Shown here: piece after piece, positions 1-64,000 of the stretch
How the letters are laid out: each line of letters opens with the position of its first letter
Numbering within the stretch: position 1 is the stretch's first letter
Notes under the pieces: model-generated
The model's database searches: none
Told to the model about the DNA's origin: nothing
Seen by the model: the letters and a program-made list of their open reading frames with translations, nothing else
Program-made: the position numbers and the translations under genes
From: Armatimonadetes bacterium UBA5352
Lineage (GTDB): Bacteria > Armatimonadota > Zipacnadia > Zipacnadales > UBA5352
Direction: 5' to 3'
Assembly: GCA_002411015.1 (NCBI GenBank)
Contig: DHPY01000104.1
Coordinates: 56,101-120,100 of the forward strand
DNA length: 64,000 bases

Positions 1-448
1 AGGCGTCGTGCAGCGCCTGGTCGAAGGGCGACCAGCAGACCAGCGCCGCCAGCGTCGGGATGCGCTCGGTGATGAACAGCCGCAGCCCGACGGGAATCGC
101 GAGACCATCCACGCGCTCGTGCAGGTCCATCCCGTGCTCCAGCGGATGGCGCGGCTCAGCGCACCAGACCGGCATCCTGTCCGCGATCTCGATGCACATC
201 TGCTGCATCGCGTCCACGCGCGTGAGGAAGCCAAGCTCCGACTTCGGCCAGGCCCAGATCGCGCTCAGGAAGACGGTCCCGCGGCCCGTGGCGGTGCCGC
301 CACGCTCATCCTCCACGGTCACGGTCGCACGCGCCTCAGTTGCCTCCGTGATCGTCCCGCCGGTAAGCACCAGCGGCGAGCGCATCGGGTAGTCCTCGAA
401 GGTGATTGCTGCGTCTATGACCCGCACCGGGTAACCAGATTGAGGCAT
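1..448 (-). CDS. Enolase-superfamily (mandelate racemase/muconate lactonizing enzyme-like) protein, N-terminal part; the gene continues beyond the window start
   Basis: The reverse strand reads MPQSGYPVRVIDAAITFEDYPMRSPLVLTGGTITEATEARATVTVEDERGGTATGRGTV...SPFDQALHDA, an N-terminal capping-domain pattern (beta strands, DxxGxxGxGE-like segment, AhDxALwD-like end). It is open to the window edge and absent from the ORF track because it has no stop in the window. Confidence 0.45.
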   Translation of the reverse strand, partial: MPQSGYPVRVIDAAITFEDYPMRSPLVLTGGTITEATEARATVTVEDERGGTATGRGTVFLSAIWAWPKSELGFLTRVDAMQQMCIEIADRMPVWCAEPRHPLEHGMDLHERVDGLAIPVGLRLFITERIPTLAALVCWSPFDQALHDA

Positions 449-577
449 TCGTGCGCCTCCCAACCTCGTTTTTGTGTACGGCGCAGCATTCCCCGCGCCG
501 CACCGATGCTCCTTGCAGGAAGGTCCCGGGGCAGGGCCGGCGAAGGTTGCCCTATCACGACATCAGGAGGCGGCTTC

Positions 578-2452
578 ATGACGATCGTACTGGTTCTTCC
601 ACTCATCGCGATAGCCGCGGCTACCCATGCTCAGGATGGGGCCTTTGTGGATCACGGCGTGGGCGCCGCGGTGGCCGAAAGCCGCGGCTTCGTTGCTGCG
701 CAGGATGCCGAGGGCAATCCACTGCTCATCGCACTCAGCCTCGATATGAGCCCGCGCGGCTGGATATTGCTCATCGACCCCAATACCGGCGAGACCGAGC
801 AGTTCTACTACCCTGAAGGCGTTCCGAACTCGCCGCCCTACGCATCGCTGATGAGCGATAACGGGCGCTTCTACACCTTCGCGGGGAAGGTCTTCCTCGA
901 GTTCGATCCTGCGGCGCGCGAGTGGCTCTTCAACGGCATCCCGGCGCCCGGCGAAGCGTGCGTGACCGGTGATGCGGTCATTGACGGCGCCGACGGCCGG
1001 ATCTTCGCGGGCACAAACCCTAACTGCCGCCTCGTCAGCTACGACCCGCGCACGCAGGAGATGCGGGACCACGGGCAGCTTGATGACGCCGAGCACTATG
1101 TCTCCTACATGGCGATGGACGACAGCGGATGGGTCTACGCGGGCATCGGCACGGCGCGGCAGAACGTCGTTGCGTTCAACCCGGAGACGGGCGAGCGTGT
1201 GCAGATTCCATCGGAGGAGCAGCGCATCCTCGGCACCGGCATTGTTCGCAAGGCGATAGACGGTTTCGTCTACGGGAAGGTCGGCGACACGTGGTGGCGG
1301 TTGCATGAGGGGCGAGCAGAGGTGGTGGCCGCCGATGCGGTTCCGGCCGCGGCCCCGAGTGGCTCGATCGGCTGGGGGCAGCGGGATGCCACGCTCGCTG
1401 ATGGCACGGCAGTGCGGCTCGACCTTCCGGGGAAGAAGCTGACGGTGACGCCTCCGGGCGGCGAGGCGCGAGAGGTCGCATTCAGCTACGCGTCCGAAGG
1501 AGCCGACATCACGTCAATCGCGGCCGGGCCTGACGGCGACATCTACGCATCCAGTGCGCATCCCATGCACCTCGTGCGGTACGGCCCTGATGCGGACGAA
1601 CTGACCGACCTCGGGCCGGTCCCCGCCATCGGTGGTGGGAACATGTGCGCGATGACCGCGGCCGGCGACTACCTCTACGGCGCCTCCTACGCCGCCGGGC
1701 AGGTCTGGCGCTACGCCCCCGCGGCGCCATGGCAACCAGGCGCGCCGGAGGAGGCCAATCCCACCCCGATCGCGCAGTATAAGTCCGACCTCTGCCGGCC
1801 CCGGGCCTGTGTCGCCGATGCCTCGGAGCGCTGGGTCGTCTCAGGCGGCTTCGCCGGCTACGGCCTCTGCGGCGGCGGGCTCGCGATCCATGACCGGGAG
1901 ACCGGCGAGACTGAGCTTCTCAACCACGAGGTGGTCGCGCCGTTCGAGAGCACGATCACGATGCGCTTCCTGCCGGACGGGACGCTGGTGGGAGGAACGA
2001 GTATCCTTACGCCCGGCGGCGGCCACCCCCAGGCCACCCAGGGTACGCTCTACATCCTCGATCTCAACACGCGCGAGGTTATCTACCGGACGAATCCAGT
2101 GGAGGGCGCCCAGGAGGTCTTCAGCATCGAGGTCGGCCCGGACGGGCTCATCTACGGCCTCGCCAGCGGAGCGCGGTTCTTCGTCTTCGATCCGAAGACG
2201 CGCAAGATCGTGCACGCCGAGGACATGTCGGCCTACGGTGCGATGCCCCGCCAGACGCTGACACTTGGCCCGGACGGCAACATCTACGCGACCTTCACGA
2301 CATCGATCGTGCGCATCACGCCCGGCAGCTTCGAGCACGAACTGCTCGCTACGCCGCCTAAGCCAATCGGCGCGGGAGCGGTCATCATGAATGGCCGCCT
2401 CTACTACGCCAGCGGCTCACGTATCTGGAGTTGGGCGCTGCCCGCGGAGTAG
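578..2452 (+). CDS. Secreted beta-propeller repeat protein (PQQ/NHL/lactonase-like blades), function unknown
   Basis: The AGGAGG RBS at 565-570 and ATG at 578 give MTIVLVLPLIAIAAATHAQD, a signal peptide. Repeated DGRIFAGT, DGDIYAS, DGLIYGLASG and DGNIYATF blade-like motifs follow. The track ORF 8..2452 extends upstream only because the frame stays open across the antisense gene. Confidence 0.6.
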   Translation: MTIVLVLPLIAIAAATHAQDGAFVDHGVGAAVAESRGFVAAQDAEGNPLLIALSLDMSPRGWILLIDPNTGETEQFYYPEGVPNSPPYASLMSDNGRFYTFAGKVFLEFDPAAREWLFNGIPAPGEACVTGDAVIDGADGRIFAGTNPNCRLVSYDPRTQEMRDHGQLDDAEHYVSYMAMDDSGWVYAGIGTARQNVVAFNPETGERVQIPSEEQRILGTGIVRKAIDGFVYGKVGDTWWRLHEGRAEVVAADAVPAAAPSGSIGWGQRDATLADGTAVRLDLPGKKLTVTPPGGEAREVAFSYASEGADITSIAAGPDGDIYASSAHPMHLVRYGPDADELTDLGPVPAIGGGNMCAMTAAGDYLYGASYAAGQVWRYAPAAPWQPGAPEEANPTPIAQYKSDLCRPRACVADASERWVVSGGFAGYGLCGGGLAIHDRETGETELLNHEVVAPFESTITMRFLPDGTLVGGTSILTPGGGHPQATQGTLYILDLNTREVIYRTNPVEGAQEVFSIEVGPDGLIYGLASGARFFVFDPKTRKIVHAEDMSAYGAMPRQTLTLGPDGNIYATFTTSIVRITPGSFEHELLATPPKPIGAGAVIMNGRLYYASGSRIWSWALPAE

Positions 2453-2521
2453 CCGGGCACGCCGACCCATCACGATAGGGAACGCGCCCGCCGCGGGCGG
2501 ACTGCGGCGGGCGCGCGATCC

Positions 2522-2899
2522 TCACTGGCTCTGCTGCTGCTCCATCCACTTCGGATTGAGCTCCCAGAGCCCCACCAAGTTGCCATCGGGATCGGCGATC
2601 AGTGCCGCCCACCCCATCTCGCCAACCGCGCTCTTCTCCGAGATGACCTTCGCGCCAAGAGCCCGGGCCTTCTGAAGGTAATCGTCAATGCTCGGCACGT
2701 CGAAGTAGATGGTCTGCATCTGCTCAGGGCGCTCGCGCTTCGCTATCCCACCGCCGGGCGTGGAGCCGGTTGTGACGCTCCAGTACTCCATGCCTCCCTC
2801 GAACTCCCCGATGGTCCAGTCGAAGAGCTTGCGGTAGAACTCCGCGAGCGCTTCAGGGTTGTCGGCGACGAACTCGAAGTGAACCAGGGGACTGCCCAT
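2522..2899 (-). CDS. VOC family protein (glyoxalase/bleomycin-resistance/dioxygenase fold)
   Basis: MGSPLVHFEFVADNPEALAEFYRKLFDW...DPDGNLVGLWE is a typical VOC beta-alpha-beta-beta-beta module. The internal ATG at 2899 has a GAGGAG RBS 9 nt upstream. The track start at 2935 has an RBS that is too close. Confidence 0.8.
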   Translation of the reverse strand: MGSPLVHFEFVADNPEALAEFYRKLFDWTIGEFEGGMEYWSVTTGSTPGGGIAKRERPEQMQTIYFDVPSIDDYLQKARALGAKVISEKSAVGEMGWAALIADPDGNLVGLWELNPKWMEQQQSQ

Positions 2900-3213
2900 G
2901 CGCCACCACTCCTCTGCGATGCCTGCGTGCTGCATAACCTCGATTCAGGACTTCGGCGGCCGCCACTGTCTTCCTGCACGGTCGCAAGTGGGGGCATCGG
3001 CTGGGGCCGCAAAATGACCCTTGACTTTCAGGATGAGGCGTGAAACACTTCCGTGTAGGCGCGTGTTATATGTACTGACAGCGACGCATCCAGGGCCCGG
3101 TTTGCCTGCATTCATGATCCTGCACCGTGCGCCGCTGAGCGTTCCGCCCGCTCGCGGCCGCCGGCAAATCCCTGTCTCCTCGTGTGTGAGGCCATAGGCG
3201 AGGGGTGAGACAG

Positions 3214-3567
3214 ATGCTGCACGCACTGCCGCGCGTCATGACCGGTGTTGAGCTTGGGCTGGCAGCCCTCACGCTCCTCATCGGCGCGAGCTTCGTCGCG
3301 CTGGTGAACGTGGGGGTCGAAGGAGTGATGCGACCGCCCATCCTGGCATTCATCGCACTGACGACAGTGGTGCTGCTGGCCTGGAACGGGCTCAGTGTCT
3401 ACAGGCGCTACAGGCGCCTGCGCAGCGGTCACTGTGGCAACCAGTTCTGCCACGGACTGCTGACGAGCAGCCCGGACATCCCGGCGCACCTGCTGATCTG
3501 CGATCACTGCCGCCGGGTGTGGCCGAAGCTCGCTGAGCCAGAGCCACAGCCCGCTCCGGCCGGGTGA
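3214..3567 (+). CDS. Small membrane protein with two TM helices and a C-terminal Cys/His zinc-ribbon-like cluster
   Basis: MLHALPRVMTGVELGLAALTLLIGASFVALV... has two hydrophobic helices, then CGNQFCHG...CDHCRRVW. A GAGGGGTGAG RBS precedes the ATG at 3214. The track start is a GTG at 3205. Confidence 0.45.
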   Translation: MLHALPRVMTGVELGLAALTLLIGASFVALVNVGVEGVMRPPILAFIALTTVVLLAWNGLSVYRRYRRLRSGHCGNQFCHGLLTSSPDIPAHLLICDHCRRVWPKLAEPEPQPAPAG

Positions 3568-3591
3568 GCGCTCTCACGAGCAACGCCCTGC

Positions 3592-3618
3592 CCGCGGGAT
3601 GCGGGGGGCATCCCGCGG
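3592..3618. terminator. Bidirectional GC hairpin between convergent genes (11-bp perfect stem ccgcgggatgc/gcatcccgcgg, 5-nt loop)
   Basis: A perfect inverted repeat sits directly between the stop of 3214..3567 (+) and the stop of 3643..4716 (-). Confidence 0.45.
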
Positions 3619-3642
3619 TTCCAGCACGCGCGGTCGATCTCC

Positions 3643-4716
3643 CTACAGCCACTGCTTCATGAAACGCAGTCCTGTCTCCACCCGGATCTCATGCCCGCCC
3701 TCATGCAGGTCAAGCTCGCAGCGTTCCGCGATCCGAAGGCGCTCGTAATGAGAGCGCGTGCAGGCGAACTCCTCCTGCACCCATGGCCACCAGGCGATGC
3801 CATCGGCCTTCCCCGTCTGCGACATCACCGGCCGCGGACAGATCAGCGAGACGAGGTCTGAGTCGGTGAACTCGCGCAGCCATCCGGGGATGAAGATATG
3901 CTCCTCCTGGGTCGAGAGGAAGCAGGAGTGGCGAGGATCATCCACCACCATCTTCCGCAGCCGGTGGTTGAACCACGCGCAGATGATCCCCGCTTTGATC
4001 CGCTGCTCCACGGGCATGGTGAAGATCGTGTACGCGCCGCCGAGGCTGATCCCCCACATCCCGAGGCGCTCCGTGTCGAACTCCGGCCGCGTCTGCGCGT
4101 AGTCGATCAGCCGGCTGATCTTCGCGATCTCGAGGCCCCAGAGCGTCTTCCCGAGCATCAGGCAGAGCCGCCCGTAGCGCGCCCGCGGCGGCCCCTGCGT
4201 GATGTTCATCGGGGAGATCACCGCGAAGCCGGCCTCCAGCGCGCGCTGTGCGTAGCCGCGGTAGATGCCGGAGCCATCGTCGAAGCCGAAGGTCTTCTCC
4301 GGCGATGAGCCGATCCCGTGCTGGCAGATGATCGTCGGGTATGGCGGCTCACCGATCTTCGGCACTGCGAACACGCCCCTGCCGCGCAGGTTGCCGTAGA
4401 GGCGCAGCGTGACCCACTCGGCGCGGAAGCGCTCGTTTTCGGCGAAAGGCTCCACCAGCGGCTCCATCTCCGCCGCCGGGGGCCCGAAGTCGCCCACCGC
4501 CTCCAGCCAGCGCTGGCGGTTCGGCTCGACGGACGCGAGGTAGGCCTCCTCGGAGGAGTAGTCGCGTGCCCAGTACTGCGCCTGGCGCTCGTCGTAGTTG
4601 AGACTGAGCGCGCGCAGGAAGTCTTCAGTCTCGTGGCGCAGCAGGTTCTGGCGGTCGGTGATCCCGCGCTGGATGAGGCCAGGCGGCGCGTCGAAGGCGT
4701 TGTCGAAGAAGGTCAT
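3643..4716 (-). CDS. Alpha/beta-fold hydrolase (acetyl-xylan-esterase / dienelactone-hydrolase-like), paralog of 22018..23052
   Basis: GISLGG nucleophile elbow (GxSxG), a central PTIICQHGIGSS region and the N-terminus MTFFDNAFDAPP. It is homologous along its whole length to the ORF at 22018. Start chosen at the Met with an AGGGAGAGA RBS 7 nt upstream, which matches the paralog N-terminus. Confidence 0.7.
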   Translation of the reverse strand: MTFFDNAFDAPPGLIQRGITDRQNLLRHETEDFLRALSLNYDERQAQYWARDYSSEEAYLASVEPNRQRWLEAVGDFGPPAAEMEPLVEPFAENERFRAEWVTLRLYGNLRGRGVFAVPKIGEPPYPTIICQHGIGSSPEKTFGFDDGSGIYRGYAQRALEAGFAVISPMNITQGPPRARYGRLCLMLGKTLWGLEIAKISRLIDYAQTRPEFDTERLGMWGISLGGAYTIFTMPVEQRIKAGIICAWFNHRLRKMVVDDPRHSCFLSTQEEHIFIPGWLREFTDSDLVSLICPRPVMSQTGKADGIAWWPWVQEEFACTRSHYERLRIAERCELDLHEGGHEIRVETGLRFMKQWL

Positions 4717-4870
4717 CCGCAATCTCTCCCTCATGAGCCCGTTCTGTGGCGGGAGCAGATTCACCAGGTGGCGCCATATGACCTGCGCGGGAAGCAGGTC
4801 CAAATGGAAGGCGCCGCGGGACTAACTCGGCGGCGCCTGGAGGAGCCAGTCAACGTCCAGCCTGCGCGTC

Positions 4871-5653
4871 TTAGGTGCGTCGCCGCCTCACTGCCATGAC
4901 AACCGGAGCGCCCGCAAGCAGCAGCAGCGCGCTGACCGGCTCGGGCGTGCACTCGGTGGCCGTGTGCCAGTCGTCCAGCAGGAAGCTGGATCCCTGCCCC
5001 ATCACGAGATCGATGGTCAGATCCTCGGCAACTGCATTCGGACTTGCCTCGGTCCACAGGTTCCACGCATCCCATTGCTCAAGGAGCAGCTCTCCCGGAA
5101 ACTGCGAATGTGCGTTGGGGAGCGCCACGCCGAATGTGGCTGTGGCGGTGCCTCCACCGAACCACGCATCATACTCCTGCCAGATCCGCTTGTAGTCCCG
5201 GGCATCAGGCAGGTTGTCCAGGTGCCAGGTCATGCGCCATGACGTGGGTTCGGATGCCCGGTAGACTCCGTAGACTCCGGTCCTGCCGCTGCCGAAGGGG
5301 TCTGCGGCATACCACGACGGTCCAACTCCGGTGATCACCTCGACGTCAAACCAGTCGGAGTCATAGAGTGTCAGATCGTACGTGCCCTCGAGATCGTAGT
5401 TGACGACATGCAGACCGTTGTTCCCATTGACGACGCCATTGCCGGGGTAGAGCTCCAGCGCATCCGGATTGTTCGCGTCCGCGCCCCATACCGCGGGGTC
5501 ACTGCCGAAGTCGATCAGCGCATTGCGCTGATAGGGGAAGGCTGTGTCCCATGGAAGACCGCTCGCCTCAGGCGGGTTTTCGAATGGCTCCGCCCATGCG
5601 AAGGCGCAACTCACCACCATGATGACTACGACGACACACCAACTCTTGCCCAT
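4871..5653 (-). CDS. Secreted PEP-CTERM-anchored protein (exosortase substrate)
   Basis: N-terminal signal peptide MGKSWCVVVVIMVVSCAFAWA. The C-terminus TPEPVSALLLLAGAPVVMAVRRRRT is the PEP motif, a hydrophobic helix and an Arg cluster. Confidence 0.7.
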   Translation of the reverse strand: MGKSWCVVVVIMVVSCAFAWAEPFENPPEASGLPWDTAFPYQRNALIDFGSDPAVWGADANNPDALELYPGNGVVNGNNGLHVVNYDLEGTYDLTLYDSDWFDVEVITGVGPSWYAADPFGSGRTGVYGVYRASEPTSWRMTWHLDNLPDARDYKRIWQEYDAWFGGGTATATFGVALPNAHSQFPGELLLEQWDAWNLWTEASPNAVAEDLTIDLVMGQGSSFLLDDWHTATECTPEPVSALLLLAGAPVVMAVRRRRT

Positions 5654-5913
5654 CTACCTCTCCCTCCTCCAGTTCGCGTAACGCACGCACAGAGACTGAG
5701 CTCGGCTCGATCGCGCCTGCTCAGGTGACCATGAGGAATTAAGCGCGGTCGCCCCGCACGAAGTCAACCAGCAGCGGGGCCTGAGAGCATTCTGTGAGCT
5801 TCATAAACTCGTGCATGGTGTATGTACAGGGGTTTTCGCGGATGCGCTGGAGGGGGGTTATCTTACCGCGGCGAACCTCCACGGGCAGCGACAACTGCCA
5901 GGAGGTCAATCCA

Positions 5914-8541
5914 ATGCGTTCCATCCTCATGATCCTGATTGCCGCGACCACCTCGGCCGCCCTGTACGCACAGGACCGCCCGGTGCTGATGGTGAACGAT
6001 GCGGAGGATGCATCGTTGTGGCGAGGCGGGGAGGCCTCCACCGCACACGTGTCCGAGGGGCAGCGGTCTATCCGCTGGCAGCTCGCAGACCAGGGCAATG
6101 AACTGCGCCTGGAGGCCATCCCGCACGACTGGTCGGGCTACAACGCGCTCTCGTTCGACCTGTACTCGGAGAAGGCCACGGATTCGCGGTTGTGGCTGCT
6201 CCTTCCGTCCGAGAACCCGGACACCGAGGGGCCAGACTACTTCAGCGTCAGCCTGCGCCTCGACTTCGAGGGCTGGCGGCACTTCATCTTCTCGTTCGAT
6301 GAGATTGGCATGGCCCGCACCCCGCTCGGCTGGCAGGCGATCGAGTCATTGCGGCTGCACTCGGCCTGGGCGCCCGACACAGTCGTTGATCCAGAGGCGG
6401 TGGTCTTCGTGGACAACATCAAGCTGGAGCAATATGACTCAACCGGTCCGCGCATGACTGACCGCGAGTTCCTCGACGCTCTCGACCTCGAGCGGTCGGA
6501 GCTTGCCGCGATTCGCGAGGCTGTCGAGGCGGGCGATCCTGAGGCAGCGAAGTTGGCGTGGGCCGCGCATCTGCGCGCGCGCCACGAGCCTCGCTGGAAG
6601 GAGATGTGGTTCGAGCGCCCCGAGCCTGTCCCCGCTACGCCTGCGGTTATCGGGCAGGCGGATCTCGCGATGCAGCACATCTTTCGCTGGCAGAGCGATG
6701 AGTTCTTCCTCGGCGAGGACATAGACTGGTCGCAGAACCAGATGACAGAGGGCGAGAGCGCCACGATTGAGTGGAACGCGAACCTCAACCGCCACGGGCT
6801 GTTCAACATCCTCTCGCAAGCCTACTGGCGCACAGGCGATGAGAAGTACGCGCAGAAGCTAGTGGAGATGTGGCTCGCCTGGATCGAGGACGCGCCGGTG
6901 CTGCTGAACGCCTCCGGGAACTCACCATATCATTGGGCGTGGGAGACGCTCAACACCGCCGTCCGCACCAGCGGTTCCTGGCCGCGGTCGCTCTTCAGGA
7001 CGATCGACTCGCCGGCGTGGACTGATGAGGCGCTGGTCACGGTCACGAAGTCCTTCGCCGAGCACGCCCGGCACCTCATGAAGCACCCGAGCCATGGCAA
7101 CTGGCTGACCGCCGAATCGACCGGCCTCTACTACACCGGGGTGCTCTTCCCCGAGTTCGCCGAAGCCTCAACGTGGCGCGAGACCGCCCTCAGCCGCCTC
7201 TATGAGCAGATGGAGCGCGAGGTCTACCCGGACGGCCTGGAGTATGAGCTTGCACTCGGCTACGGCCTATGGGTGCTGCGCAACTATGCTGACGTGATGG
7301 ACTTTGCGCTGCTCAACGACCAGCGTGATGAGCTTCCCGCAGATTGGCTCGACCGCATCGAGAGCATGTACGACTACGTCCTCTACGCCTCGATGCCGAA
7401 CGGCCTCGTACCGGGGCTCAACGACTCCGGTAACGCGGACCGCCAGGCGTACATGGAGGCGGCTGCGCGCTTCTTCTCCGACCGCGCCGACTTCGCGTGG
7501 GCAGCATCAGGCGGCGCTCAGGGCGAGCCTCCCGATGACGCCTCGCGCGCGTTCGACTACTCCGGGCACTACGTTATGCGCACCGGCTGGGAGCCGGATG
7601 ACCTGTATCTGTTGATGGACGCCGGCCCGTTCGGCTCCGGCCATCAACATGAGGACAAGCTTACCCTGGTCCTCTACGCCCTCGGGCGGATGCACCTCGT
7701 GGACGCGGGAAACTACATGTACGACAAGAGCCGCTGGCGCCGCTATGTGCTCTCCACGCGCGGGCACAACACGGTACGCGTGGATGACCTCGACCAGCAC
7801 AGGCGCGGCCTGCGAGAGACCTACATACTCGATTTCCCGTTCCAGCCCCTGAATAATGCCTGGGCGAGCGGTGAGGACTTCGACTTCGCCCGCGGTGTCT
7901 ATGACCTCGGCTACGGTGATGAGAACCAGGTGCGCGTGCGGCATGAGCGCAGTGTGCTGTTCGTCAAGCCGCAGTACTGGCTCGTCGTGGACCGCATGAC
8001 GCCGGAGGATGCGGCGGAGCATTCCTACGAGTCGCTCTTCCACCTGGACGCGGATGACGCGACCGTTGCCAATGACCTCTCGGTCACATCGGTGACCGGC
8101 GAGGGCCAGAGCCGCCTACGGATCCTGCCGATGCTCTCGACGGACCTGCGTGCTGAGGTCGTCAAGGGTCGCGAGGAGGAGCCGGTGCAGGGCTGGTCTT
8201 ACGCGATGATCGGCCGTAGAGGCGCGATCCCAGTGGCCGGCTACTCAGTGAGCGGCACGGGGGAGCAGACGATGGTCTACGTGCTGGAGCCGATTGCGGC
8301 CGACGGCGAGAGCGCACTGCTCAGCGTAGAGCCACTGGATTCAGCCGAGGGCGTCATCGCCGGGCAGATCACGCTGCGTGATGGCTCCAGGCACCTCTTC
8401 GGGCTCCAGAGCGGGCAGGGCGAGGTCGCATTCGGCGGCTTCGCCAGCGATGCCGAGGTGGCGTTCGTGGAGGTGTTGGCTGACGGTCGCACCGGCCGGA
8501 GTTTCCTCTTCGGCGGCGAGGAGCTTCGCCAGGCGCCCTGA
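5914..8541 (+). CDS. Heparinase II/III-family polysaccharide lyase with N-terminal alginate-lyase-like alpha/alpha toroid domain
   Basis: GGAGG RBS and ATG at 5914 give the signal peptide MRSILMILIAATTSAALYAQ. NSPYHWAWETLN and HGNWLTAESTGLYYTG lie in the toroid region. GHQHEDKLTLVLYALG...DAGNYMYD...RGHNTVRVDD matches the Hepar_II_III C-terminal domain. Confidence 0.8.
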   Translation: MRSILMILIAATTSAALYAQDRPVLMVNDAEDASLWRGGEASTAHVSEGQRSIRWQLADQGNELRLEAIPHDWSGYNALSFDLYSEKATDSRLWLLLPSENPDTEGPDYFSVSLRLDFEGWRHFIFSFDEIGMARTPLGWQAIESLRLHSAWAPDTVVDPEAVVFVDNIKLEQYDSTGPRMTDREFLDALDLERSELAAIREAVEAGDPEAAKLAWAAHLRARHEPRWKEMWFERPEPVPATPAVIGQADLAMQHIFRWQSDEFFLGEDIDWSQNQMTEGESATIEWNANLNRHGLFNILSQAYWRTGDEKYAQKLVEMWLAWIEDAPVLLNASGNSPYHWAWETLNTAVRTSGSWPRSLFRTIDSPAWTDEALVTVTKSFAEHARHLMKHPSHGNWLTAESTGLYYTGVLFPEFAEASTWRETALSRLYEQMEREVYPDGLEYELALGYGLWVLRNYADVMDFALLNDQRDELPADWLDRIESMYDYVLYASMPNGLVPGLNDSGNADRQAYMEAAARFFSDRADFAWAASGGAQGEPPDDASRAFDYSGHYVMRTGWEPDDLYLLMDAGPFGSGHQHEDKLTLVLYALGRMHLVDAGNYMYDKSRWRRYVLSTRGHNTVRVDDLDQHRRGLRETYILDFPFQPLNNAWASGEDFDFARGVYDLGYGDENQVRVRHERSVLFVKPQYWLVVDRMTPEDAAEHSYESLFHLDADDATVANDLSVTSVTGEGQSRLRILPMLSTDLRAEVVKGREEEPVQGWSYAMIGRRGAIPVAGYSVSGTGEQTMVYVLEPIAADGESALLSVEPLDSAEGVIAGQITLRDGSRHLFGLQSGQGEVAFGGFASDAEVAFVEVLADGRTGRSFLFGGEELRQAP

Positions 8542-8609
8542 GGTCGGAGGAGCATCATCCCACCGCGCCGAAGGGGGAAGTCAGCGCGGGCACACCACCG
8601 CAGGCGAAG

Positions 8610-9866
8610 GTGACACCTTTGGATTACGCCGACGTTGCCGAACTCTTCAAGCTCTTCGCGATCTCCCTCGTACTCGGCGCCTTCATCGGGCTCGAGCGCG
8701 AGAAGAAGGAGAAGCGGCCCCTCGGCATCCGCAGCTTCGCGTTCATCTCGCTGACCGGCACGCTGTCCGCCTACGTAGCGCAGGAGACCGGAATGCCGTG
8801 GGTGCTGCCCGCGGCGTTCCTGGTCATCGGCGCGCTCATTATCGTCGGGCACATCGGCTACCTCTCGCAGGGCCGGCTGGGCCTCACGACTGAGCTGGCG
8901 GCAGTCCTCACCTTCGGTATTGGTGTGCTCGTGCAGGTCGGCCCGATGGAGCTTGCGGTAGCGCTCGGCGTGGTCTCGGCAGCGTTCCTGCACTTCAAGC
9001 CCGAGCTGCATGCTCTCGCCGACAGGACCGGCGGCAAGCACATGTACGCGATCCTGCAGTTCGGCATGGTCGCGTTCGTGGTGCTGCCGGTCCTGCCGAA
9101 CCGCTCCTACGGCCCGTTCGAGGTCCTTAACCCCTACAACATCTGGCTGATGGTCGTCTTCGTCTCGGCGATCAATCTTGTGGGCTATGCGTCCTACAAA
9201 CTGATCGGCTCGCAGCGGGGCGGTGCGGTAGCGGGACTTGTCGGCGGAATGGTCTCGAGCACCGCGACCACCTATAGCTTCTCTCAACGCACCCATCTCG
9301 CGCCCGCTCTCAACTACGCCGCCACCCTCGCGATCATTCTCGCGACGGCCGTCACCATCCCACGCATGGCCATCGAGATCGGCGCGGTCAACCAGCAATT
9401 CCTGGCCTCCATCTGGCCGTCACTGCTGATCGTGTTTGTGGCTTCATTGATCCCCGTGGCTGTGCTGTGGTTCCGGCGCACGGACGACTCCAACACGGAG
9501 GCGCCGGAGATCGATAACCCGGTCCAGCTTGGCGCGGCGCTGATTTTCGGCCTGCTCTACGGCATCATCACCCTCGCCATGGCGGCCGGCGAGTACTACT
9601 ACGGAGATGCCGGCACGTACCTGGTAAGCGCGATATCGGGCCTCGGGAATGTAGACGCCATCACCCTCAGCAGCTCGCGCCTCGTGGGTCAGGGCCGGCT
9701 TCCGGTCGAGACCGCCCGGAACGTCATCGTCATCGCCTACATGTCGAACCTCGTCATGAAGGCCGCACTCGCCACCTTTGTCGGAAGCAAGCGCCTGGGC
9801 AGAACCGTCGCGGCCTGCTTCGCCGCAGCCTTTGCCGCAGCGGCGGCTGTCATGCTGCTCATGTAG
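8610..9866 (+). CDS. MgtC/SapB family membrane protein with DUF4010 C-terminal domain
   Basis: MTPLDYADVAELFKLFAISLVLGAFIGLEREKKEK is the MgtC signature (LGxxIGxERE). A polytopic membrane C-terminal half follows. GTG start. Confidence 0.8.
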   Translation: MTPLDYADVAELFKLFAISLVLGAFIGLEREKKEKRPLGIRSFAFISLTGTLSAYVAQETGMPWVLPAAFLVIGALIIVGHIGYLSQGRLGLTTELAAVLTFGIGVLVQVGPMELAVALGVVSAAFLHFKPELHALADRTGGKHMYAILQFGMVAFVVLPVLPNRSYGPFEVLNPYNIWLMVVFVSAINLVGYASYKLIGSQRGGAVAGLVGGMVSSTATTYSFSQRTHLAPALNYAATLAIILATAVTIPRMAIEIGAVNQQFLASIWPSLLIVFVASLIPVAVLWFRRTDDSNTEAPEIDNPVQLGAALIFGLLYGIITLAMAAGEYYYGDAGTYLVSAISGLGNVDAITLSSSRLVGQGRLPVETARNVIVIAYMSNLVMKAALATFVGSKRLGRTVAACFAAAFAAAAAVMLLM

Positions 9867-9957
9867 TGCGCACGTCCGATCCCCGACACAATCTCACCCA
9901 CGGCCTTTTCTTGTTATTCGTGTTGCGATATCATCGTTATCGTGGCGAGATCGATCC

Positions 9958-11148
9958 ATGAATGGTGTACATCACCTGTGGAGAAGGCGGAGGTGCGTGA
10001 AGGTGCCGAAGAGAGCGGTGCTGTTCCTGCTTCTGATGGCGTCGGTCCTCTGGATGTCGGGGTGTGGTGGCGGAGGTGGTGATGATGGCGACGATGGAGA
10101 TGGCGGGATGGACTCGGGCACGCCACTGATCGGCTTCTGGCAGCCGATTGATGCGACTGAGAATCCACCGGTGCCGATGGCAACGGCACTCGGGTGGGAG
10201 TCTTCATGGACCAATGCGACCTACCGCTTCAATCAGGACGGCACGGCAGTGCGCGAGGCATTCGTCTCCGGGACGTCGGTGGATGTGAGCAACGGGACGT
10301 GGATGACCGATGAGGGCGTCGGGTACATGGAATTCGATGGTGTGCGCACCACGATCAACGACAGCACCAGCCACCTCCGCGTCGCAACCATGGATATCAG
10401 CCGCGGCGGCCGCGATTTCACCGTGCGCATGGCCGAGATTGTGCCGACCACGGGGCATGACACGAACATGCTGGGGACCTGGCGGGTGCAGAGCGCGACG
10501 GTGGACGGGGTCACGGTCAATCCGGCAGCGTTCTTCGACATGGCGCCGGGCAGCGACCTGATGACCGTGCAACTGCTCTCTGACGGGCGAGCCATCGGCC
10601 GGGAGCTTGATGAGGACCGCATCGTGGAGACCGGCCAGGGGACGTGGGCGACGGTGGGCGTGACGGCGCTCCCGTCGGTGCCCGCGCCACTCAACTGGCT
10701 GGAACGATCGATCTTCGAGCCGACGATGATGCCGGTCATCACGTTCTTCGATCGTGCTACCGGCCGAAGCGTGCGCGTTGGGCTGCAGCAATGGGCACCC
10801 GCCGAAACACGCGACGCAGCGCTTGTCGGAACGTGGCAGGCCACCAGCGCCAGCCGCGGCGGCCTTCCCGCAGCTCTGAACGACATCCTCGACAGCACCC
10901 CCGCCACAACCGCCCATCTCTTCACCTTCCATGGCGATGGCACCATGGAGCAACGGGCGATGGCCGGCGCGGATGTGGATCTCGCGTTCCTGAACTGGTG
11001 GTGGACGCCTTCAGCCAACCAGCTCCGTCTGGATTCCGTCGACGCAGAACCCGCGATGGAGTTCGGCTACGCTCTGCTCGGGACGCAGTTGAGCGTCAAC
11101 TTCATGGACGAGGGCATCCCGGTCAGCATCGTCTTCACGAAGCAGTAG
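9958..11148 (+). CDS. Lipoprotein with lipocalin-like GTW repeats, function unknown
   Basis: Lipobox LWMSGC, then a Gly/Asp-rich linker (GGGGGDDGDDGDGG). Repeated NGTW/LGTW/QGTW/VGTW motifs are typical of lipocalin-like beta-barrel domains. An alternative GTG start at 9997 with a GGCGGAGG RBS gives a cleaner signal peptide MKVPKRAVLFLLLMASVLWMSGC. An AT-rich putative promoter lies just upstream (9905-9950). Confidence 0.55.
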   Translation: MNGVHHLWRRRRCVKVPKRAVLFLLLMASVLWMSGCGGGGGDDGDDGDGGMDSGTPLIGFWQPIDATENPPVPMATALGWESSWTNATYRFNQDGTAVREAFVSGTSVDVSNGTWMTDEGVGYMEFDGVRTTINDSTSHLRVATMDISRGGRDFTVRMAEIVPTTGHDTNMLGTWRVQSATVDGVTVNPAAFFDMAPGSDLMTVQLLSDGRAIGRELDEDRIVETGQGTWATVGVTALPSVPAPLNWLERSIFEPTMMPVITFFDRATGRSVRVGLQQWAPAETRDAALVGTWQATSASRGGLPAALNDILDSTPATTAHLFTFHGDGTMEQRAMAGADVDLAFLNWWWTPSANQLRLDSVDAEPAMEFGYALLGTQLSVNFMDEGIPVSIVFTKQ

Positions 11149-11446
11149 AGAGCGAGTCTTCAGCCATTCGGCTTCAGCACCGCCTTGACCACGCGCAGGC
11201 GCTCGACGTCCTCAAGCGCCTGCGCAGCCTCATTCAGCGCGACAGGCATCGTGGCCGACCTCCTGGTGGCGCGCCAAGGCGGAATGGGTTTCCGCGAAGC
11301 CGCGCCACTTACCCGCGCAGTGTCCCCGGTGCCCTTCCCCCGACCTTTCACCTTTCGTCTGCCGGGGCAGGTTGATGGGCACGTCGCGGAGAAGGACAGT
11401 CGGACTGAACCATGTCAGGCCGCAATAGCTAACGGAGGTTGTAAGA

Positions 11447-12730
11447 ATGCCTGAGAAGCTCGCCATTGATGGCGGACCAAAGAGCGTTGACGATTCGATG
11501 GTGAAGTCGTGGCCCCCGCACGATGAGCGGGATCGCAAAGCGGTCATGGACGTATTCGACAGCGACATCTTCCACGGCAACGCCGCACCGCATGCGCTGG
11601 CGATGCAGGAGAAGTGGCAGGAGTACTGCGGCTGCAAGTACGCGCTGGTCACGAACTCGGGCACCTCTGCGCTGCACATGGCCGTCGCGGCGGCAGGCGT
11701 GCTTCCCGGCGATGAGGTCATCACGAGCGCCTTCAGCTTCTGGGCGTCGGCGGCCGCGATCCTGCATCACTGCGCGATCCCGACCTTCGTGGACATCGAC
11801 CCAGTCTACTACACGATGGATCCGGCCAAGATCGAAGCCGCGATCACCCCGCGGACCACGGCCATTCTGCCGGTGCATATCCACGGCATGCCCGCGAACC
11901 TCGGGCCGATCCTCGAGATCGCGAAGAAGCACAACCTGAAGGTCATCCACGATGCTTGCCAGGCACATGGCGCCACATTCAACGGCCAGCGCCTCGGCGG
12001 CATCGAGTTCACCACCGGCTTCTCGACCAACCGCAGCAAGAACCTCTCCTCCGGTGAGGGCGGCATCTTCACCACCGATGATGACGACGCCTACGAGCAC
12101 GCGCGCCGGATGCGCGAGTTCGGCGAGGTCGTTCCGCCGAGCGGGCAGCAGCGCGAGTACAACGCGTTCGGCCTCGGCTGGAACTACCGCCCGCATGAGT
12201 TCGTGAACGCGTTCATGGTCAGCCAGTTTGAGCGCCTGCCTGAGAACAACGCGAAGCGCCAGGAGCTTGCGCGCTACCTGACCGCTGAGCTTGCGCAGAT
12301 CCCGGGCGTCGAGGGCCCGGCGGAGCCGCCGTGGGGCGAGCCGGTCTACTTCACCTACGTGGTCGAGTTCAAGCCTGATCAGGTGGGCCTCGACTGCACC
12401 GCCGGTGAGATGAAGGCAGCCTGCGTGAAGGCGCTTGCAGCCGAGGGCATCGGCATGGGCCAGTGGCAGACGCGCCCGATTCCGGGCCAGGACGTGCTCG
12501 TGCAGAAGCAGGGCTTCGGCCGCGGCGTGCCGTGGGTGCTCAATCCGGACGTCGACTATGACTACCGCGGCGAGGACTACCCGCTGACAATCGAGTTCAT
12601 CGCGGCGCACAGCTACCTGCGCGCGGTCTACCCGCCGAACGACGTGGAACTGATGCAGCGCTACGTTGCGGGCTTCCGCAAGGTCATGGACAACACCGAC
12701 CGCGTGATGGAGCTCGCGCAGCAGGCGTAA
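11447..12730 (+). CDS. DegT/DnrJ/EryC1/StrS family PLP-dependent sugar aminotransferase/dehydratase
   Basis: GGAGG RBS. LAIDGGPK...ALVTNSGTSALHMA...DEVITSAFSFWASA...FSTNRSKNLSSGEGG shows the family-wide motifs and the PLP-Lys region. Confidence 0.9.
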   Translation: MPEKLAIDGGPKSVDDSMVKSWPPHDERDRKAVMDVFDSDIFHGNAAPHALAMQEKWQEYCGCKYALVTNSGTSALHMAVAAAGVLPGDEVITSAFSFWASAAAILHHCAIPTFVDIDPVYYTMDPAKIEAAITPRTTAILPVHIHGMPANLGPILEIAKKHNLKVIHDACQAHGATFNGQRLGGIEFTTGFSTNRSKNLSSGEGGIFTTDDDDAYEHARRMREFGEVVPPSGQQREYNAFGLGWNYRPHEFVNAFMVSQFERLPENNAKRQELARYLTAELAQIPGVEGPAEPPWGEPVYFTYVVEFKPDQVGLDCTAGEMKAACVKALAAEGIGMGQWQTRPIPGQDVLVQKQGFGRGVPWVLNPDVDYDYRGEDYPLTIEFIAAHSYLRAVYPPNDVELMQRYVAGFRKVMDNTDRVMELAQQA

Positions 12731-12750
12731 CCGCGTCATTGCCCTAGTGA

Positions 12751-12790
12751 GGGGCCGGATCGAGGGCGACCCGGCCCCTATATGTCTGGA
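12751..12790 (+). terminator. Intrinsic-terminator-like hairpin after the DegT gene (8-bp GC stem ggggccgg/ccggcccc followed by UAUAUGUCUGG)
   Basis: The stem-loop and U-rich tract lie 20 nt after the stop at 12730 and ahead of the next gene's RBS. Confidence 0.45.
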
Positions 12791-12800
12791 GGCACACCCA

Positions 12801-14126
12801 ATGCTCAATGCCGGCCTTGCTGAGATTGATGTGACCCCGCCGCTCGGGATCGCGATGAGCGGGCACTGGAGTGTCCGCTACGCCGACCAGGTGCGCGATC
12901 CGCTCTTCGCGCACGCGATGGTCATTGCGAACGGGCAGGACCCGCCGATATGCCTCATCACCGTGGACGTGCTCTCCGTGCAGCGCGGCACGGTGCTCCG
13001 CTGCCGCAAGGCCATCGAGCAGGCCACCGGCATCCCGGCGGAGCGTATCGCGATCTCCGCCACGCACACCCACTACGGGCCGCTCGTGGCGCGCATCTGG
13101 ACGCGCGATCTGCTGCCCGATGGCGACTACCTCGCGAAGCTCGAGGCGGGGATCGTCGAAGCCGCCACTGCCGCGTGGAACGCGCGGCAGCCCGCGCAGA
13201 TCGCCATCGGCTGGGCCTTCGAGGGCCGGCTCTCCTTCAACCGCCGCTTCATGATGCGCTCGGGCGAGGTCGTCATGCACCCGCCGCCCGGCAGCACGGA
13301 CATCCTCTATCAGGAGGGGAAGACCGACCCGGAGGTGAGCGTCATCTCCGTGCGCGACGTCGACGGGAAGCCGCTCGGCTGGTGGACGAACTTCGCCTGC
13401 CACGCCACCGTCTCCGGCCAGTCCACCGCGATCTCCGCGGACTACCCCGGCGAGCTGTCGGCTGAGATGAAGCGTCGCCACGGTGAAGGCGTCATCACTC
13501 TCTTCGGCAACGGCTGCTGCGGCAACCTCTGCCAGATCGATGTCTTCGACCCGGACCGCCCGCGCAACGGCGACCCGATCCTCCGCGCGCTCGCGGAAGG
13601 CATTGCCGACGCCGTGGATCGCGCCGAGCAGGCCGCGGAGTTCGCCGATGACCTGCGGCTCGATGCGCGCGCGGTGGAGACTCAGATCCCGCTACGCCAC
13701 GTGGACCCTCAGGTCGAGCAGGCGGCGCGCGCGCTGCTCGAGGATGAGGAGTATGACGAGAGCGACGCGCTGGCGTCTCGCGAGCACACCTACGCGCGGA
13801 TGATCGTGGAGCTGGTCGAGGAGAAGCGCGAGCGGCCGCTGACGCCCGCTGAGATACAGGCGTTCCGGATCGGCGATGTCGGGCTGGTCATGCTGCCGGG
13901 CGAGGTGTTCGTGGAGCACGGGCTGGCGATCAAGCTGCAGTCGCCGGCGGCGCGCACGTTCGTGGTTGAGCTGGCGAACGGGATCGTCGGCTACATCCCG
14001 ACGCGAGAGGCCTTCGGCGGCGGCGGCTACGAGCAGCGCCTCGGGAACAACAGCAAGCTCTCGCCGGTTGCGGGCGAGATCATGTCGGAGAGCGCGCTGG
14101 CGCTGCTCGACTCGATGTTCCGCTAG
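12801..14126 (+). CDS. Neutral/alkaline ceramidase-like N-terminal-domain hydrolase (putative)
   Basis: GGAGG RBS and ATG at 12801. MLNAGLAEIDVTPPLGIAMSGH...PPICLITVDVL...IAISATHTHYGP resembles the ceramidase_alk N-domain pattern. The assignment is from motifs only. Confidence 0.45.
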   Translation: MLNAGLAEIDVTPPLGIAMSGHWSVRYADQVRDPLFAHAMVIANGQDPPICLITVDVLSVQRGTVLRCRKAIEQATGIPAERIAISATHTHYGPLVARIWTRDLLPDGDYLAKLEAGIVEAATAAWNARQPAQIAIGWAFEGRLSFNRRFMMRSGEVVMHPPPGSTDILYQEGKTDPEVSVISVRDVDGKPLGWWTNFACHATVSGQSTAISADYPGELSAEMKRRHGEGVITLFGNGCCGNLCQIDVFDPDRPRNGDPILRALAEGIADAVDRAEQAAEFADDLRLDARAVETQIPLRHVDPQVEQAARALLEDEEYDESDALASREHTYARMIVELVEEKRERPLTPAEIQAFRIGDVGLVMLPGEVFVEHGLAIKLQSPAARTFVVELANGIVGYIPTREAFGGGGYEQRLGNNSKLSPVAGEIMSESALALLDSMFR

Positions 14127-15181
14127 CGTTCGGCTGCCAGCAGATCGGCTACGGTGCGGTGCGGCGATGGCATCGCGAGCGCCTCAAGCTCGCCCGCCAG
14201 CGCCCACCGCGCTTCACCATGCCACGTGGGCGCGATCTCGCCGCCGGTGTGCGTGCAGCGGTGTACCGCCAACTCCACGCGCCGGTTCATCACGCCGTAG
14301 GCGAACTGCGTGAGGCGCTCCCCCACCTCGATCTCAACGCTCAGCGTGCGCAGCAGGTGCTTACCGAGCACCTGCCGAGGCTCATCACCGGTGCGGAGCG
14401 GCACGCTCGGGAACTCCCACAGCCCTCCCCACTGCCCCTCCACCGGGCGCTTCGCGATGAGGACGCGGTCGCCGGCATACACTACGCCCGCGACCTCAGC
14501 CATCTGCCTTAGCGGCTGCGAGCGGGCCTCCGGGACGCGATCCTGCAGCCCCTGCCGGCGCGCCTCGCAGACGTCCGTGAGCGGGCAGATCAGGCAGCCG
14601 GGCCTGCCCGGGATGCAGATCAGCGCCCCAAGCTCCATCAGCGCCTGGTTGAAGTCGCCCGGGCGCTCCTCGGGCAGCACCTCGCGCGCCCGCAAGGCGA
14701 CCTCCCGACGCACCTCCGTCGCATCGCCCTGCAGCGCGAACAGCCGCGCCAGCACACGGATCACGTTCGCATCAACGGCTGGCAGCGGATCACCGCACGC
14801 GATGCTCAGCACCGCCCCCGCGGTGTACTCGCCGACGCCCGGCAGCGCCCTCAGCGCATCGTACGTGCGCGGGAAGACGCCGCCGTGTTCGCCGACCACT
14901 CTCTGCGCGGCCGCGTGCAGGTTCCGCGCCCGGGAGTAGTACCCGAGCCCCTCCCAGTGCCGCAGGACCTCGTCCAGCGGCGTCTGCGCCAGCGCCTCGA
15001 CCGACGGGAACGCGGCCATGAAGCGCTCGTAGTAGCCGATGACGCGGTCCACCTGCGTCTGCTGCAGCATCACCTCGGAGACCCAGATGCGGTAGGGATC
15101 GCTCGTCCGCCGCCACGGAAGATCGCGCTTGTGCCGATCGAACCACGCGAGCAACGGCCCGGCTATCCCTCGCACAGCCAC
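14123..15181 (-). CDS. mutY: A/G-specific adenine DNA glycosylase
   Basis: HhH-GPD core VSEVMLQQTQVDRV...LPGVGEYTAGAV. The 4Fe-4S cluster loop CIPGRPGCLICPLTDVC and a C-terminal NUDIX-like domain follow. Confidence 0.9.
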   Translation of the reverse strand: MAVRGIAGPLLAWFDRHKRDLPWRRTSDPYRIWVSEVMLQQTQVDRVIGYYERFMAAFPSVEALAQTPLDEVLRHWEGLGYYSRARNLHAAAQRVVGEHGGVFPRTYDALRALPGVGEYTAGAVLSIACGDPLPAVDANVIRVLARLFALQGDATEVRREVALRAREVLPEERPGDFNQALMELGALICIPGRPGCLICPLTDVCEARRQGLQDRVPEARSQPLRQMAEVAGVVYAGDRVLIAKRPVEGQWGGLWEFPSVPLRTGDEPRQVLGKHLLRTLSVEIEVGERLTQFAYGVMNRRVELAVHRCTHTGGEIAPTWHGEARWALAGELEALAMPSPHRTVADLLAAER

Positions 15182-16683
15182 GCCTCGATCTGCGCCTCAT
15201 CCTCATCGGTCCACGGCCGGATGTCCTCTATGCACTGCCGGTCGAAGCCGGAGTAGATGCGGGCCATCGTGTCACGGTAGGTGCCATCCGCCAGCGTCTT
15301 CTCCCGCCAGGCGGTGAAGTTCGCGCGGTCGTAGGCCTTCGCGCGGGCGTCAATCGCCTCGCGATCGAAGTTCGCGGCGAGGATGCCCTCCATCTCCGCG
15401 ACCACGTCGGGCCGCTCTTTCGCCACGTCATGAAGCTCCCACGGATCGGCCGCGAGGTCGTAAAGCTGCGGCTCGTAGCCCACGTAGCTCACATGCTTCC
15501 AGCGATCGCGGCGCAGCATGTAGGTACCAGTGATGACGCGGTCGCCGTTGTACTCGCAGAAGGCCCAGTCGCGCTCTCGAGGCGCATCCGAGATAAGCTG
15601 CGGCATCAGCGACTCGCCCTCGATGCTCTCCGGCCAGGCAGGCCCGTTCGCGTGATCCTCGTAGCGCGTCCGTGCCATGTCCATGAAGGTCGGGTAGAGA
15701 TCAATCAGCGAGACGGGCGTACCCACGGCCGCTCCACGGCGTACATCCGGTCCGGAGACGATCAGCGGAATGTGACTGGATGGTTCGTACATCGTGCGCT
15801 TGAGGATCTGCCCGTGCTCGCCCGCCATCTCGCCGTGGTCGCTCGAGAAGACCACGTAGGTGCTCTCGCGAAGCCCCAGGTCATCGAGCGTGTTCAGCAC
15901 CTGCCCGACCACCTCATCGAGCGCCACGATCATCGCGTAGTAGACGTGCCGGATACGCCGGACCATCGCCTCAGAGAGGCCCTTGTCGCAGTTCTTCGCG
16001 ATGCGCGTGTAACGCGTAACCGGGTGGTCATCGTCGCGCACAGATCCGATGTCGGGAGGCAGCACGATCGCGCCGGGGTCAATCATGTCCATGTGCCACT
16101 GTGCCGCGCGGAAGGCGGGATGGACGAGCCCGGTGGTGAGGTAGCAGTAGAAAGGCGACTGCTGCCGCGAGGCTGCCTGCATCCAGTTGCAGGCCTGCCA
16201 GGTCCAGTCCCAGTCGCGCCGGTAGGGCGAGTCGTCCTTCGTGACCTCCGGCAGCGGAGTGCGGCTGATCGGCCGGTGGATGCCCGCCGATCGCGTCCAT
16301 GAGCCGACCTGGTCGCGGATCGAGTGCATCCCCCACGCGTAGTCGAGCGGGCCGATCATGCTTGTCTGATAGCCAGCACCGCTCAGAGCATCGTGCAGCA
16401 TCGGCGTGCCCTCGCGCAGGCCCTCGTGGTTGTTCCAGCAGTCCCGGAAATGCGGGTACTTACCGGTGAACATGCTCGCTCGCGAGGGGTTGCAGACCGG
16501 GCAGACGGTGTAGGCGTTTGTGAAGAGCACGCCATCCTCGGCAAGCGAGTCGATGTTCGGCGTGAGGCCCTGAAGCGCCGGCTCACCCATGCAGCCGAGC
16601 TTCCTTCCATCGAGGCTCTCGGCGTGGAAGTGCACAATGTTGGGCCGGTCGGCGTCGAAGCGAGGGCGATCTGCGCGGGGCAT
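15163..16683 (-). CDS. Sulfatase (S1 family, formylglycine-dependent)
   Basis: N-terminal NIVHFHAESLDG...TVCPVCNPSRASMFTGKYPH carries the C-x-P-x-R fGly motif and metal-binding Asp/His residues. The length is typical at 506 aa. Confidence 0.9.
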   Translation of the reverse strand: MPRADRPRFDADRPNIVHFHAESLDGRKLGCMGEPALQGLTPNIDSLAEDGVLFTNAYTVCPVCNPSRASMFTGKYPHFRDCWNNHEGLREGTPMLHDALSGAGYQTSMIGPLDYAWGMHSIRDQVGSWTRSAGIHRPISRTPLPEVTKDDSPYRRDWDWTWQACNWMQAASRQQSPFYCYLTTGLVHPAFRAAQWHMDMIDPGAIVLPPDIGSVRDDDHPVTRYTRIAKNCDKGLSEAMVRRIRHVYYAMIVALDEVVGQVLNTLDDLGLRESTYVVFSSDHGEMAGEHGQILKRTMYEPSSHIPLIVSGPDVRRGAAVGTPVSLIDLYPTFMDMARTRYEDHANGPAWPESIEGESLMPQLISDAPRERDWAFCEYNGDRVITGTYMLRRDRWKHVSYVGYEPQLYDLAADPWELHDVAKERPDVVAEMEGILAANFDREAIDARAKAYDRANFTAWREKTLADGTYRDTMARIYSGFDRQCIEDIRPWTDEDEAQIEAWLCEG

Positions 16684-16880
16684 CCGGGTATCACCTCGGC
16701 TGCGATAGTCCGTGCGACACCCGGATATTTCCCGGGGTGAGGCGGCAGTCCTGCCTTACGGACGGCTGGATCTCGGGAGGTGCGGCCCGGTTGCCTGGGG
16801 AATCTCTCAGTCACCGGCTGATCTCGGTCTGCCAGGGTCTTGAATCATAGTGAGGGCTGCACAGAGGGAGCGTAATCCCG

Positions 16881-17381
16881 ATGAAGGTTGTTGTCGGCTC
16901 GGTTGTTAAGGGACTCACCCTCAAGAGCGCGATCGTTGAGTGGCTCGAGGAGAACGGGCACGAGGCGATTGATGTCGGAGTCTACGGTACGGACACGTTC
17001 GTGAAGTTCCCGTCCGTTGCCGAACGCGCGGCGTATGTGCTGCAACAGGGCGATGCTGATCTGGCCGTCCTCTGCTGCGGCAGTGGCACAGGTATGTCGC
17101 TGGCGGCCAACAAGTTCCATGATGTCTGCGCGGTCTCATGCGAGAGCCCTCTCGCCGCCGAGTTCGCGCGCAAGGTCAACGACGCGAACTGCCTGTGCAT
17201 GGGCCAGAGCCTCGTTGCGGTCGATGTCGCGAAGCGGATGGTTGAGGTCTTCCTGCGCGCGCGTTTTCAGGATGTTCCCGGCATTCCGCAGGAGGTGCTC
17301 AACTTCTGGGACGAGGCGGCGGACGAGATCATCGCAGACGGCGACACCGCTGCCGATGTAGAGATGGAGACGCTGGATTGA
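16881..17381 (+). CDS. rpiB: Ribose-5-phosphate isomerase B (RpiB/LacA/LacB family)
   Basis: MKVVVGSVVKG...LCCGSGTGMSLAANKF...NCLCMGQSLV. Family size is about 150-170 aa. GAGGGAG RBS. Confidence 0.9.
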   Translation: MKVVVGSVVKGLTLKSAIVEWLEENGHEAIDVGVYGTDTFVKFPSVAERAAYVLQQGDADLAVLCCGSGTGMSLAANKFHDVCAVSCESPLAAEFARKVNDANCLCMGQSLVAVDVAKRMVEVFLRARFQDVPGIPQEVLNFWDEAADEIIADGDTAADVEMETLD

Positions 17382-17388
17382 TGGGAGA

Positions 17389-18144
17389 GTGAACGGACAC
17401 ACTGAGTATCTACTGATCTTCGCGACGATACTTCTCTCGAACACCGCGAGCAGCCTCGTCGGCTTCGGCGGCAGCATCCTTGCGCTGCCGTTCGTGGCGA
17501 TGCTCATCGGCGTGAAGGCGGCCGTGCCGGTGCTCGTAGTGCAGGCCTGGGTGCTCGCAGTCTTCATCTGCTGCCACGCGCACCGCAGCATCTCCTGGCG
17601 TGACTGGGCGAAGATCGTCGGCTTCGTCGTGGTCGGCCTGCCGGTCGGCCTCTGGGCGGCAGGGGTGGTGCCGGAGGCGCCGCTTAAGCTCATCGTGGGG
17701 CTCTTCACGCTGGGCCTGGGGGTCTACGGCATCATCCGGCCACTGCCACGCGCGGACAGCCGCGAGCGCCTCATCGGCTGGAAGGGCCGCGCGATGACCG
17801 CGCTGCTGGCGCTCGGTGGAGTGGTGCACGGAGCCTTCGCCACCGGCGGGCCGCTTATCGTCGTGTACGGCACCCGCGCGATGCCGGAGAAGAGCACCTT
17901 CCGCGTCACGATGAGCGCCACGTGGCTCACTCTGAATACGATCCTGCTCGTGCAGTGGTTCATACGCGGCAGCTTCACCGCGCCGCAACTGAAACTCGCG
18001 GCAATGTGCATCCCGTTCACATTGGCCGGAATGGTCTTCGGCACGGCTGCGCACTACCGGGTGGAGGAACTGCTCTTCCGCCGCATACTCTACGTGGTGC
18101 TGGTCATCGCGTCGCTGATGCTGCTGCGGTCGGCGCTGGCGTGA
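17389..18144 (+). CDS. TauE/SafE (DUF81) family sulfite/anion exporter-type membrane permease
   Basis: Two internally repeated 4-TM halves with GFGGSILALPF and GGVVHGAFATGGPLIVVY motifs. The start codon is uncertain; the GTG at 17389 is embedded in a GGGAGAG RBS. Confidence 0.7.
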   Translation: MNGHTEYLLIFATILLSNTASSLVGFGGSILALPFVAMLIGVKAAVPVLVVQAWVLAVFICCHAHRSISWRDWAKIVGFVVVGLPVGLWAAGVVPEAPLKLIVGLFTLGLGVYGIIRPLPRADSRERLIGWKGRAMTALLALGGVVHGAFATGGPLIVVYGTRAMPEKSTFRVTMSATWLTLNTILLVQWFIRGSFTAPQLKLAAMCIPFTLAGMVFGTAAHYRVEELLFRRILYVVLVIASLMLLRSALA

Positions 18145-18458
18145 CCGATCACCACGTTCCTACGGGCCGGGCGCTCACCCACGCAGAACACGCGCCCGGT
18201 ACCGCGCACGTACACCCGCCCGTGCGAAGGAGGGCGTCGCCTAGATGCTCTCGCCGAAGGCGCCACGAAACCGCGCCGCCAGCGATCCTGCGGAGCCTCC
18301 GTCACCTCAGACCGAAGCGGCGGCGCAGCGTCGGCGATCGCGCGCGCGTCAGCGTCAGTGCCGGCGGGTTCCTGCTGGCACGACGCGACGATCGCGGCCA
18401 CCACCAGTCCCAGCGCCACCATCGCGACGACCGCGACTGGGCCCGATCTCACTCTCAC
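18090..18458 (-). CDS. Small putative lipoprotein, translationally coupled (GTGA overlap) to the upstream beta-lactamase-family gene
   Basis: Signal/lipobox-like N-terminus MVALGLVVAAIVASCQQ. The 3' end overlaps the TauE gene by about 54 nt, so it may be spurious. Confidence 0.25.
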   Translation of the reverse strand: MRVRSGPVAVVAMVALGLVVAAIVASCQQEPAGTDADARAIADAAPPLRSEVTEAPQDRWRRGFVAPSARASRRRPPSHGRVYVRGTGRVFCVGERPARRNVVIGHASADRSSISDAMTSTT

Positions 18459-19531
18459 TCCGCCACCTCCGCGGCAATCGCCCCGATCTCGCGGCGCATC
18501 TGCTCGACATCCGCCTCGCGGCTGGAATGCACGCGGTTCGCCAGCAGGATCACGATCATCCCACTCGCGCGATCGGCCCAGACGCAGGTCCCCGTGTAGC
18601 CGGTGTGGCCGACGCTCTCGGGGGTCGGCGCGCCATGCATGTGCGGATCGGTTGCGTGGCCGAGCCGCCAGCCGATGCAGCGGCGGCCATCCGGGGCGCC
18701 GGCCTGCGGCTCGAGCATCATCTCCACCGTCTCCGGCCGCAGCACCCGTGCGCCATCAAGCTCACCGTACGCGAGGATCATCCGCATGAACCGCCAGAGA
18801 TCCGTGGCCGTTGAGAACAGCCCCGCGTTCCCGCCCGCGCCGCCGAGATACCGAGAGTTCTCATCATGCACATCGCCCAGCAGCACGCCCTCGGGAAGGC
18901 GCTCGGTGGCCGCACAGCGCCCAGTCAGCTCTCGCGAGGGGCAGAAGCCCGTGTCACCCATACCGAGTGGCCCAAAGACGCGCTCTCGCGAGAGGTCCTC
19001 GACGCCGCGCTCGGACGCCAGCCGCACGATGTGCGTGAGCAGGATGAAGCCGAGGCAGGAGTAGATCGTGCCCTCGCCCGGCTCATATTCCTGCGGCAGG
19101 CGGCAGATCTCCCCCACCACGCGCTCCCAGCGCTCCTCGGGCGGCACCTCGTAGCCGAGCAGAGTCGGGTAGTTGCGATGCGCGGGCAGCCCCGATGAAT
19201 GCGCCAGCAGGTGACGGAGCGTCACGCGCCCGTCACGGAACTCCGGCAGCCAGCGCTGCACCGCGTCCTCGAGCGACAGCACACCGCGCTCAACAAGCTG
19301 CATCACCACCGTGGTGGTCGCCACGACCTTCGTCACCGAGGCCATGTCGAAGACCGTGTCGGGCTCCATCGGCAGCCGTCCAGGCTCCCACGAGCGCTCC
19401 CCCACTGCGTCGAGGCACAGCGTCTCATCGCCTCGCGCGATCAGGCATACGGCGCCGGGGGTCTGCCCGGTCGCGATCGCGTCCTCGATGGCACCGTGCA
19501 CGGCTTCGGCCAGCTTCGCGTCTGTGCGCAT
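18455..19531 (-). CDS. Serine hydrolase, beta-lactamase/transpeptidase-like family (class C/esterase EstB-like)
   Basis: SxxK motif FDMASVTKVV, YxN-like and HSSG regions. It is 358 aa with no signal peptide. Confidence 0.85.
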   Translation of the reverse strand: MRTDAKLAEAVHGAIEDAIATGQTPGAVCLIARGDETLCLDAVGERSWEPGRLPMEPDTVFDMASVTKVVATTTVVMQLVERGVLSLEDAVQRWLPEFRDGRVTLRHLLAHSSGLPAHRNYPTLLGYEVPPEERWERVVGEICRLPQEYEPGEGTIYSCLGFILLTHIVRLASERGVEDLSRERVFGPLGMGDTGFCPSRELTGRCAATERLPEGVLLGDVHDENSRYLGGAGGNAGLFSTATDLWRFMRMILAYGELDGARVLRPETVEMMLEPQAGAPDGRRCIGWRLGHATDPHMHGAPTPESVGHTGYTGTCVWADRASGMIVILLANRVHSSREADVEQMRREIGAIAAEVAE

Positions 19532-19534
19532 GGT

Positions 19535-20452
19535 CTAACCACCTTCTGAGTTTGCCCGACTGCCCGGTCTCCAGATCCTGCCACGCGCCGGCGCAACCTC
19601 CACGGTCAGCGGCGTGTCGCCCTTCACATCGCCGTCAATCAGCACCGGCGATGGCTCATCGGTCTCGATGATGACCTTGCTCGCGCGCCAGCTATGCACG
19701 ACCGGCAGAGACAGGTGCGTCCCCCGCATGACCTTCGGAAAGTTCAGCGCGAACGACGTCCGCGAGAGGTGCTCGACCACCACGAGGTCAAGCAGCCCAT
19801 CGTCAATCTCAGCCTGTGGCGCGATCATCATCCCCGCCCCGTACGAGCGCGCGTTAGCGACTGCGACCAGCAGCACCGGCCCCTCCCAGCGCTCTCCGTC
19901 CGCAGTCACGCGCACGATCGTCGGGCGATTCGCCGCCAGCTCCGCGGCCACGCCTGTCAGGTAGGCGAGCAAGCCGCCGGTGATCCGGCTCCGCGCGTTG
20001 ACCCGGCGCGCCACGCGTGCATCGAAGCCCACGCCCATGATGTTGATGGCCCAGAGCCGGCCGTCATCCACGCAGAGCAGGTCGAGCGGCCCGGCACGGC
20101 CTCTGAGGTAGCTCTCGGCTGCAGCCAGGGGATCGAGCGGCACTCCCAGCGTGCGCGCGAAGTCATTGCCGGTGCCTGCAGGGATGATCCCCGCAGGCAC
20201 TCCCGTGTCCAGCAGCCCTGCGATCACATCCGAGAGGGTGCCGTCGCCCCCGCACGCGAAGACCGCATCGAACCCTTCCGCGGCGCCCTCACGCGCAAGC
20301 GCCCTCGTGGCTTCCGGCCAGCCCGTCTCCCGAAGCGCCACCTCCCAGCCGCCAGACCGGAGGATGGCGGCTGTCTCGCCCGCAACATCGCGGCGCGAGC
20401 GCCTTCCCGCGGCCGGGTTCACGATCAGCAGGATCCGCATCAGGCTCCGCAC
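19535..20452 (-). CDS. Diacylglycerol kinase-family lipid kinase (YegS/BmrU/DagK type)
   Basis: LLIVNPAAGRR...ACGGDGTLSDV...IIPAGTGNDFAR matches the DAGK catalytic-domain motifs. Confidence 0.85.
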   Translation of the reverse strand: MRSLMRILLIVNPAAGRRSRRDVAGETAAILRSGGWEVALRETGWPEATRALAREGAAEGFDAVFACGGDGTLSDVIAGLLDTGVPAGIIPAGTGNDFARTLGVPLDPLAAAESYLRGRAGPLDLLCVDDGRLWAINIMGVGFDARVARRVNARSRITGGLLAYLTGVAAELAANRPTIVRVTADGERWEGPVLLVAVANARSYGAGMMIAPQAEIDDGLLDLVVVEHLSRTSFALNFPKVMRGTHLSLPVVHSWRASKVIIETDEPSPVLIDGDVKGDTPLTVEVAPARGRIWRPGSRANSEGG

Positions 20453-20455
20453 CAG

Positions 20456-21424
20456 TCAGACCGCTACAGATGCCGGCTCGGTTGTCAGGCAGACCTCGCG
20501 AAGCTGCTCCATGAAGTAGCGGTAGCTCGCGAAGCTCACGTCCGAGAGCACGAAGTGATCCGGCCCGGGAATGAAGCGGCCCATCTCGATGAGCCGCCGC
20601 GCGCGCTCGATCTCCGCGTCGATGGCATCTCGCCCGCGCGCCATGCACTGCTTGTCCAGCCCGCCCACGCAGCCGATATCCGGATAGCGCCGCAGCACCC
20701 GCGCGACGTCGTTCCCGCACTGCACCTCGTAGGGGTATATCGCGTTCACGCCCGCCTCCAGCATCAACTCAGTCAGGTCCTCGATAAACCCGTCCGAGTC
20801 CACGAGCACGATAGGGATGTCATGCGCGTCAGCAAACTCCCGGATGCGGCGGTACTGTGGCGTCATGAACTCCCGGAAGGTCGCGGGCGAGATCAGCGAG
20901 CCGGAGTTTTGGGCCATGTCCTCCCAGCACTCGATCAGGTCGGGCTGCACGTCCACGATCTGCTTGCGCCACAGCTCGATGGCCATGGTCGTGTAGCTCT
21001 CCGTCATGTCATGAACGAGCTCGGGCTGATCGTAGAACGCGTAGGCGAGGTTCTCGTCGCCCATGCGGTTGCGGCAGAAGCCGTAGACGCCCCGGTGCGT
21101 GAACCGCAGCGGGTAGTCTCGATCGCGGAACTCGGCGACATAGTCTGCCCAGTTCGCGGGGAAGCGCGAGGGATCATCCGCCTGCATGCGCCGGGCCTTG
21201 TAGGGGTGCCAATCGTCTATGGACTTGATCGGCCAGTCAACGTCGTGGCGGCTATAGTCGCCGGTCTTCTGGATCTGCTCCACGGTGCCGTCACCGCGCC
21301 GCTGCAGCCGCCTGATCTCGGTCTCCTCGAGCACCTCCACCGGCAGCAGTTGTGACATGTCCTGGTATGCCGCACAGCGAGGACACCGGCGATCCGAAAA
21401 AGCGTCTCCCTCTCTCACACTCAC
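20456..21424 (-). CDS. Uroporphyrinogen decarboxylase (URO-D)-like family protein, paralog of 34051..35166. It is apparently 5'-truncated and may be a pseudogene
   Basis: Homologous to the ORF at 34051 from its residue about 70 onward (VEVLEETEIRRLQRRGDGTVEQIQKT aligns with FESKILEESGDRQIVQDGEGAKKVIYT). It lacks the N-terminal ~65 aa segment that carries the conserved PVDHVP/DRxP motif. Neither candidate start (GTG 21424, ATG 21358) has a good RBS. It abuts an IS110 transposase fragment. Confidence 0.65.
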   Translation of the reverse strand: MSVREGDAFSDRRCPRCAAYQDMSQLLPVEVLEETEIRRLQRRGDGTVEQIQKTGDYSRHDVDWPIKSIDDWHPYKARRMQADDPSRFPANWADYVAEFRDRDYPLRFTHRGVYGFCRNRMGDENLAYAFYDQPELVHDMTESYTTMAIELWRKQIVDVQPDLIECWEDMAQNSGSLISPATFREFMTPQYRRIREFADAHDIPIVLVDSDGFIEDLTELMLEAGVNAIYPYEVQCGNDVARVLRRYPDIGCVGGLDKQCMARGRDAIDAEIERARRLIEMGRFIPGPDHFVLSDVSFASYRYFMEQLREVCLTTEPASVAV

Positions 21425-21451
21425 ATCGCGCCTGCGCTCAACGCCTCAACC

Positions 21452-21793
21452 CTAGTCACTCTCCGCAGCCAGGGCGCAGCCTCGATGACTCACTCGACCA
21501 CCTGCCGCCACAGGAAGTAGATGTCGAGCAACATCTTGCGTGCCGCGGCGATCTTCGCGCTGTTCGGGCCGCTGCACGACTGGGATATGCGCCTCCCGCA
21601 ACCATGCGGTCACAGCGGGAGCAAACAGCGTCGCTTCTACGCCGACCACGAACGGCTCGGGTACCTTCAACAGTGCCGCCACCAGCTCATCGCGCTGCGT
21701 CAGAACCGTGCACTCGCAATACTCACCTGTCGAAGGATCAAGCGCAACCAGCGTCGAACGGGTCTTGTGTACGTCGATGCCTACGTAGATCAT
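21452..21793 (-). mobile_element. IS110-family transposase remnant (N-terminal DEDD domain only, 113 codons; pseudogene)
   Basis: MIYVGIDVHKTRSTLVALDPSTGE...VGVEATLFAP is the hallmark IS110 N-terminus (GIDVHK). The ORF stops after 113 aa, against 330-400 aa for intact transposases. No C-terminal domain is present in any frame downstream. Confidence 0.7.
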
Positions 21794-22017
21794 CTTTGGG
21801 TCGCCTCCCTGAGCGAATGAATTGGTTCAAGCGCCAACCCATTCCACACAGGCGACCCAGTTTCATTCTAGCCCCTCCAGCGGCAGCGACGACGGGATCC
21901 GCTCTGTCCGCTCATGTCCCCCACTCAAGTGATGAGCCCTCCGAAAGGAATCTCCACCGGTTGCGGTCAACATATCACGCGCTCGCGCATCAGTCTGTCG
22001 CGGAGGGAGTTCCGCCC

Positions 22018-23052
22018 ATGGCCAACCGCACCTTCTCGATGATAGACTACTTCAACAAGCTTGCGGCCGAGCATGCGCCTGAGCTGCAGTTCGCCGGCTC
22101 AACAGCGGATGACTTCGAGGCGTGGCACGAGCGGGCGCAGGCGAAGTTCATGGAGCTGCTCGGGCGGTGGCCGAAGCCCGCGCCGCTCAACGCGGAGATC
22201 ATCGCCTCGGTCGAGCATGACGGGATCATCCGCGAGCGCGTGGTCTTCGACTCGGAGGAGTACATGTCGGTGCCGGCGGTGGTGCTGCGGCCGGCGGATA
22301 TGGCCGCCGATGGCTCGAACCCCGCGATCCTGTGCAGCCACGGCCACGGGCAGTTCGGCAAGGAGCCGGTTTCCGGCAATCGCAGCTCGCGCGCCTACGT
22401 CAGCGACATCGAGGCGATGAACTACGACTACGGCTGGCAGATGGCGAAGCACGGCTATGTGACGATCAGCCCCGATCTGCGGGTCTTCGGCGAGCGCTCA
22501 AGCGAGGGCACGATGGTTGGCACGCGCGACAAGTGCAACGTGCACTTCATCCGCGGCGCGATCATGGGGATTTACACCCTGACGCTGAACATCTTCGACT
22601 TCCAGCGCTGCATTGACTACCTCGAGACGCGGCCAGAGGTAGATGCGAGCCGGATCGGCATGATGGGGCTCTCGCAGGGCGGCACGCAGACGACCTTCAC
22701 GACGGCCGCCGAGCCGCGGATCAAGGCCGCGGATATCATCGGCTACCTCAACCCGTGGGAGCGCTTCGGGGTGAACCGCGCGAACTTCTGCGGCTCACAG
22801 ATCGTGCCGAACATCTACCGCTACTTCGACACGCACGACATCGCGGGTCTCATCGCGCCGAGGCCGCTGCTGGTCGAGGCGGGCTATCACGACCTGTGTT
22901 TCTACATCGAGGACCAGCTCATCAGCATCGAGGCGCTGAAGAAGATCTACGCGGCGGCGGGGGCGGAGGAGGACCTCTGGGTGGAGATCCATCCCGGCCC
23001 GCACGCGTTCGCGGGGAACCTGGCGTTCGAGTTCTTCGACAAGTATCTGTGA
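22018..23052 (+). CDS. Alpha/beta-fold hydrolase with CE7-like GLSQGG nucleophile motif (acetyl esterase / dienelactone-hydrolase-like), paralog of 3643..4716
   Basis: GGAGGGAG RBS and ATG at 22018. ILCSHGHGQFGKEP, RIGMMGLSQGGTQT (GxSQGG) and a C-terminal His region. No signal peptide. Confidence 0.7.
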   Translation: MANRTFSMIDYFNKLAAEHAPELQFAGSTADDFEAWHERAQAKFMELLGRWPKPAPLNAEIIASVEHDGIIRERVVFDSEEYMSVPAVVLRPADMAADGSNPAILCSHGHGQFGKEPVSGNRSSRAYVSDIEAMNYDYGWQMAKHGYVTISPDLRVFGERSSEGTMVGTRDKCNVHFIRGAIMGIYTLTLNIFDFQRCIDYLETRPEVDASRIGMMGLSQGGTQTTFTTAAEPRIKAADIIGYLNPWERFGVNRANFCGSQIVPNIYRYFDTHDIAGLIAPRPLLVEAGYHDLCFYIEDQLISIEALKKIYAAAGAEEDLWVEIHPGPHAFAGNLAFEFFDKYL

Positions 23053-23079
23053 GACACGCGTCTCGGGGAGGGCCATACC

Positions 23080-23373
23080 ATGGAACAGAAGCCCCTGTGG
23101 AAGATCGACTCGGGGGAGTTTGCGGGCTGGCGGATGGGCGACCAGCTTCATGACGTGAAGGGCACGCACGTCGGGATGTTCCGCGGCGATATCGCCTATA
23201 CGCTCAAGGGCGAGTACCTGGGCGAGATCGTGAATGACGAATGGCTCGGGAAGCACATCACGCGCCGGCCGCCGCCGATCGCCGCCCGCGAACAGCGGGG
23301 CTCCGTGCACTCGGTGCCCCGCGCCCCGCGCTCAGGGCGGCCGTCGAAGATCTGGGAGGACCCGAAGGTGTAG
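23080..23373 (+). CDS. Small protein with N-terminal 4-fold beta-flower-like domain and a basic/Pro-rich tail
   Basis: GGGAGGG RBS. WKIDSGEFAGWRMGDQLHDVKGTHVGMFRGDIAYTLKGEYLGEIVNDEWLGK shows the four-times repeated x-G-x-hydrophobic-G pattern. It lies 27 nt after the hydrolase stop and is likely co-transcribed. Confidence 0.4.
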   Translation: MEQKPLWKIDSGEFAGWRMGDQLHDVKGTHVGMFRGDIAYTLKGEYLGEIVNDEWLGKHITRRPPPIAAREQRGSVHSVPRAPRSGRPSKIWEDPKV

Positions 23374-23376
23374 GGC

Positions 23377-23575
23377 AGCGAACGACGGCGAACGGCAGCG
23401 AACGGCTACGGCGGGCCGTACGGAGGGGCCGCCTGAGCCACGGCAGTCGAGCGCCAGCGAGAGTGGCGGCGCGAAGCCGACCCGCGACAAGCCGATAGGT
23501 GGCGTCTGAGCGAACAGCACGGGCCGGCTTCGGCCACCGCAAACGACGCGGTGGCCTCAGGCGGCCCCTCCGTAC
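23377..23575. repeat. Intergenic structured element: gcgaacgRc tandem repeat (x3) plus a 24-bp inverted repeat (gtacggaggggccgcctgagccac / gtggcctcaggcggcccctccgtac) whose arms flank about 110 nt
   Basis: Direct reading of the sequence. The arms are complementary with a single 1-nt bulge. An internal small hairpin ggccggcttcggcc is present. The element lies between the convergent genes 23080..23373 (+) and 23602..25008 (-). Confidence 0.6.
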
Positions 23576-23601
23576 TGCCGAGGATATGCCGCGCTTACCG
23601 G

Positions 23602-25008
23602 CTACTCGCCGCTGATCTGGCTGTTCACGAGCGCGCTGACGACCGCCGGATCGTCGCGAACTGCTCCTCCGTTCTCGCCGAGCGCGCGGAGCGTCGTCGG
23701 CTCAAGGCCCATCTCCCGGATGCGGTCGATCATCAGCGGCAGCGCCTCAACCGAGCACATCTCGCCCTGGTGCATGAGGATGATGTCGCCCGGCTGCAGG
23801 CCCTCCGTGGCGTTGCGCACGATCTGCGCGGCAGGCGGCTGCACCCAGTCACCCGTGTTGCGGGACCAGAACGCGCCGCCGGAGCCGAGTGAGGCCATGG
23901 CCCGCAACCCGCCCTCCGAACAGCGTCCGCCCGGCGGCCGGAACCAGCGCATCTGCTCGCCCGTCACGCGCTCGACGATGCGCGCGCATGAGGCGATCTC
24001 CGCCCACGCCTCGTCATCTGGAAGCTGGCTCATGCGGCGGTTCGAGTAGGAGTGGTTGGCGAGTTCGTGGCCGCCACGCAGGGTCATCTGCGCCAGCGCC
24101 GGGAACTGCTCAACCTGCTGTCCGACAACGAAGAACGTGGCCCGCACCGCCTTCTGCGCGAGGATTTCAAGCATGAGCGGCGTGATCAGCGGGTGCGGGC
24201 CGTCGTCGATGGTGAGGGCCACGAGGTTCTGATCGCCGCGGCCGCTGAAGATCGCCTCAACGGTGCTCTGCGTCGCCATTTCTGCGAGCACCTGGCCGCT
24301 CGCTGCCTCGGTCAGGAGCGCGTCCCAGCCCTCCGCCGCGGGCGGATCAGTGAAGGCGCCGGCGGGAAGCGATGACAGTGACGCGCCGTCGGTCGCATAG
24401 CGCGCGAAGACCGGGGAGTAGCGGACGCCCTCCAGCGCATCGAGCACCTCCGGGCCGGTGCCCATGCCCGCGGATGCGTTCAGATACTCCTCACGCGAGA
24501 CCGACAGCGAGAAGACCGGGTGGTGCTCCTGGAGATCGCCGACGAGGCCGGCGCCGGGCACCACCGACCACAGGTCAAGCTGATCGAAGGCGAGGCCATC
24601 GTGGAAGGCGGCGTCGAGGCAGGCGGCGGCGTCCTCGCGGAGATCGGCGAGCACGAACTCCCCGTTGCGGCGGCCGGCCTGAAGCTTGATGAGGCCCATG
24701 CGACGGCCGTCAACGCCCGCGGATGCCACGCGCAGGACCGACTGGTTGAGCCGCTGGCGCGCGAGTGCGTCCATCAGGCGCGATTCAGCCGCGAGTGTGT
24801 GGCCCTTCAGGACGCCATCGAGGCCATTCCCGAGCGGCACGAGCAGCGCCTCCGGCGGAAGGCCGGGGCGGTGGGCGTTGAGGTGCGACAGCGCCTCGCC
24901 ACCTGTCCGCGCATCGGGGAGACCCGGGTTCGCCTGCGCGGCTGCGACGATGATGGTTGCTGCAATGAAGCTGCATACTCCGCTGCGTACCACTGCGACA
25001 CCTCGCAT
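23602..25008 (-). CDS. Polysaccharide deacetylase family protein (CE4, NodB homology domain) with N-terminal signal peptide and extra N-domain
   Basis: TIDDGPHP (Asp-Asp motif), HELANHSYSN (His-His motif) and RPPGG. The N-terminal hydrophobic signal is MRGVAVVRSGVCSFIAATIIVAAAQA. Confidence 0.8.
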   Translation of the reverse strand: MRGVAVVRSGVCSFIAATIIVAAAQANPGLPDARTGGEALSHLNAHRPGLPPEALLVPLGNGLDGVLKGHTLAAESRLMDALARQRLNQSVLRVASAGVDGRRMGLIKLQAGRRNGEFVLADLREDAAACLDAAFHDGLAFDQLDLWSVVPGAGLVGDLQEHHPVFSLSVSREEYLNASAGMGTGPEVLDALEGVRYSPVFARYATDGASLSSLPAGAFTDPPAAEGWDALLTEAASGQVLAEMATQSTVEAIFSGRGDQNLVALTIDDGPHPLITPLMLEILAQKAVRATFFVVGQQVEQFPALAQMTLRGGHELANHSYSNRRMSQLPDDEAWAEIASCARIVERVTGEQMRWFRPPGGRCSEGGLRAMASLGSGGAFWSRNTGDWVQPPAAQIVRNATEGLQPGDIILMHQGEMCSVEALPLMIDRIREMGLEPTTLRALGENGGAVRDDPAVVSALVNSQISGE

Positions 25009-25010
25009 CT

Positions 25011-25823
25011 TCAGATCAGCCCGAACTCCCCCACCGCCTCGTTCGGCGCGGCGTCCTCCTTGACTACCATGCGTAGCGCCGCGATCATCGCCGCCGGGTC
25101 GTCGCTCTGGATGACGTTCCGGCCGAAGACGATGCCACGCGCGCCGGCTCTGATTGCCCGCTGCGCTAGCTCCAGCGCGTCGATCGCGTGCGGCAGCTTC
25201 TCCGCCCCCAGCACCATGATCGGCACCGGGGTCGCCTCCACCGTCTCGGCGAAGCGCTCACCGGTGAAGTAGGTCTTGATGATATCCGCGCCAAGCTCCG
25301 CGAGGATCCGGCAGCCATTGTGGACCTGCCGAAACAGCTCATCGGCGGTCAGCTCACTGGGAGCGATCGGAAAGAGCTCGCCAATGAGCGGCAGGCCGCA
25401 CTCGCGCTTCGCCTCAACGAGCCGGGCGAAGTGCTCGATGTTCTCGCGATCGATCTCCTCGTGCTGCATCGTGACGGTGAAGGTCGCGATGCCGAGGTCG
25501 GCGCCCATCGCCAGTGCACGGGCGGGGTCGAGGACGCGGGCCGGATGGGCGCCCGTGAAGCCCCAGCGGCCTCCGAAGACGGTGCTCCAGTCGAGGCGCA
25601 CGACCGCGCAGGGAGCGCCACGGTAGCTGAAAGCGTGGCCGCAGGACTGGAGCATCCCCGGCGAGAGCAGGATGCCGTCGGCGTCGCGCCACGCCTCGAT
25701 GGCTCGGGGGAGGTTGATGGCGCCGGCGGTCGGGCCGACGAAGAAGCCGTGATCGGCGGCGACGATGATCGCGCGCTTCCCGTCGGAGAAGAGCCGGTTC
25801 AGGCGCATCCAGTGGCCTTCCAT
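25011..25823 (-). CDS. Class I aldolase of the DhnA/FbaB/DeoC-like family (fructose-bisphosphate aldolase or ADH synthase-like)
   Basis: An AGGAG RBS 8 nt upstream of the ATG at 25823. AIIVAADHGFFVGP...ADIIKTYFTG (Schiff-base Lys region) ...IVFGRNVIQ. Confidence 0.8.
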   Translation of the reverse strand: MEGHWMRLNRLFSDGKRAIIVAADHGFFVGPTAGAINLPRAIEAWRDADGILLSPGMLQSCGHAFSYRGAPCAVVRLDWSTVFGGRWGFTGAHPARVLDPARALAMGADLGIATFTVTMQHEEIDRENIEHFARLVEAKRECGLPLIGELFPIAPSELTADELFRQVHNGCRILAELGADIIKTYFTGERFAETVEATPVPIMVLGAEKLPHAIDALELAQRAIRAGARGIVFGRNVIQSDDPAAMIAALRMVVKEDAAPNEAVGEFGLI

Positions 25824-25877
25824 GTGCTGACTCCTGCGAGCGACGTCCCTCGCGAGGGCGCGAGGGCCACAACGACA

Positions 25878-25972
25878 ACGGCTGACGGCTGACGGCTGAC
25901 GGCGTGCGGGCGGGGCGCCCGCACCACGGAACAACTGAACCGACGCGGGCGGGGCGCCCGCACCACGGGACG
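25878..25972 (-). terminator. Tandem repeat (ggctgac x3) plus two tandem copies of a GC hairpin (gYgcgggcg-ggg-cgcccgcaccacgg) immediately downstream of the 25977..26837 gene; terminator-like
   Basis: Two near-identical 25-nt direct repeats, each a 7-9 bp palindrome. On the transcribed (minus) strand the first hairpin is followed by GUCGGUUCAGUUGUUCC. Confidence 0.4.
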
Positions 25973-25976
25973 GCAG

Positions 25977-26837
25977 CTAACTCAGCAGCGGGTCCCAGTG
26001 CTCATACTCGCGGGCAATGTCACGGTCGCTCTCCCACGGTCTATAGATGGCACGGGCGCGGAGGCGATGCTCCTCATCCACACGCGGCCGGTGCAGCACC
26101 CACTGGAGATCCCACGCCGGGTTGCCCGCGCCGCCACCGGTCGGCGAATGCGTGAAGCGCAGATCGTGCCCCGGCTCGAACATGAGCGCGAACACCATCC
26201 GCCCTCGGCGGCCGAAGAAGAACGGGCGCGTCCACGCCAGATCGGAGTAGCTGTACGCGAGCGTCTCGCGCGACATCGAGTGTGGCAGGCTGGCGCTGGT
26301 GGTCACGCTGCAGACAGTGCTTCCCGAGCCATGGCGGGGAGAGTTCAGCTCGAGCCAGCCCTCCCCCACCGGCTCATCGCGCGGGCGGCCGAGGAAGTGC
26401 ATCGCAGGCGACTCCGGCGCGTTGATGTAGCTCGCGTAGAAGGCCAGCAGGTAGTCGCGCGCGAGCGTCTCCCGGCGCAGCACCAGTCGCAGGTCGATGT
26501 CAATGTAATGTGGCACGCGCAGGCTGAATGTGATCAGGGACTGCACGCCGAGCGTGGGCGTCGCGTCCTGGTGAAGCATGACAGACTGTGAGTCGAGCCT
26601 CTCGAGTTCAATTGGCAACCGCCGAGGCTCGAAGTACTGGTTGTCATCGCGCATGTCGCGGCCATCGAGCAGGTGCTCGAGGTTGATCCCGGCGAGGCCA
26701 GGGACGAAGAGGCTCTCGCCAGGCGCATGGACGGACGTGAGCGACTGCAGACCATGGTAGCCTGCGCGCTGGCCATCGTCCGCCTCATTGTTGCCGATGG
26801 TGGCGGTAAGCTCACCGGCGCTGACGCTCTCACGCAT
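25977..26837 (-). CDS. Hypothetical protein (about 287 aa), no recognisable domain
   Basis: Strong GGGGAGGTG RBS before the ATG at 26837. The track N-terminal extension overlaps the lptF/G gene and is rejected. Confidence 0.5.
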   Translation of the reverse strand: MRESVSAGELTATIGNNEADDGQRAGYHGLQSLTSVHAPGESLFVPGLAGINLEHLLDGRDMRDDNQYFEPRRLPIELERLDSQSVMLHQDATPTLGVQSLITFSLRVPHYIDIDLRLVLRRETLARDYLLAFYASYINAPESPAMHFLGRPRDEPVGEGWLELNSPRHGSGSTVCSVTTSASLPHSMSRETLAYSYSDLAWTRPFFFGRRGRMVFALMFEPGHDLRFTHSPTGGGAGNPAWDLQWVLHRPRVDEEHRLRARAIYRPWESDRDIAREYEHWDPLLS

Positions 26838-26911
26838 CGAGTCACCTCCCCGCAGCCCTGCCGTGACGCGCAACAGAGGGGCATTTCGCCAGAAGTGCCG
26901 CCAGCCCTGCC

Positions 26912-27988
26912 TCAGCCCTCGCGGGCGAGGAAGATCATCCCAAGGACGCCGAACAGCGCGTCCGGCGCCCAGCCGGCGGTTACTGGATCGAGTGAGCCAG
27001 CAAGCCCGAAGGCCAGTGTCCACGACCGCACGCCATTATACAGGAAGACCACCAGCAGCGAGACGACGACTCCGACGTACGTGCCGTGGCGCGCGTAGCG
27101 ATGGCCCAGCGGTGCAGCCACGATGGCGAAGACGAAGCAGGCGACCGGGATTGAGTACTTGAAGTGCAGGTAGACCTCGTACTGCTGCGTGTCGCCGCCG
27201 GTGGCCTTGCGGACCTCGATCAGCTCCTGCAGCTCGTACGGCGCCATCTCCGCCGGGGCGCGGTGCTCGGAGTAGTACTGCTGCAGCGCGCGTGTGAGGT
27301 GCACCTCGCGGCTGGCGAACTGCTCGACCTCGGCCCCGAGGCCGCCGCGCTCATCAAGCGCCACCCGGGCGCCATCGTAGAGCGTCCAGACGGTGCCCTG
27401 CAGATGCGCGCTCTGCGCTACCATGACCTCCGAGATGCGGCCCTCGCCGTTGCGCGTCCAGATGGCGATCTCGCGCAGCAGGTTCTCCGCCGGAAGCATG
27501 TCGCGCACGTAGAAGAAGCGGCCCTGCTCATCGCGAAAGAACTGGTTGTGGGCCTCGCGCACCACCGCCTGGGTCATCATCATGTCGGCCAGCGCCTGCT
27601 GCGCAGCCTCCATGGTGGTCGGGACGACGTACTGGTTGAGGGCGAGGCCGCCCCCGGATGCGAGGGCTCCGGCGATGATCATGGGGGCGCAGATGCGGGT
27701 GAAGGAGACTCCGCCCGCGCGGATGGCGGTAATCTCCCCGTAGTGAGCCAGGGTCGTGACGGACATCGCGACGCCGAGCAGTGTGCCGAAGGGGAGCGAC
27801 CAGACGATCGCGCGGGGAGTGCGCAGGAGCAGGTAGCGGATGATCAGCTCCGCGGAGACGCGGCCGCCCACGATCGTTGAGCTGATGTTGTATGCGACCT
27901 CCGCGAGGAGGATCAGCACGAAGAGCATCAGCCCGACGATGAAGGGCAGAATGAGTCTGCCGAGGAGGTAGCGGTCGATGATTCGCAT
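26912..27988 (-). CDS. LptF/LptG family lipopolysaccharide export permease (YjgP/YjgQ)
   Basis: MRIIDRYLLGRLILPFIVGLMLFVLILL is the classic LptF/G N-terminus. It has 6 TM segments with a large periplasmic loop and is 358 aa. Confidence 0.85.
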   Translation of the reverse strand: MRIIDRYLLGRLILPFIVGLMLFVLILLAEVAYNISSTIVGGRVSAELIIRYLLLRTPRAIVWSLPFGTLLGVAMSVTTLAHYGEITAIRAGGVSFTRICAPMIIAGALASGGGLALNQYVVPTTMEAAQQALADMMMTQAVVREAHNQFFRDEQGRFFYVRDMLPAENLLREIAIWTRNGEGRISEVMVAQSAHLQGTVWTLYDGARVALDERGGLGAEVEQFASREVHLTRALQQYYSEHRAPAEMAPYELQELIEVRKATGGDTQQYEVYLHFKYSIPVACFVFAIVAAPLGHRYARHGTYVGVVVSLLVVFLYNGVRSWTLAFGLAGSLDPVTAGWAPDALFGVLGMIFLAREG

Positions 27989-28015
27989 GCGGTTACACGC
28001 TGGACGCCTGTGGCG

Positions 28016-28399
28016 TTAGCCGGGACCCTCGAGAATGACGACGGCCATGGCGATGCCAGCGTCGTGGGAGAGGGAGACGTGAATGTTAGTGACGCCCATG
28101 GCATCGGCGCGCTCCTTCGCCGCGCCGCTCAGGACAAGCTCAGGCCGCCCGCTCGGGTGCTTGCGCACCTCGATCTGCGTGAAGTGAACGCCGCCGCGCC
28201 AGCCGGTGCCGAGGGCCTTCATGCAGGCCTCTTTCGCGGCGAAACGCGTGCCGAGGCGCTCCGAAAGGGTCGCGCGCAGCTCAGCGGTCTCGATCTCCCT
28301 GCGCGTGAAGCAGCGGCAGAGGAAGCGGTCGCCGTATGATTCGACGAGATATCCCAGCCGGTCTGTTCCAACGATGTCTGTCCCTATTCCGAGGATCAT
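28016..28399 (-). CDS. acpS: Holo-[acyl-carrier-protein] synthase (4'-phosphopantetheinyl transferase)
   Basis: MILGIGTDIVGTDRL...FAAKEACMKALGTG matches the AcpS motifs. About 127 aa. Confidence 0.85.
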   Translation of the reverse strand: MILGIGTDIVGTDRLGYLVESYGDRFLCRCFTRREIETAELRATLSERLGTRFAAKEACMKALGTGWRGGVHFTQIEVRKHPSGRPELVLSGAAKERADAMGVTNIHVSLSHDAGIAMAVVILEGPG

Positions 28400-28545
28400 G
28401 CAGCGCTCCTGGTTGCAGCAGCTATCAAGGCAGAGTGGTACGGGCGTCCTCGCCCGCACACTGGGCGGAGCCGTTGGCTGTCACAGGCTCTCGTTCTGGT
28501 GGGGCGAGGGCACCCCACCTACGTGGGCAATGTCGGCTCCTGAAG

Positions 28546-29583
28546 TCATTCCTTGATGACCACGCGGGTGCCGATCGGGATGGTCTCATACATCTCGATC
28601 GCGTGCGCGTTCGTGAGCCGGATGCAGCCGCCTGAGATGCGCCTGCCGATGGATGACGGCTGGTTGGTGCCGTGGATGCCGATGGCGCGGCCGGTCTCAT
28701 AGCCGCGGGCGGTGGTGCCGAGCCAGCGAGCGCCCAGCGGGTTGCGCGGGCTGCCGCCGGGGATGTACTCGCCCCAGTACGCCCGCCACGGCGGCCACAC
28801 GGCCTTGTTGCGGACGCGCCAGTCGCCGATGGGGCTGTTGTTCCCCTCACCGGTGCAGCACGCCCAGCGGACGAGCTGCCTGCCGGAGTACGAGACCTCC
28901 AGCGTGCGATCGCTGCGATCGATCACGATCTCAAAGAGGTCCTCCGGAGCCGCGACCTCGAGGCGCCGATCGCCGCTGGAGAGCGTCCAGGCCGACTTCG
29001 CTGCGCTCCACGCAGTGCTGACGGGCAGGACGGCATCGAGGCCTCGTACCGGCAGGTGCAGCCGGCCGTTGAGTTCACGGGGCGGCTGCGGGAGGGTCAC
29101 CGGCTGGTAGTTGCGTCTCACGATAGGGCTGAGGGGCGTGAACTCCACGATGCCAGTCGGGGCGATCAGCCTCGCCGGAGCGCCTGGCGCCTGCCGGACC
29201 AGTTCCGCGCCGATGAAGCTCGCGACCGTCGCGGCATCCACGTAGAAGACGTCTTCGAGACGAACGCCGCTGGCCGCTGCGCCCTGCTCAGCCTGAACAC
29301 GCGCCAGCGCCGCCGCAAGCTCACCACTGCGATGGCTGACCGCAGAAGCCACGGGGGCGACGGAGGGGGCCTCGAGCCTCCCGGAGCGCACCCGTTGTGG
29401 GAGCGGCGGGGAGATGACACACGCGAGCGGTGTGCGCGAGGCCGAGGCGTGGCCGTCGGTCAGGCGCTGGTAGAGGGCGATGTCCAGCGCCGAGCAGGCG
29501 ACCCATAGACCCGCAACTGCGAGGGCGACCTGCAGAAGCTCGATCGCCCAGGAACGCGCGCTTCCAGCCTGTACCGCGACCAT
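28546..29583 (-). CDS. L,D-transpeptidase (YkuD domain) with N-terminal membrane anchor
   Basis: C-terminal catalytic motif IGIHGTNQPSSIGRRISGGCIRL (His...Ser/Gly-Cys). N-terminal TM WAIELLQVALAVAGLWVACSAL. Confidence 0.8.
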   Translation of the reverse strand: MVAVQAGSARSWAIELLQVALAVAGLWVACSALDIALYQRLTDGHASASRTPLACVISPPLPQRVRSGRLEAPSVAPVASAVSHRSGELAAALARVQAEQGAAASGVRLEDVFYVDAATVASFIGAELVRQAPGAPARLIAPTGIVEFTPLSPIVRRNYQPVTLPQPPRELNGRLHLPVRGLDAVLPVSTAWSAAKSAWTLSSGDRRLEVAAPEDLFEIVIDRSDRTLEVSYSGRQLVRWACCTGEGNNSPIGDWRVRNKAVWPPWRAYWGEYIPGGSPRNPLGARWLGTTARGYETGRAIGIHGTNQPSSIGRRISGGCIRLTNAHAIEMYETIPIGTRVVIKE

Positions 29584-29696
29584 GTCTGCCACCCGAGGTG
29601 CGATGTTGCCGCGCGTAGAGCCTGTCCCGGATGGGAGTATACATTCCGCGAGGGCGTGCTGCAAGTCGAAGCACCGAATGCATACCGCCGAGCACG

Positions 29697-30638
29697 TTAC
29701 GAACAAGTGACCCAGTCGGGGCGGAAGTTCATCCACCGGATCCGTTCGCGGCGCCAGGTGTAGACGAGATGGACGCTGCCATCATCGGCGACCATGAGCG
29801 TCGGGTAGGAGTACTCACCCGGCTCGCTCTCCACATTGCGCCTGGCCAGCCATGTCCGGCCCTCATCGAGTGAGAGCGCCATGGTGAGAGGAGTGCGCTG
29901 CGTGGGGCTGTCGTTGAAGCAGACGATGGTCTCGCCGCTGTCGAGCTTCACCATGTCGGCGCCCGAGTTGGGGTTCTGCAGTTCCGAGGGCACGCATGGC
30001 GACCACGTCTCGCCGCCGTCCGTTGAGTCGCACTCCCACGCGTGGGAGACCTCGCCATCTGAGCGCAGGATCGCGTGCAGCGTGCCATCCTCCCGCTCGA
30101 TGACGGCGGGCTGGATTGCGCCGGTGGGGGCGGACATGCGGCCGGAGCGGCGCCACGCCTCGCCACCGTCATCGGTGAGATAGCAGACGCCCTCCCAGAC
30201 CTTCTCATCATAGGCAGGCAGCACGAGCCGCCCGGAGGAGAGTTGCAGCGGGCGATGGCGGACCATCATCCCGGGCTCGTCGTCGAAGACCTGGGCCTCG
30301 GTCCAGCTCTCGCCGCCGTCGTGGCTGCGGAGGAGGTAGAGCGCGGCGGTGTCCCAGCCGCTGTCCTGGATGACATCCACGAAGTGCCAGAGCTCGGTTC
30401 CCTGGCGGCACACGACGGTGTTTCCGCCGGGGCGGCCGGGCGGGTCGAAGAGGACGCGGGGGTCGCTCCAGCGGTCGCCGCCGTGGATGGCGCACATGAC
30501 GGCGACGTCGGCCGCGCCTTCATGCGAGCCGGCGTACCAGGTCGCGAACAGGCCGCCCCCAGGCCGCTCGGCGATCGAGGCGCAATGACAGGAGGGGCGT
30601 TCGGGGGTTCCGTGGAATATGAACTGACCGTAGAGCAT
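29697..30638 (-). CDS. BNR-repeat exo-alpha-sialidase-like glycoside hydrolase (GH33-like), no signal peptide
   Basis: Four Asp-box repeats (SHDGGESW, TDDGGEAW, STDGGETW, SLDEGRTW). GAGGG RBS before the ATG at 30638. Confidence 0.8.
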   Translation of the reverse strand: MLYGQFIFHGTPERPSCHCASIAERPGGGLFATWYAGSHEGAADVAVMCAIHGGDRWSDPRVLFDPPGRPGGNTVVCRQGTELWHFVDVIQDSGWDTAALYLLRSHDGGESWTEAQVFDDEPGMMVRHRPLQLSSGRLVLPAYDEKVWEGVCYLTDDGGEAWRRSGRMSAPTGAIQPAVIEREDGTLHAILRSDGEVSHAWECDSTDGGETWSPCVPSELQNPNSGADMVKLDSGETIVCFNDSPTQRTPLTMALSLDEGRTWLARRNVESEPGEYSYPTLMVADDGSVHLVYTWRRERIRWMNFRPDWVTCS

Positions 30639-30766
30639 AGCCCTCACCCATTCACTCTCAATTGCTCCGGCAAGCTTGCGGGGCAGTTGCGATCTGGGTA
30701 TACTGCCCCTCGAACCGCCACCCGGCACGACCTGCATGCCGGACGAGGCAGGAAAGGACGCCCAAT

Positions 30767-31348
30767 ATGGACAGAATCACCGCGCTGACGACGCGCATAG
30801 GTGTTCCCGCTCTTACCCGCCGCCACCTGCTCTTGATTGCAGGCACCGTTGCGGCCGCGGGCATGACCGCGGTAGCGGCGAACCTGCGGATCCCGCTCCC
30901 GTTCTCCCCCGTGCCCGTCACGGGCCAGACGATGATGGTGCTGATCTCAGGCGCCGTCCTCGGGCCGCTGGCGGGCTCGCTGAGCCAGGTGCTGTTCATA
31001 GTGATGGGCGCAGCGGGTGCGGTGCCTCTCGCGGGCGGCGCGCTGACGGGCGTTACATTCGGCTACCTGATCGGCTTCGTCATTGCCGCGCGGATCGTAG
31101 GTGCCGCGACGCGCCGCACCGACAGCGCCCTGAAGGTCGGCTTGGCGATGGGCCTCGCGAGCCTCACACTTCTCCTGTGCGGATCGGCCTGGCTCTGCGT
31201 GTCGCAGGGGCTTTCGGTGGGACAGGCTCTGAGCGTAGGGCTGCTGCCGTTCCTGCCCGGAGATGGGCTCAAGGCGCTGGCGGCACTGGCGTTCTGGCGT
31301 GCGGGCTCGGGCGCGTGGCGGAAGCTCTCGCGGACGGCTAAAGACTGA
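30767..31348 (+). CDS. bioY: BioY family biotin transporter (ECF S-component)
   Basis: PVPVTGQTMMVLISGAVLGP is the BioY signature. Five or six TM helices and an AGGAAAGGA RBS. Confidence 0.85.
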   Translation: MDRITALTTRIGVPALTRRHLLLIAGTVAAAGMTAVAANLRIPLPFSPVPVTGQTMMVLISGAVLGPLAGSLSQVLFIVMGAAGAVPLAGGALTGVTFGYLIGFVIAARIVGAATRRTDSALKVGLAMGLASLTLLLCGSAWLCVSQGLSVGQALSVGLLPFLPGDGLKALAALAFWRAGSGAWRKLSRTAKD

Positions 31349-31364
31349 GGCTCACCCGGGGAGG

Positions 31365-33143
31365 ATGAGAGCAGTGGCCGAGGGAGGTGGCGCCGGCAGC
31401 CCCGCTGAGACGCCGACCGACGGCGCCTCAGACCGGCTACGAGACTGGCCGCTTCGGCTGGCAGTTGTTGCGGCGCTGGCCGTAGCCATCTTCTACTCGA
31501 TCATGCAGCAGCAGGCCGGACCGCTTCTCTGGCCCGATGCGGTCGGGTACGTCTCCGGCGCGCAGGCCCTGGTAAAGAGGGGCGTGTACAGCCTGTCAAC
31601 AATGCAATTCACCCCCGAACTGCTCGATGCGCCCAGCGAGATCAACCCAGTCCCCTGGTGGCCCCCGGGCTATTCGGCCGCGATTGCCCTCGTCTCTGGT
31701 CTGCAGGCTGACGATCCGGTGAGGATGGTGCTGGCGACACACGCACTCAACCTCGCCGGGCAACTCCTCGCCGGGCTCGGCTTCGGGGTGCTGGCGTCGC
31801 TGACATCGGGAAGGCGCATCGCGGCCCCGGTCGTGGCGGGGCTGTATCTCCTCTCGGGGCCGGTCATCTACGAGGCCCCGCGCGTACTCTCCGAGCATCT
31901 CTTCATGGCCCTGGTCGCATGGGCGCTGGTCGCGCACGTGAAGGTCGTCGAGGCTCCTCACTGGCGTTACGTGGCGGTCGCGTCGGTGTTCTGGTCGGCG
32001 GCTGTCCTGACGCGCTACACCGGTGCGCCTCTCGCCGCGCTGGCGGGAATGGCGGGTGCGGTGACACTCTGGCAGAGCGAGGATCGCTGGCGGCGCATCG
32101 CAGGGGCGCTTGTGCCAAGCGCAGCGGCGTGGCTGACGCTCGCGGCATGGCTTGGGCGGAACCATTTCATTGCGGGGCGCCTCACGCAGCACTATGCGGA
32201 GGCCGGTCATCCAGCCAGTTTCAAGGCGCTGGAGCTTCTGTACGCTTTCACCCTCGGCCTGAGCGGCATACCGACGGACCCGAACATCATCTCGGGCCCC
32301 GATCTCCTCATCGCGTTCCTCGGCGGGTTCTTTCTCATCTTCACTTTGGTCGCAGCGGGATTGGAGGGTCTCAGGCTGCCCGCCCCGACTCGCACGCTGG
32401 CATGGAGATGGCTGCGCCTCCTCTGCCTGGTCGGAATCCCGCTCCTCCTCGCTTCGCTTCTTCTGGCCAGCCTTCGTGGCAGGCTCAACACATTCTGGGG
32501 CAGGATGATGATGCCTCTGGAGGCGCTCACCCTCGTCTTCCTCATGGGCGCCGCAATACGTCGGCAGGCGGCCCGGGTGCCGTTCGTCGCGCTGGCGCTG
32601 TGTGTGGTCGTCGGAGGTCTGACCGCTGGTGTGTCGAATCTCATGCTTCCATCGGGGCGGCATCGGCTGGCGGAGTTCGCCTCCATCGCGGGCAGTCCAG
32701 CAATGCGTGAGGCGGTACGAGGACGGCGCGTGCTGATTGCAGGGGATAGCTGCATCCCCGTGGCCGTACTCAGTGTCCCGGCGGCGGTGTTCCTGCCGGA
32801 GGCGGAGGCTGTCTACTGGCTTGACAATCCAGGTTACACCGGCCTTGTCCTCGGACCCGGAAGTCTGCAGGACCTAATGGCGCAGTGTCGGATAGAGTTC
32901 CTTCTGCGCGGCCCGGACGAGTACCTGACGAGTTACCAGGAGGGCGGCATCGGCCCCGAGGCGCTGCGCCGGAAGTTGCATGCGCAGTTGGTGGAACTGG
33001 AGAGGGAGGAACTCGAGGCGTCCGAGGACTGGAAGGTGTGCCTGCCGCTGCACACGCGTCCCGTATCCAGAGCGGGGATGTGGTCACTGGAGGAAATCGT
33101 GGCCGTTCCCGCGCCGACCAGCAGCACTCATAGCGAGAGGTGA
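31365..33143 (+). CDS. Polytopic membrane protein, putative GT-C fold glycosyltransferase (GT39/GT83 ArnT/PMT-like)
   Basis: At least 10 predicted TM helices with a WWPPGYSAAIAL (hPPL-like) loop motif, then a soluble C-terminal domain. The start codon is uncertain. Confidence 0.4.
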   Translation: MRAVAEGGGAGSPAETPTDGASDRLRDWPLRLAVVAALAVAIFYSIMQQQAGPLLWPDAVGYVSGAQALVKRGVYSLSTMQFTPELLDAPSEINPVPWWPPGYSAAIALVSGLQADDPVRMVLATHALNLAGQLLAGLGFGVLASLTSGRRIAAPVVAGLYLLSGPVIYEAPRVLSEHLFMALVAWALVAHVKVVEAPHWRYVAVASVFWSAAVLTRYTGAPLAALAGMAGAVTLWQSEDRWRRIAGALVPSAAAWLTLAAWLGRNHFIAGRLTQHYAEAGHPASFKALELLYAFTLGLSGIPTDPNIISGPDLLIAFLGGFFLIFTLVAAGLEGLRLPAPTRTLAWRWLRLLCLVGIPLLLASLLLASLRGRLNTFWGRMMMPLEALTLVFLMGAAIRRQAARVPFVALALCVVVGGLTAGVSNLMLPSGRHRLAEFASIAGSPAMREAVRGRRVLIAGDSCIPVAVLSVPAAVFLPEAEAVYWLDNPGYTGLVLGPGSLQDLMAQCRIEFLLRGPDEYLTSYQEGGIGPEALRRKLHAQLVELEREELEASEDWKVCLPLHTRPVSRAGMWSLEEIVAVPAPTSSTHSER

Positions 33144-33149
33144 CGAGAC

Positions 33150-33962
33150 GTGAAGCTTGGTGTGCGAGCGATTATCTTCACACGCACTCATCCGGTCGAG
33201 GAAGCGGCCAGGCTCATCGCTTCCTATGGCCTCGACGGCGTGGCGGTACCCACGATCTATCAGGAGTACCCGCAGTACAGCACCAGCCACCCGGCGATGG
33301 ACCCGTCGGCATACCCGGCGGAGGCGGCGGAGCATGTCCGCAGGAGCTTCCACGACGCCGGGCTGGCAACGTGGGCGATGGACTCCTACAACAACATCAG
33401 CAGCGATGATCCGGAGGTCCGGCGTGCCGCGATTGACGCGATGAAGGGCGCCATCGAGACCGCGCGGCGCTTCGGCTGCGACACTATCGCCACTGAGTCC
33501 GGCCGGCGCGGGGTCGGAGGCTTCGAGCGCTGCGTCGAGGCATTCCGGGAGTTCATGCCGCTGGCGGAGGCGAACGGGATCACGGTCTGCGTGGAGCCGT
33601 CTTACGCGCAGACGGTGCCGAACTCATGGACGATGCGCGGGCTGATCGAGGAGATCGGTAGCCCGAACCTGAAGGTCCTGCTCGACCCGGCGAACATCCT
33701 CTGCTACGACGACACCGCGCGGCCGTTCGAGGTACTGCGCGAGCATATTGTCCTCGCGCACGCGAAGGATTGCATCGTGGATGAGAAGGGGATGCCGAGC
33801 TTCCCCTCCGCCGGCCAGGGTCAGGTGAACTGGCCGGTCTTCCTCGAGCGACTGATGGCACTCGGGGACGTGCCGCTGATCATTGAGTACGCGAAAGAAG
33901 AGACCTTTGCCGAAGTCGTGGACTTCCTGCGCGCGCAGATCGCCGAGGTCGAAGGGAACTGA
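33150..33962 (+). CDS. Sugar phosphate isomerase/epimerase (xylose isomerase-like TIM barrel)
   Basis: AP-endonuclease-2/xylose-isomerase-like barrel pattern with TIATESG...ITVCVEP...DPANI...LAHAKD metal-ligand positions. Confidence 0.8.
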   Translation: MKLGVRAIIFTRTHPVEEAARLIASYGLDGVAVPTIYQEYPQYSTSHPAMDPSAYPAEAAEHVRRSFHDAGLATWAMDSYNNISSDDPEVRRAAIDAMKGAIETARRFGCDTIATESGRRGVGGFERCVEAFREFMPLAEANGITVCVEPSYAQTVPNSWTMRGLIEEIGSPNLKVLLDPANILCYDDTARPFEVLREHIVLAHAKDCIVDEKGMPSFPSAGQGQVNWPVFLERLMALGDVPLIIEYAKEETFAEVVDFLRAQIAEVEGN

Positions 33963-34050
33963 GCCACCTCTCCCGGAGACCTCCGGTCTCACGGCCCCCT
34001 CTCCGTTCCGGAAGAGGGAGCCAACGTGAGGCAACGGAGGCAACCCGAGC

Positions 34051-35166
34051 ATGAATCAGCGGGAGCGCTTTGTCGCGTGCATGACGTATCAGCCGGTGGA
34101 CCACGTCCCGGATCGGGAGTTCGGCTTCTGGGATGATACCTTCAAGCGGTGGCATCAGGAGGGGCTGCCGGAGGAGATCAACAGCAACTCCAACTGCGAC
34201 CCGTTCTTCGGCTTCGAGCGCATGATGATGCTGCCGGCCCCGGTCGGGCTGATCCCGGGCTTTGAGAGCAAGATCCTCGAGGAGAGCGGGGACCGCCAGA
34301 TCGTGCAGGATGGCGAGGGCGCGAAGAAGGTCATCTACACGGATGGCACGAGCACGATCCCGCGTTACCTCGAGTTTCCGGTCAGGGACCGTGCTTCGTG
34401 GGAGGAGCTCAAGGAGCGGCTGCGGATTGACGACCCGGCGCGCTACGGGAGCGACTGGGACGAGATCGCTCTGCGCACGCACGAGAGCGATGTGCCCGTG
34501 CAGATCCACGGCGGCAGTCTCTTCGGGCGGCTGCGGAACTACATGGGCTTCGAGGGCATCGCGATGATGTGCCACGATGACCCGGAGCTTATCGGCGATA
34601 TGGTCGAGCACATGTGCCAGATGGCCTGTGCGGTGATTGAGCCCGCGGTGAAGGCGGGCTGCCGGATCGACTGCGGCTCGTTCTGGGAGGACATCAACTT
34701 CAAGCAGGGCTGCATCATCTCCCCCACCATGTTCCACCGCTGGCTGACGCCGCGCTACACGCGGATCACGGACCTCATGTACGAGATGGGCGCGGTCATG
34801 TGCTTCGTCGATTCGGACGGCAACATCACCGATTCGGTTGATGGCTGGCTCGATGGCGGCGTGAACTGCATGTTCCCGGTGGAGGTCGCGGCGGGCTCGG
34901 ACCCGATTGACATTCGGAAGCGCTGGGGCCAGAAGGTTCTGCTGATGGGCGGCGTCAACAAGCGCGCGCTGGCGGCGGGCCGCGACGCGATTGACGCTGA
35001 GATCGCGCGCCTGAAGCCGCTGGTGGACGAGGGCGGCTACATCCCGCACGTGGACCATCGCGTGCCGCCGGATGTCAGCTACGCCGACTATCTCTACTAC
35101 CTGCAGCGCAAGCGCGAGGTTTTCGGCATTCCGGAGCCGACCGACGCGCCGATGTTCAACACGTAG
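34051..35166 (+). CDS. Uroporphyrinogen decarboxylase (URO-D)-like family protein (full length)
   Basis: N-terminal ERFVACMTYQPVDHVPDREFGFW is the URO-D family N-motif. It is homologous to 20456..21424 over the remaining 300 aa. There is no porphyrin-pathway context, so it is probably a methyltransferase/decarboxylase-like enzyme of unknown substrate. Confidence 0.8.
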   Translation: MNQRERFVACMTYQPVDHVPDREFGFWDDTFKRWHQEGLPEEINSNSNCDPFFGFERMMMLPAPVGLIPGFESKILEESGDRQIVQDGEGAKKVIYTDGTSTIPRYLEFPVRDRASWEELKERLRIDDPARYGSDWDEIALRTHESDVPVQIHGGSLFGRLRNYMGFEGIAMMCHDDPELIGDMVEHMCQMACAVIEPAVKAGCRIDCGSFWEDINFKQGCIISPTMFHRWLTPRYTRITDLMYEMGAVMCFVDSDGNITDSVDGWLDGGVNCMFPVEVAAGSDPIDIRKRWGQKVLLMGGVNKRALAAGRDAIDAEIARLKPLVDEGGYIPHVDHRVPPDVSYADYLYYLQRKREVFGIPEPTDAPMFNT

Positions 35167-35185
35167 CGCGAGGAGTCATGGCCTG

Positions 35186-37453
35186 ATGATGCGCGTACTC
35201 AGCCGCTCTGCACTGATCGCCATCGGGGTGGTCACCATCATGGCAGCGAGATCAGACGCGCACTGGGAGCCGCCGACTGAGACCTTCCCGTGGGCGGATC
35301 CGGGGGCGGTCCGCTGGGTCATCAACTACTCCTCGATGGACGAGGCGCAGGTGCAGTTCCTGCTGGACGCAGGCTTCAACCTGATCCAGGGCGGCGCCTT
35401 CGCAGGTGATGCGATGCAGATTGCGCGCGAGGGGGGCGCGCACCGGATGATGTACATCTGCTCGCGCACGATCTACCACGAGCAGCTCTTCCCGGAGCAC
35501 CCGGAGCTGCGCGAGGCGGCGATCCTTACCCCCGAGGGCGAGTACAAGGTCATCTATAACAACCCGGCGCGCTATGCGGGGTGCTTCAACCAGCCGGCGT
35601 GGCTGGAGTACATCAAGGGGCGGATGGACGCCCTCCAGGAGATGGGCGTTGACTGCATCTTCTTCGACAACCCCATGACCTGGGCGTGCTACTGCCCGAC
35701 CTGCCGCGAGAAGTTCCGCGCCTACAGCCTCGAGCATACCGGCACTGCGTATGAGCTTGGCGAGGCAGGCACTCCGGGCGAGCTTGAGCGCTGGTTCACG
35801 CTCGACACCGCGCGCGAGTTCTTTGAGCAGGTCCACGCCTACGCGCACGACCGCGAAGAGCCGCTGTTCATCGTCGCGAACAACCTGAGCTACTGGTTGA
35901 TAGATCAGGGCCTGGTGGATGGCGTCTTCACCGAGGCCTTCGCGCACCCGCCCTTCGGGAAAGACATCGCGGCCTGCAAGATCGGCCTGGCCGCCAGTCA
36001 CGGCCGCCCGACCGGCTTCCTGAGCTACATCCCGGGCCCACCGAGGCAGGCTCGCGGGGTGGAGCGCTACCACGCTCCCGGCGCGACGAACATGTGGGTG
36101 GCGCTCCCGCTGCCGGAGGAGTACGCGCTGGGCTGCGCGACCGGGATCGCGCTCGGCGGCAACTACATGCCGAACATGAGCCTCAATGGCGACCGCAACG
36201 TGCTGGCGATGACCAAGCCGGAGGAGGACCGGGCGATCCTTGACGCCTGCGAGGGGTACGCGGGCTTCGCGCGACAGTGGGAGGCGCTGCTTGCCGATCA
36301 GCGTGCTGGCAGCAAAGTCGGGGTGCTCTTCGATCTCACCTACGGACCGCGCACGGGGCAGATCCTGGGGCTCGATCGCGGCAACATCAACGACCTTCTC
36401 TGGCTGCTGCAGAGCGCGGGGGTGCCATCGGATGTCGTGGTGAACTCCGACCTCAGCCGGGGCGGGCTGGATGACTTCGGCGCGCTGCTGATAGACGGGC
36501 AGGCGACGCTCACGCCGCAGGAGATGACGGGTCTGCGCGAGTTCGTCGAGCGCGGCGGGACGCTGGTGCTCTCGGCCAGCCTCGATATCCGCGAGCGACT
36601 GGAGCCCATCGAGGCCCGCCGCAAGGTCGCGGAGTTCCTGCCCGGGGTCTCCGACGCGCTCTACCTCAACGTGAGCGCGCTCGACCTCAAGATGGATGGC
36701 TACGAGGCCGACAGCGGGCGCATCAAGGCGATGACTGAGGGCACGGCGTCGCTTGAGTTCGCTGCCGAGCCGGGGCTGTGGCAGATCGGATTCAGCTACC
36801 TCGACGAGAGCGACGGGCGGTCGAGCTACGAACTGCTCGTGAACGGCACCGCGGTCGGCAGTTGGACCGCGGACGCCGACGATGATGAGTGGCATGACTT
36901 CATATCCGAGCCGCTTGAGCTTACCGCGGGCGACACGATCGCGGTGCACGGAACCGCCGGCGGGGGGGAGTACGCGCGGGTGCAGTCGCTGACGCTGCGC
37001 AGCCGCACCTCCGAGGCAGGCTACGAGGAGGTCACGCTCGGCGAGGGCCGCGTGCTGCAGATGGCGGGATCGCTGGAGGCGCTCTCCGCTGATGAGTGCG
37101 CGGTCGCGCTGGACGCCCTGCGGGCCGCCACTCCCGTGTCAGGCGCGTGGCCCGAGACGGTGCTGGTGAACGTGCTGCGCCAGCCCGAACGGGGCATCTT
37201 TTCCGCGCACATCGTGAACCACGACTTCGTGTACGACGATGCCTACGCGATACAGGAGATCCGCCCGACGCCCGAGATCACGCTGCAGGTGAACGATCCG
37301 GCGCTCACGGTCGCGTGGCTGGTGGCGCCGGGAGCGGAGCCGAGCGAACTGCCGGTCGTTGACGGCGCGGTCACGGTACCGCCGGTAGAGATCTATGCGG
37401 CGGTGCTGCTCGCTCCGGGCGCGGCGACGCTGGAGGCGCTGACGGCGCAGTAG
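35186..37453 (+). CDS. Secreted putative glycoside-hydrolase-like protein (TIM-barrel GHL type plus GH42-trimerisation-like and C-terminal beta-sandwich domains)
   Basis: Signal peptide MMRVLSRSALIAIGVVTIMAARSDA. DCIFFDNPMTWACYCPTCREKF. A glutamine-amidotransferase-like segment GGTLVLSAS. The architecture is shared with 58093..60126. Family assignment is tentative. Confidence 0.45.
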   Translation: MMRVLSRSALIAIGVVTIMAARSDAHWEPPTETFPWADPGAVRWVINYSSMDEAQVQFLLDAGFNLIQGGAFAGDAMQIAREGGAHRMMYICSRTIYHEQLFPEHPELREAAILTPEGEYKVIYNNPARYAGCFNQPAWLEYIKGRMDALQEMGVDCIFFDNPMTWACYCPTCREKFRAYSLEHTGTAYELGEAGTPGELERWFTLDTAREFFEQVHAYAHDREEPLFIVANNLSYWLIDQGLVDGVFTEAFAHPPFGKDIAACKIGLAASHGRPTGFLSYIPGPPRQARGVERYHAPGATNMWVALPLPEEYALGCATGIALGGNYMPNMSLNGDRNVLAMTKPEEDRAILDACEGYAGFARQWEALLADQRAGSKVGVLFDLTYGPRTGQILGLDRGNINDLLWLLQSAGVPSDVVVNSDLSRGGLDDFGALLIDGQATLTPQEMTGLREFVERGGTLVLSASLDIRERLEPIEARRKVAEFLPGVSDALYLNVSALDLKMDGYEADSGRIKAMTEGTASLEFAAEPGLWQIGFSYLDESDGRSSYELLVNGTAVGSWTADADDDEWHDFISEPLELTAGDTIAVHGTAGGGEYARVQSLTLRSRTSEAGYEEVTLGEGRVLQMAGSLEALSADECAVALDALRAATPVSGAWPETVLVNVLRQPERGIFSAHIVNHDFVYDDAYAIQEIRPTPEITLQVNDPALTVAWLVAPGAEPSELPVVDGAVTVPPVEIYAAVLLAPGAATLEALTAQ

Positions 37454-37468
37454 CTTCAGGGAGGCGAG

Positions 37469-38527
37469 ATGACGATGATGCCGAGCCTGACGAACCCGCT
37501 GCGAGGGCTGATCCTGCCGCGCGACACGCGATCGAAGCGCATCTCAAGCTGGGACACGAGCGGCGCAAACGGGGATCGCTGGATAATGGAGCCCGGTGAG
37601 ACGCGCACCCTCGCGCAGATTGAGAGTGCGGGGTGCATCAACCACATCTGGATGACCTCAAGTTCGGACGAGCCGGCGTGGCCGCGCAGGGTGCTGCTGC
37701 GGATGTACTGGGACGGGCAGGACGCGCCGAGCGTCGAGGTGCCGATGGGAGACTTCTTCGGCGTAGGCCACGGGATGCTGGCGGAGTATGAGTGCATCGC
37801 ACTCAACATGACGCACCACCCGAGCGGCAGGCTGCGGTCGGCGTTCAACTGCTGGTTCCCGATGCCCTTCTCGACCGGCGCGCGCATCGAGCTTGTGAAT
37901 GAGAGCGAGCAGTCGCGGCCGGTCTACTTCTACGTGGACTACGAGGAGCAGGACGAGCCGACGCCAGATCACCTCTACTTCCACGCCTCGTGGCGGCGCG
38001 AGAACCCCTGCGACGGCTGGGGCGCGCCGAACGCGATGTCGGCCGAACGCAAGCTCAACCAGACGCCGAACCTCAGCGATGAGGGGAACTACCTGATCCT
38101 GGAGGCGGAGGGGCGCGGGCACTACGTCGGCTGCAATCTCTCCATCGACAACTGGGATGGCGGCTGGTGGGGCGAGGGCGACGACATGATCTTCATCGAT
38201 GGCGAACAGTGGCCTCCGTCGCTGCACGGGACGGGCTCGGAGGACTACTTCTCGCACGCCTACGGGATGCAGGATGTGCGGGGGCTGTATCACGGCACCT
38301 CGCTCTTCAACCGCGGGCACCGCAACTGGGACGGGAAGTGGACGGTCTACCGGCTGCATATCCCGGACCCGATCGTCTTCCAGCGCTCGATTCGCGTGAG
38401 CATCGAGCATGGCCACGCCAACCACCGCTCAGACGACTACTCCTCCACGGCCTACTGGTATCAGACGCTTCCGGCGAAGCCATTCGCGCCAATGTTGCCG
38501 GTGGAGAGGAGATTGCCGCGCGCGTAG
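37469..38527 (+). CDS. DUF2961 / GH172-like glycoside hydrolase family protein (putative)
   Basis: WDGGWWGEGDDMIFIDGE, GTGSEDYF and a jelly-roll-like N-half resemble DUF2961. Motif-based only. Confidence 0.5.
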   Translation: MTMMPSLTNPLRGLILPRDTRSKRISSWDTSGANGDRWIMEPGETRTLAQIESAGCINHIWMTSSSDEPAWPRRVLLRMYWDGQDAPSVEVPMGDFFGVGHGMLAEYECIALNMTHHPSGRLRSAFNCWFPMPFSTGARIELVNESEQSRPVYFYVDYEEQDEPTPDHLYFHASWRRENPCDGWGAPNAMSAERKLNQTPNLSDEGNYLILEAEGRGHYVGCNLSIDNWDGGWWGEGDDMIFIDGEQWPPSLHGTGSEDYFSHAYGMQDVRGLYHGTSLFNRGHRNWDGKWTVYRLHIPDPIVFQRSIRVSIEHGHANHRSDDYSSTAYWYQTLPAKPFAPMLPVERRLPRA

Positions 38528-38563
38528 CGTATATGTACCTGCCATCTCGAGGAGGTGCTCGCT

Positions 38564-38989
38564 ATGAGTCACACGATCCGGCAGGTGACGGCGGCGGTTG
38601 TCCAGGTCAGTGACGAGGTCGGAGTGCTGCACCGGGTGCTCTGCGTACTGCGGGACGCCGGTGTGAACATGCTGGCGATCGCGAGCCAGCGGCGCCAGGG
38701 CATGGCGCTGATGGCCATTCCCGAGGACATGATGGCGGTCCGTGACCTCGCGGGACAGCGCGGCGTGCACATGCAGACTCGGCAGGTCTTCCTGATCGAG
38801 GGAGACGACCGCGTCGGGGCGCTCTGCGAGATCACGAAAGCGATCGCGGACGCCGGGATCAGCATCGAGGACGTTGCCGCGCTCTCGGCCTCGCGGCGCT
38901 ACGCGGCAGTCCTGACCTTCGCGGACGCCGATCTTGAGGCGGCCGCGAAGGCCCTCGGTCTGGACGAGGCTGAAGAAGGCGAAAGCTAA
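38564..38989 (+). CDS. Tandem ACT-domain protein (small-molecule-binding regulatory protein)
   Basis: Two beta-alpha-beta-beta-alpha-beta-like halves (AAVVQVSDEVGVLHRVLCVLRDAGVNM... and VFLIEGDDRVGALCEITKAIADAGISI). GAGGAGG RBS 9 nt before the ATG at 38564. Confidence 0.5.
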   Translation: MSHTIRQVTAAVVQVSDEVGVLHRVLCVLRDAGVNMLAIASQRRQGMALMAIPEDMMAVRDLAGQRGVHMQTRQVFLIEGDDRVGALCEITKAIADAGISIEDVAALSASRRYAAVLTFADADLEAAAKALGLDEAEEGES

Positions 38990-39006
38990 GCCGAGCGAAG
39001 CTATGA

Positions 39007-39035
39007 GAGGGGCTCCCGAAGCGCGGGAGCCCCTC
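39007..39035. terminator. Bidirectional GC hairpin (11-bp perfect stem gaggggctccc/gggagcccctc, 7-nt loop) between convergent genes
   Basis: Located between the stop at 38989 (+) and the stop at 39043 (-). Confidence 0.45.
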
Positions 39036-39042
39036 GCGCGTC

Positions 39043-40059
39043 TCAGAGGTCGAAGCGCTCGGGCCTCTGCGGTTCGCCGGTGGCGAGAGAGAGGTCGCCG
39101 GCGAGTGAGATCGCGACTGAGTTCGCGACATCGCGGCCGGAGATCGGCGGCGCGGTGTCATCGATGACGGCCTGCGCGAAGTCCCGGATGACGGGGCCGT
39201 AGGGGTGGCCTTTCACAGGCAGCTCAACCTTGATGATGTCGTCGAGGCTGTCGTTGAGCCGGATGCGGTCGAACTCGCGGCCGGAGAGGTAGGTGCCTTC
39301 CGTCCCGTAGAGCATGAAGTTGCGGAACGAGGGGCGCTGGCAGCCGTAGGTGGTGCCGAACTTCCCGCAGGCGCCGCTCTCGAACTTCAGCACCGAGATG
39401 GCGCAGTCCATGAACGGGTACTCCTCGTCGGTGAGGCACTTCTTGCTCCCGTAGGCGTGTATCTCCACTACCTCGCCCATGCACCAGCGCAGCAGGTCTA
39501 TCATGTGACAGCCGCCGCCGATAAAGGGCGTGTGGTTCTGCTCGCGCCTGCCTCGCCAGCCGGTGCGGATCAGGTTCGAGATGTTGTGCACGTAGTCGGC
39601 CTCGCCGAAGAAGAGGTCGCCGAGGTAGCCGCTGTCAGCCAGCCGCTTCGCCTCAACCATCCGCGGGTTGGTGCGCAGCACCTGGTTGATGCCGAGCTTG
39701 CAGCCGGACTTCTCCTCGGCGGCGAGCATCGCGCGGACTTCCTCGATGCTGATCGCCATCGGCTTCTCGCAGAGGACGTGGATGCCGCTCTCCAGCGCCG
39801 CGATGGACTGCCGGGCATGCTCGGCGTCCGGCGTGGCGATGAAGACCATCTCGATGTCGTCCTGCTTGAGCATCTCCTCGTAGTCGGTGTACCAGGGGAT
39901 GCCATACTCCTCCCCCACCGTGCGCGCGGGCTCTTCGAGGATGTCGCAGACCGCGACAAGCTCGGTGTTGGGCTGCTCAGTGACGGGCTTCGCGCGGCCG
40001 AAGGGGCTGCGCGGGCTCAGGCCGACGACGGCACAGCGGGTTCTGAGGGTCTCAGACAT
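39043..40059 (-). CDS. Gfo/Idh/MocA family NAD(P)-dependent oxidoreductase
   Basis: N-terminal Rossmann fold CAVVGLSPRS...LVAVCD...VFIATPDAEHA...EKPMA. C-terminal alpha/beta domain. Confidence 0.85.
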   Translation of the reverse strand: MSETLRTRCAVVGLSPRSPFGRAKPVTEQPNTELVAVCDILEEPARTVGEEYGIPWYTDYEEMLKQDDIEMVFIATPDAEHARQSIAALESGIHVLCEKPMAISIEEVRAMLAAEEKSGCKLGINQVLRTNPRMVEAKRLADSGYLGDLFFGEADYVHNISNLIRTGWRGRREQNHTPFIGGGCHMIDLLRWCMGEVVEIHAYGSKKCLTDEEYPFMDCAISVLKFESGACGKFGTTYGCQRPSFRNFMLYGTEGTYLSGREFDRIRLNDSLDDIIKVELPVKGHPYGPVIRDFAQAVIDDTAPPISGRDVANSVAISLAGDLSLATGEPQRPERFDL

Positions 40060-40080
40060 GATCTCAGTGTCCTCTCGGGT

Positions 40081-41790
40081 TCAGTGGTTCACGATCTCAT
40101 CGAGCGCCAGCAGAAGCTCATCCCGGTGGCGCAACAGCGCGGCAGGGCCCGGGTTCCAGTAGTGGAAGTCCACGAAGACCGCCGGTGTCGGCTCGAGGAG
40201 CGCCTGCAGGCGCTGTTCCTCGAGCGGAGTCAGATCGCCTTCAGCGAGCAGCGCCCGCGCCTTCTCGAAGAGCGCCAGGTCCACGAGCGCATCGCGGGTG
40301 ATCTTCAGCCGCAGCGACGGCAGCACCGGCCCCCCCTCCTCCCGAGGCGGATAGACGCGGAAGTTGTTCCCGTTATGCACGCCGCCGTAGGGGTAGCCTG
40401 AGAGCGCGTCGGAGAGTGTCAGGGTCTCCCAGAAGTCTGCCTGCAGGTCCGTCGCCCGGAAGCCGGCCCATGTGAAGACGCCGCGTGCGCCGGCGAAGTA
40501 GCTCATCCAGAGCGCGAGCCGGTGCTCTATCGCGGCGTTGTCGATCTCCATGTTCGGCGCGCCCGCCAGCGGTGCGCGCATCTGCCAGTGGATCGGGAGG
40601 TGACAGTAGTAGTGCCACAGCTCCGGCGCCTCCATGTCGCGCATCGTCGCCGGGTCATACTGACTCGCGGAGACGTCGGTCATCCAGATGTCGCAGCCAT
40701 CGGGCATGTTCGGGTGATACTCGCTCGCGAGGTACACGCGCAGGCCGGGGTACTTCTGCCGCACCTCCTCGCAGAGCGGGATGTTCTGCTGCGCGAAGGT
40801 CGCGGCATCGGGCTCATCGGGCCCCCGGTAGAGGAGGCACTGGTCGAGCCAGCCTGCGGCCCGGATGTGCTCATACGCGGCGGGCATGTCGGCGTCGGGA
40901 ATGCCGCGCAGATCGAAGAAGCGCTGGCCCTGCGCTGCGAGCAGGTCGTGCATCGTGTCGAAGGCCGAAGGATCCTCCGTGCTCCATAGCCCCGCCAGCG
41001 CGTCCGCGGGCTGCATGTGATGCTCCAGCGCCATCTCGCACATGGCGCCGAACTGCTCGTCACTGAGGGTGCCTCCGCCCCACCTCCGCCCGAACCAGCT
41101 CAGAAATGGGTAGCTCTTCGGCTCAAGCGCGAGGTTCGGCACCACGCGAATGATCGGCGTTACCGTCGCGGTCTGCTCGCTATCGCTGAGCGTCAGGCGG
41201 CATGCGATCTCACCGCCAGGGTGGTCCGCGGGGATGGCCACGTCTACCCAGTAGGCTGCGAGATCGGTGCCTGAGGCGCTCGCGCGGTTCTCCGGCACAA
41301 GCGGGTCGGGCCAGCGGTCAGAGTGCATGCGCGGGTACGAAGCGTTCTGCGCGGTGGTGACGAACACCTGGCGGTAGATGGTGGCCTCCGCCTCGCCGGC
41401 GTCACGCAACTCCAGTGTGAGCGTGTACTCACGCTCCGGAGCGCCCACGCTCGGTAGCGCGACCACCTGGAAGCCCTGCCTCTCACCCGCGGGCGCGAGG
41501 AACGGGCCCACGGTTGCAGGGCCACCGCCCGGCAACCAGCTCGGGCCGCGATACCAGTACTTGTTGGGCAGGATCTTGACCAGCTCGTGGTTCATGCCGA
41601 GCGCGAACTGAGCGTCGGGATCGGGCGCAAAGCGCTCCTGGTAGCGGGCCAGTGCGTCGCTGAAGGGCAGCCCCCACGGGTCCACGCTGTCGGCGATGCT
41701 CTTCTCCGCCTCCGGCAGGTAATCCGGCGGCGGCGCCGCACAGGCGACGGATGGCATGATCATCAACATAGCGACCGCCAGGGCTTTCAT
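40081..41790 (-). CDS. Secreted hypothetical protein (about 570 aa), possibly a glycoside-hydrolase-like DUF
   Basis: Signal peptide MKALAVAMLMIMPSVACA. No confident family assignment. Confidence 0.5.
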   Translation of the reverse strand: MKALAVAMLMIMPSVACAAPPPDYLPEAEKSIADSVDPWGLPFSDALARYQERFAPDPDAQFALGMNHELVKILPNKYWYRGPSWLPGGGPATVGPFLAPAGERQGFQVVALPSVGAPEREYTLTLELRDAGEAEATIYRQVFVTTAQNASYPRMHSDRWPDPLVPENRASASGTDLAAYWVDVAIPADHPGGEIACRLTLSDSEQTATVTPIIRVVPNLALEPKSYPFLSWFGRRWGGGTLSDEQFGAMCEMALEHHMQPADALAGLWSTEDPSAFDTMHDLLAAQGQRFFDLRGIPDADMPAAYEHIRAAGWLDQCLLYRGPDEPDAATFAQQNIPLCEEVRQKYPGLRVYLASEYHPNMPDGCDIWMTDVSASQYDPATMRDMEAPELWHYYCHLPIHWQMRAPLAGAPNMEIDNAAIEHRLALWMSYFAGARGVFTWAGFRATDLQADFWETLTLSDALSGYPYGGVHNGNNFRVYPPREEGGPVLPSLRLKITRDALVDLALFEKARALLAEGDLTPLEEQRLQALLEPTPAVFVDFHYWNPGPAALLRHRDELLLALDEIVNH

Positions 41791-41804
41791 ATGTGCCGCA
41801 TACC

Positions 41805-41960
41805 TCACTCATACTCCCCGACTTCTAGCGCGACGTCCAGCATCGCCAGCCAGTTCTCTCGCGCGTGATCGGTCATCGTCGGCCGGCCGCCGAGCGTGGC
41901 GGTCGGCGAGAGGATGAAGCCTCCGCCATCCATCCCGACGCGCACGGTCTCGGCGACCAT
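41805..41960 (-). pseudogene. 51-codon ORF in frame with and immediately after the GNAT gene's TGA stop; it resembles the C-terminal end of URO-D/MtaA-like enzymes (possible gene remnant)
   Basis: MVAETVRVGMDGGGFILSPTATLGGRPTMTDHARENWLAMLDVALEV. GGGFILSP...P.ENW.AMLD matches the conserved C-terminal segment of the URO-D family but not the two paralogs in this window. Confidence 0.3.
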
Positions 41961-41972
41961 CGGCCATGGCGC

Positions 41973-42956
41973 TCATCCTCGCGCGAAGATGACGAGATCG
42001 AGGGGATCGCCGGCATCGCTGGTGACTGCGCGGCTAATCGTGGCCTCCTCGGCGAAGCCTGCGGATTGCAGGGCCTCCGCCCGACCGTGCGATGCTGAGT
42101 CAGAGAACGCGAGCACACGCTGGTTGCCGGGGAGAGCCACCGCCTGCACGAGTGCGGGCGCCTGCTCGATGAAGCTCGGGTGCACGAAGGTATCCAGCAC
42201 GAGCGGCGCTCCCGGGAACGCCCGCCAGGGCGCGAGCAGCGCGTAGCCGACCACGGCGCCGTCCTCAGCTGAGAGCAGCCGAAAGTCGCTGATGCGGCCC
42301 TCGACGAGGCCGCGCCGCACGTTCAGGTACTGGCCCTCGAAGCCGCCGAAGCCGTGCTGGTTGAGGTAGACGCTCCGGATGTGCCAGCCCTCCTGCACCT
42401 CGGCCAGCGCCTCCAGCGTAGCCCAGTCGCCCCAGTGGGTCTCGCGCACCATCACCGGCCGGGGCGCGAACTGCTTTGCCGCGAAGTCCTCCTCCAGCAC
42501 CCACGCCATCGTGCCGGTGTTGCGGTAGCCGACGAAGCCCCATTCCTCGTAGATGTGGTATGGCGGGCTGTCGTAGCCGGTGTGCAGGAAGAGCGCGCGC
42601 CCGTTGCGGGCGCGGAAGTCGTCGGTGACCGCCTCCATGAGCCGGGAGCAGATGCCCTTGCGGCGCTGCTCAGGCGGGGTGAAGACATGCCCGAGGATGC
42701 CGATCGGCGCGTCCATCGACTCGATGGTCATGATATTGCCGACGATGACGCCGTCCACGAGGCCCTCGTAGTAGTACTGCAGCGCGCCGGGCATGCCCTC
42801 GCGGAAGGCGATCTCCATCTGCCACTGCCACGGCTCGCCCTTGTGCCCGAGGAACGGGAGGATGCGATCACGCCACTCAGGCTCAGGAGGCACTACGCGC
42901 ACGATCTCCATCTGCTCGCCGGACTTCAGTTGCACACTGCCGAGTGTGTCAACCAT
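41973..42956 (-). CDS. GNAT family N-acetyltransferase (tandem GNAT-like halves)
   Basis: PPEQRRKGICSRLMEAV is the Q/RxxGxG/A acetyl-CoA motif. The second half is IEQAPALVQAV. The ATG at 42956 has a GTGAGGCG RBS. Confidence 0.75.
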   Translation of the reverse strand: MVDTLGSVQLKSGEQMEIVRVVPPEPEWRDRILPFLGHKGEPWQWQMEIAFREGMPGALQYYYEGLVDGVIVGNIMTIESMDAPIGILGHVFTPPEQRRKGICSRLMEAVTDDFRARNGRALFLHTGYDSPPYHIYEEWGFVGYRNTGTMAWVLEEDFAAKQFAPRPVMVRETHWGDWATLEALAEVQEGWHIRSVYLNQHGFGGFEGQYLNVRRGLVEGRISDFRLLSAEDGAVVGYALLAPWRAFPGAPLVLDTFVHPSFIEQAPALVQAVALPGNQRVLAFSDSASHGRAEALQSAGFAEEATISRAVTSDAGDPLDLVIFARG

Positions 42957-43124
42957 GGACCATCGCCTCACTTGACGGCCACTTCAGACGTTGCGGTCGG
43001 CGCATCTTCGCCGCGCGGGAAGAGCTTCCCTCCGCAGCGCATGAAGGCGAGGCTTTCGGAGGGCCTCGCGCGGGTGCGGCGAATACTCCTCCCTGCCACC
43101 CAAGCAGCGGCGGAGGTGATCCGG

Positions 43125-45443
43125 ATGCACCTGTCTGATAAGCAGCTTGCGCGGCTCCTCGAGCAGCATGACATGTTCTGGAACGCTGCTCCCGAGGAGT
43201 GGCTGAACGGCATCCCGCTGGCCAACGGCGAAGTCGGCGCGATGGTCTGGGGCGATGGGGAGCCGCTGAAGATCACGCTGGACCGCTACGACTGCTGGGA
43301 GCTGCGCGAGCAACAGCCCGATCCGGAGATCTACACCTACCAGAACCTCCGCCGGCTCGTGGAAGCGGGTGCCGAGCAGACTGCGAAGTCTGACATGGTG
43401 GATCGCTGGCGCGTGCCGGAGAAGCCACACCCGACGCGCCTGCCGATGCCGCGCGTTGAAATGACGGTGCCGGGCGCTGAGGCATTCCGGGGGCGGCTTG
43501 AACTGATGAAGGCCTGCGCGCGCGGCTCCATCGAGTGTAAGAAGGGCCGGCTTGGCTGGCGCGCGTTCATGCCCGATGGCGAGCCGCTGCTGCTGATGGA
43601 GCTTGAGACCACAGACGGCCTCCCGCTGCCGAAGGTCAGGGTCTCGCTCGACCACCTCACCGACGAGGCGAAGGAGACGCTCGAGGCGTGGGGCTATCAG
43701 CAGCCTGAGACTGGCACCGCCGATCACGGCTCGCACTGGCTGCGGCTGAGGTTCCCCGCGGGCGGCGAGTATGCGGTGGCATGGCGGCTGCAGAAGACCG
43801 AGAGCGGTGGACTGCTGGCGGTGGCGATTGTAAGCCATCACCACTCGAAGCGGCCGCTGCAGGAGGCACTGAGGCTGGTGCACGAGCCGGACGTGGCGGC
43901 GCTGCGCGTGAAGCATGAGCAGTGGTGGCGTGAGTGGTGGCGCGCGTCGTGGCTGACGATCCCGGACGCATTCCTCGAGAACCTGTGGTACGTCGAGATG
44001 TACAAGCTGGGCTGCTCCAGCAGGCCGGGCGGGCTGCCAATCACGCTGCAGGGGCTCTGGACGGCCGATGGCGTGATGCCGCCGTGGTCGGGCGACTACC
44101 ACCTCGACATGAACGTGCAGGAGAGCTACTGGCCCGTCTACGAGAGCAACCACCTCGACGCGGGCCTGCCGCTGTACGAGATCTTCACGAAGTGCCTCCC
44201 GCGCTGGCGGAAGGATTGCGAGGAGTTCTTCGGGTTCGAGGGCATATGGTCGGGCTGCGCGATCGGGCCAACCGGCGCGCGCATCCATGGCTACCACGGC
44301 GTCGAGTACTGGCCGGGCAACGCGGCATGGCTTGCACATCACTACTGGCTCCACTGGCTCTACTCGGGCGACCGGGAGTTCCTGCGCGAGCAGGCGCTGC
44401 CGATCATGCGCGGCGCGATGGAGACCTATATGAACCTGCTGGAGCCCGACGAAGCAGGCACGCTGCATCTGCCCCTCGGCTACGCGCCCGAGTGGGGTGA
44501 GGGTAGCGTGAAGCGCTACGGCCCCGATCCGTCGAGCGACATCGCGCTGATCCGCTGGCTCGGCGAGAGCCTGCTGGAGGCGACCGCGCTGCTCGACCTC
44601 GACGACCCGGGGCGCCTGCGCTGGAACAAGACGCTGCATAAGCTCCCGGACTACCCGCATGATGGCAGCGGCATCATGGTCACCGCCTGCGATGCGCTCT
44701 ACGAGTCGCACCGGCACCACTCGCACCTGATGGCGATCCACCCGCTTGGGACGCTGAACCGGGAGGACCCCGAGCAGAACGCGCTCATCCAGCGCTCGGT
44801 CACCCACTGGAACATGATGGGTACCGGAAGGTGGACCGGCTGGTCGTTCCCGTGGGCGTCGCTCATCGCGTCGCGGGCCGGACACGGGAACATGGCCGAC
44901 GACATGCTCCAGCGCTACCGCGCGTTCCTGATGCCCAACAGCCTGCACGTGAACGGGGACTACCGCTACTTCGGGCACTCATTCTTCCACTATCAGCCGA
45001 TGACGCTGGAGGGCGGCTTCGCGGCCGCCTCGGCGATCATGGAGATGCTTATGCAGAGCTGGGGGGGCACGATCCGGCTCTTCCCGACCGTTCCGGACGC
45101 CTGGAGCGACGCGTTCTTCGAGGACCTGCGGGCCGAGGGCGGCTTCCTCGTGAGCGCACAGATGCTCGGCGGCGGCGTCACCTACGCGCGGATCGTCAGC
45201 ACGGTGGGCGGCGCCTGCACGCTGCGCAACCCGTGGCCGGGGCAGCAGGTGGACATCTGCGGCCCGGATGGCGAACTGACGCTCTCCGGCGATGACCTGC
45301 AGTGGGAGACGGAGGCGAGCACGGAATACCTCGTCTTCCCGGTCGGGGCGCACCTCGATGAGGGTGAGCTCTGCCCCGCTCCGCCGACGCGGCCGGACTG
45401 GCAATCGAACTGGTTCGGCCTGCAGGCGCCGCCGCGGTTCTGA
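43125..45443 (+). CDS. Glycoside hydrolase family 95-like protein (alpha-L-fucosidase / alpha-L-galactosidase type), cytoplasmic
   Basis: GGAGGTGA RBS. The N-terminus DMFWNAAPEEWLNGIPLANGEVGAMVWGDGEPLKITLDRYDCWE matches the GH95 N-terminal domain signature (W..PA..W.EALPIGNG.LGAMV.G). About 772 aa, as expected. A 664-aa antisense ORF inside it is rejected. Confidence 0.75.
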   Translation: MHLSDKQLARLLEQHDMFWNAAPEEWLNGIPLANGEVGAMVWGDGEPLKITLDRYDCWELREQQPDPEIYTYQNLRRLVEAGAEQTAKSDMVDRWRVPEKPHPTRLPMPRVEMTVPGAEAFRGRLELMKACARGSIECKKGRLGWRAFMPDGEPLLLMELETTDGLPLPKVRVSLDHLTDEAKETLEAWGYQQPETGTADHGSHWLRLRFPAGGEYAVAWRLQKTESGGLLAVAIVSHHHSKRPLQEALRLVHEPDVAALRVKHEQWWREWWRASWLTIPDAFLENLWYVEMYKLGCSSRPGGLPITLQGLWTADGVMPPWSGDYHLDMNVQESYWPVYESNHLDAGLPLYEIFTKCLPRWRKDCEEFFGFEGIWSGCAIGPTGARIHGYHGVEYWPGNAAWLAHHYWLHWLYSGDREFLREQALPIMRGAMETYMNLLEPDEAGTLHLPLGYAPEWGEGSVKRYGPDPSSDIALIRWLGESLLEATALLDLDDPGRLRWNKTLHKLPDYPHDGSGIMVTACDALYESHRHHSHLMAIHPLGTLNREDPEQNALIQRSVTHWNMMGTGRWTGWSFPWASLIASRAGHGNMADDMLQRYRAFLMPNSLHVNGDYRYFGHSFFHYQPMTLEGGFAAASAIMEMLMQSWGGTIRLFPTVPDAWSDAFFEDLRAEGGFLVSAQMLGGGVTYARIVSTVGGACTLRNPWPGQQVDICGPDGELTLSGDDLQWETEASTEYLVFPVGAHLDEGELCPAPPTRPDWQSNWFGLQAPPRF

Positions 45444-45533
45444 GCCTCGCGCAGGAGCAGGCGGTCGTTGGCGGGAATACGCGTACTACTGAAGCGCTGC
45501 CTGGGCGCTTATGTCTGGCCAGAGAGTGAGCCG

Positions 45534-46820
45534 ATGGATCTCAATCAGGTGCTGAGTGAACTGCAGATCGAGGGCGCGCGTGAGGCGCTGCAGGATGGCT
45601 GGGAGGAGTCGCAGGCTCATGCGCAGGAGGGCGTTCCGGAGTTCCTGGCGCAGGAAGCGGTTCGCGCCGGGATCGCCGCCGCGCATATCCCCGAGCAATG
45701 GCATGGTGCGCTGCTGAGAGCGGCTGAGCGTGTGCGCGAGAGTGAGGCCGCGAGCGCGCTGGCGTGGCACGCGCGCTACTGGCTGCACGAGGCGCAGTTC
45801 AGCGCGCCGCGTGTGCGGCTGTGGCCGAATCTGGGCGAGTCCGCGCTCGGGCACGAGGGCGCCCTGCTGTGGCTGATCGCGCTCATCTCCGGCTACGAGC
45901 GGATGCAGGAGATCCATCGTCAGCACGATGTGCCGGAGGAAGTCGTGCGGGACACGCTCCTGCAGATCGATCTCTATCTGCGCGACACCACGCGCGAGCA
46001 GGGCTACCCCGAGGTGCCGCCGCGGCTGATCGCGTGGCTGATGAACCACTACACGGGTGTCATCTACCGCCTGGCGCGGCTTCAGTTCCAGTTCGGCACG
46101 AGCCACTACCGTATCCGCGTCTACCGGCATCGGAAGACCGGGCGGGTCAGCGCCATCTCCGAGGCCGGGGTGCGTTTCCGGGATGATGGGCAGATCCTGC
46201 GGACGAGTGACGACGCCACCGATTCGTGGGAGGCACAACTGACGGTAACCGAGGAGATCCTGCGCGGCACGCCCATCTCGCCTGAGGGCCATGCCCTCCG
46301 TGACCAGGTTGAGCTTCAGCTCACTGAGTGGGAGCAGGAGCTTGTGCCGGGCGACCCGGTGCTGCACATACACATCCCGGGCGGCGAGCCGATGGACTTC
46401 GACGCGTGCGGCGAGGCGTTCAGGCGGGCGCTCGCGTTCTTCCCGCGGCACTTCCCGAACTACCGCTCCAATGCGTTCATGTGCGGCTCGTGGGTGCTCA
46501 ACACCGCCCTCCAGGAGATCGCGCCGGCGACTTCGAACATGGTGCGCTTCCAGCGCGAGGTCTACCTCTTCCCTATCGGCCTCGGCGAGGACTCGCTGCC
46601 ATCGGGCCTGTTCGGAGGGCTGCTGCGCGACATGCCGGAGGACCTCTCGCAGGCCCCGCGCGGGACCTCGCTGCAGCGGGCATACCTCGACGCGATGGAA
46701 AGCGGAGGCCTCGTCACGGGAGGCGGCGGCTGTTTCCTGCTGCCGGAGGACGTGAACCGGGGAGCGCAGGCGTACCTTGACCGGCGGCGGCAGCCCGTAC
46801 CAGGGAGTTCCGCGGACTAG
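45534..46820 (+). CDS. Hypothetical protein (428 aa), possible acyltransferase-like C-terminal half
   Basis: Helical N-half, then HIHIPGGEPMDFDACGEAFRRALAFF...CGSWVLN. Co-directional with GH95 and 90 nt downstream of it. Confidence 0.5.
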   Translation: MDLNQVLSELQIEGAREALQDGWEESQAHAQEGVPEFLAQEAVRAGIAAAHIPEQWHGALLRAAERVRESEAASALAWHARYWLHEAQFSAPRVRLWPNLGESALGHEGALLWLIALISGYERMQEIHRQHDVPEEVVRDTLLQIDLYLRDTTREQGYPEVPPRLIAWLMNHYTGVIYRLARLQFQFGTSHYRIRVYRHRKTGRVSAISEAGVRFRDDGQILRTSDDATDSWEAQLTVTEEILRGTPISPEGHALRDQVELQLTEWEQELVPGDPVLHIHIPGGEPMDFDACGEAFRRALAFFPRHFPNYRSNAFMCGSWVLNTALQEIAPATSNMVRFQREVYLFPIGLGEDSLPSGLFGGLLRDMPEDLSQAPRGTSLQRAYLDAMESGGLVTGGGGCFLLPEDVNRGAQAYLDRRRQPVPGSSAD

Positions 46821-46851
46821 CTAACCCTACGAATCACCAGGAGTGGAGCCC

Positions 46852-47544
46852 ATGTCGCGTCAGATCACCCTCGGCGTCTTCGCGTCCGGGGGAGGCACGA
46901 ACTTCCAGTCGATCATCGATGCCTGCGAGTCCGGGCGGATCAACGCCCGCGTGGGCGTGCTCATCAGCAACCGCGCGGACGCGGGTGCGCTCGAGCGCGC
47001 GCAGAAGCACGGCATCGCCGCCGAGGTCGTCCCGGTCGGCAAGGACCTCTCAGAGAGGTTCGAGGCCGCCGATCAGCGCCATGTGGAGGTCCTGCGCGCC
47101 GCCGGAGTGGACCTCGTCTGCCTCGCGGGCTACATGCGCCGGATCGGCAGCGGTGTGCTGCGTGGCTGGCCGCATGCGGTCCTGAACATCCACCCGGCGA
47201 TCCTGCCCTCCTTCAAGGGCGCACACGGGCAGCGCGACGCGGTGGAGTACGGCGTGCGGGTCTCAGGAGCCACAGTGCACTTCGCCGACGAGGAGTTCGA
47301 CCGCGGGCCGATCATCATCCAGGCCGCGGTGCCGGTCATCCCGGGTGACACCGAGGAGACGCTCGGTGCGCGGATCCTCCAGCAGGAGCACCGGATCTAC
47401 CCACAGGCGATCCAGTGGTTCGCGGAGGGGCGGCTAAGGGTCGAGGGGCGGAGCGTGCTGCTGGACCCGCCATCGAGCGGCAGCTACGACAGGCATGGCG
47501 CGGGCATCATCATCAGCCCGCCGCTGGAGATCGAGCGGGCGTAG
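46852..47544 (+). CDS. purN: Phosphoribosylglycinamide formyltransferase
   Basis: ITLGVFASGGGTNFQSIIDA...NIHPAILPSFKG...ATVHFADEEFDRGPII matches the PurN/formyl-transferase motifs. An AGGAG RBS 8 nt before the ATG. Confidence 0.9.
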   Translation: MSRQITLGVFASGGGTNFQSIIDACESGRINARVGVLISNRADAGALERAQKHGIAAEVVPVGKDLSERFEAADQRHVEVLRAAGVDLVCLAGYMRRIGSGVLRGWPHAVLNIHPAILPSFKGAHGQRDAVEYGVRVSGATVHFADEEFDRGPIIIQAAVPVIPGDTEETLGARILQQEHRIYPQAIQWFAEGRLRVEGRSVLLDPPSSGSYDRHGAGIIISPPLEIERA

Positions 47545-47553
47545 TGCGGAGAC

Positions 47554-48873
47554 TCACACGTACTCGGCATGGCCGCCGCGCACGTTCCACAGCAGCGCGA
47601 CCATGACCGCCGCCAGCGCCGCTCCGCCCGCCCAAAGGCCCACCACCGATGACCAGCCCATGCTCTCGGCAAGCTGCCCGGTGAGGGCTACGCTGATCGC
47701 CGCGCCGACGGAGCCCCAGAAGTCGATGAAGCCGCCCGCGCTGGCGGCAGCTTTGCGAGTTGCCACGTCCATCGCCATCGTGTGGCAGATCATCATGTCC
47801 GGCCCATAGGTACATGCGCCCACGACCGCGAGGTAGAGCAGCAGCAGCCCGGTAGACTGCACCGGCACGAGCGGGAAGATGGCGCTCAGCACCGCGAGCA
47901 GCGCCAGCATCGGCACGACCACCGGCGCGCGCCGCCCGCCGAGGGTGGTGTCGGTCCACCAGCCCGCCACGAAGTTCCCCACTATCCCGCCCGCCCAGAT
48001 GATGGCCGTGATCGCAGCCGCGCGTGAGATGCTCGCGCCCTGATCGGTGAGGTAGGTGACCGCCCAGATGCCGAAGCCATGGCGCGTAATCGTCAGGCCA
48101 AAGAACGCCACCGCCAGCGCCCAGATCCGCCGATTGCCGACGGTCATCCTGATGATGTAGCGCCAGCCGTTGAAGCCGTTGCCGGTCTCGGCCGCCTGGC
48201 CGGTATGCTGCTCCTCGGCCGAGGGCAGGCCCACATCCTCCGGGGCCTCGCGCAGACGCAGGAAGGTGTGCAGCGCGGAGATCGTGAGGACGCCCGCGGG
48301 CACGATGAACGCCCAGCGCCAGCCGTAGTGCTCCCCGAGCCAGCCCGCGAGCACCATCACGAGCAGCGATCCAAGCGGGTAGTCGGCGCCGCGGATCGCC
48401 GAGACGCGCCCACGCTGAGCGGGCGGGAACCAGTTGGCGATGGTCTTCGCGGTGGACGGGAAGCCGCTCGCCTGGAAGAAGCCGTTGAGGCCCCAGATCA
48501 CGATCATCGGCGCCATCGGGCGCGAGAACGCGAACGCAACGTTCAGCGCTGCCGAGCCGAGCATCCCGCCGAGAAGCATCCAGCGCACGCCGTGGCGGTC
48601 GCTCAGCGCGCCAAAGAGAAGCTGGCCGAGCGCGTAGCCGATGAAGAGCGCCATGGTCACCTGGCCAAGGTCGCTCTTCGTGAGGCCGAGGTCGCGCTGC
48701 ATGGCCGGAAGCGCCGCCGCGATGTTCTGCCGGCAGAAGTAGTAGGTGGCGTAGGTGGCGAAGACCGTGGCTACCGTGCGAGCCTGCCAGCGGCGCAGGT
48801 CGCGTGCGACGTCCCTCGGTTCGGCAGCAGCATCGTTCACGGCGTGACCTCCAGCAGGTATCTCGCGCGACAT
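47554..48873 (-). CDS. MFS transporter (12 TM)
   Basis: TVATVFATYATYYFCRQN and GQLLFGALSDRHGVRWM (MFS motif A region G-x-L-a-D-r-x-G-r-r). 439 aa. Confidence 0.85.
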   Translation of the reverse strand: MSREIPAGGHAVNDAAAEPRDVARDLRRWQARTVATVFATYATYYFCRQNIAAALPAMQRDLGLTKSDLGQVTMALFIGYALGQLLFGALSDRHGVRWMLLGGMLGSAALNVAFAFSRPMAPMIVIWGLNGFFQASGFPSTAKTIANWFPPAQRGRVSAIRGADYPLGSLLVMVLAGWLGEHYGWRWAFIVPAGVLTISALHTFLRLREAPEDVGLPSAEEQHTGQAAETGNGFNGWRYIIRMTVGNRRIWALAVAFFGLTITRHGFGIWAVTYLTDQGASISRAAAITAIIWAGGIVGNFVAGWWTDTTLGGRRAPVVVPMLALLAVLSAIFPLVPVQSTGLLLLYLAVVGACTYGPDMMICHTMAMDVATRKAAASAGGFIDFWGSVGAAISVALTGQLAESMGWSSVVGLWAGGAALAAVMVALLWNVRGGHAEYV

Positions 48874-48999
48874 GAGGAACGCTCACCCGCGGCGAAGTCG
48901 CGCGCAGGCGCGCTTGTTCGTATCACACAGACCGGCGCGGGTCAAGCGCGGTACTCGCCGACGTCGCGCCATGATCCGCCAGCGCCATGGGAGGCCGAG

Positions 49000-49992
49000 A
49001 TGTCAGTGAACGTCGTCGTCGTCGGATACGGAAGCGCGTTCGGGATGGGCCACCACCATTCTGAGATGATCGGGAAGGCCATCGGGCTGGAGCTCACCGG
49101 GGTGTGCGAGTCTGATGCGGAACGCCGGGCGGCCGCCGCGGCCACCGAGGGAGTGCCGACGTACGCTTCGCTCCATGAGGTCTGCGCCGATGACAGCGTG
49201 GACATGGTCTCGCTGATCGTCCCGCACGATGTGCACGCGCCGCTGGCGATCCAGGCCATGGAAGCCGGAAAGCACGTACTGACCGAGAAGCCGATGTGCG
49301 TGACCACGGCCGAGGCGGACGCGATGATCGCGGCGTCGAAGGCCAATGGCGTCATGCTCACGGTCTACAACAACCGCCGCCTCGACCCGGACTTCGTGAC
49401 AGTGAAGCGGCTGATAGATGAGGGTGCGGTCGGAGAGCCCTTCATGGTTGAGTGCGCGGTCGGCGGCGCGCGGCCGCTGCGCGGATGGCGCTGCTCTGAG
49501 GCGCACGGCGGCGGGATGATCCGCGACTGGGGCGCGCACGTGCTCGACCAGATGTGCCTGATCGCCGACAGCCCCGCGAAAAGCGTTTACGCGCAGTTCG
49601 AGCACCGCATGTGGACCGATCTCATGGACGTCCCGACGCATACCCAACTGATGATCGAGTTCGAGTCGGGCCTGCGCGCGGAGGCGACCTTCAGCAACAA
49701 CATGTGGGCGCAGAAGCCGCGCTGGCTGGTGCTCGGTGAGGAGGGCGGGCTCTTCAAGCAGGCGGGTGGCGCGGGCAATGTAACGTGGCACCACGAAGTT
49801 GCAGGGCAGCATGCGGTTACTGAGGTGCCCTGCATCGAGCCCGACCGCGCGCAGCTCTACCAGAACGTGTCGGACCACCTGAACGAGGGCGCGGAACTGA
49901 TGGTGAAGCCGGAGCAGACGCGGCGCTACGTGGCGATCTATGAGGCGGCGTATGAGTCCGCTGCCACCGGGCAGGCGGTGAAGCCGAAGTAG
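49000..49992 (+). CDS. Gfo/Idh/MocA family oxidoreductase
   Basis: GGGAGG RBS. MSVNVVVVGYGSAFGMGHHH...LIVPHDVHAPLAIQAMEAGKHVLTEKPM is the Rossmann fold with the EKP motif. Confidence 0.85.
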   Translation: MSVNVVVVGYGSAFGMGHHHSEMIGKAIGLELTGVCESDAERRAAAAATEGVPTYASLHEVCADDSVDMVSLIVPHDVHAPLAIQAMEAGKHVLTEKPMCVTTAEADAMIAASKANGVMLTVYNNRRLDPDFVTVKRLIDEGAVGEPFMVECAVGGARPLRGWRCSEAHGGGMIRDWGAHVLDQMCLIADSPAKSVYAQFEHRMWTDLMDVPTHTQLMIEFESGLRAEATFSNNMWAQKPRWLVLGEEGGLFKQAGGAGNVTWHHEVAGQHAVTEVPCIEPDRAQLYQNVSDHLNEGAELMVKPEQTRRYVAIYEAAYESAATGQAVKPK

Positions 49993-50034
49993 GAGCTACA
50001 GAGGGCCTGGGGAGGTAGAGGTGACCGGCCGGGG

Positions 50035-50082
50035 TCTGGCACAGAACGCTAACCCCGGCCGCTTCTCGTCCTCCCAAGAGCG
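50035..50082 (+). terminator. Terminator-like hairpin after the oxidoreductase gene (9-bp stem cggccgggg/ccccggccg, 18-nt loop, followed by CUUCUCGUCCUCC)
   Basis: Read directly 40 nt after the stop at 49992. Confidence 0.35.
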
Positions 50083-50234
50083 CCCGCCCGACTCAGGTTT
50101 CGGGCTGAGACCCGAGGCATTTCGGGATTTCCCCCAGCAGGGAGTCCATCGCCACGATCTGAAATCTCCCCTCGCACGCATTGAACCGACCGTCATCTGG
50201 GTAGACTAAGGTTCGGAGCAAGGTCGGGAAACGA

Positions 50235-50486
50235 TTGGGGATGGGCGGCATGAACTGGGATGCGTACGAAGACGTCGATGTCGTGGTGGCGAGAGAGATG
50301 GATGACGAAGGCGAGGATGAGCGCGAAGCGCCTCGACAGACGCGATTCCGACTTGAGCGGGCAGTCTGCCCTCGTTGCCGGATGTTGCTCTCTGTGGTAG
50401 AGACTCGTAAGGGCAGGTGCTCGACCTGCCATGCAGAGCTGGAGCCGCGCACGGCAGAACGGCCATCGCGGCGGCTCGCCTGCTAG
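50235..50486 (+). CDS. Small acidic protein with C-terminal zinc-ribbon (CPRC...CSTC), inside the long nrdD leader; may not be expressed
   Basis: MGMGGMNWDAYEDVDVVVAREMDDEGEDE...CPRCRMLLSVVETRKGRCSTCHAE. No strong RBS. Confidence 0.25.
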   Translation: MGMGGMNWDAYEDVDVVVAREMDDEGEDEREAPRQTRFRLERAVCPRCRMLLSVVETRKGRCSTCHAELEPRTAERPSRRLAC

Positions 50487-50587
50487 CGGATGCAGGCGGC
50501 GCTCTCCAGAAAGAGTGTCGCGAGGCACAGCTGACGCGGCGCGAAACGGCCCGCCAGGGCGCGGAATCAGGGATCTGCTCAGCGACC

Positions 50588-50616
50588 TTGACTCCCCCTG
50601 GCGGGCATTGTATAAA
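50588..50616 (+). promoter_or_regulatory. Near-consensus sigma70-type promoter (TTGACT - 17 nt - TATAAA, with a TG just upstream) in a locally AT-rich island about 230 nt upstream of nrdD
   Basis: ttgactccccctggcgggcattgtataaat. This is unusual in a 68% GC context. An NrdR-box-like imperfect palindrome (cattgtataaatgagtg) overlaps the -10. Confidence 0.4.
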
Positions 50617-50843
50617 TGAGTGCACCTTCGATCACCTAATCCTCAACAGCCCTGCACCGCCTTGCTCGGGAACTCGAAGGACAGGCAGGAAGCGCGAGGG
50701 ATGCGGCGAAGGGGAGCTTCCGAAGTCGCCGTCGCAGCACGACAGGTGGTCTGGTGGCGGCTGAAGCAACACGTTCAGAGCCTTCATCGCACTACAACTG
50801 ATGCCCCCGCCGCATGCGGGGTGCCCGGGAGGCGAGCGCTCCG

Positions 50844-52874
50844 ATGGACCTCGATCCGACACTCGGCGTACGTGAGGTCATAAAGCGGGACGGCCAGCGC
50901 GTGCCGTTCGATCCATCGCGGATCGAACTCGCGATCCTCAAGGCCGGCAACGCCTCCGGTGAGTTCGGCCGCGGTGAGGCAGCAGAGCTCACCGAGCGGG
51001 TCCTGAAGGTCATCCGCCACCGAAGTTGGTCCGACAGCCCCTCCGTGGAGCAGATCCAGGACATCGTGGAGCAGGTCCTCATCGAGGCCGACCACTTCGT
51101 CACCGCGCGCAAGTACATCGTGTACCGCGAGCAACGTAAGCGTGTGCGCGATGACCAGCGTGTGCTGATAGATGCCGTCAGCTCCGTCAACGAATACCTC
51201 GAGGAGGCGGACTGGCGGGTTCACGCAAACGCCAACCAGGGCTACTCGCTTGGGGGCCTGATCCTGAACGTTGCGGGGAAGGTCACCGCGAACTACTGGC
51301 TGAGCGAGGTCTACCCGGCTGAGGTCGGTCAGGCGCACAGGCGCGGCGACCTGCACATCCACGACCTCGACATGCTCTCGGGCTACTGCGCCGGCTGGTC
51401 GCTGCGCGACCTGCTCTACCAGGGCTTCAACGGTGTGCCGGGCAAGGTTGAGGCGGCGCCGGCGAAGCGCCTGTCCTCGGCTGTCGGACAGATGGTCAAC
51501 TTCCTCGGCACGCTGCAGAACGAGTGGGCAGGCGCTCAGGCCTTCAGCAGCTTCGACACCTACCTCGCGCCCTTCGTCCGCGCGGATCACCTGCGCTATG
51601 GCGACGTGAAGCAGTGCATCCAGGAGTTCGTCTACAACCTAAACGTGCCGTCCCGCTGGGGCACGCAGACGCCGTTCACGAACATCACCCTCGACTGGAC
51701 CTGCCCGGAGGACCTGCGTAACCAGCACCCGCGGCTCGGCGATGAGGAAGTCAGCTTCACCTACGGCGACCTCGACCACGAGATGGCGATGATCAACCAG
51801 GCATTCCTCGAGGTCATGACGATCGGCGACTGGCGCGGCCGGGTCTTCACCTTCCCGATTCCGACCTACAACATCACGCACGATTTCGACTGGGATCACC
51901 CGAATACCAATCGGCTCTTTGAGATGACGGCGAAGTATGGCATCCCTTACTTCCAGAACTTCCTCAACTCTGACCTCGAGCCGCACATGGTGCGCTCGAT
52001 GTGCTGCAGACTCCAGCTTGACTTGCACGAGTTGCTCAAGCGCGGGAACGGCCTCTTCGGCTCAGCGGAGCAGACAGGTTCCGTGGGCGTCGTCACGCTG
52101 AACTGCGCGCGCATGGGCTACCTCGCGAAGGGCGACCTGTATGCGCTCTACCAGCGCATTGACGATCTGCTCGAGATCGCCTCGGAGAGCCTGGAACTCA
52201 AGCGCAAGACGGTGCAACGTTGTATAGATAATGGGCTTCTTCCGTATACACAGCGCTACCTCGGCAAGCTACGCAACCACTTCAGCACCATCGGCGTGAA
52301 CGGGATCCACGAGTGCATCGCCAACTTCACCGGCGGCGAGCATGACATCACTGACGAGTGGGGACGGCAGTTCGCGATAGACCTGCTGAATCACATCCGG
52401 GAGCGGCTCGTGGCAGTCCAGGAGGAGACGGGGCATCTCTACAACCTGGAGGCCACACCCGCCGAGAGCGCGACCTACCGCTTCGCGCGGGAGGACCGGA
52501 AGCGTTGGGCGGACATCATCCAGTCCGGCCCTGAGAGTGCGCCCTACTACACGAACTCAAGCCAGTTGCCGGTTGGCTGGACCGAGGACCCGTTTGGGGC
52601 GCTGGAGCACCAGGAGGAGCTGCAGCGGCTCTACACGGGTGGGACGGTCTTCCATATGTACATGCCGGAGCGGATCAGCTCGGCCGAGGCCTGCAAGCAG
52701 TTGGTGCGGCGTACGCTGGAGCGCTTCCGCATACCGTACCTGACGATTACGCCGACGTTCTCGATCTGCCCGCGCCACGGGTACCTTGCGGGCGAACAGG
52801 AGTTCTGCCCGAAGTGCGACGCCGAACGTCTGGCTGAGAAACGCTCTGGTGGCGCACAGGTCAGCGCAAAGTAG
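50844..52874 (+). CDS. nrdD: Anaerobic ribonucleoside-triphosphate reductase (class III RNR) catalytic core: ATP-cone + barrel + Zn-ribbon, lacking the C-terminal glycyl-radical segment
   Basis: GGGAGG RBS. ATP-cone VIKRDGQRVPFDPSRIELAI. NrdD motifs AQAFSSFDTYLAPFV, GTQTPFTNITLDW, PIPTYNITHDFDW, MVRSMCCRLQ, GSVGVVTLNCARMGY and YTGGTVFHMYM. The Zn-ribbon is ICPRHGY...CPKCDAE. A TAG stop 18 codons later comes before any RVxGY glycyl-radical motif. Confidence 0.9.
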   Translation: MDLDPTLGVREVIKRDGQRVPFDPSRIELAILKAGNASGEFGRGEAAELTERVLKVIRHRSWSDSPSVEQIQDIVEQVLIEADHFVTARKYIVYREQRKRVRDDQRVLIDAVSSVNEYLEEADWRVHANANQGYSLGGLILNVAGKVTANYWLSEVYPAEVGQAHRRGDLHIHDLDMLSGYCAGWSLRDLLYQGFNGVPGKVEAAPAKRLSSAVGQMVNFLGTLQNEWAGAQAFSSFDTYLAPFVRADHLRYGDVKQCIQEFVYNLNVPSRWGTQTPFTNITLDWTCPEDLRNQHPRLGDEEVSFTYGDLDHEMAMINQAFLEVMTIGDWRGRVFTFPIPTYNITHDFDWDHPNTNRLFEMTAKYGIPYFQNFLNSDLEPHMVRSMCCRLQLDLHELLKRGNGLFGSAEQTGSVGVVTLNCARMGYLAKGDLYALYQRIDDLLEIASESLELKRKTVQRCIDNGLLPYTQRYLGKLRNHFSTIGVNGIHECIANFTGGEHDITDEWGRQFAIDLLNHIRERLVAVQEETGHLYNLEATPAESATYRFAREDRKRWADIIQSGPESAPYYTNSSQLPVGWTEDPFGALEHQEELQRLYTGGTVFHMYMPERISSAEACKQLVRRTLERFRIPYLTITPTFSICPRHGYLAGEQEFCPKCDAERLAEKRSGGAQVSAK

Positions 52875-52994
52875 CAGGAGGTCACGCCGGCGACGCGCCG
52901 AATGGTTCTCCGAGCGGTGTTGGATACGCAGCAACTACCACACCACTGCGGTGGCGCGGCTCGCGGGGAACCGCCGCGAAGGAAGGCGAAACGA

Positions 52995-53207
52995 ATGGAT
53001 CGCGACAGAGAGAAGCAGGACGCGGGCAGCCAACTGAGCGACTCAGAGCGCACGCGCTGCGAGGTCTGGACGCGCGTGATGGGCTACTACCGGCCGGTGT
53101 CGATGTGGAACGCGGGCAAGCAGTCGGAGTATGCCGACCGCCGGGCGTTCCTCGAGCCGCCGATGGCCTACCAGACCCCGTCGGGCCAGGAGAAGCTGGG
53201 ACTGTAG
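52995..53207 (+). CDS. Stand-alone glycyl-radical domain protein (70 aa) completing NrdD; in frame with nrdD but separately initiated
   Basis: An AAGGAAGG RBS 8 nt before the ATG. MDRDREKQDAGSQLSDSERTRCEVWTRVMGYYRPVSMWNAGKQSEYADRRAF contains the class III RNR glycyl-radical signature (cf. RVCGYLG...NAGKQEE in characterised NrdD). It ends 3 nt before the nrdG ATG. Confidence 0.6.
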   Translation: MDRDREKQDAGSQLSDSERTRCEVWTRVMGYYRPVSMWNAGKQSEYADRRAFLEPPMAYQTPSGQEKLGL

Positions 53208-53210
53208 CGC

Positions 53211-53963
53211 ATGCGTGTACCGCGACTCATTGAGCCCTCGATGCCGGATGGGGAGCACCCCCGCCTGCGCGTCGGGGGCTTCGAGCCTTTGACGACCCTC
53301 GAATGGTCTGGCCGTCTCTCCGCTGTAGTCTTTCTGCAGGGCTGCCCGTGGAAGTGCCGCTACTGCCATAACGCAGAGCTCACGCCGCTGACCGCCCCCG
53401 GAATGACGCCGTGGCCGGCGATCCTGCGGGAGCTTGAGGCGCGGCGTGGCTTCATTGATGCGGTGATCTTCTCGGGTGGTGAGCCGACCGCGCAATCAGA
53501 ACTCCCCGCAGCGCTGAGCGAGGTCGCTGCGATGGGCTTCGCGGTGGCGGTACACAGCAACGGCTACGCTCCACGCAAGCTGCGAGCCGCGCTGGAGTGC
53601 GGCGGCCTGGGCCAGGTCGCGATGGATATCAAGGCGCCCTTCGAGGAGTATCCGCTCATCACGCAGGTACCCGCCAGCGGGCGTGGCGCGTGGGAGTCGG
53701 CCATGGCAGTGCTTGCGTCGGGTGTCGAGCACGAGTTCCGCACGACCTACCATCCTGCGCTGCTCACGCACAACCACCTGCGCGCGATCGCCCGGGAGCT
53801 TGCGGAGATCGGCGCCGAGCGCTGGGTCGTACAACTCTTCCGCGCGGAGGGCTGCCCGGTGCGCTGGCTGCGCGAGTCGATCGCGCTGCCCGCGCGCATC
53901 CCCGGCGAGCTGCGCGAGGAGCTTGCGGGCGTCATTACGCTGGATGTGCGGGGCGAGGCGTAG
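53211..53963 (+). CDS. nrdG: Anaerobic ribonucleoside-triphosphate reductase activating protein (radical SAM)
   Basis: CPWKCRYCHN (CxxxCxxC radical-SAM cluster), SGGEPT and the nrdD-adjacent context. Confidence 0.9.
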   Translation: MRVPRLIEPSMPDGEHPRLRVGGFEPLTTLEWSGRLSAVVFLQGCPWKCRYCHNAELTPLTAPGMTPWPAILRELEARRGFIDAVIFSGGEPTAQSELPAALSEVAAMGFAVAVHSNGYAPRKLRAALECGGLGQVAMDIKAPFEEYPLITQVPASGRGAWESAMAVLASGVEHEFRTTYHPALLTHNHLRAIARELAEIGAERWVVQLFRAEGCPVRWLRESIALPARIPGELREELAGVITLDVRGEA

Positions 53964-53992
53964 TCGTCGTGGCTCGCCCCCACGAAGCAATC

Positions 53993-55867
53993 TCAGCTGT
54001 TGGACAGCAGCCTCTGCGCGTACGCGCTCACGGTCAGCCGCCGGTCGTGTGCGTAGCGGCGGATGATCTCCTCCCCCATCGGGTCGCTCATTGCCCGGAG
54101 CGCCCGCGCGGCAGCAAGCTCGAACTTCCACCCGGGATGGCGCTTCGGGTCATAGCTGTCGTTCCAGAAGCGGGCATCCGCGCGCAGGCGGTCGAGGAAG
54201 CTGTGGATCGCCTCCGCCGCTCGCGGATCGGCGAGACGCTCGAGCCCCGCGAGGGCGTAGAGCCACGGCTCGTTGAAGGTCGCCTCAGTCTCCAGCGCTG
54301 CCTCGTACAGCTCGCGTTCCTCTGGGCGCGGATCGTCGGTGAGGCAGGCTAGAGCGCTGACCCAGCGCGGCTGCACGAACGGGTGGTTGCTGGGCACCGC
54401 AGCGTCGCGCTCCCGCAGCATCTCAACGAGCACCGACCGAGCCTCCTCCACGCCCTGCGCGCCGAGGACGAGTGCCGCCCACGGCGAGCGATCGTCGGCG
54501 GCTCTCATGGCTTCAAGGAGCGCCGGGTGTGCGTCTTCGTGGTGGCAGTAGAGCTCCCACATGGCGAGCTCGCGGCCGTCGCCGTCGAGTGCCGCAATGA
54601 GCTCGGGGATCGAGCGCGGCTGCCGGCGCTCCTCGCGCTCGCCCTCCGCGAGTTCCGTCTGCGTCAGAATGCCGCTCTTCACCAGCTCACGCTGCAGCTC
54701 GGCGATGTTGATGTCGCGCACGCCGACGCCGTGACGGGCGGCCAGCGCCGCGGCGATGCCTGCCGCCTCGCCAATCCGGTGCATGTCCTTCATCATCCGC
54801 ACCGCAGCGGCGGCATCGTGTGTCATGGAGATGCAGCGGCCGGAGAGGAGCAGACCCTCAAGCCCCTGCGGCAGCAGCACACGGTAGGGCAGGTCACACT
54901 GCAGGGCGGACCTCCAGTTGCCGGTCACGTCGCAGAAGATCCGCGCCTCGTGGCCCTCCAGGGCACAGTCGCGCGCGTGGTTGTCGTAGTGGCTGCGCGT
55001 CTTCCCGATGGTGTCGGGGAAGCATTGGCCGAAGAAGAGGTCATCGAGCGTCAGCACGTACTCGCCGAGGACCGTGCGGCTCTCGCGGACCCCGAGGATC
55101 GCGCCGCAGTACTGGAAGCGGTTCTCCTCGGTGTAGGGGTCGCGCCAGAGCCTCCGCCGGGCGACGGTGAAGCCGCGCGCGTAATCCACCGGGTCATTCG
55201 GGAAGACCCAGCCGGCGTCGAAGTTCGCGTGCGAGACCTGCGCGTCGAGCGTCGGGTGGCAGACCCCGGGCGTCAGCGAGTAGGCCATCGGCATCCCGTC
55301 GCCATCGCGGCCCATCATCCAGCGCGCGCCAGCGAGAGCCGCCACGTCGCCGTCACCGGTCGCATCTACTGTCACGTGCGCGAGGACCGCGACCCGCCCG
55401 CGCTCGCCGTCAACCACCAGCCCGCGAACTGTGCCATCCTCGACGACCACGCCGGTGACGGTGGTGCGGAGCCAGAGCTCCACGCCGGCGGCCTCGGCCA
55501 TCTCATCGAGTACGAGCTTCCGGCCCTCGGGATGCCACCCGCGCCTGCTGGCGCAAAGGGTCGGATCAAGCTCCTCGTCGCGGCGATCGAGTTCGTCCTG
55601 CAGGCCGCCGCTGAGGCCCCAGTAGTAGTGGTGGATCGGGCCGCCGGTGGCGATGCCGCCGAGGAACGGCTGCGCCTCGACGAGGATTACCTTAGCCCCC
55701 TGGCGGCCTGCGGCGATCGCTGCCAGCGCACCTGCAGGTCCTCCTCCGGCCACAAGCACGTCGGCCGTAGCCGCCACCTGCAGCGTCTCTCCTGCGACCT
55801 CGATGGTCTTCGGCGCCTCAAGCGCGTCTCGTATCTGAAGCTCACTCACAGCGCGAACCTCCCTCAA
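53993..55867 (-). CDS. FAD-dependent oxidoreductase (FAD_oxidored family) with C-terminal HEAT/ARM-like helical domain
   Basis: ADVLVAGGGPAGALAAIAAGRQGAKVILVE is the Rossmann GxGxxG. 624 aa. This family is often linked to glycan catabolic loci. Confidence 0.8.
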   Translation of the reverse strand: MREVRAVSELQIRDALEAPKTIEVAGETLQVAATADVLVAGGGPAGALAAIAAGRQGAKVILVEAQPFLGGIATGGPIHHYYWGLSGGLQDELDRRDEELDPTLCASRRGWHPEGRKLVLDEMAEAAGVELWLRTTVTGVVVEDGTVRGLVVDGERGRVAVLAHVTVDATGDGDVAALAGARWMMGRDGDGMPMAYSLTPGVCHPTLDAQVSHANFDAGWVFPNDPVDYARGFTVARRRLWRDPYTEENRFQYCGAILGVRESRTVLGEYVLTLDDLFFGQCFPDTIGKTRSHYDNHARDCALEGHEARIFCDVTGNWRSALQCDLPYRVLLPQGLEGLLLSGRCISMTHDAAAAVRMMKDMHRIGEAAGIAAALAARHGVGVRDINIAELQRELVKSGILTQTELAEGEREERRQPRSIPELIAALDGDGRELAMWELYCHHEDAHPALLEAMRAADDRSPWAALVLGAQGVEEARSVLVEMLRERDAAVPSNHPFVQPRWVSALACLTDDPRPEERELYEAALETEATFNEPWLYALAGLERLADPRAAEAIHSFLDRLRADARFWNDSYDPKRHPGWKFELAAARALRAMSDPMGEEIIRRYAHDRRLTVSAYAQRLLSNS

Positions 55868-56880
55868 AGCATCTCAGCGGCAAGCGTCGCGGCGGCCACG
55901 CCCAGCGAGACCGCGTTCGGCGCGTAGTAGCACGATCGGGCAGCGATCCCGCCGACGTCGAGTGCGGGCGAGGCGGCGATCAGGCGCTGCGTTCCGGCGG
56001 GCAGCATCATCCCGCGCGTGACCTCGATAGCGCCGGCGTCACCATGCAGCCGCGCGACCACTGCCGGGGCATCGGATGCGTCGAGGACTGCGCTTCGCGG
56101 CAGGATCGGGTCAAGCGCGATGTGCACGAGGCTGCCCTGCGCGAACTCCTCGCGGGCGCCACGCAGGCGAATCGCGATCTCGGCCACGACGCGCCGCGAG
56201 CGCATCTCCATCGCGGTCGGGTCGTCGGAGGCCAGGTCGAGTTCGACTTCGAGGATGACGTCGCCGGGCCAGAGGCCGGTCCAGGCCATCACTGCGCCGC
56301 CGGCGATCGGCAGATCGCTGCCGATCTCGATGCGCTCGGGCTGCACGAGGCCGGTCTTCACCATCAGCGCACGGCGGATGGTCGGCTCATCCGTCTCGCG
56401 AGCATGGCAGGTGGCGCCGCGCTCCAGGGCCAGCCGCCCCCGCTCGGTGGCGTCGATGACGACGCGGCTGCGGGCGGCCATCAGGCCCCAGCGGCCGGTC
56501 AGGAGCGTCATGTCGCCATCGGAGGGGTGTGCATTGACCTGCAGGAGCACCTCCACGCCGGCTTCATCGGCGGCGCGTTCGAGCGCGACCTGCGCGGCCA
56601 CCGCGTCGAGGAGTGTGCCGCGAGCGGCGTTGACCCGTTCAAGCTCGCAAACGATCTCCTGCCACAGTGTGGGGTTCTCCAGTTCCGGCGGCCACCAGGT
56701 GCTCAGCGCAGCCCAGATCTCATGGCCGAGCGAGGTGCGCGGCGCGCTCAGGAGCACGGAGCGCCCCTCGCGGGCGAGGCTGACCGCAGCCGCCCAGCCG
56801 CTCAGCCCGCCTCCATGGATGTGCACATCGTAGCTGCCCATGTCTCGAGCGACCGCTCGGTCGCGCACAATCTGCTGCAT
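55864..56880 (-). CDS. FAD/NAD(P)-binding oxidoreductase-like protein (smaller partner, 4-nt overlap with upstream gene)
   Basis: YDVHIHGGGLSGWAAAVSLAREGRSVLL is a dinucleotide-binding motif. 338 aa. An ATGA-type overlap with 53993..55867 suggests coupling. Confidence 0.55.
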   Translation of the reverse strand: MQQIVRDRAVARDMGSYDVHIHGGGLSGWAAAVSLAREGRSVLLSAPRTSLGHEIWAALSTWWPPELENPTLWQEIVCELERVNAARGTLLDAVAAQVALERAADEAGVEVLLQVNAHPSDGDMTLLTGRWGLMAARSRVVIDATERGRLALERGATCHARETDEPTIRRALMVKTGLVQPERIEIGSDLPIAGGAVMAWTGLWPGDVILEVELDLASDDPTAMEMRSRRVVAEIAIRLRGAREEFAQGSLVHIALDPILPRSAVLDASDAPAVVARLHGDAGAIEVTRGMMLPAGTQRLIAASPALDVGGIAARSCYYAPNAVSLGVAAATLAAEML

Positions 56881-57017
56881 GACAACGCCTCCCGCGGGTC
56901 AGTATTCGGGAGAGGAGTTCGCTACGGCAGCGGCAGGACCTCCGCGCGGCAGGAAGGTGCGCGCCGGCGCACGAGGAAGCCTTCGCGCACATCGAAACGC
57001 TCGGAGGGATGGGATTG

Positions 57018-58040
57018 ATGGATTACGTGCAGCTTGGACGCACCGGGTGCCGGGTCTCGCGCTTCTGCCTCGGCACGATGAACATCCGCAAGCCGGAGGA
57101 GGAGGCGGAGTGGGGGGCGATCGTGGGCGAGGCGCTCGACGCCGGGATCAGCTTCATTGATACCGCCAACGTCTACGGGCGCGGGATCTCGGAGACCGCG
57201 GTCGGCAATATCCTCGAAGCGAGCGGCCGCCGCGACGAGATCGTGCTCGCCACGAAGGCCGTGGCGGCGATGGGTGACGGCCCGAACGACCATGGCGCGA
57301 GCCGCTATCACCTGACGCGCTCGGTCGAGGAGAGCCTCCGGCGCCTGAAGACCGACCGGATAGACCTCTTCTACCTGCACGTGGTGGACATCACCACGCC
57401 GATGGACGAGATCCTCGAGACCCTCGACACGCTCGTCCAGCAGGGCAAGCTGCTCTACGTGGGCACCTCGAAGTGGCCGCCGACGCTCATCATGGAGGGC
57501 CTGGCGCTCTCGCAAGCGCGTGGTCTCCCCCGCTTCGTCGCGGAGCAGCCACCGTATCACATCCTCGACCGCGGAGTGGAGAATGAACTGCTGTGGATGG
57601 CGCAGCGGCAGGGGATCGGCGTCTGCGTCTGGGGGCCGCTGGCCTACGGACTGCTCTCGGGCAAATACCGCAAGGGCCGGGACATGCCCGAGATCGGGCG
57701 CTGGATCCGAGCCAATCCGGAGGAGAACGATCGCTTCACGAATGAGGCGCTCGATGTGGTGGAGGAGCTCATTGCGCTGGCGGAGGCCCGCGGGGTGACG
57801 CTGGCGGAGTTCGCGCATGCGTGGCTGCTGACGCGCCCGGGCGTAACCTCGATCCTCATTGGCCCGCGTACGATCGAGCAGCTCCGCTCGACGCTCGGGA
57901 GCTACGAACTGGAGCTGACCGACGAGGAACTGGCGCGGGTGGATGAGCTTGTGCCGCCGGGACAGTACGTCAGCAACTTCTACGACGGCAACGTCTACCG
58001 CCGGATGCGCAATGCGCTCGCGGATGTGACGAAGTACTGA
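57018..58040 (+). CDS. Aldo/keto reductase
   Basis: GGAGGG RBS 9 nt before the ATG at 57018. MDYVQLGRTGCRVSRFCLGTM...FIDTANVYG...IVLATK matches the AKR signatures. Confidence 0.85.
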   Translation: MDYVQLGRTGCRVSRFCLGTMNIRKPEEEAEWGAIVGEALDAGISFIDTANVYGRGISETAVGNILEASGRRDEIVLATKAVAAMGDGPNDHGASRYHLTRSVEESLRRLKTDRIDLFYLHVVDITTPMDEILETLDTLVQQGKLLYVGTSKWPPTLIMEGLALSQARGLPRFVAEQPPYHILDRGVENELLWMAQRQGIGVCVWGPLAYGLLSGKYRKGRDMPEIGRWIRANPEENDRFTNEALDVVEELIALAEARGVTLAEFAHAWLLTRPGVTSILIGPRTIEQLRSTLGSYELELTDEELARVDELVPPGQYVSNFYDGNVYRRMRNALADVTKY

Positions 58041-58052
58041 GTGATCGTGCTG

Positions 58053-58085
58053 CAGGGGCCGCGCGGATTCAGCGCGCGGCCCCTG
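58053..58085. terminator. Bidirectional GC hairpin (13-bp perfect stem caggggccgcgcg/cgcgcggcccctg, 7-nt loop) between convergent genes
   Basis: Located between the stop at 58040 (+) and the stop at 58093 (-). Confidence 0.5.
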
Positions 58086-58092
58086 GCACTGC

Positions 58093-60126
58093 TCAGCCGA
58101 GCTTCGCCCTGCAGACCACGTAGATCGGCACCTCCGGCACGGTGAACCAGCAGGCTCCGTCTCGGACCTCGAACTCAGGCGAGAAGTCCTCCATCTCCGG
58201 CGCAACGCACTCCACAGCCGTCACCGTCGCGCCATCCGGCAGCGGAGCGCGCACCTGCACGTCCCGCCTCGGCACCGTGTCGCCTGGGCCCGGCTGGACC
58301 GGGACCGAATAGTTCAGCAGGTGCACGACAACCTCGCCATCGTCCGAGTAGCACGCAGTGCGCAGCAGCCACTGCGAGTTCCCCGCCGCGTCCATGACGA
58401 CGCGCGTCTCGCCTGCCGGCTCAAGGAGTTCCAGCATGCCGCTCTCCGTGGGCAGCAGCTCCCTGCGCACGACGCGCCCCTCGCCCAGATCGCGCTGGCC
58501 ATCCGCCTCGGGCAGCCATTCGATGGCCGCCCGCGGCCGCATCAGCTCATCATGCGTCGCGAAAGGCCCGACGGTGATCAGTGTGCCGCCGCCCTCGACG
58601 AAGCCCCTCATCATCGCGAGATGCTCGTCGCTGAGGTACTCCATGTTGGGCGCGATCAGCACGTCGTAGGTGGCGAGAGTGTCGGCGGAGAGGCCAGTCT
58701 CAGAGAAGAGATCGCAGGGGATCTGCAGCTCCGCGAGGCGTCCGAAGATAGTGCGAGCGGTTCCGGTATGCCGGGAGACCTGACCACCCGCGCGGTAGAA
58801 GTCACGCATAGGGAAGAAGAGCATGGCGACGCGCGCGGCCGAGACCTTGTCATCGTAGATGTCGGCATTGTCGCGCAGGAAGCGGATGTAAGGCGCCTGG
58901 TCGTCGCGGGAGTTGCGCCGCACACCGTTGTAGGCGCCTGAGCCGAATGCGGCAGCCTCTGCAAGCGCGAGCTTGCGCGAATCCGGCATCGGGCTGAGCT
59001 TCAGGAGCATGGTGCGGAGGTCGCCCGGAAGATCGCGGCCGTAGACGTAGTCGATGATGTTGTCATGGACCTGGCGGTAGGTGATGTCGCCGATGATGCG
59101 CTGCACGATGCACCCCGCGCCCTCGACGCCCAGACCGCCCTCAGCCATGTAGTAGTCGGCATTCCCGACCATGTACTCGGCCACGTGCGTGGGGCCGCCG
59201 AGGTTCGGGAAGAGCACGAAGTCAGGGCTCGCCTGACGCCCGCCCTCGCGCATCGCGTGTGCGTGCTCGCCGAGGCGCACGCGCCAGAACCTCTGCGCCT
59301 CAACCCACGCGACGCCCTCGTTCGCGGTCGGCAGCGAGACCTTGTCCACGTTCTGCACGCCGAAGAGCTCACGGATCTCGGCCGGACGGAACTTCGCGCG
59401 CAGGTACTCGCGGAAGGCAGCCTGCGAGTGCTCCGAGTAGTCGTTGATGGGGCTGGTGTTGTCCGGGAACGCGCCATCGTAGCCCGCCTCAGCGACCAAC
59501 CGGTGCACGTCCATCAGCCAGTTGCGCCAGTCGGGGTGCGTGATCGCGGCAATGTAGCGGTCGAGGCCGGCGTAGTACTCGGGCTTCTCCTCATTGCCGA
59601 AGGTGTGACGTGAGCCATCGGCCTTCAGCGCGATCCATTCGGCGGGGTCGGACTGTGGCTTCGGGCCGAGGCCGAACTCAGCGTACTCGTCCCAGTGATC
59701 GTAGAAGTCGTAGAAGCCCTCGCGGGTGTCGGGGTTGCCTGCGTAGGTGATCGCGGCCGTGTAGGGCATGACCATCTTCACGCCGGCCGCGTGGAGGGCA
59801 TCGTTCATCCGCTGCAGGGCCGCGATCCGCTCATGCACCTCAGCGGGAGTGAGTCGGCGGATGTCGTCGCGATTGCGCCCGTGCGCCTGGTTCTCGCCGC
59901 CGACGGCCACAATCGGACCGTAGAGGTGCGTCATCGGCACGTCCTTGCCGAAGTGCAGCAGATCCGGCGGGAGTTCCCGGATCCACTCCACGTACTCCGG
60001 GCTGTCGAGATGCCCCTGCCCGTAGTCGATCAGGTAGTAGACCGGCGGCACGGTCGGCTCGCGCGTGGCGAGCGCCGGGGCGGCCATGATCACCAGCATC
60101 AGTAGCGCGCTCAGAATCCGCTTCAT
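58093..60126 (-). CDS. Secreted putative glycoside-hydrolase-like protein (same architecture as 35186..37453)
   Basis: Signal peptide MKRILSALLMLVIMAAPALA. YDGAFPDNTSP is a barrel motif. GGTLITVGP is a GATase1-like/GH42-trimerisation-like segment. The family is tentative. Confidence 0.45.
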   Translation of the reverse strand: MKRILSALLMLVIMAAPALATREPTVPPVYYLIDYGQGHLDSPEYVEWIRELPPDLLHFGKDVPMTHLYGPIVAVGGENQAHGRNRDDIRRLTPAEVHERIAALQRMNDALHAAGVKMVMPYTAAITYAGNPDTREGFYDFYDHWDEYAEFGLGPKPQSDPAEWIALKADGSRHTFGNEEKPEYYAGLDRYIAAITHPDWRNWLMDVHRLVAEAGYDGAFPDNTSPINDYSEHSQAAFREYLRAKFRPAEIRELFGVQNVDKVSLPTANEGVAWVEAQRFWRVRLGEHAHAMREGGRQASPDFVLFPNLGGPTHVAEYMVGNADYYMAEGGLGVEGAGCIVQRIIGDITYRQVHDNIIDYVYGRDLPGDLRTMLLKLSPMPDSRKLALAEAAAFGSGAYNGVRRNSRDDQAPYIRFLRDNADIYDDKVSAARVAMLFFPMRDFYRAGGQVSRHTGTARTIFGRLAELQIPCDLFSETGLSADTLATYDVLIAPNMEYLSDEHLAMMRGFVEGGGTLITVGPFATHDELMRPRAAIEWLPEADGQRDLGEGRVVRRELLPTESGMLELLEPAGETRVVMDAAGNSQWLLRTACYSDDGEVVVHLLNYSVPVQPGPGDTVPRRDVQVRAPLPDGATVTAVECVAPEMEDFSPEFEVRDGACWFTVPEVPIYVVCRAKLG

Positions 60127-61388
60127 CGTGCCTCTCCTGCCTCGTCACTGCGTGGGCTGATGGCGATGTCATCTACGTAGAGCACGGACTGCACCGGGTT
60201 GCTGCGCGCGTGGCCGATCTCCAGCACCACGTTCACTGTCGGGCCATCTATGCGCTTGTTCTCGTCGCCGCCGCTGACTGCGGTTGAGGCGTGCTCAAAG
60301 TCGGCCAAGACTGCCTTCCACCCGACCCAGTTGATCGGCCCGGGATCGAAGTAGTGCTGCTCCTGAGAGGCATCGCGCACCCGGACGCGGAGGCCGCGTC
60401 CGGAGCCGTCACCGTAGAGGAACAGCCGCACCTTGCCGATGCCATCGCCCGGCACCGGGAGCGTGAAGAGCTTGAGCTGCTGGCCGGTCTCGGCGTAGGC
60501 CTCGGGGAAGCGGATCTCGACGCGCAGCGACTGCTCGCCGCCGAAGGCCTGCTCGTCGCTGAGCGCCACATCGTACGAAGGGAGGGTGGCGTCCTCAGGC
60601 ACGAGCTTCGCCCACTGGATGGTGCCGATGGGGTTGTCGACGCCCTCGAAGTCAACGAGCGGCGTCCAGTTCGTCTCGATCCCGATTTGCGGTGCGATCC
60701 GCTCCACCTCCGCGGCGGCCTCAGGTGTCGGCGCGAGCAGACCGGGTAGCTCCGGCCCGAGCCAGACCGCTGCGTCATCGAGCGACCACCCCGGATTCTC
60801 CGGCGCTACCAGCGACAGCCGCAGGAGTGCGCCCTCCGGGGGCGCCTGGAAGAGCAGCGCCTCCGGCTCATTGAAGTCGCTCTCGAGACTCGCGATCTCG
60901 GCGCCCTCAAGGTCGGTGATGACGAGCCTGCCCGCCTCGCCGATGGAGAAGGCATGCGCGAAGATGGTGGCGGCGTTGAGGCCGGGCGGCACGTAAAAGT
61001 AGAGGCCGTCGAAGCCTCTCACGACGTTCAGCGGCGCCTCAGGGGTGGCGATATACCACCACGTATCGGCCGTGGGCACCGGGACGGCGTAGTTGGCCCC
61101 CGGTTCGAGCCTCAGGAGCGACAGCGGACTGGCGTCGCTCACGGTCAGAGTGCAGGTCTGCCCGAGAGTGCCATCAATTGTGGCAACCGTGTCGCCGTTG
61201 AGGTCGAGGATGCGGAAGGTGGGCTGGTCGGCATAGCTGAAGTCATTGGCGCCGTAGAGGCGCGATTCGATGGTGACGGGGCCCGGCGGCGCGAGCATCC
61301 AGGTGGTGTAGCGGACGATGGGGGGATCATCCGCGATCGCGGACGCTGCTGCCGCGAGGAGGAGAAGCAGAGCGATCCTTCGGGTCAT
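60123..61388 (-). CDS. Secreted hypothetical protein with C-terminal beta-sandwich (carbohydrate-binding-like) domain; 4-nt overlap with downstream gene
   Basis: Signal peptide MTRRIALLLLLAAASAIA. No family assigned. Confidence 0.5.
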   Translation of the reverse strand: MTRRIALLLLLAAAASAIADDPPIVRYTTWMLAPPGPVTIESRLYGANDFSYADQPTFRILDLNGDTVATIDGTLGQTCTLTVSDASPLSLLRLEPGANYAVPVPTADTWWYIATPEAPLNVVRGFDGLYFYVPPGLNAATIFAHAFSIGEAGRLVITDLEGAEIASLESDFNEPEALLFQAPPEGALLRLSLVAPENPGWSLDDAAVWLGPELPGLLAPTPEAAAEVERIAPQIGIETNWTPLVDFEGVDNPIGTIQWAKLVPEDATLPSYDVALSDEQAFGGEQSLRVEIRFPEAYAETGQQLKLFTLPVPGDGIGKVRLFLYGDGSGRGLRVRVRDASQEQHYFDPGPINWVGWKAVLADFEHASTAVSGGDENKRIDGPTVNVVLEIGHARSNPVQSVLYVDDIAISPRSDEAGEAR

Positions 61389-61569
61389 GGCAACGCTCCA
61401 GTGCAAGGGGCTGGTGGCTTCGGGGTCGATTATAGCATGACAGGAGCGTCTGCGGAAGCGGGCGCCGCTCCACTGGAGTGAGGCCCGCGATTTGCAGTGG
61501 GTTGCGTAGCCAACTGGAGAGGAGTATGGTGGGATTGCAGCACTGCGTCCGCAGAAGGGGGTTGCACAG

Positions 61570-62931
61570 ATGGGTGACCGGTTGGCGATCATCGCGCTGA
61601 TGGCCGTCCTCCCTGGCCTCGCGCTCCCGCAGGAGGAGGCCGGACAACCGTTGCAGGCGTGGGAGCCGCCGGCGGCGGAGATGCCTGATCCGAACGCGTG
61701 GGAGATCTACCAGTTCGCGTTCGAGCTTGAGGAGCAGATCCAGCAGCGGCTCGCGGAGGAGCTTCCGAAGAGCGCGCCGACGTCTCTCGACATGAGCGAG
61801 GCCGCGCTTGAGCCGGAGATGCTCGCGCGGCTCCTTGACGCCTACGCGCCGGTCTTCAGCGCGCTCGAAGCTGCCATCGCGGGTGAGGCGCAGGCGCCGC
61901 AGCTTCTTACCCAGGAGGATTTCGCGCAGGCCTTCGCGGAGTTCGCCAACTACCGCCAGGCATGCCGCATGTTCGCGAGCCGCAGCGTCTATCACCTCCG
62001 CCGCGATGACGCGCTCTCCGCGGCGCTGGATGGCGTTGCGTGCCTGCAGATCGGCGCCGACGTGGGCACGAGCGGTTCGCTGATCGCGGGGCTGGTGCAG
62101 CTTGCCTGCAGCACCATCGGCGAGGCGCGGTTGCGTGAGGCGATCCCGAATCTTGGCGCGCAGGAGGCTCGGATCGCCGCGAATGCCATGCGCCAGGCAA
62201 TCAGCGAACTGCCGGGATTGGAGCAGACGCTGCGGGGCGAGGAGATCGTCTCGCGCGTCATGATGCGCGAGCAATCGCCGCAGTTCGAAGGCATGGAGGA
62301 GGCGATCCAGCAACTGCACAATGACCCCGACTACGCGCGAGAGATGCTCGCGCAGGAGGACCCCGCGGTCGCGGAGATGGATGGCGCAGCGCTGAGGGCG
62401 CTCGTGGAGGAGAAGATCACGCAGATGGAGGCGCTCACGCCCGAGCAGGCCTGGGCGGAGCTTGGCCGCTTCCATGCGGCGTGGCAGGCTGAGGCGGCGA
62501 AGCCATTCTGGGCGCGCCAGCCGGTCGAGGCGCCCGCGAACGTCCTGCTGGCGACGCTGCTGCCGTCATTCGAGCGCGCGGGGCTGCTCTACGCGTCCAG
62601 CGAGGCGCGCCTGCGGGTAGACCTCGCCGCGCTCGCGGCATGGGCGTTCTTCGCGGAGACGGGCACGTATCCGGCATCGCTGGACGCGCTCGTGCCGGGG
62701 TACCTGCCGGAGCTCCCGCGCGATCCGTTCGCCGATGCGCCGCTGCAGAGTGTGGCACTTGGGGCCACCACCCGCGCGCACCCGGCCGGCGGGCAGGAGC
62801 CCGTGGCAGCACGCGGGCTCACGATCTACTCGGTCGGACCGGATGGCGATAATGATGGCGGCGTGGACATCGGGCACGTGATTGAGCCGGAATCCGATGG
62901 CGATATCTCGTTGACCCTGGCAGTGGAGTAG
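61570..62931 (+). CDS. Secreted helical protein with C-terminal type-II-secretion pseudopilin (GspG)-like domain but a classical Sec signal peptide instead of a prepilin leader
   Basis: MGDRLAIIALMAVLPGLALP signal. A long Ala/Glu-rich helical region. C-terminal ETGTYPASLDALVPGYLPELPRDPFADAPLQ...GLTIYSVGPDGDNDGG resembles the GspG core (YP.SL..LV...YL..P.DPW...Y...SLGPDG). Confidence 0.45.
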   Translation: MGDRLAIIALMAVLPGLALPQEEAGQPLQAWEPPAAEMPDPNAWEIYQFAFELEEQIQQRLAEELPKSAPTSLDMSEAALEPEMLARLLDAYAPVFSALEAAIAGEAQAPQLLTQEDFAQAFAEFANYRQACRMFASRSVYHLRRDDALSAALDGVACLQIGADVGTSGSLIAGLVQLACSTIGEARLREAIPNLGAQEARIAANAMRQAISELPGLEQTLRGEEIVSRVMMREQSPQFEGMEEAIQQLHNDPDYAREMLAQEDPAVAEMDGAALRALVEEKITQMEALTPEQAWAELGRFHAAWQAEAAKPFWARQPVEAPANVLLATLLPSFERAGLLYASSEARLRVDLAALAAWAFFAETGTYPASLDALVPGYLPELPRDPFADAPLQSVALGATTRAHPAGGQEPVAARGLTIYSVGPDGDNDGGVDIGHVIEPESDGDISLTLAVE

Positions 62932-62951
62932 GTCATGGGCGCAAGGGCGTG

Positions 62952-63977
62952 TCAGGGCAGCCTTGAGATTGCAGGGGCGGTCTGCGTCTGCACGGCATCC
63001 ACCTCGAGCTCAAAGAGCAGGTCATCGCGGCAGATGGTGTTGTGAGCCACGATCACCGGCAACTCCGGCAGCCCTTCCGCGCACCGATGCTGCTCGAGCA
63101 CACCGGCGTCCTCGGGATGGCGCACGTACGCAGTGGCTCGCACGACATCCTCCCAGCCCATCCCGCGCGAGTGGAGGATCGCGGCGATTACGTCGCAGGT
63201 CAGAGCGGTCTGGGCCCGGACGTCGCCGACATGCGCGGTGCGTCCATCCGGATCGATGCTCGCTGTGCCGGAAACGAAGACGCGCCGCACACCGGGCAGG
63301 TCCACCTCGACGGCGCGACTGAAGGAGCTTCCGTACTGGAGCGCCGGGCACTGCATCGGCGAGGGCAGCGCCCGCACAGTCACCCGAGCGTCGTGAGGGA
63401 GGATGGCATACGCGCCCACCATCATCGCTGCTCCCCACGGGTTGGCGCCACCGATTCCGGTGCTCGCAGGGACAAGGCGGTCGAAGACGCCGCGCTCCGT
63501 GAAGAAGGCCGTGCGCACGGCGTTGAACTCGCTGTACCACTCGAGAATGTCGTCGAGGAATAGCCACGTGCGGGCGACGTGGCTGAAGTCCATCTCCACC
63601 GTCTCCAGCGCCCGCTCGATCGCGCGGAAGGTGTCTTCTGCCTGCTGCTTGCGAGAAGCCGCTGTGTCCTCCGCACGGATACCTGCGAGGAAGCACTCAG
63701 AAGCGTGAGGACCGTGGACGACCGTGCCGACGGTCCGGCCATCAAGCACAACCGGCTCAAGCTCCGCGCCACGTATCCCGCGGAGATGCAGTCCTCCGAG
63801 GCCAGCGGTCACAGAGTTGCCGAGTATCCATGTCAGCGGTCCGGAGTAGCCGTTGTACAGTGGATCAGACGCGCGCGAACCAAAGCACTCCGCGGCGATG
63901 GTGGCCGCGCCGAGGCTGCGGCGCACTGCCGCCACCGAGGAGTCGATCTCCTCCGGAAGCGCCGCGCTCCTCGTCAT
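62952..63977 (-). CDS. RidA/YjgF-like (endoribonuclease L-PSP fold) family protein, two-domain
   Basis: The C-half VFVSGTASIDPDGRTAHVGDVRAQTALTCDVIAAILHSRGMGWEDVVRATAYV...LLFELEVDAV matches the RidA pattern. The N-half is distantly similar. Confidence 0.6.
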   Translation of the reverse strand: MTRSAALPEEIDSSVAAVRRSLGAATIAAECFGSRASDPLYNGYSGPLTWILGNSVTAGLGGLHLRGIRGAELEPVVLDGRTVGTVVHGPHASECFLAGIRAEDTAASRKQQAEDTFRAIERALETVEMDFSHVARTWLFLDDILEWYSEFNAVRTAFFTERGVFDRLVPASTGIGGANPWGAAMMVGAYAILPHDARVTVRALPSPMQCPALQYGSSFSRAVEVDLPGVRRVFVSGTASIDPDGRTAHVGDVRAQTALTCDVIAAILHSRGMGWEDVVRATAYVRHPEDAGVLEQHRCAEGLPELPVIVAHNTICRDDLLFELEVDAVQTQTAPAISRLP

Positions 63978-64000
63978 GTAGAACTCGCAGATGCCATCGC

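Follow-up and report, generated by a model that had tools for sequence, protein, structure and literature searches.

A class III ribonucleotide reductase whose glycyl-radical loop is probably supplied by a separate small protein

The 64-kb window (the whole stretch of DNA that was analyzed) contains what is very probably a functional class III (anaerobic) ribonucleotide reductase (RNR) operon, in which the enzyme would be built from two polypeptides, with the glycyl-radical loop acting in trans. The gene order is NrdD core, a 70-amino-acid (aa) mini-ORF, and nrdG. To judge from the comparison of loci, the core and mini genes are separate, are independently initiated, and are conserved in this state over a very wide bacterial range. 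The original prediction had offered two explanations, an NrdD that naturally consists of two subunits and a gene disrupted not long ago, and the first is supported by a shared split site, a start codon and Shine-Dalgarno sequence belonging to the mini gene itself, random relative frames, varied stop codons, and purifying selection.

Organization of the locus

The nrdD core gene (positions 50844 to 52874, + strand) encodes a protein of 676 aa (76.9 kDa) with an ATP-cone, the barrel, an MCCR motif, and a Zn-ribbon and without the glycyl-radical loop. Its start is the conserved ATG at 50844 (an alternative ATG lies upstream at 50814), so that the ORF stands as originally predicted but its length of 677 aa does not. 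The product matches the Pfam NRDD profile (PF13597) at positions 2 to 530 of 562 (577 bits) and NCBIfam PRK08270 (NF006126) at positions 3 to 651 of 684 (1,100 bits versus a cutoff of 548). The ATP-cone domain (50874 to 51143, + strand), the predicted allosteric activity site, matches PF03477 at residues 21 to 110 of the 686-aa reading (E = 2e-24, 86 bits). Membership in class III is indicated by the barrel and ATP-cone, which score above the curated family cutoff, by a C-terminal Zn-ribbon predicted from its motif, and by a neighboring gene for a dedicated radical-SAM activase, NrdG; the RVxGY glycyl-radical motif is absent from the core chain and sits on the separate 70-aa ORF.

The Zn-ribbon, CPRH-x9-CPKC (52767 to 52817, + strand), is the last conserved element of the core, and its residues C642, H645, C655, and C658 are invariant in the core alignment. 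Zn binding has been demonstrated for the same motif type in Thermotoga maritima NrdD (PMC4493059). In solved NrdDs, the Zn-ribbon follows the last barrel strand and precedes the Gly loop (PMC4493059); this is the exact point of the split here and thus supports the two-gene reading. Downstream of it, the core tail DAERLAEKRSGGAQVSAK and the TAG stop (52818 to 52874, + strand; TAG at 52872 to 52874) complete the gene; a D-x-E-x-L-A-x-K pattern in this tail is kept across phyla, in tails of 12 to 36 aa. The ORF and profile matches bear out the expectation that the core is complete through the Zn-ribbon and reaches TAG 18 codons past CPKC.

A noncoding spacer of 120 nucleotides (nt) follows (52875 to 52994, + strand), with a Shine-Dalgarno sequence, AAGGAAGG, at 52979 to 52986, 8 nt upstream of the mini ATG at 52995. 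This confirms that the mini-ORF has its own initiation signals; the predicted ATG and length of 70 aa also hold, with the start at 52995 rather than 52996. The mini gene (52995 to 53207, + strand) encodes the putative glycyl-radical small subunit (8.2 kDa), which fills the missing ends of both profiles, matching NRDD at positions 531 to 562 and PRK08270 at positions 649 to 681. The profile matches of core and mini-ORF are therefore exactly complementary, as would be expected of an NrdD encoded by two genes. Its motif reads L14-x-D-x-E-R19-x-x-C22-E-V-W-T-R-V-M-G30-Y-Y-R-P-V, and the predicted radical glycine is Gly30 (codon 53082 to 53084), in the RVMGY loop. That motif had been placed about 120 nt past the TAG; it actually lies 198 nt after the stop, 120 nt being the length of the stop-to-ATG spacer.

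Structural comparisons were less informative. The mini profile aligns to residues 617 to 645 of T. maritima NrdD, including the radical residue Gly621, in a short match with a weak E value (0.2). A structure model of the mini protein alone has a beta-hairpin with Gly30 at its tip, followed by a helix; a Foldseek search of the PDB with this model returned noise only, with no structural match, and phmmer of the mini protein against the PDB found nothing. In an AlphaFold prediction of core and mini protein concatenated, pLDDT was below 50 over the mini region, which counts against the two-subunit reading only in that the prediction carries no information on docking.

The third gene, nrdG (53211 to 53963, + strand), encodes a predicted NrdG2-type radical-SAM activase of 250 aa, which matches TIGR02495 (NrdG2; 181 bits versus a cutoff of 131) and PF04055 and whose N terminus is conserved from residue 1 in another locus (L004). 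Its ATG at 53211 lies 3 nt past the mini stop, as originally noted. No second copy of nrdD or of the mini gene was found within the window. Upstream of the operon, neither a riboswitch (Rfam) nor an NrdR box was found, and a consensus scan revealed no promoter or terminator within the operon, spacer included.

Evidence for two genes rather than one interrupted gene

A recent gene disruption or a sequencing error, with the TAG being a mutation or a miscalled base, would account for an in-frame stop between two ORFs that share a frame here, and in one relative, a plasmid copy from Bradyrhizobium (L085), the core is indeed broken by a separate interruption. However, an independent Logan assembly contains the identical split, the exact 70-aa mini sequence occurs on 13 contigs (NCBI, JGI, Logan, and ENA), and 9 contigs carry members of a 90%-identity cluster (P0001, 9 member sequences) to which the identical (100%) 676-aa core belongs. 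An assembly artefact or wrong base call at the TAG is thereby ruled out for this locus. Split relatives, moreover, come from NCBI, JGI, ENA, Logan, and finished genomes and not from one assembler. Among the 120 closest NrdD homologues, 112 end at the same site, just after CPxCD, without the Gly motif. The mini-ORF, for which a dN/dS analysis had been suggested with the original prediction, has a median dN/dS of 0.19, indicating that it is under purifying selection; the spacer could not be aligned among close relatives. Together with the stop codons and frames described below, these observations exclude the disrupted-gene option of the original prediction, and we regard disruption or sequencing error as extremely improbable. 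As a separate matter of annotation, we had considered that core coding sequences missing from some RefSeq plasmid tables reflected general misannotation; this idea was dropped, as the L085 core is truly interrupted.

The single TAG between two ORFs in one frame would also be compatible with programmed recoding (readthrough of the TAG, a frameshift, or a ribosomal hop) that yields one full-length NrdD. The comparison of loci speaks strongly against this. Close relatives end the core with TAG, TGA, or TAA, and their spacers, which are unalignable, measure 26 to 120 nt (up to ~350 nt in other loci). Core and mini gene adjoin in 62 of the 75 split loci surveyed, with relative frames 0, 1, and 2 used 24, 19, and 19 times. 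In Ralstonia the two genes overlap as ATGA, in different frames, and certain genomes and phages carry a mini gene with no linkage to the core. The spacer here has no Rfam match and no significant RNA fold (z = 0.41). We therefore give recoding almost no credence. The observation that the mini-ORF lies in the frame of the core is correct for this locus, but because relatives use all three relative frames, the shared frame is best taken as coincidence and not as a meaningful feature.

An intron or intein might interrupt a single gene, as the self-splicing intron does in phage T4 nrdD, and phage RNR genes are known to contain introns and homing-endonuclease splits. Here, Rfam yielded no match at E ≤ 1, the spacers of close relatives are short and not conserved, nearly every mini-ORF has a Shine-Dalgarno sequence and an ATG, and the stop codon excludes an intein. 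The original rejection of an intron or intein thus holds, and the probability of either appears negligible.

Distribution among bacteria

The split homologues among the 120 closest belong to Armatimonadota and to alpha-, beta-, and gammaproteobacteria, including Magnetospirillum, Thioalkalivibrio, and Blastochloris. Free-standing mini proteins formed 1,118 clusters in a search with a single-sequence query and at least 8,000 clusters with a profile query; lengths were 47 to 154 aa among the best 120 matches of each of these small-protein searches. Sixteen positions are invariant across 236 mini proteins, and all 137 of 137 mini proteins match PF13597 at positions 531 to 562 only, with no other Pfam family. 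Aligning the short mini proteins together with full-length NrdDs in MAFFT misplaced the short ones.

Of 83 loci on genomes or plasmids, drawn from many phyla, 75 were split and 8 were fused, so that orthologous loci, as had been suggested for comparison, largely conserve the split. Nearly all mini-ORFs in the surveyed loci have an ATG and a GGAG-type Shine-Dalgarno sequence. Most often the genes run core-mini-nrdG. Across 55 loci, a median of 4 nt separates the mini stop from the nrdG start, a closer coupling than the small gene has with the core. In 11 bacterial loci the mini gene is solitary. Fused relatives are nested among split ones in four clades, indicating that separation is not mechanistically required. 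The split also occurs in strict gut anaerobes (Atopobiaceae), so an oxygen-repair rationale would not be specific to oxygen-exposed lifestyles.

Cultured bacteria also carry this arrangement. Plasmid pHG1 of Cupriavidus necator H16 encodes a 676-aa (76.2-kDa) protein, next a 66-aa one from the small ORF H16_RS32675, and after these nrdG; the same split layout is present in Ralstonia solanacearum. According to the passage of PMC2864759 that cites Siedow 1999, nrdDG is required for anaerobic denitrifying growth of C. necator H16.

Phage and viral copies

In IMG/VR, the mini gene stands alone in 72 of 80 viral loci, inside real phage modules, and is accompanied by a split core in the other 8. It corresponds to PHROG 4132, which is labelled "unknown function." A tblastn search of 50,697 cultured-phage records with a phage-type mini protein gave no match; to date, therefore, copies in phages come from metagenomic viral contigs only. 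Taken with the 11 solitary bacterial genes, the 72 solitary viral ones indicate that the mini gene can work away from the core.

Phages often encode inhibitors of host enzymes, and the phage and solitary mini copies, which have neither nrdG nor a core beside them, might accordingly be decoys or inhibitors of the host core and not radical carriers. We consider this improbable, since all 60 distinct viral mini sequences retain the Gly and nearly all invariant positions, including positions needed only for a working radical loop, and 8 viral loci hold a split core together with the mini gene. The phage copies suggest that the radical loop is exchangeable, and together with the solitary bacterial genes they lend indirect support to the original idea of a replaceable module.

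Comparison with known systems

The system has much in common with canonical NrdD/NrdG (Escherichia coli, phage T4, T. maritima, and P. copri; PDB 1h78, 4coi/4u3e, 8p23, and 9d3x), including the ATP-cone, barrel, finger-loop cysteines, Zn-ribbon, RVxGY loop, and adjacent radical-SAM activase; the MCCR motif of its finger loop is similar to the SCCR found in the enzymes of T. maritima and N. bacilliformis. In all the solved or characterized NrdDs that we found, however, the glycyl loop is the covalent C terminus of the same chain, whereas here it is on a separate 70-aa product.

The original prediction had likened the mini protein to GrcA/YfiD of E. coli, which, like Y06I of phage T4, is an autonomous glycyl-radical spare part for pyruvate formate-lyase (PFL). 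The likeness is apt in several respects: each is a small protein encoded on its own, its N terminus is variable or disordered, its glycyl-radical loop acts, or in the mini protein would act, in trans with a large barrel partner, and a phage-encoded version exists in both systems. GrcA/YfiD and Y06I are activated by the activase of the parent enzyme (PMC8683613). The analogy fails in family and in role: the mini proteins belong to NRDD (PF13597), none matches the PFL-type Gly_radical family (GrcA, IPR011140), and they are ~55 to 70 aa long versus 127 aa for GrcA. Moreover, GrcA duplicates a C terminus that intact PFL already has, and its rescue is limited to enzyme cleaved by oxygen, whereas here the adjoining core is loopless and the mini protein would be obligatory, the sole source of the loop and not a spare.

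A split RNR is also known in class II, where NrdJa/NrdJb of Pseudomonas aeruginosa has its C-terminal domain in a consecutive separate ORF (PMC4009431, PMC5704485, PMC9669993). The part detached there is a Cys-rich Zn-finger for electron delivery and not the radical cofactor. Reviews call this split class II enzyme alone exceptional (PMC4009431). The group I intron of T4 nrdD and the homing-endonuclease "genes in pieces" of phage RNRs likewise interrupt an RNR gene near functional elements, but in contrast to them the present locus has no ribozyme or endonuclease, only a plain intergenic spacer with a Shine-Dalgarno sequence. We found no description of a split NrdD in searchable full text or in reviews of RNRs or glycyl-radical enzymes, although an earlier mention in older papers is possible.

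Proposed function of the two-polypeptide enzyme

In the two-polypeptide enzyme, the 676-aa core would provide the ATP-cone, barrel, finger-loop cysteines, and Zn-ribbon, and the 70-aa protein would provide the C-terminal loop with the radical residue Gly30. The core, mini gene, and nrdG are presumably cotranscribed. NrdG would abstract hydrogen from Gly30 of the mini protein, either free or docked, and the mini loop would insert into the core barrel by the finger-loop cysteine, as the covalent loop does in solved NrdDs, so that a noncovalent core-mini complex reduces NTPs. Oxygen destroys glycyl-radical enzymes by cleavage at the radical glycine, and the 77-kDa core would therefore be spared, with the damage falling on the 8-kDa subunit.

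We tentatively propose, as a reading that could well prove wrong, that the radical is carried on a consumable 6- to 8-kDa subunit that is charged by NrdG, plugged into a long-lived Gly-less core, and replaced after oxygen cleavage or radical loss and that phages exploit this arrangement. Phages with the small gene alone would then sustain host anaerobic dNTP synthesis during infection, much as cyanophage psbA replaces the high-turnover D1 protein. It is also possible, if rather doubtful, that the split arose by neutral gene fission and gives a stable obligate complex whose parts never exchange and in which the split serves neither repair nor regulation, with phage and solitary copies used for new assembly only. 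The nesting of fused among split relatives in four clades suggests that fused and separate genes are equivalent in function, the split is present in strict anaerobes too, and the split class II enzyme NrdJa/NrdJb (PMC5704485, PMC4009431) provides a precedent. Nevertheless, phages carrying only the mini gene would gain little if the small subunit were neither limiting nor subject to turnover, and the split persists across many phyla with a strong Shine-Dalgarno sequence on the mini gene.

Implications

The only validated glycyl-radical repair system is that of YfiD/GrcA (with T4 Y06I) for PFL, and spare parts for other glycyl-radical enzymes have been considered possible but unproven (PMC8683613). 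If the consumable-subunit proposal is true, the split NrdD would be the first case of spare-part logic for a non-PFL glycyl-radical enzyme, built in as the normal state. Current annotation would obscure such a system, as the mini gene goes under the names "hypothetical protein," "oxidoreductase," or "nrdD" and the core, despite lacking the Gly, passes for the whole enzyme, and in phages the mini gene looks like an unrecognized auxiliary gene. Tractable hosts, such as C. necator H16 and R. solanacearum, make the question directly testable, and a detachable radical module would be useful for studies of NrdG activation and for the engineering of oxygen-damaged glycyl-radical enzymes. The radical loop of an essential anaerobic RNR would naturally be a separate protein in thousands of lineages, and this would change the description of class III RNR as an alpha2 enzyme plus activase.

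Organization of the nrdD locus

The class III RNR locus in the window consists of three open reading frames (ORFs) in a row on the + strand. The first (positions 50814/50844 to 52874), referred to here as the core, encodes the NrdD body without a glycyl-radical loop. It matches the Pfam NRDD profile (positions 2 to 530 of 562), the ATP-cone profile, and NCBIfam PRK08270 (positions 3 to 651 of 684; 1,100 bits), and it ends at a TAG 18 codons past the Zn-ribbon CPRH-x9-CPKC. A 120-nt spacer on the same strand separates this TAG from a second, 70-codon ORF (52995 to 53207), which has AAGGAAGG 8 nt upstream of its ATG. The product, here called the mini protein, matches NRDD positions 531 to 562 and PRK08270 positions 649 to 681, exactly the ends missing from the core, and contains RVMGYYRPV with the radical glycine at Gly30 (codon 53082 to 53084). 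The + strand gene nrdG, which encodes an NrdG2-type activase (TIGR02495, 181 bits versus a cutoff of 131), begins 3 nt past the mini stop, as the original prediction had it. ORF calls and profile matches agree with its coordinates and description of the locus save in small points: the core has 676 aa rather than 677, the mini ATG lies at 52995 and not where it had been placed, and RVMGY lies 198 nt, not ~120 nt, past the core stop.

The spacer had no Rfam match, no significant RNA fold (z = 0.41), and no promoter- or terminator-like site. Upstream of nrdD is an unusually long stretch of 850 nt (49993 to 50843), also with no Rfam match and with no NrdR box. It includes a small ORF (50235/50250 to 50486) with a Zn-ribbon-like CPRC…CSTC motif and a weak RNHCP match (E = 0.008), as well as a sigma-70-like TTGACT-17-TATAAA, recognized by eye at 50588 to 50616, which would give nrdD a 5′ untranslated region of ~225 nt.

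Conservation of the split

An assembly error at the TAG is ruled out by an independent Logan assembly with the identical split, and the exact 70-aa mini protein was found on 13 contigs from four repositories. Among the 120 nearest core homologues, 112 end ~12 to 36 residues past CPxCD without a glycyl motif, including members of Magnetospirillum, Blastochloris, Thioalkalivibrio, Sulfuriferula, and Armatimonadota (from the clade of the window, “Ca. Zipacnadia”). Searches with the 70-aa protein returned 1,118 clusters, the best 120 of which are 47 to 121 aa long, and a profile of proteobacterial mini proteins gave at least 8,000 matches, with lengths of 54 to 154 aa for the best 120.

We compared 83 loci from species-representative genomes and plasmids and found the two parts split in 75 and fused in 8. 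In 62 of the 75 split loci the core adjoins the mini gene, which almost always starts with an ATG behind a GGAG-type Shine-Dalgarno sequence 4 to 11 nt upstream. The mini gene lies in relative frame 0, 1, or 2 in 24, 19, and 19 of these core-adjacent loci, and the shared frame in the window is therefore a coincidence. Stop-codon recoding was considered and rejected, because in a set of 15 close relatives TAG, TGA, and TAA all serve as the stop of the core and the spacer (26 to 120 nt) is unalignable. The mini gene is under purifying selection (median pairwise dN/dS, 0.19), and 236 free-standing homologues share 16 invariant positions, including the radical glycine and a cysteine 8 residues before it. 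At the level of sequence, the arrangement is a conserved two-gene layout and not damage. The finding is real, and the conserved split and purifying selection support the first reading in the original prediction, that of a natural two-subunit NrdD.

A separate case is the Bradyrhizobium japonicum plasmid p2S06B (L085), in which the core itself is broken ~80 codons before its normal end (~2700 to 2725). This core gives two tblastn pieces with a stop ahead of the Zn-ribbon ORF, which marks it as a genuine pseudogene or a record error, distinct from the conserved split.

Gene order and coupling to nrdG

The commonest order is core-mini-nrdG. The distance from the mini stop to the nrdG start has a median of 4 nt, with overlap in 19 of 55 loci, and that from core to mini varies from an ATGA overlap in Ralstonia to ~350 nt. 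One locus (L062) has ~1 kb between core and mini, and another (L065) has the order mini-nrdG-core. In 11 bacterial loci (L021, L025, L028, L029, L031 [mini at 3483 to 3668], L036, L039 [3405 to 3659], L058, L059, L076, and L078), belonging to rumen and termite-gut Alphaproteobacteria and Holosporales MAGs, no core lies within 3.5 kb of the mini gene. In the two inspected (L031 and L039), it is surrounded by housekeeping genes unrelated to it (RmuC, ribosome recycling factor, TolQ/R, and GST). Judged by these short mini-nrdG gaps, variable core distances, order variants, and solitary copies, the mini gene is a genetic unit in its own right, tied more closely to the activase gene than to the core.

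Structure and motifs of the mini protein

Solved NrdD structures have the Zn-ribbon as an insertion after the final strand of the barrel and before the C-terminal radical-glycine loop, whose buried glycine has to swing out to meet the activase (PMC4493059). The split point falls exactly between Zn-ribbon and glycyl loop. The mini profile aligns to residues 617 to 645 of Thermotoga maritima NrdD, including the radical Gly621, with an E value (0.2) that is weak because the match is short. An AlphaFold model of the mini protein alone, made with 137 sequences, has moderate confidence (pLDDT of ~70 to 80 at residues 11 to 40) and predicts a β-hairpin (25 to 28 and 31 to 34) with Gly30 at its tip, followed by a helix, the shape that glycyl-radical loops usually take. 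A model of core and mini concatenated carried no information on the mini region, where pLDDT was below 50. Searches among solved structures found no split enzyme.

The invariant cysteine is Cys22 (53058 to 53060) in C-E-V-W-T-R-V-M-G; it is present in all 236 free-standing homologues and is replaced by threonine in a fused relative with a short linker (P0106). The Zn-ribbon of the core already has its four ligands without it. The core tail carries a conserved D-x-E-x-L-A-x-K, and this tail and the L-x-D-x-E-R-x-x-C-E-V-W segment near the N terminus of the mini protein might together make up a docking interface. Seven longer mini proteins of 100 to 154 aa (P0158, P0164, P0173, P0179, P0250, P0252, and P0253) carry the N-terminal motif ELxDxERTRCEVW twice, the first copy being followed by VSQDR… in place of the glycine loop. 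The doubling suggests a separable unit, possibly one for docking or recognition. The tail of the window's mini protein (…PSGQEKLGL) is clade specific. Many others end in cysteine-rich tails (…EPGACCA, …KPCCCEADQ, …KCCASAG), among them those of Atopobiaceae/Coriobacteriia (e.g., L030 and L037) and Holosporales (L025 and L058) and a 710-aa fused group (P0067), and these tails resemble the redox-active C-terminal cysteine pairs of class I and II RNRs.

Fused forms

A neighbor-joining tree of cores trimmed at the Zn-ribbon, built without support values, placed the fused NrdDs in four separate clades (L022/L023, equal to P0041; L026/L032/L041; L077/L080/L082; and P0067/P0106/P0115) nested among split ones. 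Because of this nesting, the tree topology indicates that the split is old and stable and that covalent linkage is tolerated. The Armatimonadota fusion P0041 looks like a secondary re-fusion, since the tail of the core and the N-terminal motif of the mini protein both survive in its 36-aa linker (…CDAELKAEKRRK…ITLENSERQPCEIW…). The nested fused clades also favor an explanation in which the gene underwent neutral fission and the two products form a stable, obligate complex, as does the fact that strict anaerobes also have the split.

Mini genes in phages

In IMG/VR, 236 viral stretches encode a mini relative. Among the best 80 of these, 72 have the mini gene alone, neither a core nor nrdG lying within 3.5 kb, and 8 have a split core plus mini. 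The six loci inspected all lie within genuine phage modules: between the portal gene and a downstream gene, adjoining the large terminase (L100, 3396 to 3638); after the tape-measure gene (L099, 3489 to 3668); among tail-fiber genes (L142, ~3513 to 3662) or tail-fiber and holin genes (L155); between DNA polymerase and clamp loader (L130, 3483 to 3662); and near the major head protein (L136). The 60 distinct viral mini proteins (49 to 113 aa; contig GC content, 33 to 70%) retain the glycine and nearly all invariant positions. The one run against PHROGs, from L099, matches PHROG 4132 (“unknown function”), and 50,697 cultured-phage records contained no mini relative. A phage with only the mini gene would make sense if the small subunit works in trans with the core of the host and is either limiting or quickly lost. 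Such phage-only copies speak against neutral fission, which we regard as plausible but rather doubtful.

Cultured bacteria and annotation

The ORFs of the two-gene layout are already in databases and in model bacteria. On the Cupriavidus necator H16 megaplasmid pHG1 (L084), the gene for a 676-aa “ribonucleoside triphosphate reductase” of 76.2 kDa (H16_RS32680) stands 142 nt ahead of one for a 66-aa protein (H16_RS32675), and nrdG (H16_RS32670) comes next, overlapping the small ORF. NrdD was reportedly stated as 76.2 kDa by Siedow in 1999, a figure equal to the size of the Gly-less core. RefSeq labels the 66-aa protein “nrdD,” and the original record has it as “oxidoreductase.” H16 nrdDG is required for anaerobic denitrifying growth unless B12 is given (PMC2864759, citing Siedow 1999), and the C. 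metallidurans genome paper gives NrdDG as Rmet_5137 plus Rmet_5139, skipping 5138.

The mini protein was also matched in Ralstonia (133 records), Bradyrhizobium, Paracoccus, Cereibacter, and others, and the split layout was confirmed among these in Ralstonia and Cereibacter records. Annotation is inconsistent across H16, R. solanacearum (L002), and Cereibacter (L003): the small ORF is a “hypothetical protein,” an “Oxidoreductase,” or bears the gene symbol nrdD; the Gly-less core is a “ribonucleoside triphosphate reductase”; and the Cereibacter plasmid table has no CDS entry for its intact core ORF. We found no mention of a split NrdD in searchable reviews or recent structural work on class III RNRs and glycyl-radical enzymes, nor, as far as we checked, any recognition of these ORFs as a two-subunit enzyme, older papers possibly excepted.

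A probable two-subunit class III reductase

The system has every sequence feature of a class III RNR save the defining one, a glycyl motif on the catalytic chain, which the core lacks. Comparative genomics establishes two separately initiated, conserved genes, the smaller bearing the full glycyl-loop signature and coupled to nrdG. It is very probable that core, mini, and nrdG would be cotranscribed, that NrdG would form the small protein's radical at Gly30, that the loop would dock in the barrel of the core next to the MCCR finger-loop cysteines, which are invariant in alignments, and that the resulting noncovalent complex would be the active reductase.

Like GrcA/YfiD, the mini protein would furnish a radical loop in trans, but it does not belong to that family (137 of 137 mini proteins match only PF13597), and, in contrast to the GrcA/YfiD system, the window's core has no loop of its own. 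Andorfer et al. name YfiD and Y06I as the sole validated spare parts and note that others may exist (PMC8683613). The split class II NrdJa/NrdJb has a parallel gene architecture, but in NrdJa/NrdJb it is a redox domain that is detached (PMC4009431, PMC5704485). Oxygen cleavage at the radical glycine is known for NrdD and PFL (PMC8683613). We tentatively propose that the small subunit of the two-subunit NrdD may be exchangeable, in which case such cleavage would cost the cell 8 kDa of protein rather than 85 kDa.
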